22,633 nucleotides of DNA from Candidatus Baldrarchaeum yapensis (lineage in GTDB: Archaea > Asgardarchaeota > Baldrarchaeia > Baldrarchaeales > Baldrarchaeaceae): contig JAEOSH010000036.1 in the NCBI GenBank assembly GCA_016840465.1, positions 1 through 22,633 on the forward strand, written 5' to 3'. The notes under the pieces are model-generated. The model ran no database searches and had not been told where the DNA came from. It saw nothing but the letters and a program-made list of their open reading frames with translations. Of this stretch, positions 1 through 22,633 are shown one piece after another (the stretch's first letter is position 1; the number at the start of each line of letters is the position of its first letter). The translations under genes and the position numbers were made by a program.

Positions 1-174
1 ACTCTCTCCGATCAAGAGTATGGTCCGAAGTTCGAACCATTTGCGGAGATAATTGTAGATTGGGAATTACATCCGGTAATAATCTCGGAATCGCCAGTCC
101 TAGAAGAAGATGCGCTGAAGATGAAGGGAATCGTAGAATCCCTTATTAAGGCACGGGGTAAAGCAAAGAAGTAG
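1..174 (+). CDS. 3' end of an endonuclease IV / AP-endonuclease-2 TIM-barrel protein (5'-truncated by the window)
   Basis: Frame 1 is open from base 1 to TAG at 172-174: TLSDQEYGPKFEPFAEIIVDWELHPVIISESPVLEEDALKMKGIVESLIKARGKAKK. The YGPxFEP...VIISESP...DALKMK pattern is typical of the C-terminus of archaeal endonuclease IV. Not in the ORF track. Confidence 0.6.
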   Translation, partial: TLSDQEYGPKFEPFAEIIVDWELHPVIISESPVLEEDALKMKGIVESLIKARGKAKK

Positions 175-205
175 TGGAAAGAACCGAACCCATGGAGATG
201 TAATT

Positions 206-1546
206 GTGATGAAAAACAAAAAGAGAGTTATCATAATGGGTGCCGCCGGTAGGGACTTCCACAATTTCAACGTTTTCTTCAGAAACAATGACGAATACGA
301 GGTCGTCGCATTCACCGCCGCTCAGATACCGTTTATCGAAAATAGAAAATACCCCGCCGAGTTGGCGGGACCAAAATATCCAAACGGCATACCAATATTT
401 CCTGAGGATAAACTGCCCGAACTGATAAAGAAATACAACGTCGATCAGGTAGTCCTCGCATATAGTGACCTCACCCATGAGGACGTTATGCATAAAGCCT
501 CCCTCGTTCTGGCATGTGGAGCCGATTTCGTTCTCCTAGGACCAAAATCCACGATGATTAAATCAAAGATTCCGGTTATAGCTGTTTGTGCTGTGAGAAC
601 CGGAGCCGGGAAGAGCACGGTGACTCGCAGAGTTTGCGACATTTTGAGAAATAGAGGCCTAAAGGTCGTCGTGGTCCGTCACCCAATGCCATACGGAGAC
701 CTTGTTAAACAGAAATGCCAGAGATTTGAAACCTTAGAGGATCTGGATAGGTATAACTGTACAATAGAAGAAAGAGAGGAATTTGAGCCGTTGATAGAGC
801 GGGGCTTGGTAGTATATGCCGGAGTAGACTATGAAGAAATACTCAAATCAATAGAACGCGAAAAACCAGACGTAATAGTATGGGATGGCGGAAATAACGA
901 CTTTCCCTTCTTTAAACCCGACCTGATGATAGTAGTTGCGGATCCCCATAGACCAGGACAAGAATTGAGTTCGTATCCAGGAGAAAGCAATGTTCGCATG
1001 GCAGATGTTGTCATAATAAATAAAGTCGACAGTGCTAGGCCGGAGGATGTCGAGACTGTTAAAAGGAACGTGAAAACGCTGGCACCAGATGCGGCCATTA
1101 TTGAGGCAGCCTCTCCAGTTTTCGTTGACGATCCAGATCTTATAAAGGGCAAAAGAGTCGCCGTCGTGGAAGATGGCCCGACAGTAACCCACGGCCATCT
1201 CGGATACGCGGCAGGATACGTCGCCGCAAAGAAATACAACGCTGCTGAAATAGTCGATCCACGACCTTATGCGGTTAGAACGATAAAAGAGGCCTACGAA
1301 AAGTATCCACACCTAAGGGAAGTTGTACCATCACTCGGCTATAGCCCAGAACAGATAAAAGATCTCGAAGAAACGTTGAATAACATTCCATGCGACACAA
1401 TCGTCGCCGGAACCCCCATAGACCTCAAGAGGATAATCAAAGTCGATAAACCAATCGTCCGCGTCAAATACGAACTTAAGGAAGTAAGCAAACCATCACT
1501 CGAGGACGTCATAGAGAGGTTCCTAGAAAGAATCGGAATGTCGTAG
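206..1546 (+). CDS. Cyclic 2,3-diphosphoglycerate synthetase-like P-loop NTPase (COG2403 family)
   Basis: 446 aa. N-terminal MGAAGRDFHNFN, P-loop RTGAGKST, RHPMPYG, WDGGNND, VEDGPT. GTG at 206 or ATG at 209, with GGAG upstream. The exact activity of this subfamily is uncertain. Confidence 0.8.
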   Translation: MMKNKKRVIIMGAAGRDFHNFNVFFRNNDEYEVVAFTAAQIPFIENRKYPAELAGPKYPNGIPIFPEDKLPELIKKYNVDQVVLAYSDLTHEDVMHKASLVLACGADFVLLGPKSTMIKSKIPVIAVCAVRTGAGKSTVTRRVCDILRNRGLKVVVVRHPMPYGDLVKQKCQRFETLEDLDRYNCTIEEREEFEPLIERGLVVYAGVDYEEILKSIEREKPDVIVWDGGNNDFPFFKPDLMIVVADPHRPGQELSSYPGESNVRMADVVIINKVDSARPEDVETVKRNVKTLAPDAAIIEAASPVFVDDPDLIKGKRVAVVEDGPTVTHGHLGYAAGYVAAKKYNAAEIVDPRPYAVRTIKEAYEKYPHLREVVPSLGYSPEQIKDLEETLNNIPCDTIVAGTPIDLKRIIKVDKPIVRVKYELKEVSKPSLEDVIERFLERIGMS

Positions 1547-1596
1547 AACATAATCAGAAAAGTTAAAAAGGCTTTACACAATATTTTTTGATTAGC

Positions 1597-1691
1597 GGGC
1601 CCGTAGCCTAGCTTGGAAAGGGCACCGGCCTCCTATCTTGCTTCTGGAAGAGAGCCGGGGGTCGCGGGTTCAAATCCCGCCGGGCCCGCCA
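1597..1691 (+). tRNA. tRNA-Arg(CCT) with a 17-nt intron at 37/38 (1636-1652); CCA encoded
   Basis: Acceptor stem GGGCCCG/CGGGCCC, anticodon stem CCGGC/GCCGG, anticodon CCT at 1632-1634, T arm GCGGG-TTCAAAT-CCCGC, CCA at 1689-1691. TATA-like TTAAAAAG upstream. Confidence 0.93.
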
Positions 1692-1749
1692 CCTACAGTG
1701 AGCAGGTTGATTTCTTCATCAAGATTTCTTTTTAAGAATTTTGCTAAGT

Positions 1750-1936
1750 TAGTACTTCTGAAACTTCTTCTCGGAGAATGCGAAAGGTTTATGCGGCGCC
1801 TGCTGGCACTTAGCAGTATGAGATGCTGACATAACTTTACACAAGCGAAGCGCGCACCGATGGCGATCAAAATGCAGGACGACGGGCGCAGTATTTAAGT
1901 ATACCGGTGATCGTGGAGGCGCTCCCCCGCTCCATA
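1750..1936 (-). mobile_element. Degraded IS-end relic, copy 1 (homologous to 8224-8401 in inverted orientation)
   Basis: Its reverse complement aligns collinearly with 8224-8401; exact shared blocks include CTTAAATACTGC, GCATCTCATACTG and TTCGCATTCT. The terminal 17-mer TAGTACTTCTGAAACTT recurs at 11516-11532. Confidence 0.6.
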
Positions 1937-2281
1937 GTCACAACTATCAAGGCGACAATTACTCCGATCGTCAAGCTCCATGAAACATCAAATGTTAGAG
2001 CTCCAGATGTGCTTTGTAACTGCGGGTTGAGCTGATTGCTATATTACCTGTAACATCAAAAAGCTATCGCTTTGAATTGGACAGTTTTGCCTGCAGGCTG
2101 TCCTAATATTGTAGCGTAGCCTCGCATATATATTTCCACCTTTTGCATTCATTGTTATGTTTACCCAATACTACACCATCTAAACTATATGGGAGGAGTA
2201 CATTCTCCACACCACTACCAGCATCAGTTACATTACTGTAACTGTAACACTTTCCTTGGCTGTGGGTTTGTGAGGAGTATA
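1937..2281 (-). pseudogene. Frameshifted fragment of a secreted/surface protein (Ig-like beta-sandwich domain plus C-terminal TM anchor)
   Basis: Stitching minus-strand frames gives YTPHKPTAKESVTVTV-NVTDAGSGVENVLLPYSLDG-WVNITMNAKGGNIY-EAT-GQPAGKTVQFKAIAF-DVTGNIAISSTRSYKA...WSLTIGVIVALIVVT, with several frameshifts. It abuts the IS relic. Confidence 0.65.
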
Positions 2282-2438
2282 GCTTAAGAGATTCGGAAGT
2301 GAGGCAAAAATTCTTTTTAAATTTTATTTGCGTTCGATATATTCTCCGATTGCCTAATAAAACGATTACCAAGGCAAGTAAGACCACGTTCTAGCGTGTG
2401 TTGGAACTGCCAAAGCTTAATTCAGACGCTTAAAAATA

Positions 2439-2455
2439 TAGGATAAAATATCCTA
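2439..2455. promoter_or_regulatory. Palindromic candidate operator upstream of the methyltransferase operon
   Basis: TAGGATA-AAA-TATCCTA (perfect 7-bp arms), about 25 bp upstream of a TATA-like ATATTTAA (2480-2487) and the RBS GAGGTG (2515-2520). Confidence 0.45.
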
Positions 2456-2527
2456 CCGAAAAAAAAGATAATTTCAACAATATTTAACTAGCGAAGATCT
2501 ATTTGCAACTAGTAGAGGTGGATATAC

Positions 2528-3175
2528 GTGTCTTCTAGCGAGGAGTTCGTAAATGCAATCTTGGAACTCGAGGAAGAGAAAGCGCTTAAAATAACTAGGG
2601 AAAGACTTGAAGCAGGAGAGGATCCCCTAAAGATCCTAGATGATCTTAAGGTTGTAGCTGAAAAAGTTGGAGAAAAATACGAGAAGGGAGAGTTTTTTGT
2701 GGCAGATCTCGTTATGGCTGGAGAGATCATGAAGGAAGTGAGCGAACTAGTTAGACCGAAGCTCAAAGAGCTCGGTAAAGCTAGAGAACCTATCGGAAAA
2801 TTTGTCATCGGTACGGTCGAGGGCGATATACATGATATTGGTAAAAATATTGTTGTAACTATGGCCGAGGCGGCTGGGTTCGAAGTCATTGACCTCGGAG
2901 TAGACGTTCCGCCGCAGAAATTCGTTGAGGCAATAAAGCAGCACAACCCGGATGTAGTTGGTATGTCAGGGCTACTAACATTGGCAATAGAATCGATGAA
3001 AAAGACGATAGATGCCATAAAGAATGCTGGGCTCAGAGATAAGGTTAAGATCATTATTGGCGGTGGAAGAGTGGATGAATATGCAAAAGAATATACGGGT
3101 GCAGATGCGTGGACAAATGATGCAGCAACAGGAATAAGAATAATGTTAGGATGGGTGGGAGGAAAGAAGGTTTAG
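2528..3175 (+). CDS. Corrinoid (B12-binding) protein of a methyltransferase system (MtaC/MtoC/MtgC-like)
   Basis: 215 aa. Four-helix cap (GEFFVADLVMAGE), base-off/His-on motif GTVEGDIHDIGKN (DxHxxG), VGMSGLLT, IIGGG. GTG start with RBS GAGGTG. Confidence 0.93.
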   Translation: MSSSEEFVNAILELEEEKALKITRERLEAGEDPLKILDDLKVVAEKVGEKYEKGEFFVADLVMAGEIMKEVSELVRPKLKELGKAREPIGKFVIGTVEGDIHDIGKNIVVTMAEAAGFEVIDLGVDVPPQKFVEAIKQHNPDVVGMSGLLTLAIESMKKTIDAIKNAGLRDKVKIIIGGGRVDEYAKEYTGADAWTNDAATGIRIMLGWVGGKKV

Positions 3176-3186
3176 AGGTGAGCTTA

Positions 3187-4470
3187 ATGGGTGTTAATAA
3201 GGAACCAATAGATGTTTTAATTGAAAGACAGCAAAAAGAACCTGAAACAGTAGCTAAAGAGAGGCTGGACATTATTCTCAAGGCTGTTGAACTGAAGGTT
3301 CCAAGCAGAGTTCCCATAAGTGGATTAGGAGGAGACATAATGGCTTACTATAATGGCAAAACATGGTACGATGTGTGCTACGACTTCGAAAAAGCTCGTG
3401 AAGCCGTACTTAGTTTTGCTAAAAACTTTCCACAAGACTTCCCATTTATCTTAGCTCCATACGGCCTTGAAGGATTTATCTTTGCATTGGCGTTTTCAGA
3501 CTTTCCTGACTTTTCAAACATTATAAGGTTCTTGACAGGCCCTGTACATGATATAATTAAGGATAAGTGGTCTAGGTGGCCTGGAAGAGAACTTAGAGAG
3601 CATCAACATCCCCAGTTCCTTGGCGGAGAGTTCATGAAGCCAGAAGAGTATAAGCAGCTTATCGATGACCCTCTCAAGTTTATTCACGATGTTGTATTTC
3701 CAAGAGCTTGCCCAGGTCTCGGGAAGCCTAAGTCACCACAGTGGAATGGAACACTAATTAGGATAGGCTTAACACTACAGAGAGTTGCATCGTTCCAAGG
3801 AGCACTCTTCCAAGAACTCGGAAAACTCGGTTACCCTGCCATACCTATGACGTCGGCATATTCACCTGCTGACATCATAGGTGACTTCCTTAGACATCCA
3901 ACCGGCGCTATGCTTGATATGAGAAGACATCCGGACGACTTCAAAGCTGCATGCGAAGCACTAATTGAGCATATACTGAAAGTGGCTACAGCAATCCCTC
4001 CAACACCACCACTAACGATAAGCTTCATACCGTTGCATCTTAACGAGATGCTTTCACCTAAACTGTACAACGAATTCTACTGGCCATATCTAAAGAAAGT
4101 GATATTGGAACTCGTCAATAAGGGCTACAAGATGTTCATATTCTTTGAGGGTGACCACACGCCGCATGTAGATACAATACTTGAACTGCCTAAAGGTTGG
4201 GGCGTGGCGTGGTTTGAGAGGCCTAGAGATTTTATAAAAGATGTTTGGGAGAAGTTGAAGGGCCATACATGTGTTATGGGCGGAGTACCAACAAACCTAC
4301 TGGTCGGAGGAACGCCAGAAAAGATTGAAGAATACGTGAAGAACTTACTTAACCAGACCAAATCAGAAGGTGGGTTCATACTATCGACAGGTGTAGCCGA
4401 GTTACCCAAGGAGACACCTAAACAGAATATAAGAGCTTATATAAACGCAGCTCTAAAATATGGAGAATAG
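3187..4470 (+). CDS. URO-D-family corrinoid methyltransferase, MT1/O-demethylase-like (paralogue 1)
   Basis: Likely start is ATG 3187, after RBS GAGGTGA (the track ORF starts at 3151 inside the upstream gene). Motifs PSRVP, LSPKLYNEFYWPYLKK, FFEGD, GHTCVMGGVP, GGFILS. Has LHL rather than the HxC Zn/thiol motif of MtaA/MtbA. Confidence 0.8.
   Translation: MGVNKEPIDVLIERQQKEPETVAKERLDIILKAVELKVPSRVPISGLGGDIMAYYNGKTWYDVCYDFEKAREAVLSFAKNFPQDFPFILAPYGLEGFIFALAFSDFPDFSNIIRFLTGPVHDIIKDKWSRWPGRELREHQHPQFLGGEFMKPEEYKQLIDDPLKFIHDVVFPRACPGLGKPKSPQWNGTLIRIGLTLQRVASFQGALFQELGKLGYPAIPMTSAYSPADIIGDFLRHPTGAMLDMRRHPDDFKAACEALIEHILKVATAIPPTPPLTISFIPLHLNEMLSPKLYNEFYWPYLKKVILELVNKGYKMFIFFEGDHTPHVDTILELPKGWGVAWFERPRDFIKDVWEKLKGHTCVMGGVPTNLLVGGTPEKIEEYVKNLLNQTKSEGGFILSTGVAELPKETPKQNIRAYINAALKYGE
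4024..4097 (+). repeat. 74-bp exact repeat shared by the two URO-D-family paralogues (copy 1)
   Basis: TTCATACCGTTGCATCTTAACGAGATG...TGGCCATATCTAAAGAA is identical to 6514-6587. Confidence 0.95.
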
Positions 4471-4482
4471 GAGGTAAGTCTT

Positions 4483-5667
4483 ATGAGTGAGGTAGAAACA
4501 AAACCCCAGCCTCCAGTTAAGCCGAGTATACTACCAATAATTTTGCTCACTATTTCGTCATTCATTGGTGGTGCCGGCTTCGGTATCTATGCCCCCCTAA
4601 TTCCGTTACATGCTCTTGAGCTCGGAGCTCCACCAGCAATAGCTACAGCTACTGTTATGGCGCTTCCATCAATACTAGCTGTCATCGTTCTGCTTCCCGC
4701 AAGTATCTATGCCGACAAGTCCGGTAGGAGAAAGGAGCTTCTAATAGTAGCATTAGCTCTCGCCACAATCTGTAACTTGCTACTGGGTTTTGCTCGAGGC
4801 TGGGTGGAACTCGCAATTTACAGGACGATAAGTGGGTTGGTATTTGCTTTTCTGTCGTTGTATATGGCTATAGGCGTCCTCATAGCCCCTCCAGAGAAAC
4901 GTGGAACTGTGCTCGCTGTACTTGCAGGTTCTGGTATGCTCGGTATGGGCGTATCGCAATTATTTGCTGGTTCACTCTACAGCATACTCGGTGGATACCA
5001 ACCAATATACCTTCTAGCAGCTGGTTTATCACTTATCAGCTTACTATTACTGCTACCTGTTGAAGCACCTCCTGTTAAACTTCCAGCAATGAGTCTAACC
5101 GATGCTGGGAAAGTTCTGAGAACTCGTGGTGTATACTGGGTCGCTGTGAGCCTGTTCATCTATCTATGTGGATGGAACCTCATGTACCCATCGCTATCAA
5201 TAATATTGACTGAAATCTACGAGGCCCCCGTTTGGATAGCTTCGATAGCATTTGCTGTTGCATCCATCATGCTGGGTGCAGGAACTTACATATGGGGTCC
5301 CGTAATAGACAAAATCGGTGGCAGAAAATCACTGATATCCGCTATTCTCGCATCAGCTATATTTACATTCGTAATGATTCCCACTTTAGGCTTCATGTGG
5401 GCATTCATCATATTGTTCTGGATAGTTACGGTGTTTGGCGTTGTCGGTGCGCCAGGTTCTACCTATGTGGCAACAAAAAGTGTTAAACAAGAATATGCCT
5501 CGATAGCAACAGCTGTACAGTTCGTATTCCTAAGCTTAGCCAGCGTAATCGGAGGCTTTGCAGCAGGAGCGCTCTTAGCTTCACTAGGATTAAGCTATAC
5601 ATTGCTGATAGCTGCTGTTATAGAACTGGTTGGAGGAATAATGATGTTCGGAGTACCAGAGGTGTAA
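4483..5667 (+). CDS. MFS transporter
   Basis: 394 aa with about 12 hydrophobic segments. MFS motif A in both halves (ADKSGRRK; GPVIDKIGGRK). RBS GGAGGT upstream. Confidence 0.92.
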   Translation: MSEVETKPQPPVKPSILPIILLTISSFIGGAGFGIYAPLIPLHALELGAPPAIATATVMALPSILAVIVLLPASIYADKSGRRKELLIVALALATICNLLLGFARGWVELAIYRTISGLVFAFLSLYMAIGVLIAPPEKRGTVLAVLAGSGMLGMGVSQLFAGSLYSILGGYQPIYLLAAGLSLISLLLLLPVEAPPVKLPAMSLTDAGKVLRTRGVYWVAVSLFIYLCGWNLMYPSLSIILTEIYEAPVWIASIAFAVASIMLGAGTYIWGPVIDKIGGRKSLISAILASAIFTFVMIPTLGFMWAFIILFWIVTVFGVVGAPGSTYVATKSVKQEYASIATAVQFVFLSLASVIGGFAAGALLASLGLSYTLLIAAVIELVGGIMMFGVPEV

Positions 5668-5673
5668 CCTCTG

Positions 5674-6960
5674 ATGCAAAAGACGGTGGAAGAACTTTAT
5701 CGTGAAAGGCTTGAGAGATTCGAGAAAGCTGCAAAAAACCAGAAACCGGATAGAGTGCCCTTCATGCCGGCATTTACATATTTTCCAGCTCGATATGCTG
5801 GTATAACATATCACGAATATTCTTTCAACTATAATAAGTTCGTTGAAGCTGTTCTAAAGGTATATAAGGACTTCGACTTTGATTTGGCGGGATTCGTGGC
5901 ACCTGGAACAGGTATACCAGGACCTTTAGGTTTCCCAATAATATTTGTTAGGGAGTTTCCAGAACTTCTCACCACCATACCAGTTTTTGCAGGACCTGCG
6001 CACGATATTCTGGGCGATAAGTATACTAAGTGGCCTGGTAGGGAGCTGGATGTAAATAAACCCTCTCAGATAGCCTATGTAGATGCACCGTACATGACTG
6101 TTGAGGAATACAGGGAGCTCGCAGAAAACCCAGTAAAATTTCTAATAGAGAAAATCGTACCAAGAGTCTACAGAAACCTCTCAAAGCCGGGAACACCACA
6201 ATATATAGCTACGTTGGTAAAACTTGGCATGGAATCGTTGAAATTCGGTGCGGTAATGCAACAACTGGTCATGGAACTCAGGAAAATAGGTTATCCTATG
6301 CTTCCATTCTCTTTTTCAACAACTCCACTAGATTATATAGGTGATAATTTAAGATGTCCACATAACTACATACTCGTAGACATACACAGAGTGCCAGAAG
6401 ACGTGAAAAGTGCAACTGAAGCACTTCTGCCATACCTAATAGAACTAGGTTTAAAAGCTGTACCTCCACCGGAGATTAGAAAGAAACTCTACGGCACAGA
6501 ACTCTGTACAATATTCATACCGTTGCATCTTAACGAGATGCTTTCACCTAAACTGTACAACGAATTCTACTGGCCATATCTAAAGAAGCAAATAGTAGAA
6601 TTCCATAAAGCTGGTCTTATATCGTGGGTATTCTTTGAGGGCGACCATACACCACACCTGGAGACATTGCTGGAGGTGCCGAAAGGTAGTGTAATAGCGT
6701 ATTTCGAGAAAACCGATCTTAGGAAAGCCAGAGAGGTGTTAGGGGACCATGTCGTTATCATGGGTGGATTACCACCAGCACTTCTTGTGCTCGGAACACC
6801 AGAAAAAGTCTATGAAGAAGCGTGTAAGTTACTTAACGATGTTAAGGAGCCAGGAGGCTTCATAATGGCGGGTAGCGGTGTGACTGGTATACCAGATGAA
6901 ACAAAACCAGAAAACCTGAGGGCTCTTATAGAAGCAGTGAAGAAATGTGGAACTTATTGA
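5674..6960 (+). CDS. URO-D-family corrinoid methyltransferase, MT1/O-demethylase-like (paralogue 2)
   Basis: 428 aa. KPDRVPF, LHLNEMLSPKLYNEFYWP, FFEGD, GDHVVIMGGLP, GGFIM. Collinear with paralogue 1 and lacks the HxC motif. Confidence 0.82.
   Translation: MQKTVEELYRERLERFEKAAKNQKPDRVPFMPAFTYFPARYAGITYHEYSFNYNKFVEAVLKVYKDFDFDLAGFVAPGTGIPGPLGFPIIFVREFPELLTTIPVFAGPAHDILGDKYTKWPGRELDVNKPSQIAYVDAPYMTVEEYRELAENPVKFLIEKIVPRVYRNLSKPGTPQYIATLVKLGMESLKFGAVMQQLVMELRKIGYPMLPFSFSTTPLDYIGDNLRCPHNYILVDIHRVPEDVKSATEALLPYLIELGLKAVPPPEIRKKLYGTELCTIFIPLHLNEMLSPKLYNEFYWPYLKKQIVEFHKAGLISWVFFEGDHTPHLETLLEVPKGSVIAYFEKTDLRKAREVLGDHVVIMGGLPPALLVLGTPEKVYEEACKLLNDVKEPGGFIMAGSGVTGIPDETKPENLRALIEAVKKCGTY
6514..6587 (+). 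repeat. 74-bp exact repeat shared by the two URO-D-family paralogues (copy 2)
   Basis: Identical to 4024-4097; the flanking sequence diverges on both sides. Confidence 0.95.
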
Positions 6961-7046
6961 AGTAAAATGGTGAAGCATTAAACTTAACAATACAAAACTG
7001 AAATAATGTCGGCAAGTTTTAAATATTTGTGAAAGGAAGTGATCAG

Positions 7047-7955
7047 ATGTTTAAGTTTGAAAAAGAACAAAAGATATTTGATATATGTGGCGTGAAGATT
7101 GGCGGCCAGCCAGGGGAGTTACCTACAGTTATGATTGGAAGCATTTTCTACCATAAACATAAAATTGTAGAAAACGAGAAGACAGGTGAATTTGACAAGA
7201 AAAAGGCGGAAGAACTTTTGAAAAAAGAAGAAGAACTAATGGATAAAACCGGGAATCCTAGGATCGTCGATGTTTGTGCTTCTTATCCTGAAGCCTTCCC
7301 AAAATTCATCGATTTCGTTGCAAGTATAATTGATGGACCATTCCTCATCGATGGTGCAACCGAAGACGCGAGAATTGCGGGAGCAAAATATGTCGAGGAA
7401 GTGGGTTTAGCTAACCGCGTCATATACAACTCCATTACGCCCCACATAAAGGAAAGGGAAATCACAGCACTAAAAGAGTCAAAAATCAAATCTGCAATAC
7501 TACTTACATTAAACACAAGAAACCCCACAATATCCGGAAGACTAGAAGCCCTAGAAGAACTTCTAAAAATAGTAGGCGAAATAGGAATCGAGAAACCCTT
7601 AGTGGATACAACCGTCCTAGACATCCCGGATCCGGGTCCAGTAAGCAAAGCAATATACAGAGTTAAGGAAAAATATGGACTACCAGCTGGAGCAGGAATA
7701 CACAACGCTATAGACAGATGGAGAGAAAGAGCGAAACTAGATCCATATAAATATGCTTTGGCCAGTAGCGTTGCATATGTAACATCAATCATAATGGGCG
7801 CCGACTTCGTCCTATACGGCCCGATAGAAAATGCTCCAGAGGCATACTTCGCCGTATCACTAGCTGACGCATACGTATCATACAGCATGAGACAAGAATA
7901 CCGCTTACGACCACTAACACAAAACCACCCAATATTCAAAATATTTAGAAGATAA
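7047..7955 (+). CDS. MtrH-like methylcorrinoid:tetrahydropterin methyltransferase (MtoA/MtgA-like), canonical
   Basis: Likely start ATG 7047 (MFKFEKEQ). Motifs KIGGQPGELPTVMIGSIFY, LIDG, YNSI, LVD, HN, GADFVLYGPI and C-terminal HPIFK, all MtrH-family hallmarks. Confidence 0.88.
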   Translation: MFKFEKEQKIFDICGVKIGGQPGELPTVMIGSIFYHKHKIVENEKTGEFDKKKAEELLKKEEELMDKTGNPRIVDVCASYPEAFPKFIDFVASIIDGPFLIDGATEDARIAGAKYVEEVGLANRVIYNSITPHIKEREITALKESKIKSAILLTLNTRNPTISGRLEALEELLKIVGEIGIEKPLVDTTVLDIPDPGPVSKAIYRVKEKYGLPAGAGIHNAIDRWRERAKLDPYKYALASSVAYVTSIIMGADFVLYGPIENAPEAYFAVSLADAYVSYSMRQEYRLRPLTQNHPIFKIFRR

Positions 7956-8099
7956 GCGAGGCCATTTTGTGATTTTACAAAAGGCAATTTTCTTTTATTT
8001 CGATAATATGGTGCTTCTGAACTTTTTTGAGGTTGAGCAACCACAATTAAGAATTAAGTGGACAAAAACATATTTCGTGCACAACCTCTATTTCCTTAA

Positions 8100-8404
8100 C
8101 TGGAAGGCCATAGAGTCGGGATGTACATGAAACGGCCACGCGGCGGACGTCACGAAATCATTAGAGACAGTAGCCTTCGTCAAGATCCAGGAGAGAGCCT
8201 CCTTATCGAGTTTGTAGGCCGCGTATGGAGTGGAGGAACACCTCCGCGACCCTCGATATGCTTAAATACTGCACCCGCTGTACCGTATTTTCGTCTTCCC
8301 ATCAATGATAATTCGTCTTTTTGATGTTGTGTCGGCATCTCATACTGTTAGGTGCCGCAAGCGGCCGCGTAAACCCTTCGCATTCTTCGAGAAAAAGTTT
8401 CGAA
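8100..8404 (+). mobile_element. Degraded IS relic, copy 2 (possible 3' end of an IS4-superfamily/ISH3-like transposase plus terminus)
   Basis: 8224-8401 is homologous to the reverse complement of 1750-1936. Frame-broken peptides WKAIESG..MKRP..RTSRNH weakly resemble the W-x-IE..R-T-S-R-N C-terminal region of ISH3-type transposases. The family call is tentative. Confidence 0.5.
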
Positions 8405-8491
8405 CGAGAAAGAATTTATTGTTTTCACTTCATGGTTTCTCTTTGAAGCTTTAGGATCTTACAGCGGAAGTAGCAATAGAGGTGTGAAATA

Positions 8492-10408
8492 GTGCCTGAA
8501 GCAAAAGGATTGGAAGTAGGGAAAATAGTGGTGGTTTTTGAACCAGAGGGAAAAAAGATAGTAGTAAAGTCTGGAGCCACCATACTGGAAGCAGCGAAAA
8601 ATGCAGGTGTAGGTATTAGATCTGAATGTGGAGGAGAAGGAATTTGTGGAAAATGTAAGGTGATTGTCAAAAATCCTTTGGCCATAAGCGAGTTGACCGA
8701 GGCTGAAAAACGACATTTATCTAAGTTGGAGATAGATTCAGGCTACAGATTAGCTTGCCAAGCACATATCAAACAAAGTGTTGTGATAGTAGTTCCTCCT
8801 GAAAGTAGAATTGGGGAACGTAAAATTCAAGTTGCTGGTTTAGAAAGATACGTGCCCTTAAACCCTTTAGTCAAGAAAATTCACGTAGTTATGGCAAAAC
8901 CCACATTATCCGATGTTAGACCAGACTTCGAAAGACTTATCGACCATCTGAGGGACAGAAACGGCTTTGAAGATTTAGAAATAGACTATGAACTCTTAAA
9001 GAAACTGCCTGATATAATTCGTAGCAAAAATTGGGCCGTAACGGTAACAATCTGGGATGACAGAAAGCTAATTGATATTGAACCGGGAGATACCTCAAAT
9101 GAACTTTTTGGGTTTGCCGTAGATATAGGCACTTCCAAGATAGTTGGCTATCTAGTTGATCTGACAACAGGTAAAACTATAAGCATAGGGTCTATTGAAA
9201 ACCCCCAAATCATGCATGGTGAAGACATTATAACAAGGATAGGGTTCGCAACAGGTAGCGATTCAAACCTCGAAGTACTGCAGAAACTTGTTATCAACGG
9301 TATAAATCAAGTCATACATGAAGCTTGCAGAAAAGCGAAAGTCAACCCAAACAAAATATACGAGGCAACAGTTGTTGGGAACACAGCAATGCTTCACTTT
9401 TTCTTAGCAATCCAGCCAAGATATCTTGCTCTTTCACCTTTTGTACCAGCCATAAAAAAATCTCTGAATATTAAAGCCAAGAACTTAGGGCTCAAAATAA
9501 ATCCTAGAGGAAATGTTCACGTTCTACCGGTTATAGCCGGATTTGTTGGGGCAGATGCGGTTGCAGATGTTTTATCAACAGGAATTCTCGAATCCAACGA
9601 GGTTTCTTTGCTGATAGATATTGGAACGAACACTGAAGTGTTTGTAGGAAACTCCGAAGATATGATAACTTGTTCCTGTGCTTCTGGACCAGCTTTCGAA
9701 GGAGCGCATATCAAACATGGGATGAAAGCTGTAACAGGTGCAATAGAAAAGGTTCGCATAATTTCAGAGGATGAGGTTGAATATGAAGTGATAGGGGGCG
9801 TAAAACCTACTGGCATATGTGGATCAGCTATGATTGATATCATAGCTGAAATGTTTAAACAGGGAATAATAGATAGTCGTGGAAGATTTAACCTAAAAAT
9901 AAAAACACCTAGATTAAGGAAAAACAACAAGTGGACAGAGTTTGTTGTTGCTTGGGGTGATGAGACCGCAACAGGTAAAGAAATCACGGTAACGCAAAGA
10001 GATATCAATGAAATTTTACTTGCAAAGGCCGCCATATACACGGGATGCTCAATTCTAATGAAAAGGAGAAACGTTAAAGAGGAAGATATTGATAGAGTTT
10101 ATATTGCTGGGGCCTTTGGAAGCTACATTAACCCTGAAAACGCGAAAATCATAGGTTTAATCCCCGATATACCAACGAGAAAGATAGAGTTTGTTGGCAA
10201 CACCGCGATAACAGGTGCAAAAATGGCCTTAATATCTAAAGAGATGAGGGAAAAAGCAAATCTAATATCAAAGAAAGTTCGTTACTTGGAACTTACGATG
10301 GATCCCGACTTCAGCAAAGAATTTGTAAACGCCCTATTCATACCAAACAGAAACATAAATAGATTTCCAACAGTAAAAAAATTATTAAAGAGACTTAGGA
10401 AAAATTAA
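8492..10408 (+). CDS. Reductive activator of corrinoid proteins (RACE/RamA/MtoD family; 2Fe-2S plus ASKHA ATPase)
   Basis: 638 aa. CGGEGICGKC...RLAC 2Fe-2S motif, ASKHA motifs DIGTS and DIGTN, SGPAFEG, GICGS, LAKAAI, AGAFGS. GTG start after RBS GAGGTG. Confidence 0.92.
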   Translation: MPEAKGLEVGKIVVVFEPEGKKIVVKSGATILEAAKNAGVGIRSECGGEGICGKCKVIVKNPLAISELTEAEKRHLSKLEIDSGYRLACQAHIKQSVVIVVPPESRIGERKIQVAGLERYVPLNPLVKKIHVVMAKPTLSDVRPDFERLIDHLRDRNGFEDLEIDYELLKKLPDIIRSKNWAVTVTIWDDRKLIDIEPGDTSNELFGFAVDIGTSKIVGYLVDLTTGKTISIGSIENPQIMHGEDIITRIGFATGSDSNLEVLQKLVINGINQVIHEACRKAKVNPNKIYEATVVGNTAMLHFFLAIQPRYLALSPFVPAIKKSLNIKAKNLGLKINPRGNVHVLPVIAGFVGADAVADVLSTGILESNEVSLLIDIGTNTEVFVGNSEDMITCSCASGPAFEGAHIKHGMKAVTGAIEKVRIISEDEVEYEVIGGVKPTGICGSAMIDIIAEMFKQGIIDSRGRFNLKIKTPRLRKNNKWTEFVVAWGDETATGKEITVTQRDINEILLAKAAIYTGCSILMKRRNVKEEDIDRVYIAGAFGSYINPENAKIIGLIPDIPTRKIEFVGNTAITGAKMALISKEMREKANLISKKVRYLELTMDPDFSKEFVNALFIPNRNINRFPTVKKLLKRLRKN

Positions 10409-10484
10409 GTTCATAAAATATTTAGCACGCATACACTGCCACATCGAAGGCTAAATTTTAATTACTTACTTAAATTGTGAATAA

Positions 10485-10512
10485 ATAACGCGCTAAAATA
10501 TTTTTGCGTTAT
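10485..10512. promoter_or_regulatory. Imperfect palindrome upstream of the second MtrH-like gene
   Basis: ATAACGC-GCT-AAAATATTTT-T-GCGTTAT in the AT-rich spacer 10409-10573. Confidence 0.3.
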
Positions 10513-10573
10513 ACGTTATAATTCTCCTCAATTTTAAAAGTTAAAAATTAAAATGTTTTTTGGAGATGATCTT

Positions 10574-11509
10574 ATGTTTGAAATTGATAAGCTCAAGCCT
10601 AATCAGAAGATTTTTGAGATTGGAAAGGTAAGGATTGGAGGTAATCCTGGGGAACTTCCAACAGTTTTAATTGGAAGCATTTTTTATAAGGGGCATAAAA
10701 TTGTTAAGGATCAAGTTAAGGGCGTTTTTGATAAGGGGCAGGCTGAGAAGTTAATTGTGAAGCAGGATGAATTATCAGAGGAGACGGGGAATCCATGTAT
10801 GGTTGATGTAGAAGCATTTTCAAAAAAAGCTATTGAAAAATACATCGACTTCGTATCTGAGGTAACAGATGCACCTATTTTGGTAAACAGTATATATGTG
10901 CCAGTTAGGTTGCACGGAGTCAAATATGCTAAGGAAGTAGGTCTCATAAATAGGATAGTCTATGTTTCTATTAACTATAAGGTGGATGATAAGGAAATAG
11001 AATTTTTAAGGAATATTGGATTGAAATCCGCTGTAATTCAAGCTTTTAATCCAAGAAACCCTTGGCCAGAAGGCATGTTGCAAATTCTCTTAGGAAAAAA
11101 CGGTCTACTAAACATTTCTTCTAAAATTGGTGTGGAAAAACCTTTAATTTTAACTAATGTTTTAGACGTTCCTAGCATAGGTTTAGCGGCAAATGGAATA
11201 AAAGTAATTAAGGAGGAAACCGGCTTTCCAACTGGTACAGCCCCTGTCGGCGTAGTTGGATCTTGGTATAGAAATGTTGCGATTAAAATTTTTGGAAGTG
11301 ATGCTAAAGGTTGTTGCGAAGCGGTAGCTATGGCGATGTGTCAATTTGCTGGTGCAAATTTTATACATTACGGTTCTCTAAGAAAAGCCAGTAGGATCTT
11401 TCCTGCAACAGCTATGATAGATGCTATAATAGCATATAAGGCTAGACTTCACGGAATAAAACCGAAAACCAAGAATCATCCATTATACAAAATCTCTTTC
11501 CACATTTGA
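10574..11509 (+). CDS. Divergent MtrH-like protein lacking the canonical pterin-binding residues
   Basis: Likely start ATG 10574 (RBS GGAGATGA). RIGGNPGELPTVLIGSIFY and C-terminal NHPLYK fix the family. It has LVNS, YVSI, LILT and PVGV where the paralogue has LIDG, YNSI, LVDT and IHNA. Confidence 0.85.
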   Translation: MFEIDKLKPNQKIFEIGKVRIGGNPGELPTVLIGSIFYKGHKIVKDQVKGVFDKGQAEKLIVKQDELSEETGNPCMVDVEAFSKKAIEKYIDFVSEVTDAPILVNSIYVPVRLHGVKYAKEVGLINRIVYVSINYKVDDKEIEFLRNIGLKSAVIQAFNPRNPWPEGMLQILLGKNGLLNISSKIGVEKPLILTNVLDVPSIGLAANGIKVIKEETGFPTGTAPVGVVGSWYRNVAIKIFGSDAKGCCEAVAMAMCQFAGANFIHYGSLRKASRIFPATAMIDAIIAYKARLHGIKPKTKNHPLYKISFHI

Positions 11510-11515
11510 AATCTC

Positions 11516-11532
11516 TAGTACTTCTGAAACTT
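11516..11532 (+). repeat. Isolated IS-terminus-like 17-mer, identical to 1750-1766
   Basis: TAGTACTTCTGAAACTT. It is truncated about 10 bp later by the IS at 11543. Confidence 0.7.
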
Positions 11533-11542
11533 TCTGAGGAAT

Positions 11543-12541
11543 GAGGGTTGTTTCATAATTTTACAAATGTAAAGGGGAGGGTCTATAGGGGCGGGCCGCC
11601 CCCATAGACTCATGCGACGACACGACCAGCTCATGGATATACCGTACAACCGCAACGCAATTATGGCTATTCTCGTCGCGACAAGGAGGCTGATATCAGA
11701 GGCACGGACGAGACGGAGACGCAGGGGACGCCCGCCGAAGTACGAGACGTGGAAGCTCGCAACACTCTGCGCAATAAAGGTACTCCTCAACATAACCTTC
11801 AAAAGAACCGCGGAGCTCGCACCACTCATCGTGGGCGCATCCCCAGCCCTGCAACCATCCACAGGGCCCGGGTGAAGCTAAAGGAATGGGCAATGGAGGT
11901 CGCAGCAAAGGCCACGGGAAACCCCGACCTCCCGGTCGCAGACTCAACCGGAGTCCCGCACCGCCAAAAGGGCCTCCACTTCAAGGTTCACTTCCTATAC
12001 GACATACTATCCGACCCCGTAATAGCCGCAACCCCCCGGCTCCACCGCAGACTACCAAGGCTACCGGAAACTCCTGCACTCGGTCCCTGAAAAATCCGCC
12101 ATGCTCGCAGGCTCGGCGTACTTCGGAAGGAGCAACTCCGAAAAAACCTGGAAAGGATGCGCCCCTCCTCACAAAACCCAGAAGGCCGCCCCGCTGGGGA
12201 AGGAGGCAGGACTGGGGCGCAAAATACGAAAGGATATTCGAGGCCCTCAAGTACCTCTACCGCCACAGAGGCGAGGGAGAGCGCTTCTGCTCGAGGCTAA
12301 AGGCGAGGTTGAAGAGGGCGCTGAAGTATCATCTCGTTGATAGCGCGGACGCCTTCGTGAAGTGGCTATCACTCGCGATGAATATAGAGCGGATCGTCAT
12401 CGGGAAGACAGGCGCGTGACTCGGAATCCGATAAAGCCTGAGGGGCAGAGACGGCTGGCGACGCGCGCATCAGCGACCGACACCCCCGGGCCGATGCCTA
12501 GCCGTGAGTATTTATGTTGAATTTATTTATGAAACAGCCTC
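11543..12541 (+). mobile_element. IS5-like (DDE_Tnp_1) insertion sequence, about 1 kb, with imperfect terminal inverted repeats
   Basis: Left end GAGGGTTGTTTCATAA (11543-11558); right end TTATGAAACAGCCTC (12527-12541; reverse complement GAGGCTGTTTCATAA). AT dinucleotide on both flanks. Visibly GC-richer than its surroundings. Confidence 0.8.
11612..12419 (+). pseudogene. Frameshifted DDE transposase
   Basis: Four overlapping ORF pieces stitch into GRPPKYE...SPATIHRAR...VADSTG...KVHFLYD...MLAGSAY (usually DxAY)...YRHRGEGERFCSRLK. At least three frameshifts, and the second catalytic Asp appears lost. Confidence 0.8.
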
Positions 12542-12593
12542 ATGAAGCAAAAAGTATTAGAAAGTAATAATCAGAATATTATCCGAAATGATA

Positions 12594-12671
12594 GGGCCCG
12601 TGGCCTAGTCTGGATAGGGCACCGGCCTGCGGAGCCGGGGGTCGCGGGTTCAAATCCCGCCGGGCCCGCCA
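12594..12671 (+). tRNA. tRNA-Arg(GCG), intronless, CCA encoded
   Basis: Full cloverleaf; anticodon GCG at 12629-12631; CCA at 12669-12671. Confidence 0.96.
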
Positions 12672-12985
12672 CATCTCATGCTTCCTCAAAAGATTTCTAT
12701 CCGATACGGAAGTTCGGTTTATTTAATCGTAACATTCTCGTTAAAGGAAAGTGCTCGGTAAGATTCTCAGGTTGCTTTTAAAATCCCGTATCGCTTATGG
12801 TATAAGATTTTAACACGATCTTTTCATTAATCCCGATATCAAGAACCTTCCTTTAAAGAAAACGATTCGACAACTTTCTTTTTGGACAATAAAAGAATAA
12901 TGTTAAAACGTTGCGCCCACCAAGCGTTTATTGCGTTATTTAGATTTACAAACGATTTTTAGTCACGTAATAGTTTCCTTAACTT

Positions 12986-13004
12986 GTAACCCTACTAGGG
13001 TTAC
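12986..13004. repeat. Perfect 19-bp palindrome in a long non-coding spacer
   Basis: GTAACCCTA-C-TAGGGTTAC, loosely extended by TTCCT...AGGAA. Confidence 0.7.
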
Positions 13005-13347
13005 CTAGGAAATGTGATCAATAAATTCATTTTCCTTTTTAGAGAAATTAGTACATCATTTCGATGGCCAATGCCAATTATTAGTATTCCGTCTAATGGA
13101 CATTACCGTTATGAGATTCAAGCGCGCAATCCGCATCATAAACTGCCCCGTAGTTCACATTATTCGCATTAGAAATACCATTCTATTATATTTTATTTGT
13201 GTCGTATCTCCCCGGTCGATAATCCTGTCTCGGTTCTGTATTAATTTTTACCAGCCTTACAACTCTATGATAAATTCCCCCTTCCTAAGTCCATACCTGA
13301 AACATTTTAATTGGCACAATGGAGAATGAAAATGATCACAGTCGTAA

Positions 13348-13418
13348 GGGCGTAGTAAGCTAGGCAGGGCATCGACGCTCGAATCGGGTCACGGGTTTAA
13401 ATCCCGTCGACCCGCTCA
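13348..13418 (+). pseudogene. Degenerate tRNA-Arg-like relic (apparent anticodon TCG)
   Basis: GGGCGTAGTAAGCTAGGCAGGGCATCGACGCTCGAATCGGGTCACGGGTTTAAATCCCGTCGACCCGCTCA aligns end to end with the local tRNA-Arg genes. The T arm ACGGG/CCCGT is intact; there are small deletions in the acceptor, D, anticodon and variable regions. Confidence 0.65.
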
Positions 13419-13456
13419 TCGTTTCTAAACTCGAATGATGGCGGAGGACAGCCCTA

Positions 13457-14593
13457 ATGAGCCTGTCCCTCAGAATTGAGAGGCTAATAAATGAAATGAG
13501 GTCCGAAAACGTAGAGGCAGTCATGATCTTCAGACCTGAGAACATATTCTACTTTTCCTCATTTATGCCACAGAGGTACTCCCAGTGCGTTTTCATAATT
13601 CCCGACATAATGTCGCCCAGCAGACCGCTACTTCTGATATCCGAGTTCGAAAGCGGGTTAATCGACAGAAGAAGAATAGCTTACGACCTGCGAACATTCC
13701 GACAGTACCCTATATCGTTCGAAGACGAAACACGCGATTTCATAAGATCTCTAATAGCGGTTATCAAGGAGTACGGACTGGAAAGAAGCAATATAGGCAT
13801 AGATGCTGATGCCGTTCCCGGTCACATAATATTAAAGTTACAAAAAGCATTGCCCGCACTTACCCCGATAGATATCAGCAAGCAAGTCTATCAACTGCGA
13901 ATGGTAAAGGACCATATGGAACTGGAGAAGATAAGGAAGGCCACGGAAATAGCGGACAGGGCGGTCAGAATAGCAATCGAAATACTGAGACCTGGCATGA
14001 CGGAACTAGAAGCATGCATGGAAATAGAAGAGGCCCTCCGCTCATCCAAAATACAGTTCGCGAATCTAAAGATACGAATCAGTTCAGGTGTACGAACGGT
14101 CCACCCTCGAACCTCCCCCACAAATAGAAGAATCTCAACTGACGACCCCATTGTCGTTAACGTTACCTCCAACTTCCAAGAGTACTATGCTAAGGCAATA
14201 AGGACCTTCTTCATAGGAAAGATATCCGATCGGTACAAACAATTATTATCCGCGATCGATGATGTCCACTCTACCTTACTCGAGGTATTAAAGCCGGGAA
14301 CTACCGCAAAAGATGTCGATAGCGTCGTTAGAAGGGTGTTAGGAAAAAGAGGACTTCTTAGGTTCTTCCCCCACCCCACCGGGCACGGGATAGGGCTCGA
14401 GGTCTTCGAACCACCGGTCCTTGCCCTCAACGACCACACTCTAATGACAAAAAACATGGTCCTGTCCATAGAGCCGGGAATATACGTGCCCGGCATGGGA
14501 GGTGTCAGAACGGGAAACCTTATGCTAATAAGCGAGGATGCCCCCATCATATTGAATGAACTGCCGGAAAATATAATGGCGCATCACATGTAA
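13457..14593 (+). CDS. M24 (Xaa-Pro peptidase/creatinase-fold) protein with degenerate metal site
   Basis: 378 aa. Creatinase_N-like start (PENIFYFS), LRMVKD..E, GHGIG, IEPGIY. RBS GGAGGA. The two Asp ligands and the last Glu are substituted. Confidence 0.85.
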   Translation: MSLSLRIERLINEMRSENVEAVMIFRPENIFYFSSFMPQRYSQCVFIIPDIMSPSRPLLLISEFESGLIDRRRIAYDLRTFRQYPISFEDETRDFIRSLIAVIKEYGLERSNIGIDADAVPGHIILKLQKALPALTPIDISKQVYQLRMVKDHMELEKIRKATEIADRAVRIAIEILRPGMTELEACMEIEEALRSSKIQFANLKIRISSGVRTVHPRTSPTNRRISTDDPIVVNVTSNFQEYYAKAIRTFFIGKISDRYKQLLSAIDDVHSTLLEVLKPGTTAKDVDSVVRRVLGKRGLLRFFPHPTGHGIGLEVFEPPVLALNDHTLMTKNMVLSIEPGIYVPGMGGVRTGNLMLISEDAPIILNELPENIMAHHM

Positions 14594-14696
14594 TACTCTC
14601 CATCATTCGTACACTCGATCTCAAAAGACCAGAATCTTAAACCCCGCAAGATTCCGTCCTTTCAGAAAACGCAGAGATCTGCTAGAGAAATCTTAA

Positions 14697-14704
14697 TTTA
14701 TATT
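14697..14704 (+). promoter_or_regulatory. TATA-box candidate for fbp
   Basis: TTTATATT about 40 bp upstream of ATG 14744; purine-rich GAGAAA upstream and a GGGGGT RBS. Confidence 0.4.
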
Positions 14705-14743
14705 CTGCAACTAGTATTCTTCAGCAACTGTAGGGGGTTAAAA

Positions 14744-15862
14744 ATGCCGCAGAAAATCACCGTTTCCGTAATAAAAGCGGATATTGGAAGCTTGGCCGGT
14801 CATCACGTTGTGCACCCCGTCTGCATAGAACTTGCCAAAAAGGAACTCGAGGAGGCAAAAAAGGAGGGTATAATACTCGATTACTATGTATTCAATTGCG
14901 GCGACGACTTGGAACTCGTAATGACGCACAGAAAGGGAGAAAGCAACCCCGAAATACACGAACTTGCATGGAATACGTTCAAAAAAGCTGCAGAAAAGGC
15001 AAGAGAATATAAATTGTACGCGGCCGGGCAAGACCTCCTAAAAGAAACGTTCTCCGGAAACATAAGAGGGATGGGACCTGGTGTGGCCGAACTCGAGTTC
15101 GAAGAAAGGCCAAGTGACCCCATTGTTATATTCGCAATGGATAAAACCGAGCCTGGTGCCTTTAACCTCCCACTGTTCAAAATATTCGCGGATCCGTTCA
15201 ACACAGCAGGACTTGTGATAGATCCGAAAATGCATGGGCCGGATCTTGAAAGCACAGGTTTTAGGTTCAAAATACTTGATGTCCTAGAAGGAAAGAGTGT
15301 GATTCTGAAGTGTCCCGAGGAGATGTACGATCTGCTGGCTCTAATAGGCACGCCGGGGCGATATGTTATAGAGAGAATCTGGAGGCATGACTGGCTACCA
15401 GCCGCCGCGGTGTCCATCACAAGGCTTAGCCTAATTGCCGGAAGATATGTAGGAAAGGACGACCCTTGTGCCGTTATCAGGGCGCAACACGGGCTACCTG
15501 CAGTCGGAGAGATCCTCGAAGCATTCGCATTCCCCCACTTGGTTGCAGGGTGGATGAGAGGATCTCACCACGGGCCGATAATGCCAGTTAGCCTAAAGGA
15601 TGCAAAATGCACTAGATTTGATGGGCCACCACGCGTGGTAGCCCTAGGCTTCCAAATATGTGATGGAAAACTTATCGGCCCAGCAGACCTCTTCGATGAC
15701 CCGGCATTTGACAGAGCACGGATGATTGCCTGCGAAATTGCAGACTATATAAGAAGACACGGTCCCTTCATGCCACACAGACTCGGACCAGAAGAGATGG
15801 AGTACACAACACTACCTCAGGTGCTTGAAAAACTGAAAGACAGGTTCAAGGAGGAACACTAG
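14744..15862 (+). CDS. fbp: Fructose-1,6-bisphosphate aldolase/phosphatase (class V FBPase)
   Basis: 372 aa. IKADIGS, CGDD, AGQDLL, DKTEPGAFNLP, YVGKDDP (Schiff-base Lys), GWMRGSH, DGPP, GPFMPHRL. Confidence 0.96.
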   Translation: MPQKITVSVIKADIGSLAGHHVVHPVCIELAKKELEEAKKEGIILDYYVFNCGDDLELVMTHRKGESNPEIHELAWNTFKKAAEKAREYKLYAAGQDLLKETFSGNIRGMGPGVAELEFEERPSDPIVIFAMDKTEPGAFNLPLFKIFADPFNTAGLVIDPKMHGPDLESTGFRFKILDVLEGKSVILKCPEEMYDLLALIGTPGRYVIERIWRHDWLPAAAVSITRLSLIAGRYVGKDDPCAVIRAQHGLPAVGEILEAFAFPHLVAGWMRGSHHGPIMPVSLKDAKCTRFDGPPRVVALGFQICDGKLIGPADLFDDPAFDRARMIACEIADYIRRHGPFMPHRLGPEEMEYTTLPQVLEKLKDRFKEEH

Positions 15863-15890
15863 ATCGTTAAAACGAAAATAATACTCTCCC

Positions 15891-15913
15891 TTATTTTTGT
15901 TTAGGTGTTTTTT
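15891..15913 (+). terminator. T-rich archaeal terminator candidate after fbp
   Basis: TTATTTTTGTTTAGGTGTTTTTT about 30 bp after the stop codon. Confidence 0.4.
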
Positions 15914-16140
15914 AATCTGTAAAGCAAACTAAATGGTAAACGAGTGTGAAAAAGTTGAGTATAGAAATAGAAACTCCCCCAATTTATAGGCGAAAATTAG
16001 TATATGAACTCTCAAAGACCGTTCTCGTGCAATATCCAGAATCTAAGTCGGGAACCCCAGATGCAGTTACGACGAAGACTACCACAGCGAAAACCCAAAC
16101 AAGGCGAAGAACCTATAGAAGGAGGAAGTAACTGACAAAA

Positions 16141-16251
16141 TGGTGGGGCCGCCGGGATTTGAACCCGGGATCACCAGCGCCCCTCGCCGGGCACTCTAAT
16201 AGGATTTCTGCCCCCAGGCTGGCATCCTAGGCCAAGCTAGACTACGGCCCC
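16141..16251 (-). tRNA. tRNA-Pro(GGG) with a 32-nt intron (best BHB fit 34/35, 16183-16214); CCA encoded
   Basis: Minus strand GGGGCCG...CCAGC-CT-GGGG-[32 nt]-C-GCTGG-TGATC-CCGGG-TTCAAAT-CCCGG-CGGCCCC-A-CCA. Confidence 0.93.
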
Positions 16252-16755
16252 GCACTCACATAGACTTACGTAGGTATACTCACTTTATCAGTAATTAAAA
16301 TATTAGGGTACCGCTCTTAATGTTTTCTCCAAGGGTAGTATTATCTGAGAGACCGATTCAAAGAAAATTTGCCAAGTGTCCCACTAACCACGATATCGCA
16401 AATCAGTAGCCCCAGATATCCCCAGACGATGGATATGCCAGCTTGAAATATATGATTTGTCCGAAACGGAAAATTACCAATTGAAGTTTTGCGGAGACAA
16501 TCACATATATCATGCAAAACGCGAGAGATAGTACCCTTAAATAAGGCTCTCGCTCTCAGACTGCTGACCGAGAAAAGTAGAATTGTTCTTCAAACATGAT
16601 TGCTAGACTCGACAGGGCGTAGCAACTACCGTGGGCTTCCAGGGAGGACTACGAGGATTACCTGAACGTGGCAACAATGCGACTTTAAGCATGGGCTAGG
16701 CTTTAAATGTGGTCAAAACAGAATAATAGATTGCCTTGATTTGGAAAAGTACGAT

Positions 16756-16833
16756 TGGCGGGCCCGGCGGGATTTGAACCCGCGACCCCCGGCTCCGAAG
16801 GCCGGTGCCCTATCCAGACTAGGCCACGGGCCC
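16756..16833 (-). tRNA. tRNA-Arg(TCG), intronless, CCA encoded
   Basis: Full cloverleaf; identical to tRNA-Arg(GCG) at 12594 except at position 34. Confidence 0.96.
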
Positions 16834-16859
16834 ATGCTTATGTGAGTTGATCATCCTGT

Positions 16860-18215
16860 TTAAGATTGGTAGGAACGTTTTTTGATTTTTGCTATGAAGA
16901 AGCCCTCGGTATCGTGAAGGTGTGGGAAGAGGCGTTGAGTTTCGGAGAGTCCTCTGAATCCGGGGATCCCGATGAACGGCTCAGCGGGTATCAATTCGAA
17001 GTCCGAGTGCAGTTTTAGAAACTTTTCTATAAGCATTTCGTTTTCTTCCAGCATTATTGAGCATGTGGAGTATACTACTATGCCTCCCGGTTTTACTATT
17101 TTTGCGGCGGTTTTCAGTAGCATCCACTGGAGGGGGATTATGGTTTTCAGGGTTTTCTTAATTGGTCTCCACTTTATTTCCGGTTTTGACCAGAAGGCGC
17201 CAGTTGACGTACATGGTACATCGACCAAGACTCTATCTGCCTGGAGATCCTCCATAAAGGGCGGGTTTGTTGAGTCGATGCACATAGGGATTGCTATCTT
17301 TACATTCATCAGTTCAAACTTCTTGCACATTTCCCGTATTCTCTTTATGTTGAAGTCGGACGCTATTATTGTTCCGCGGTTGTTCATCAGTTGCGCAATG
17401 TGTGTGGTTTTCCCTCCAGGCGCTGCGCAGAGATCTACTACAAGTTCACCCGGTTTTGGGTCCAGCACATGGGAGACGAGAGCGGATGCTTTTGTTTGTA
17501 TGTAGATATACCCTTCTCTGAAAGCGTTTGTTCGCACGATTGGTTTTTTGCTTTCGATTACTTTTACCACTTCGGGAAGGTGCGGATCTTCGACGAAGTT
17601 CACGTGCTCCTTTTTCAGCATTTCGAGGATTTCTTCTCGTGGTGCTTTCAAGGTATTGAGTCTCACGTAAAGGGGTGGTTGCGTTATATTCTTTTTAAGC
17701 ATCTTGATTGCGGAGTGTCTTCCGAGAAGTTTTATTAAGTACTTGACATACCAAGATGGGTGTCCGTACTTCACGGAGAGTCTTGCGATGTCGTCTAGGT
17801 TTCTGAAGATTTCCTTTTCATCCATTTTCTCTATCTTTCGAAGGAGGGCGTTGACAAAACCCGCAACCTTTTTTCCAAATTTCCTCTTTGTTATGTCCAC
17901 GATTTGGTTTGTAGTTATTGCGGGGTTTTTGCCCGCAAATTTTATCTCATAAACTGCCACTCTGAGGAGGTTCTTCAGATAGTTGTTTATGTCATTGATT
18001 GACATGCCGACTAGTGCGAGGACTAGGTATCGGTCGATGGCGTTTTTTCGTCTCAGTGTTTCGAAGAGTAGTGCGTGCGCCCCCTTGAGCTCATTGATGT
18101 CCTGTACTTCGAAAGTTTCGGAGACAATTTTCATGGCTGTGCGGGCTGATTTTGATTTTAACTCTATTAGCGTTAATGCCTCTGCAGCCAACTCTTCGCG
18201 CGTTACGCGTTCCAC
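16860..18215 (-). CDS. rsmB: RsmB/Fmu (NOL1/NOP2/Sun) RNA m5C methyltransferase with N-terminal NusB-like domain
   Basis: 451 aa. LLRVAVYEI and FVNALLR (NusB-like), DLCAAPGGKT, DVPCTSTG, VYSTCS (both catalytic Cys present). Confidence 0.88.
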   Translation of the reverse strand: MERVTREELAAEALTLIELKSKSARTAMKIVSETFEVQDINELKGAHALLFETLRRKNAIDRYLVLALVGMSINDINNYLKNLLRVAVYEIKFAGKNPAITTNQIVDITKRKFGKKVAGFVNALLRKIEKMDEKEIFRNLDDIARLSVKYGHPSWYVKYLIKLLGRHSAIKMLKKNITQPPLYVRLNTLKAPREEILEMLKKEHVNFVEDPHLPEVVKVIESKKPIVRTNAFREGYIYIQTKASALVSHVLDPKPGELVVDLCAAPGGKTTHIAQLMNNRGTIIASDFNIKRIREMCKKFELMNVKIAIPMCIDSTNPPFMEDLQADRVLVDVPCTSTGAFWSKPEIKWRPIKKTLKTIIPLQWMLLKTAAKIVKPGGIVVYSTCSIMLEENEMLIEKFLKLHSDFELIPAEPFIGIPGFRGLSETQRLFPHLHDTEGFFIAKIKKRSYQS

Positions 18216-18303
18216 ATCGAATCCCCTTTCCGACGCATGGTTTATATCGGTATTACCTTAGTTTTAAGACACTATTCTTCCGATGTTTAAAGGGGGTTTG
18301 GTG

Positions 18304-19128
18304 ATGGCAATGGTAACAATGGACGAGGTAATAAAAAAGCTTGATGAACTCGCACCGCGGGATCTTGCCCTGGAGGGAGATGTTATTGGACTTCAGGTAT
18401 CGTCACGCGCGTTTGGTAGGCTTTCTAATGTCAGGGTGAGAGGAGTGGGTGTAATTGTTTATCCGACTTATTTAGCGGTGAGCAAATGTTTAGAGAAGGG
18501 GGCTAATCTTATAATTTCACATCATCCGTTACCTCTGCATTTAGTTGCGCGGTATGGTGTCCAGCCGTTTGCCTATAGGACTTTGGCGTTGCTGCTGTCG
18601 AATAAGGCATATCTTTTCGTCCTTCACTCGAACTGGCTTTCTGCGGAGAGTGGCATTAGTGAGTCCCTGTCGGAGGTGCTGAATTTCGAAGTAATCGGCA
18701 CATTAAATGTGAGATGTGGGACGAGGAACATTCCCATTGGGAGGATTTGCCGATTTGAGCGTTCTTGCAATTTGAGATTTCTTGCTCAGTACATTTCGCA
18801 CAGGTTGGGGGATGTTGACATATATTACACGGGTATGCAGGACGAGGATGTGGGGAAAATTGGGGTGGTTGGAGGATGTATACCAGGTCACGAGTTTCTG
18901 ATAAAGGCATATAATAGTGGTGTTGACACCATAGTAACAGGCGAGTACCGTTATGAGGATGCTGTCTTGGCAAGTGAATTAGGATTGAAGTTAATTGCTG
19001 TCGGACGTTATGAATCTGAGCGACCTGGGATGGTAAGATTGTCCCAGATTCTCCAGTTAGAATTTCCGTCGATAAAGGTATTTTTTGTTGATGAGAGAGT
19101 GCCGAGATTTCACGTTAGGGTTTCATAG
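18304..19128 (+). CDS. NIF3/YbgI (DUF34) family protein with a partly degenerate metal site
   Basis: Likely start ATG 18304 or 18310 (track start 18283). D..GLQ, NLIISHHP, LHSN, IVTGE, YESE. Overlaps the convergent raSEA gene by 19 nt. Confidence 0.85.
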   Translation: MAMVTMDEVIKKLDELAPRDLALEGDVIGLQVSSRAFGRLSNVRVRGVGVIVYPTYLAVSKCLEKGANLIISHHPLPLHLVARYGVQPFAYRTLALLLSNKAYLFVLHSNWLSAESGISESLSEVLNFEVIGTLNVRCGTRNIPIGRICRFERSCNLRFLAQYISHRLGDVDIYYTGMQDEDVGKIGVVGGCIPGHEFLIKAYNSGVDTIVTGEYRYEDAVLASELGLKLIAVGRYESERPGMVRLSQILQLEFPSIKVFFVDERVPRFHVRVS

Positions 19129-20201
19129 GCGTTTACTGTTTGCGAAAAGGAGTAGCTTTCTGCGTGTAGGAAGGCTTTCCATGCATTGATGCATCTACAG
19201 AATTTGATATTTTCCAAGACCTCCGGATTCTGGGATAAGGAGAACTTCCTTAATATGGATACCACGTATCTGTCGCATGATCCGCAGTTATGAGGTCCCC
19301 TAGTCTTTCCGGCGGCGACGGGGTCACATAATATTTTTGTCTTTTCGAGGTCGACAATGGCGCTTACTTTTTGCAGGACGAGAATTGCGGACCAAAGCCA
19401 GGGGGGCCTGTATTCGCCCCTTTTCCATAGATATTCGAGCAACGTCCCTCTATGGATAGTTGACAAATTGTAGGATATGGTGTCCGCGCCCGCGCTTATA
19501 GCATCTCTTGTTGATCTAATAGCGTCCTTTATGGCCTCCATTTCTGTCAAAAACGGAGGTTTGAGGAATATGTAGACCTTCAATCTGCAATAATTTTCCT
19601 TTATTATTTTTGCCGCGCTTAGGAAAGTCTTCCACGAGAAGCCTTTATTGAAGCACGTCATTCTAATGTCGTCATTGCTGCTTTCTAGTCCTATTGCGAC
19701 TTCTAGGATCTTGTCTCCTAGTATTTTCGTACACTCGGTGAGCACATCTGATGTCACAAATTCGGGTCGGGTTTCCACGACGACTTCTCTTACATTGTCG
19801 ATTTTACTTGCTATCTCGAGTATTTTGTGCCTAACTGGTGGTGGTATCTCCTCTTCATCAAAAAAGCTACCTGATGTGAATATTTTCAATATAACTGGGC
19901 GATTTGTTCTTTCTATCTCTCGCACCGCGTATGAAAACTGTCTTAACAGGAGATCTTCGGGTACCGGTTTGAGTGCAGCATCATAAATGTACCCGCAGAC
20001 AGTACAACCCCCAAATTCGGAGAGAGCCCATGCACATCCACGTGTCTTTAGGGTTATAACGATGGCTTTGCAGATTTCACCATCAAATTTCTCGTCGTAT
20101 GATTTCATATAAATTGGACGTTTGAGGGTCGAGGACTTCACAGATACCTTTTGGAGGTATTTTTTGCGGATTTTAAGCACTTTATTATAAATTTCGGGCA
20201 C
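19110..20201 (-). CDS. Archaeosine biosynthesis radical SAM enzyme RaSEA
   Basis: TRGCAWALSEFGGCTVCGY, KIFTSGSFFD, VETRPE, IGLES, YRPPWLWS, GPHNCGSCD. The likely start is GTG at 20201, overlapping the arcS TAG (TAGTG); the 28 extra N-terminal residues in the track ORF are probably untranslated. Confidence 0.88.
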   Translation of the reverse strand: MPEIYNKVLKIRKKYLQKVSVKSSTLKRPIYMKSYDEKFDGEICKAIVITLKTRGCAWALSEFGGCTVCGYIYDAALKPVPEDLLLRQFSYAVREIERTNRPVILKIFTSGSFFDEEEIPPPVRHKILEIASKIDNVREVVVETRPEFVTSDVLTECTKILGDKILEVAIGLESSNDDIRMTCFNKGFSWKTFLSAAKIIKENYCRLKVYIFLKPPFLTEMEAIKDAIRSTRDAISAGADTISYNLSTIHRGTLLEYLWKRGEYRPPWLWSAILVLQKVSAIVDLEKTKILCDPVAAGKTRGPHNCGSCDRYVVSILRKFSLSQNPEVLENIKFCRCINAWKAFLHAESYSFSQTVNAYETLT

Positions 20202-22189
20202 TACTGGCGGCTTTTGATGTTGGGCTTCATGAGCCGTAATTTTACCGCAACCCCCTTGGACGCTTCTTCCATTTCCTGACCACACATATTTGCTTGACCA
20301 ATACCTATGACCGTCTTGTCAAGGATAATGGCAACCTCATCATGAGGTCGAATTTCATTACATGCACGGATCACCGTATCGGCGGTAATGTCTTCCGTTC
20401 TCGGAATGTCCTTTACGAACACACAATATTTGTTCTTTAAAAGTAGGACCTCTGCACCATGAAGCGATAATTTGTAAAGGCCTGTAGCATATTCCAAGAA
20501 AGCAACAAATTTCCCTTCAGTTAACACTCTTACTCCTCTGTTTCCCTCTTCTCTGAATACAGAGGTTTCGTTGATAAGATCTATTGCAACATCTGCTCCG
20601 AACTGGTACTCCGCAATTTTCCTGTAATCCTGGACAAGTCTGTCCTTAGCATCTCCCCCTTTCAATTCGTGCCCCTCCAACATTTCTCTCACCGTCGTTT
20701 CCAGTCTCTTCAATGCGGAAGGAGATGTGACGCTTTCGCTGTTTTTAACTGTAAATATTGCTTCTAGTCCGAGTTGCGATATCGCCTCCTCCACTATTTC
20801 CTTATAGGCATTTTCCACGTGAGCTATTATTCCGATTTTTCCTCCAATCTTCTGGAAGTAATTCACAAGTGCGGATATCGCTATCTCCATTTCTTCTCGA
20901 TCCCAATGTCCCGTAACTGGCACATCATAATGTGCGGCAGGGAACGTCATCTCCAGCTCTCGCGGCACTATTCCCAGCGGCGAAGTTATGATTACTTCGT
21001 GTATTAGGTGGAACTTGGGGCCTGCGCCACACTTTATTGCCTCACGGAACATTTTATGTGTGCGGGATTTTGAGTAGGGTTTACGTGCTGAACACGGAAG
21101 TAGAATTACGAGTGCCACATTAGATGGAGGCATGTATCTTTCTTTTACTCTTTCCCGAAATCTAACTACCTCTGGTCGATAGTAGGATAGCGCGCTTGTA
21201 CATATGACCCTCCTGCTGGTCACAACTGGTGTATACTTTTCTAGGAATTCCTGATGGGATAGGAGCAAGTGGCGCATTGCTGCAGTCGTTACGGGTAGCG
21301 AGTATACGTGGTTTTCTAAGAGTTCCCATATTGTCTTACGCTTTATGGCATCACGCGTTTCATTTATGATTTTGAGTAGCATGATGAGGTTATGTGCTGA
21401 TAGGATCTCAAATCTGGCGTCAGGAGGGAGATTTTTCAGTTCGGACACCGAGTCGTATTTTGAGCAAATTGGGCATGTGCATGATAGTACTGTCATGTTT
21501 TGAAGGGGGAGTTCACCTCTTTCGTGCAAATACACATCATATGCTGCCGCAATTAAAGGGTACGCGCAGTCAAGTATGTCCACACCCATATATACGAGGA
21601 GAGGGGCGTGCGTTGGTAGCGATATCACCGATGCATGTATAGCGATATCAGCGGGTATAGTTTTTCTCGCATTTACGAGTATTTCGACAAGTCTCCGCTG
21701 GTTATTAGCAACACTCTCCATCCCCGATATTGTTGCGATGTCTATGTTAGCTTCCTTTAAGACCTCTCTGATGATCTGATTTTTGGAGGTTCTGAAGAAA
21801 TCTGCAGGCAGGCAACATGCAATTAGCACTTTCTTGTTAAGACTTGATTTTAATTCACAAATGCGTTCGATGTAACGCTTTAATTCCTCCTTCAACCCAG
21901 TACCGGATTTCTCTTCTAATATGAATGGCGTTCGAAGACGGAAGGGTGGTGGGAAAATAATAACGTTCGAATTTATAAGTTCGGATTTTTCTTCAGGTGG
22001 AGGCCATGTGGAGGAGGAGAGAAGATGTTTTTGAAACTTTCTGAGCGTCTTTCTCAACGTCTCATTTTTGTAAACTCTGGAGGCAAGATTGTTCTCTAAA
22101 TTTATCATAAGTGCAGGCGTTTCGGTATCATTTTCAAGTACTCCTATCTTTGCCGGGCCGCAGTGTTGTTTTATGAAAATTCCGGTCAA
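20201..22189 (-). CDS. arcS: Archaeosine synthase alpha subunit ArcS (TGT-like, DUF5591 and PUA domains)
   Basis: 662 aa. LLPCSARKPYS, ITSPLGIVPRELE..FPAAHYDVPVTGHW, YQFG, and a C-terminal PUA-like IRPHDEV...GVAVKLR. Confidence 0.9.
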   Translation of the reverse strand: MTGIFIKQHCGPAKIGVLENDTETPALMINLENNLASRVYKNETLRKTLRKFQKHLLSSSTWPPPEEKSELINSNVIIFPPPFRLRTPFILEEKSGTGLKEELKRYIERICELKSSLNKKVLIACCLPADFFRTSKNQIIREVLKEANIDIATISGMESVANNQRRLVEILVNARKTIPADIAIHASVISLPTHAPLLVYMGVDILDCAYPLIAAAYDVYLHERGELPLQNMTVLSCTCPICSKYDSVSELKNLPPDARFEILSAHNLIMLLKIINETRDAIKRKTIWELLENHVYSLPVTTAAMRHLLLSHQEFLEKYTPVVTSRRVICTSALSYYRPEVVRFRERVKERYMPPSNVALVILLPCSARKPYSKSRTHKMFREAIKCGAGPKFHLIHEVIITSPLGIVPRELEMTFPAAHYDVPVTGHWDREEMEIAISALVNYFQKIGGKIGIIAHVENAYKEIVEEAISQLGLEAIFTVKNSESVTSPSALKRLETTVREMLEGHELKGGDAKDRLVQDYRKIAEYQFGADVAIDLINETSVFREEGNRGVRVLTEGKFVAFLEYATGLYKLSLHGAEVLLLKNKYCVFVKDIPRTEDITADTVIRACNEIRPHDEVAIILDKTVIGIGQANMCGQEMEEASKGVAVKLRLMKPNIKSRQ

Positions 22190-22192
22190 TAA

Positions 22193-22616
22193 TTATTCCC
22201 CCAGCGAGGATTTCACCTCTCTGACTATCCGAATCACCCCGTCATCTATTTCCTTCTCTTCAGGCGCGAGGTAGACATCCGGTCCTTTAAACGGTTTGGC
22301 GAGTAGACCATTTATGTAAGCTTCTATACATAATGGTAGCGCTAGGGGATTATAGCCACCCTCTAAGACTGCGATCAATTTTCCTCCGCAGTATCTTAAA
22401 GCCGCATTACGTAGTGCTTTTGCGATCTCGAAGTAGGTTTCTGATGTGAGGTTCATATTGCCGACCGGATCTGCGAAGTGCCCGTCGAATCCGGCAGATA
22501 TCAGTATGACATCCGGATTCGCAGCGTCCAGAACCCGAGAGAATATTTCATTAAAAGCATATAGATATGATTTTTCGCCGATATGCATCGGAAGAGGGAG
22601 ATTTATTATTGTTCTC
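22193..22616 (-). CDS. C-terminal part of a histone deacetylase/AcuC-family Zn amidohydrolase (truncated at the contig end)
   Basis: INLPLP, LISAGFDGHFADP, VLEGGYN. The MCIRD(R) start in the ORF track is adapter-derived. Confidence 0.9.
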
Positions 22617-22633
22617 CTGTCTCTTATACACAT
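22617..22633 (+). other. Nextera/Tn5 mosaic-end adapter remnant (technical artefact)
   Basis: The final 17 nt, CTGTCTCTTATACACAT, match the start of the Nextera read-through adapter CTGTCTCTTATACACATCT. Confidence 0.95.

Follow-up and report, generated by a model that had tools for sequence, protein, structure and literature searches.

What does a set of corrinoid-dependent methyl-transfer genes do in an archaeon that makes no methane? The question is raised by positions 2528–11509 of a 22,633-nt stretch of DNA (the window), where seven genes on the plus strand encode a corrinoid protein, a first methyltransferase (MT1a), an MFS transporter, a second methyltransferase (MT1b), an MtrH-like protein, a RACo-type activase and a second MtrH-like protein. 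The host is not an unplaced lineage, as a first-pass annotation of the sequence had allowed, but a described metagenome-assembled genome, Ca. Baldrarchaeum yapensis As_130, a heat-loving Asgard archaeon of the class Baldrarchaeia. We consider the locus to be probably an Mto-type methyl-transfer (O-demethylase) operon in a non-methanogenic member of this class. ORF calls, Pfam and NCBIfam bore out the seven genes and their common strand as first annotated, and also the spacing of at most 12 nt among the first four: with the MT1a start at ATG 3187, the gaps are 11 nt between the corrinoid gene and MT1a, 12 nt between MT1a and the MFS gene, and 6 nt between the MFS gene and MT1b. Neither mcr nor mtrA–G genes were found in the window, which agrees with the same annotation, and McrA and MtrA were not found in the host genome (96% complete) either. 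The block is not an assembly artefact, because six other assemblies from independent samples carry the same seven genes, with proteins 99–100% identical. The operon DNA was further present in six sequencing runs from separate vent, sediment and seawater metagenome studies; the sequencing-run search found no RNA runs containing the stretch, and we presume that the operon is expressed. A dispersed repeat of about 190 nt, represented in the genome by five or more full-length copies, lies left of the corrinoid gene (1748–1945, plus strand) and again, inverted, between the first MtrH-like gene and the activase gene (8215–8412, minus strand), so that five cluster genes are bracketed; the inverted-repeat pairs (I2, I3) match positions 8224–8401 at 76–79%.

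The two MT1s, MT1a (427 aa; 3187–4470, plus strand) and MT1b (428 aa; 5674–6960, plus strand), both matched Pfam URO-D (105 bits for MT1b) and are predicted substrate:corrinoid methyltransferases of the MtoB family. The MT1a start chosen gives the 427-aa form called in the other assemblies; 3178 and 3151 are alternatives. Both proteins are full-length homologues of MtoB from M. shengliensis at E 1e-100 or better, MT1a with 41% identity over 406 residues (E 1e-100) and MT1b with 46% over its full length (381 bits); MT1b is likewise 46% identical to the A. fulgidus homologue, and the two MT1s are 41% identical to each other. An AlphaFold model of MT1b (pLDDT 91) has the URO-D TIM-barrel fold. 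Uroporphyrinogen decarboxylase (HemE) was rejected for both (TIGR01464, 20 and 34 bits against a cut-off of 303), the resemblance to HemE being one of fold only (TM 0.57–0.69, 13–18% identity), and so were the CoM methyltransferases MtaA/MtbA/CmuA (TIGR01463, 28 and 49 bits against a cut-off of 235). With scores so far below cut-off, the MT1s are neither true uroporphyrinogen decarboxylases nor thiol MT2s, the two identities that the first-pass annotation had named as fatal to its demethylation reading. It had also denied both proteins an HxC motif. This stands at the family-invariant His, where both have PLHLNE with Asn at +2 and the His-x-Cys zinc motif of CoM methyltransferases was not found (H-L-N there), but not throughout MT1a, which has an H-T-C tripeptide at residues 372–374, the MT1b equivalent being H-V-V.

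Trees were built by quick searches with SH-aLRT support only, and the MT1 tree left out CdmB, MtvB, OdmB and VdmB. Both MT1s fell inside a 125-row MtoB-like group, with two remoter URO-D paralogues set off by long branches. Within this group, MT1a and MT1b occupy two clades apart from that of characterised MtoB (20 rows, SH-aLRT 100), which comprises Archaeoglobaceae, M. shengliensis, Methanomicrobiales and Jordarchaeales. MT1a groups with Ignisphaera, Nezhaarchaeales and Thermoprotei B15_G16 in a 9-row clade (SH-aLRT 100), the MT1b clade includes Ignisphaera locus L005 (68% identity), and both clades are otherwise made up of hot-spring and vent Thermoproteota. On this placement, MT1a and MT1b count as paralogues of characterised MtoB and not as its orthologues. 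The two genes share a 74-nt tract (4024–4097 in MT1a and 6514–6587 in MT1b, both plus strand) that is identical at 74 of 74 nt, compared with 56% nucleotide identity across all aligned MT1a/MT1b codons, and that encodes the invariant motif FIPLHLNEML...YWPYLK. In Ignisphaera L005 this site likewise carries an identical tract, there 70 nt long and set apart from the 74-nt one by synonymous differences. Our reading is that gene conversion may keep the motif region of MT1a and MT1b identical.

The remaining components are those of an Mto system. The MtoC-like corrinoid (B12) carrier (215 aa; 2528–3175, plus strand) has cap and Rossmann B12 domains (Pfam B12-binding_2, 54 bits; B12-binding, 98 bits), matches the NCBIfam model for methyltransferase cognate corrinoid proteins (167 bits) and has the DxHxxG motif as DIHDIG at residue 100; it is 76–80% identical to the corrinoid proteins of the Thermoproteota loci L007, L049 and L080 and 58–63% identical to those encoded at the MtoC position in Archaeoglobaceae. 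The MFS transporter (394 aa; 4483–5667, plus strand; Pfam MFS_1, 124 bits), presumably an importer of substrate and/or exporter of product, has its best NCBIfam match, a weak one of 31 bits and far under cut-off, in an aromatic acid/H+ symporter family. It is 60–62% identical to the MFS proteins adjoining MT1a-clade genes in L049, L007 and L005, and only marginally similar to the Archaeoglobaceae MFS at the same position (E 0.02–0.4), which makes it, to judge by similarity, a positional analogue and not an orthologue of the latter. A transporter within the operon fits a solute that needs transport. The MtoD-like activase (638 aa; 8492–10408, plus strand) was identified as an ATP-dependent reductive activase of the RACo type by its four-domain architecture (Fer2, RACo_linker, Raco_middle and RACo_C_ter, the last with 337 bits); its Cys46/52/55/89 are compatible with a [2Fe-2S] site, and it is 44–53% identical to the activases of Mto-type loci.

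Both MtrH-like proteins are candidate MT2s, that is, methyl-corrinoid:pterin methyltransferases. MtrH-like 1 (7047–7955, plus strand; 302 aa if translation starts at ATG 7047, 308 aa if at GTG 7029) is MtoA-like and scored 320 bits with Pfam MtrH, 334 bits with an NCBIfam MtrH-family subfamily model (cut-off 287) and 294 bits with the mtrH equivalog model (cut-off 271). Among solved relatives it matched 8z9u_B best (273 bits), followed by 6sj8, a methylcorrinoid:H4F methyltransferase of D. hafniense (221 bits), and MtrH of the Mtr complex, 9qtp (202 bits); it is 43–53% identical to the genes at the MtoA position in Archaeoglobaceae and Jordarchaeales. MtrH-like 2 (10574–11509, plus strand; 311 aa if translation starts at 10574, 318 aa if at ATG 10553; Pfam MtrH, 277 bits) is a divergent second paralogue, 40% identical to MtrH-like 1 and just 49% identical to the closest of 1.84 billion representatives, and its GC3 of 0.29 is the minimum of the window. 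One relative (P0252, 47%) sits in a cluster of MtrH, URO-D, corrinoid protein and RACo genes, and none of the other Mto-type loci compared had a gene of the MtrH-like 2 type. Both proteins are nearer the soluble methylcorrinoid:pterin methyltransferases 8z9u_B and 6sj8 than 9qtp, and are thus of the soluble MtrH-like kind and not of MtaA, MtvA or MtqA type; neither falls in the MtoA clade of Archaeoglobaceae, Jordarchaeales and Methanomicrobiales, in a tree whose backbone is poorly resolved. An Mtr complex (MtrA–H) was rejected for these genes, MtrA being absent from genome and window.

The first-pass annotation had called the module Mto/Mtg-like, and only the Mto half held for the MT1s, on MtoB homology and gene order. 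MtgB of Ca. Baizosediminiarchaeum ligniniphilus is a protein of about 300 aa, restricted to Bathyarchaeia and not homologous to any known MT1 (Yu et al. 2023, PMC10989822), and by this description was rejected as an identity for the 427- and 428-aa URO-D proteins. The window resembles MtgABC in combining two MT1s with a corrinoid protein and with an MT2 that would deliver to H4MPT, the Mtg substrates being methoxy-aromatic, and differs in its 'bacterial-type' URO-D MT1s and in its activase, none having been identified in the Mtg system. With MtoABCD (A. fulgidus AF_0006–0013 and M. shengliensis) it shares all five component types. Its order C-B-MFS-(B)-A-D, with the MFS gene inside the cluster, is that of A. 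fulgidus AF_0006–0010, a cluster induced on 2-methoxyphenol (Welte et al. 2021, PMC8359953), and its two MT1 paralogues recall M. shengliensis, whose MtoB is a biochemically characterised O-demethylase and whose operon has MtoB1 and MtoB2 (Kurth et al. 2021, PMC8630106). Like A. fulgidus, the host has an H4MPT pathway without methanogenesis. Unlike MtoABCD, the cluster has MT1s of other clades (41% and 46% identical to MtoB), a non-orthologous MFS, an additional, divergent MtrH-like gene following that of the activase, no evident regulator gene and an Asgard host. MtvABC of Moorella and OdmABCD and VdmABCD of Acetobacterium, compared by description, also combine a URO-D-superfamily MT1, a corrinoid protein and a RACo-type activase and act on aryl methyl ethers; their MT2 is of the H4F-dependent MtvA/OdmD type, not MtrH-like. 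The closest sequences throughout are those of uncharacterised clusters in MAGs of hyperthermophilic Thermoproteota (B15_G16 L007; Ignisphaera L005 and L049), with identities of 76–79% for the corrinoid protein, 67–70% for MT1a, 60–62% for the MFS and 55–68% for MT1b. They have the C–MT1a–MFS core order in common with the Baldrarchaeia cluster, and differ from it in having three MT1s or MtrH upstream, in lacking a second MtrH-like gene and in phylum.

The host genome, assigned to Baldrarchaeia, encodes Mer (500 bits), Mtd (416), Mch (406) and Ftr (208), all four above their cut-offs as in an H4MPT-using organism, together with CdhC (228) and the ATP-grasp subunit of ACD (304); Fhs had no match in the genome and FolD only a sub-threshold one of 21 bits. 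With these genes present and McrA, MtrA, Fhs and FolD absent, entry of methyl-H4MPT into the Wood–Ljungdahl pathway is a coherent reading. The annotated role of the module, demethylation feeding the H4MPT methyl branch of that pathway, thus finds support in MtoB homology, synteny with AF_0006–0010 and host genes. In the mechanism we propose, the MFS would take in methylated substrate and/or release demethylated product, and MT1a and MT1b would each demethylate a different substrate, passing the methyl group to Co(I) of a shared corrinoid protein, which presumably serves all four methyltransferases. An MtrH-like MT2 would move CH3-Co(III)'s methyl group to tetrahydromethanopterin, and we infer both this acceptor and a role for the second MT2. 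RACo, with ATP and a low-potential electron, would restore Co(I) whenever accidental oxidation had produced Co(II). Methyl-H4MPT could then enter the Wood–Ljungdahl pathway, yielding acetyl-CoA through CODH/ACS and acetate plus ATP through ACD, or else be oxidised via Mer, Mtd, Mch and Ftr. Methoxylated aromatics are our best guess for the substrates of MT1a and MT1b and would be the likeliest class.

The specificity of the MT1s is not readable from their family at 41–46% identity, because CdmB is homologous yet uses haloalkanes. CdmBCA is the chloromethane dehalogenase/methyltransferase of Acetobacterium dehalogenans, whose CdmB (PDB 9rui) is about 31% identical to MtoB and does not use methoxy-aromatics (Bernhardt et al. 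2026, PMC13222342). One or both MT1s could accordingly be haloalkane-dehalogenating methyltransferases passing halomethane methyl groups into the Wood–Ljungdahl pathway, which we regard as very unlikely. CdmB is the sole solved structure of this branch and the only solved close homologue, it has a corrinoid protein and an activase as partners, it has no zinc site, as MT1a and MT1b have none, and in phmmer searches it aligned with both MT1s end to end (244 bits for MT1b, 219 for MT1a). However, true MtoB also scored 219 bits, so the MT1s are about as distant from CdmB as MtoB is, and MT1b is far nearer MtoB (381 bits, 46%). Homologues of CdmB do occur in Asgardarchaeota, and specificity varies among its close relatives, but those Asgard homologues belong to Sigynarchaeales and not Baldrarchaeia (PMC13222342). 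Moreover, the Cdm MT2 is an MtqA-like H4F enzyme (CdmA; PMC13222342) whereas those here are of the MtrH family, and the Cdm cluster has no transporter; an MFS between the two MT1 genes would be superfluous for a diffusible gas. If transport does point to a solute, it may not be of the lignin type: corrinoid protein, MT2 and activase could act as in Mto while the MT1a and MT1b clades, which are separate from all characterised enzymes and occur only in archaea of hot springs and vents, demethylate something else. Methylated sugars or glycosides, aliphatic methyl ethers and methyl-thio compounds of hydrothermal organic matter are examples that we hold possible though unlikely, as we do this reading in general. 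The co-inherited MFS, of a different subfamily from the Archaeoglobus MFS, fits such a solute, while its best, weak match to aromatic acid/H+ symporters does not. Haloalkane enzymes aside, the characterised members of the MtoB/MtvB/OdmB/VdmB group are all aryl methyl ether demethylases (PMC13222342), and a 72% identical MT1a relative is encoded next to aldehyde:ferredoxin oxidoreductase and molybdenum hydroxylase, as would suit the metabolism of aromatic aldehydes or acids. Both points argue for methoxy-aromatics.

An Mto-type operon might also be a recently acquired passenger, unused or decaying in Baldrarchaeia. Only two of the five Baldrarchaeia species genomes carry the cluster, its genes have a GC3 of 0.29–0.40 against 0.44–0.61 in flanking genes, and, among named organisms, Ignisphaera, Desulfurococcaceae, Nezhaarchaeales and Thermoprotei provide the closest relatives; on these grounds, and within our preferred reading, the cluster has probably been laterally exchanged with hyperthermophilic Thermoproteota. 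In the G001 copy MFS and MT1b are missing and RACo is in three fragments, and the same genome contains a second corrinoid/URO-D pair that is frameshifted, as well as an MtrH fragment carrying an in-frame TGA; the dispersed repeats flanking five of the cluster genes would also suit a passenger. Disuse or decay nevertheless seems extremely improbable for the cluster in the window, whose seven frames are intact and near-identical in the six further assemblies, with DxHxxG, the Fe-S cysteines and PLHLNE all kept and the MT1 motif region apparently held identical by gene conversion.

The Mto system type is already known, and two MT1s with an in-cluster MFS, as well as Mto homologues in other Asgard lineages, have been published; the host class and these MT1 branches are the unstudied part. 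It is conceivable, if rather doubtful, that the substrate class of the MT1 clades is new to corrinoid methyltransferases and that the two MtrH-like MT2s serve different acceptors or pathways. If both were true, the operon would point to an unrecognised methylotrophic, non-methanogenic lifestyle in a hyperthermophilic Asgard archaeon.

All seven genes proposed in the first-pass annotation for 2528–11509 were recovered on the + strand by ORF listing and profile searches. A corrinoid protein (2528–3175, +), with a B12-binding_2 cap, a B12-binding domain and DxHxxG at residue 100, is followed by MT1a, a URO-D-fold methyltransferase that ends at 4470 (+) and probably starts at the ATG at 3187, giving the 427-aa form that is also called in other assemblies. 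Next come an MFS_1 transporter (4483–5667, +) and MT1b, a second URO-D-fold protein (5674–6960, +); these first four genes are tightly spaced, with gaps of 11, 12 and 6 nt. The set is completed by two MtrH-family proteins, MtrH-like 1 (7029 or 7047 to 7955, +) and MtrH-like 2 (10553 or 10574 to 11509, +), and between them a four-domain RACo activase (8492–10408, +) whose Cys46/52/55/89 could ligate a [2Fe-2S] cluster. Another six assemblies (JGI, ENA and NCBI) carry this block with proteins 99–100% identical to these, and at least half of it is present in six sequencing runs that belong to separate metagenome studies of hydrothermal vents, sediment and seawater. No RNA run was among the sequencing runs listed for the stretch, and a Sigma-70 promoter and terminator scan, a model ill-suited to archaea, gave results at or below shuffle expectation. 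The operon is well formed, intact and of Mto type.

Two flanking genes are conserved in this population. The upstream one (206–1546) encodes a 'predicted GTPase' of 445 aa, which matches cobW and CbiA weakly and resembles the 2,3-diphosphoglycerate synthetase family. We considered it as a cobalt chaperone and rejected this role, since it is related to the CpgS family and was not found next to the Mto clusters of the other loci compared. The downstream one (11886–12419) is an ORF of 177 aa that matched nothing in Pfam or NCBIfam and whose GC is unusually high (0.59) immediately after the low-GC MtrH-like 2 gene.

The gene order is that of the 2-methoxyphenol-induced cluster of Archaeoglobus fulgidus, MtoC (AF_0006), MtoB (0007), MFS (0008), MtoA (0009) and MtoD (0010) (PMC8359953), to which the window adds another MT1 behind the MFS gene and another MtrH-like gene behind the activase. 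A pair of adjacent MtoBs already occurs in the operon of Methermicoccus shengliensis (PMC8630106). The closest arrangement among 76 loci from species-representative genomes was found in Thermoprotei archaeon B15_G16, where the order corrinoid protein, MT1a, MFS, MT1, MT1b, RACo shows identities of 79, 70, 60, 53, 55 and 51%. The window MFS is 60–62% identical to those of the Thermoproteota loci, whereas it has marginal similarity only to the MFS in the same position in Archaeoglobaceae. These results support the earlier reading of an Mto-type demethylation module, and our literature search found no report of such an operon in Baldrarchaeia. The additional label 'Mtg-like' was not upheld: bathyarchaeial MtgB, compared here by its published description, is a protein of about 300 aa with no homology to known MT1s and found in Bathyarchaeia only (PMC10989822), so the window is analogous to Mtg and not a member of it.

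Both MT1s proved distinct from HemE and from MtaA/CmuA, scoring 20 and 34 bits with the HemE model (curated cut-off 303) and 28 and 49 bits with the MtaA/CmuA model (cut-off 235), far under both thresholds, a result that goes against the refuting condition set in the first-pass annotation, grouping with true uroporphyrinogen decarboxylases or thiol MT2s. MT1b shares 46% identity with the methoxylated aromatic compound–corrinoid protein Co-methyltransferase of M. shengliensis and likewise 46% with the A. fulgidus homologue; for MT1a, identity to the M. shengliensis enzyme is 41% across 406 residues, and to MT1b it is also 41%. The first-pass statement that neither protein has the HxC motif of CoM methyltransferases holds at the family-invariant His (PLHLNE), where both read H-L-N, but not at residues 372–374 of MT1a, which read H-T-C; MT1b reads H-V-V at this site. 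The AlphaFold model of MT1b (pLDDT 91) has a URO-D TIM-barrel fold with extra elements, and Foldseek against the PDB (copy to April 2026) returned only URO-D decarboxylases and Methanosarcina mazei MtaA; 9rui, the structure of the chloromethane enzyme CdmB of Acetobacterium dehalogenans, was not among the matches.

A quick IQ-TREE analysis of 127 rows, with SH-aLRT support only, took in MtoB and uncharacterised relatives and left out CdmB, MtvB, OdmB, VdmB and MtgB. Both MT1s fell in a 125-row MtoB-like group, which long branches divide from two distant bacterial paralogues. The M. shengliensis and A. fulgidus MtoBs belong to a starred clade that also includes Archaeoglobaceae, Methanomicrobiales and the Asgard Jordarchaeales. 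MT1a was placed in a nine-row clade (support 100) and MT1b in a three-row clade (99) nested in a 12-row clade (96), their other members being from Ignisphaera, Desulfurococcaceae, Nezhaarchaeales, Bathyarchaeia and a Guaymas 'Thermoprotei' MAG. As placed in this tree, MT1a and MT1b are not orthologues of characterised MtoB. A Thermovorax paralogue (L053, 8591–9961) was tried as a stand-in for CdmB and rejected, as it scored only 90 bits against 9rui. The closest relative of MT1b (75%), on a 395-kb contig (L103), is in a rearranged cluster of RACo, MtrH, MFS, URO-D, corrinoid protein and two more URO-D genes, surrounded by a patch of PIN/MazE and HEPN/NT toxin–antitoxin genes. Within the window, a 74-nt tract encoding the invariant PLHLNE...YWPYLK motif is 100% identical between MT1a (4024–4097) and MT1b (6514–6587), against 56% for the aligned codons overall. 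In the Ignisphaera paralogue pair (L005), too, the two genes share an identical tract of 70 nt at this position, one that differs synonymously from that of the window, which suggests separate gene conversion events in the two MT1 pairs.

The two MtrH-like proteins share 40% identity, and each resembles soluble methylcorrinoid:pterin methyltransferases (8z9u_B and Desulfitobacterium hafniense 6sj8) more closely than the MtrH of the Mtr complex. Literature searches found no paper on PDB entry 8Z9U and nothing on MtrH with O-demethylase in Bathyarchaeia. In a tree of the MtrH family, whose backbone is unresolved, each lies in a separate small starred clade and neither joins the MtoA clade of Archaeoglobaceae, Jordarchaeales and Methanomicrobiales. 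The nearest match of MtrH-like 2 among 1.84 billion representatives is 49% identical, and no gene of its type was found in the other loci of the 76-locus comparison. A 47% relative sits in a cluster of MtrH, URO-D, corrinoid protein and RACo genes, so systems of this kind include MtrH-like 2 as well. It seems unlikely that the two proteins divide the work between H4MPT and H4F, because the genome gave no match to Fhs and a FolD match below threshold only. A third MtrH-family gene is present in fragments, with an in-frame TGA, on contig C80 (3094–3508; L003/L004). The MT1 and MT2 branches represented here have no studied member.

The host genome (2,267,786 bases, 100 contigs, 45.95% GC) is that of an Asgard archaeon. 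A Vps4 gene (MIT, AAA and Vps4_C) and an ESCRT-II gene lie about 6 kb upstream of the cluster (L081, 1–935; longer contigs of the same population), a combination that is an Asgard signature, and a protein at least 90% identical to MT1a carries the NCBI label Candidatus Baldrarchaeia. The ESCRT-II protein has one other relative only (55%) among proteins of near length in a 5.8-billion-protein collection. Baldrarchaeia are known from MAGs alone. A published reconstruction gives them a complete Wood–Ljungdahl pathway and oxidation of organic substrates; in the main text of the naming preprint the words methyltransferase, methoxy and MtrH are absent. In agreement with the earlier proposal that methyl groups enter a Wood–Ljungdahl methyl branch, Mer (500 bits, over cut-off), Mtd, Mch, Ftr and CdhC were found, with a MetF-like gene adjoining mer, as was an ADP-forming acetyl-CoA synthetase subunit; profile searches of this 96% complete genome detected neither McrA nor MtrA. 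Given these enzymes, methyl-H4MPT derived from the module could either be oxidised or go by condensation to acetyl-CoA and acetate. At 7960–9779 of L098 (contig C75, about 11960–13780) lies a gene pair made up of a second corrinoid protein gene, with 56% identity to that of the window, and, after it, a distant URO-D-fold gene that shares 28% identity with the MT1s; both look frameshifted, and the pair adjoins an ABC-2 exporter and an HdrD/GlcD-like pair.

Mto homologues were previously reported in Lokiarchaeota and Helarchaeota (PMC8359953). An MtoB-family gene is present in two of five Baldrarchaeia species genomes and, at E 1e-60 or better, in 40 of 400 genomes of the phylum, mostly in a handful of families. 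The second Baldrarchaeia species genome (G001) has a decayed copy, 92–96% identical (contig C56, 3821–9662), that keeps the corrinoid protein, MT1a and MtrH-like 1 intact but lacks MFS and MT1b, its RACo being split into three fragments and its MtrH-like 2 truncated; since this genome is about 9% contaminated, the origin of the contig is uncertain. GC3 of the seven operon genes is 0.29–0.40 against 0.44–0.61 for flanking housekeeping genes, and this contrast together with the MT1 tree points to lateral exchange with Thermoproteota, in either direction. Gene sharing with hyperthermophilic Thermoproteota fits the predicted hyperthermophily of Baldrarchaeia (PMC10307638).

Two inverted copies of a dispersed repeat of about 190 nt (1748–1945, +; 8215–8412, −) flank a block of five genes that runs from the corrinoid protein gene through MtrH-like 1. 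Its copies are 75–84% alike; three full ones outside the window (C94, 15444–15633; C86, 16739–16927; C67, 103873–104061) are at most 700 nt away from a contig end, and partial ones occur on several more contigs (among them C67, C90, C72 and C42). RNAalifold on five copies gave 47 pairs, seven with compensatory changes, and the repeat, absent from the G001 cluster copy, may be a MITE, an IS end or a structured RNA. Two over-long tRNA genes, presumably with introns, are also present, one of 92 nt (1597–1688, +), to which ARAGORN gave no name, and one of 108 nt (16144–16251, −), which it did not report. The tRNA-Arg genes at 12594–12671 and 16756–16833 are nearly identical and form a 99% inverted repeat.

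As to the substrate, we lean towards methoxylated aromatics, given membership of the family and shared synteny with two systems that have experimental support, the transporter gene inside the operon, the weak match of this MFS to aromatic acid symporters, and a 72% relative of MT1a (L105) that adjoins an aldehyde:ferredoxin oxidoreductase (AFOR) and a molybdenum hydroxylase. The main caution comes from CdmB, an MtoB homologue (about 31% identity) that uses chloromethane and other haloalkanes, not methoxy-aromatics (PMC13222342). Against CdmB, MT1b scores 244 bits and MT1a 219, where true MtoB itself scores 219, so the two window proteins stand no closer to it than MtoB does; they are also paired with MtrH-like MT2s and not with an MtqA-like one. 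We rate haloalkanes as an improbable substrate. Another class of solute is unlikely too, though less so, leaving methoxy-aromatics as the reading we favour.

The window does not change what is known of how Mto-type systems work. It brings to light two MtoB-family clades that are still uncharacterised, together with a further type of MT2, all restricted to hot environments and sensible targets for biochemistry since CdmB showed that specificity can switch in this family. The operon would be an example of a complete metabolic module passing between Thermoproteota and Asgard archaea at vents, and it gives an Asgard class predicted to be hyperthermophilic a concrete, testable catabolic input.

Follow-up and report, generated by a model that had tools for sequence, protein, structure and literature searches.

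The stretch of DNA analysed here, hereafter the window, comprises 22,633 nt of Candidatus Baldrarchaeum yapensis and carries a corrinoid methyl-transfer cluster of seven genes, all on the plus strand. Two of them encode MtrH-family proteins, of which one, MtrH1, is canonical and the other, MtrH2, has an altered pterin site. Neither the open reading frames of the window nor their Pfam matches include any of the mtrA-G genes. The genes, the region upstream of MtrH2 and the element downstream of it are as follows:

2528-3175, plus strand: corrinoid protein (Pfam B12-binding_2 and B12-binding)
3151-4470, plus strand: URO-D family methyltransferase, putative MT1 (Pfam)
4483-5667, plus strand: MFS transporter (Pfam)
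5674-6960, plus strand: second URO-D family methyltransferase, putative MT1 (Pfam)
7029-7955, plus strand: MtrH1, canonical MtrH-type methyltransferase with a complete Asp/Asn/Asp/Asn tetrad (Pfam and alignment)
8492-10408, plus strand: RACE/RACo, reductive activator of corrinoid enzymes (Pfam Fer2, RACo_linker, Raco_middle and RACo_C_ter)
10409-10573, plus strand: spacer between RACE and MtrH2, 165 nt, AT-rich (26-30% GC)
10562-10565, plus strand: GGAG, Shine-Dalgarno-like, 8 nt before the ATG at 10574 (read from the sequence)
10574-11509, plus strand: MtrH2, MtrH-family TIM barrel of a clade lacking the pterin site, 311 aa
11560-12560, no strand assigned: GC-rich multi-copy repeat directly 3′ of MtrH2, at which synteny with the sister genome ends

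The frame of MtrH2 is free of stop codons from 10553 to 11509, with a second in-frame ATG at 10553, and the ATG at 10574 is the start that agrees with the N-terminus of the family. With the upstream GGAG and a match to the Pfam MtrH profile (PF02007, E = 1.4e-82) that extends over profile positions 2-298 of 299, the gene is indeed full length, preceded by a putative ribosome-binding site and in possession of both family termini, as an earlier note on this DNA had claimed. MtrH2 passes the cut-off of NCBIfam NF002142 (299.5 bits, cut-off 287) and stays below that of TIGR01114 (249.6 bits, cut-off 271.4). The genome of the window, 2.27 Mb in size with a completeness of 96%, contains no members of the MtrH family other than MtrH1, MtrH2 and one broken fragment.

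The alignment of MtrH2 with MtrH1 (42% identity) reproduces exactly the four substitutions on which the earlier note was built, namely LIDG to LVNS, YNSI to YVSI, LVDT to LILT and IHNA to PVGV. In Methanosarcina mazei MtrH, the pterin-binding residues are Asp103, Asn129, Asp196 and Asn230 (PMC12774963). They align without gaps to Asp108, Asn134, Asp193 and Asn226 of MtrH1 and to Asn105, Val131, Leu193 and Gly226 of MtrH2, and a HMMER alignment to MtgA pairs Asn105 with D102 and Gly226 with N227, residues that are mutated in PDB 6sjo and 6sjs. The codons concerned are:

10886-10888, plus strand: Asn105, in place of the first pterin-binding Asp (M. mazei D103, MtgA D102)
10964-10966, plus strand: Val131, in place of the pterin-binding Asn (M. 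mazei N129), a change particular to the subclade of the window
11150-11152, plus strand: Leu193, in place of the second pterin-binding Asp (M. mazei D196)
11249-11251, plus strand: Gly226, in place of the catalytic Asn (M. mazei N230, MtgA N227, MeTr N199)

Among 218 family members, 107 belong to the same clade as MtrH2 and 111 do not. Position 105 is Asn in 107/107 clade members and Asp in 100/111 of the others, position 193 is Phe (55/107) or Leu (52/107) in the clade and Asp in 108/111 elsewhere, and position 226 is Gly in 106 of the 107 and Asn in 104 of the 111. As all four columns are strongly conserved outside the clade, the changes in MtrH2 are not the product of chance drift. The loss of the complete tetrad, as first reported, applies to the small subclade of the window only, since most clade members (94/107) keep the Asn at position 131, which is likewise found in 93/111 of the others. 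With this one qualification, the replacement is clade-wide, and the alignments support the earlier claim that MtrH2 cannot be a normal pterin methyltransferase; its annotation as an ordinary MtrH would thus be wrong.

MtrH2 shares 52-77% identity with its database homologues, about 100 of the best 120 of which carry Asn, Leu or Phe, and Gly at the first, third and fourth site, respectively. Being closer to these proteins than to MtrH1, it is not a recent duplicate. The FastTree phylogeny of the 218 family members places the 107 proteins in one clade (support 99), and IQ-TREE, applied to proteins from genome loci, returned a 39-row clade with an SH-aLRT of 99. Its sister group consists of canonical Asp/Asn/Asp/Asn proteins, and its more than 100 members come from Bathyarchaeia, Hadarchaeota and some Asgard archaea. 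Within it, MtrH2 clusters (support 94) with proteins of Borrarchaeum and of two further loci: L012, whose protein is 96% identical to that of the window and whose label is Ca. Baldrarchaeota, an Asgard phylum, and L005, the source of the 77% homologue. The dN/dS ratio of MtrH2 is 0.19 against L012 and 0.14 against L005, next to 0.13-0.16 for the neighbouring genes. A large conserved clade combined with such ratios shows purifying selection and indicates that MtrH2 is not a decaying duplicate.

The residues that set the clade apart from canonical proteins recur at the following positions, counted in MtrH2 numbering from 38 to 268:

Position 38: canonical Tyr; clade His (92%); the window protein keeps Tyr
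Position 105: canonical Asp; clade Asn (100%); window Asn
Position 156: canonical Leu; clade Gln (100%); window Gln
Position 168: canonical Arg; clade Met (97%); window Met
Position 193: canonical Asp; clade Phe or Leu (100%); window Leu
Position 226: canonical Asn; clade Gly (99%); window Gly
Position 227: canonical Ala; clade Val (95%); window Val
Position 268: canonical Pro; clade Ser (97%); window Ser

MtrH2 thus carries all seven signature residues of the clade (Asn105, Gln156, Met168, Leu/Phe193, Gly226, Val227 and Ser268). A search of the literature on MtrH, Bathyarchaeia, MtoA, pterin-binding paralogues, 8Z9U and DUF5320/DUF134 retrieved no paper that deals with the clade, and none of the NCBIfam models is dedicated to it, while some clade members exceed the cut-off of TIGR01114, the MtrH equivalog. 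The suspicion that MtrH2 represents an undescribed component therefore appears to be correct. No fused or longer relatives were found; the four long family members examined, P0159, P0203, P0257 and P0269, all have a canonical pocket.

An AlphaFold2 model of MtrH2 (pLDDT 91.4, pTM 0.91) superposes on MtgA (6sj8/6sjo) with a TM-score of 0.90-0.93 and on M. mazei MtrH (9qtp_o) with a TM-score of 0.91, so that a structure-based realignment bringing the Asp and Asn residues back, which would have undone the original observation, is very unlikely. In this predicted structure, the clade-specific switches map to the C-terminal ends of strands 1, 3, 4, 5, 6, 7 and 8, that is, to the catalytic face. The ratio of column entropy on the pocket face to that in the rest of the protein is 0.50 in the clade and 0.47 in its canonical sister clade, and the window protein is 0.67-0.69 identical to the Borrarchaeum proteins on the pocket face, as opposed to 0.47 elsewhere. 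Judged from these comparisons, the pocket face is constrained in the manner typical of a site that has kept a binding function. In an anaerobic Mtr structure, the corrinoid ring is reported to be contacted by Phe156, Met200 and Pro201 of MtrH (preprint 10.64898/2026.07.03.736320). The MtrH2 residues aligned to them are Phe158 (conserved in 106 of the 107 clade members), Leu197 (in 104) and Asp198 (in all 107), which fits retention of corrinoid docking in the clade, although the cause of their conservation could alternatively be structural.

The clade divides into two subtypes, one (subtype A) comprising the proteins of the window, L012, L005 and Borrarchaeum, and the other (subtype B), which is the main one, hosted by Bathyarchaeia, Hadarchaeota, Brockarchaeota and others. 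They differ as follows:

Position 38: His in subtype B, Tyr or Phe in subtype A
Position 131: Asn, Thr or Asp in subtype B, Val or Ala in subtype A
Position 195: Pro in subtype B, Asn in subtype A
Position 265: Ile in subtype B, His in subtype A
Position 279: Cys in subtype B, Thr, Ala or Val in subtype A
Usual context: iron and Fe-S handling genes in subtype B, corrinoid methyltransferase islands in subtype A

Around the clade gene of Borrarchaeum, at distances of 1-7 kb, are found a corrinoid protein/URO-D pair, a canonical MtrH, RACo, a methylene-H4MPT dehydrogenase and a B12-binding regulator, as well as another MtrH paralogue, the third, whose pocket is altered in a different way (Tyr105, Arg226). 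When JGI metagenome contigs were scanned for the subclade of the window, the only loci retrieved were of the Borrarchaeum type (L117 and L118). Subtype A is thus kept within corrinoid methyltransferase islands in two Asgard-labelled lineages, which makes a role alongside the corrinoid protein plausible for this subtype.

The clade as a whole resides in a different setting. The comparison drew on 39 loci of the clade and 44 canonical ones, taken from species-representative genomes and assemblies. Counted as iron or metal genes were those for NifX-like Nitro_FeMo-Co proteins, ferredoxin-insert ATPases of the MinD type, FeoA/FeoB, a DtxR-type repressor, ZnuABC-type transporters, DUF364 and VIT1. 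Such a gene occurs within 3 kb of 26/39 clade genes and 0/44 canonical genes (Fisher p = 3e-12), whereas a corrinoid protein or RACo occurs within the same distance of 2/39 and 21/44, respectively (Fisher p 1e-5). The gene order varies between clade loci, which argues against one inherited block as the source of the iron-gene association, and the iron/Fe-S neighbourhood recurs on JGI metagenome contigs. The linkage to RACE that had been proposed from the window consequently fails for the clade as a whole and holds only for the lineage of the window and the Borrarchaeum loci. Even the nearest homologue outside that lineage, in L005, has no RACE in the 400 upstream bases spanned by its contig, and its downstream genes are feoAB and a DtxR-type repressor. 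The window MtrH2 itself has no iron/Fe-S neighbourhood, being flanked by RACE upstream and the repeat element downstream, and the NifX-like genes of the window genome are located on other contigs.

The neighbouring radical SAM gene is not NifB-like by NCBIfam, and a complex prediction for the clade member P0006 and the NifX-like protein encoded directly upstream of it gave scores of 0.13 and 0.08, which amount to no verdict. According to the preprint on the [Fe8S9C] cluster of Mtr, this metal cluster resides in MtrCDE and not in MtrH, so it does not explain the link between the clade and NifX-like genes. At the genome level, RACo is present in 31/35 clade-bearing genomes and 86/151 sampled Bathyarchaeia, a suggestive enrichment that is confounded by phylogeny. 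With the split between clade and canonical proteins in whole genomes being approximate (HMM scores of at least 458 bits are clear, those of about 415-430 ambiguous), the clade is present in about 7 of the 151 sampled Bathyarchaeia species. The number of MtrH-family genes is exactly two in most genomes that carry the clade, but in 8/35 clade-bearing genomes the clade member stands alone, which renders an obligate heterodimer with a canonical MtrH unlikely for the clade.

The junction of RACE and MtrH2 is real, given that a 2,994-nt contig from a different run covers 8585-11560 with two differences and that contigs from three further runs cross 10333-10619. The spacer contains a 7-bp inverted repeat (10485-10491/10506-10512) and a TTTTAAAA box at about 10532, carries indels in other strains and is probably the home of a promoter of MtrH2's own. 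Its 165 AT-rich bases suggest that RACE and MtrH2 are uncoupled and probably transcribed separately. On the 3′ side, synteny with the sister genome L012 breaks off at 11515, and the 1-kb GC-rich repeat that follows is found in at least 10 places in the window genome and has no Rfam match. Because synteny stops at a mobile repeat, the position of MtrH2 after RACE may stem from a rearrangement. In L012, the cluster is eroding: RACE is frameshifted there and has a 654-bp deletion, neither the MFS gene nor the second URO-D gene remains, and the codon matching the ATG at 10574 reads ACG. The deletion variant is also present in runs X4 and X5.

The explanation that we favour, while regarding it as tentative, is that MtrH2 is a functional corrinoid-facing barrel whose pterin site has been rebuilt for a different, non-pterin ligand. 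The retained TIM-barrel fold and the conservation of the positions aligned to the corrinoid contacts of MtrH lead us to this reading, and the corrinoid docking, the ligand and the methyl transfer by MtrH2 are all inferred. The pocket would have been rebuilt and not lost, with Asp105 changed to Asn, Asp193 to Leu or Phe and Asn226 to Gly, with Gln156, Met168, Val227 and Ser268 as near-invariant newcomers, and additionally, in the subclade of the window, with Asn131 changed to Val or Ala. In place of H4MPT or H4F, it would accommodate a small, uncharged and more hydrophobic molecule. MtrH2 would act as recipient or donor of a methyl group towards the corrinoid protein encoded at 2528-3175, which RACE would hold in the reduced state, while MtrH1 would serve the pterin branch. 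Considering that the sister subtype lies among iron/Fe-S genes, the ligand may be a compound of iron or sulfur metabolism. A wider version, which we consider unlikely, would make the entire clade a new kind of corrinoid-dependent methyltransferase barrel, whose donor or acceptor is no pterin and comes instead from the metabolism of iron-sulfur or metals (sulfide, a thiol or a metal-bound ligand on which NifX-like and MinD-ferredoxin proteins act would be examples), and the subclade of the window a variant recruited into a demethylation island.

The main rival, doubtful in our view, is a role in iron or Fe-S cofactor metabolism beside ORP-like proteins, with no corrinoid methyl transfer and an accidental place after RACE. 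It would account for the excess of metal genes around clade loci, their varying order and their recurrence on JGI contigs, for the match between the usual neighbours of the clade and ORP components (PMC6345978), for the feoAB and DtxR-type repressor genes near the L005 homologue, and for the residues His38, Cys75 and Cys279 gained by the main subtype; the repeat element at the synteny break 3′ of MtrH2 would suit an accidental neighbourhood. However, the subclade of the window lacks His38 and Cys279, sits in corrinoid methyltransferase islands in two lineages and, in the window genome, is separated from the NifX-like genes by contig boundaries, no conserved Cys/His cluster-binding motif is evident, and the ancestral fold is that of a small-molecule barrel facing a corrinoid. 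The earlier note suggested that MtrH2 may be a non-catalytic partner, either paired with MtrH1 in a heterodimer or linking RACE to the corrinoid protein as an adaptor. MtrH and MtgA do dimerise by means of the helices at their C-terminus (PMC12774963), the subclade genes of both the window and Borrarchaeum have a canonical MtrH and RACE nearby, and the catalytic Asn is gone. Yet a scaffold would not be expected to have its former active-site face as its most constrained part, constrained as in canonical relatives and with near-invariant new residues, and this constraint makes a purely structural role less likely. The genomes in which the clade member is the only one of its family, the restriction of RACE adjacency to the lineage of the window and the Borrarchaeum loci, and the spacer that suggests separate transcription weaken the idea further, so that we rate it as rather improbable.

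Two remaining possibilities carry far less weight. MtrH2 might still be a pterin methyltransferase that holds H4MPT or H4F by means of, for instance, Asn105, Asn195, Gln156 and Asp198, considering that several polar side chains remain and that the pocket-lining Asp78 and Ser35 are retained. This is very hard to reconcile with the loss, in every clade member, of both pterin-ring carboxylates and the transition-state Asn, all conserved at 90% or more outside the clade, and with the change of Arg168 to Met; MtgA D102A and N227A and MeTr N199A were made to probe exactly these residues. Least credible of all is a decaying duplicate of MtrH1: the erosion of the L012 cluster, with its damaged RACE, lost genes and ACG start, points in that direction, but the frame in the window is intact, the dN/dS values are low and more than 100 homologues bear the same conserved substitutions.

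Stand-alone "MtrH" genes are widely taken as evidence of methylotrophy or H4MPT-linked methyl transfer in uncultured archaea such as Bathyarchaeia, Asgard archaea and their relatives (e.g. PMC7886697). Clade members bear the MtrH annotation without the residues for binding and activating methyl-pterin, and in the 8 genomes in which such a protein is the sole member of the family the metabolic reconstruction may be wrong. The conserved, rebuilt pocket points to a new ligand and may even indicate a new methyl acceptor or a corrinoid/iron-sulfur link; if the wider version were true, C1 methyl transfer in Bathyarchaeia, Hadarchaeota and Asgard archaea would be tied to the chemistry of Fe-S or metallocofactors. 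An MtrH2-type protein, soluble and of 35 kDa, lends itself to direct testing.

Set against known systems, the usual neighbours of the main subtype belong to the families of the ORP complex of Desulfovibrio vulgaris (the MinD-ferredoxin ATPases Orp3/Orp4 and the Di-Nase proteins Orp8/Orp9) and of Pyrococcus IssA (PMC6345978), and they have counterparts among the parts of the orange-protein complex of Desulfovibrio and its MrpORP carrier. No MtrH-like protein has been described in ORP systems, and the window MtrH2 does not lie beside such genes. The small subunit of the corrinoid iron-sulfur protein, the analogy drawn in the earlier note, is a barrel of the pterin-binding superfamily that acts together with a corrinoid and binds no pterin. 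MtrH2 differs from it in not being a CFeSP subunit and in falling inside the MtrH family, where canonical MtrH-like proteins form its sister group. MtgA of Desulfitobacterium hafniense, a methylcorrinoid:tetrahydrofolate methyltransferase (PDB 6sj8, 6sjn, 6sjo and 6sjs), belongs to the same Pfam family and shares the TIM barrel (rmsd about 2 A at the TM-score given above, 39% identity), but its D102, N227 and other pterin-binding Asn/Asp residues are replaced by Asn, Gly, Val and Leu in MtrH2, which reaches 252 bits with the NCBIfam MtgA model, far under the cut-off of 550. MtrH of the M. mazei Mtr complex (PDB 9qtp and 9qts) has the same family and fold, and the MtrH2 residues aligned to its corrinoid-contact positions are conserved in the clade; it differs in its tetrad, all four residues of which are changed in MtrH2, and in its partners, the mtrA-G genes being absent from the window. 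Among solved structures, the best sequence match of MtrH2 (E 2.9e-66) is PDB 8z9u, the MtxA/MtoA-type methyltransferase of Methermicoccus shengliensis, which is the MtrH-like component in the demethylation of methoxy-aromatics by archaea. That system and the window cluster are alike in combining a corrinoid protein, a URO-D type methyltransferase, an MtrH-like protein and an activator; unlike MtrH2, however, 8z9u retains LVDS, YNSI, LIDT and HNA, and its role is the one that fits MtrH1.

The gene cluster of the window recurs in its sister genome, a MAG labelled Ca. Baldrarchaeota, where it is decaying (L012:3564-9668). This copy has lost the MFS gene as well as the second URO-D gene through deletion, RACE carries both frameshifts and a 654-bp deletion (equivalent to window 9484-10139), and the start codon of MtrH2 is ACG. 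The 654-bp deletion is also present in contigs of two other public sequencing runs, X4 and X5, so strains with an intact cluster coexist with eroded ones. Within the window, the cluster begins with four tightly packed genes (at most 12 nt between neighbours), and between MtrH1 and the annotated start of RACE there is a 537-nt gap (window 7956-8491). Contig C80 of the window's own genome holds a broken MtrH-family fragment (3094-3508), which is split in two and has a TGA in frame.

Two features lie downstream of MtrH2:

Window 11560-12560: GC-rich repeat of about 1 kb, between MtrH2 and the tRNA
Window 12594-12668: tRNA, beyond the repeat as seen from MtrH2

The repeat has a GC content of 55-61%, against about 37% for the genome, and copies with 70-97% identity occur in at least 10 places in this genome, frequently at contig ends. 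Its comparison with Rfam returned no match; a mobile element and a structured-RNA repeat are both candidates for its nature.

Borrarchaeum loci carry further features around the clade gene and the canonical MtrH:

L038:6769-7686: third MtrH paralogue, adjoining canonical MtrH and RACo
L043:18266-19183: third MtrH paralogue, adjoining canonical MtrH and RACo
L038:9054-9812: two small tandem proteins flanking the clade gene
L043:9042-9752: two small tandem proteins flanking the clade gene

The pocket of the third paralogue is changed in another way, with the first Asp replaced by Tyr and the catalytic Asn by Arg at both loci and, in L043, the second Asp additionally replaced by Gly. The small tandem proteins (113-126 aa), which flank the clade gene at every such locus (L038, L043, L117 and L118), had no match in Pfam or NCBIfam.

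More pocket variants, inside or near the clade, were found at loci L100, L119 and L120, at loci L124 and L126, and in protein P0126; the altered combinations are Ser168 plus Thr131, and His168 plus Met193 plus Ala268. The FastTree tree places two of these variants, P0126 and P0129, beyond the main clade. A URO-D family methyltransferase is encoded near a few clade genes of the main subtype (L024, L045 and L017), and in L024 it immediately follows the clade gene in the same orientation, after a 54-bp gap.
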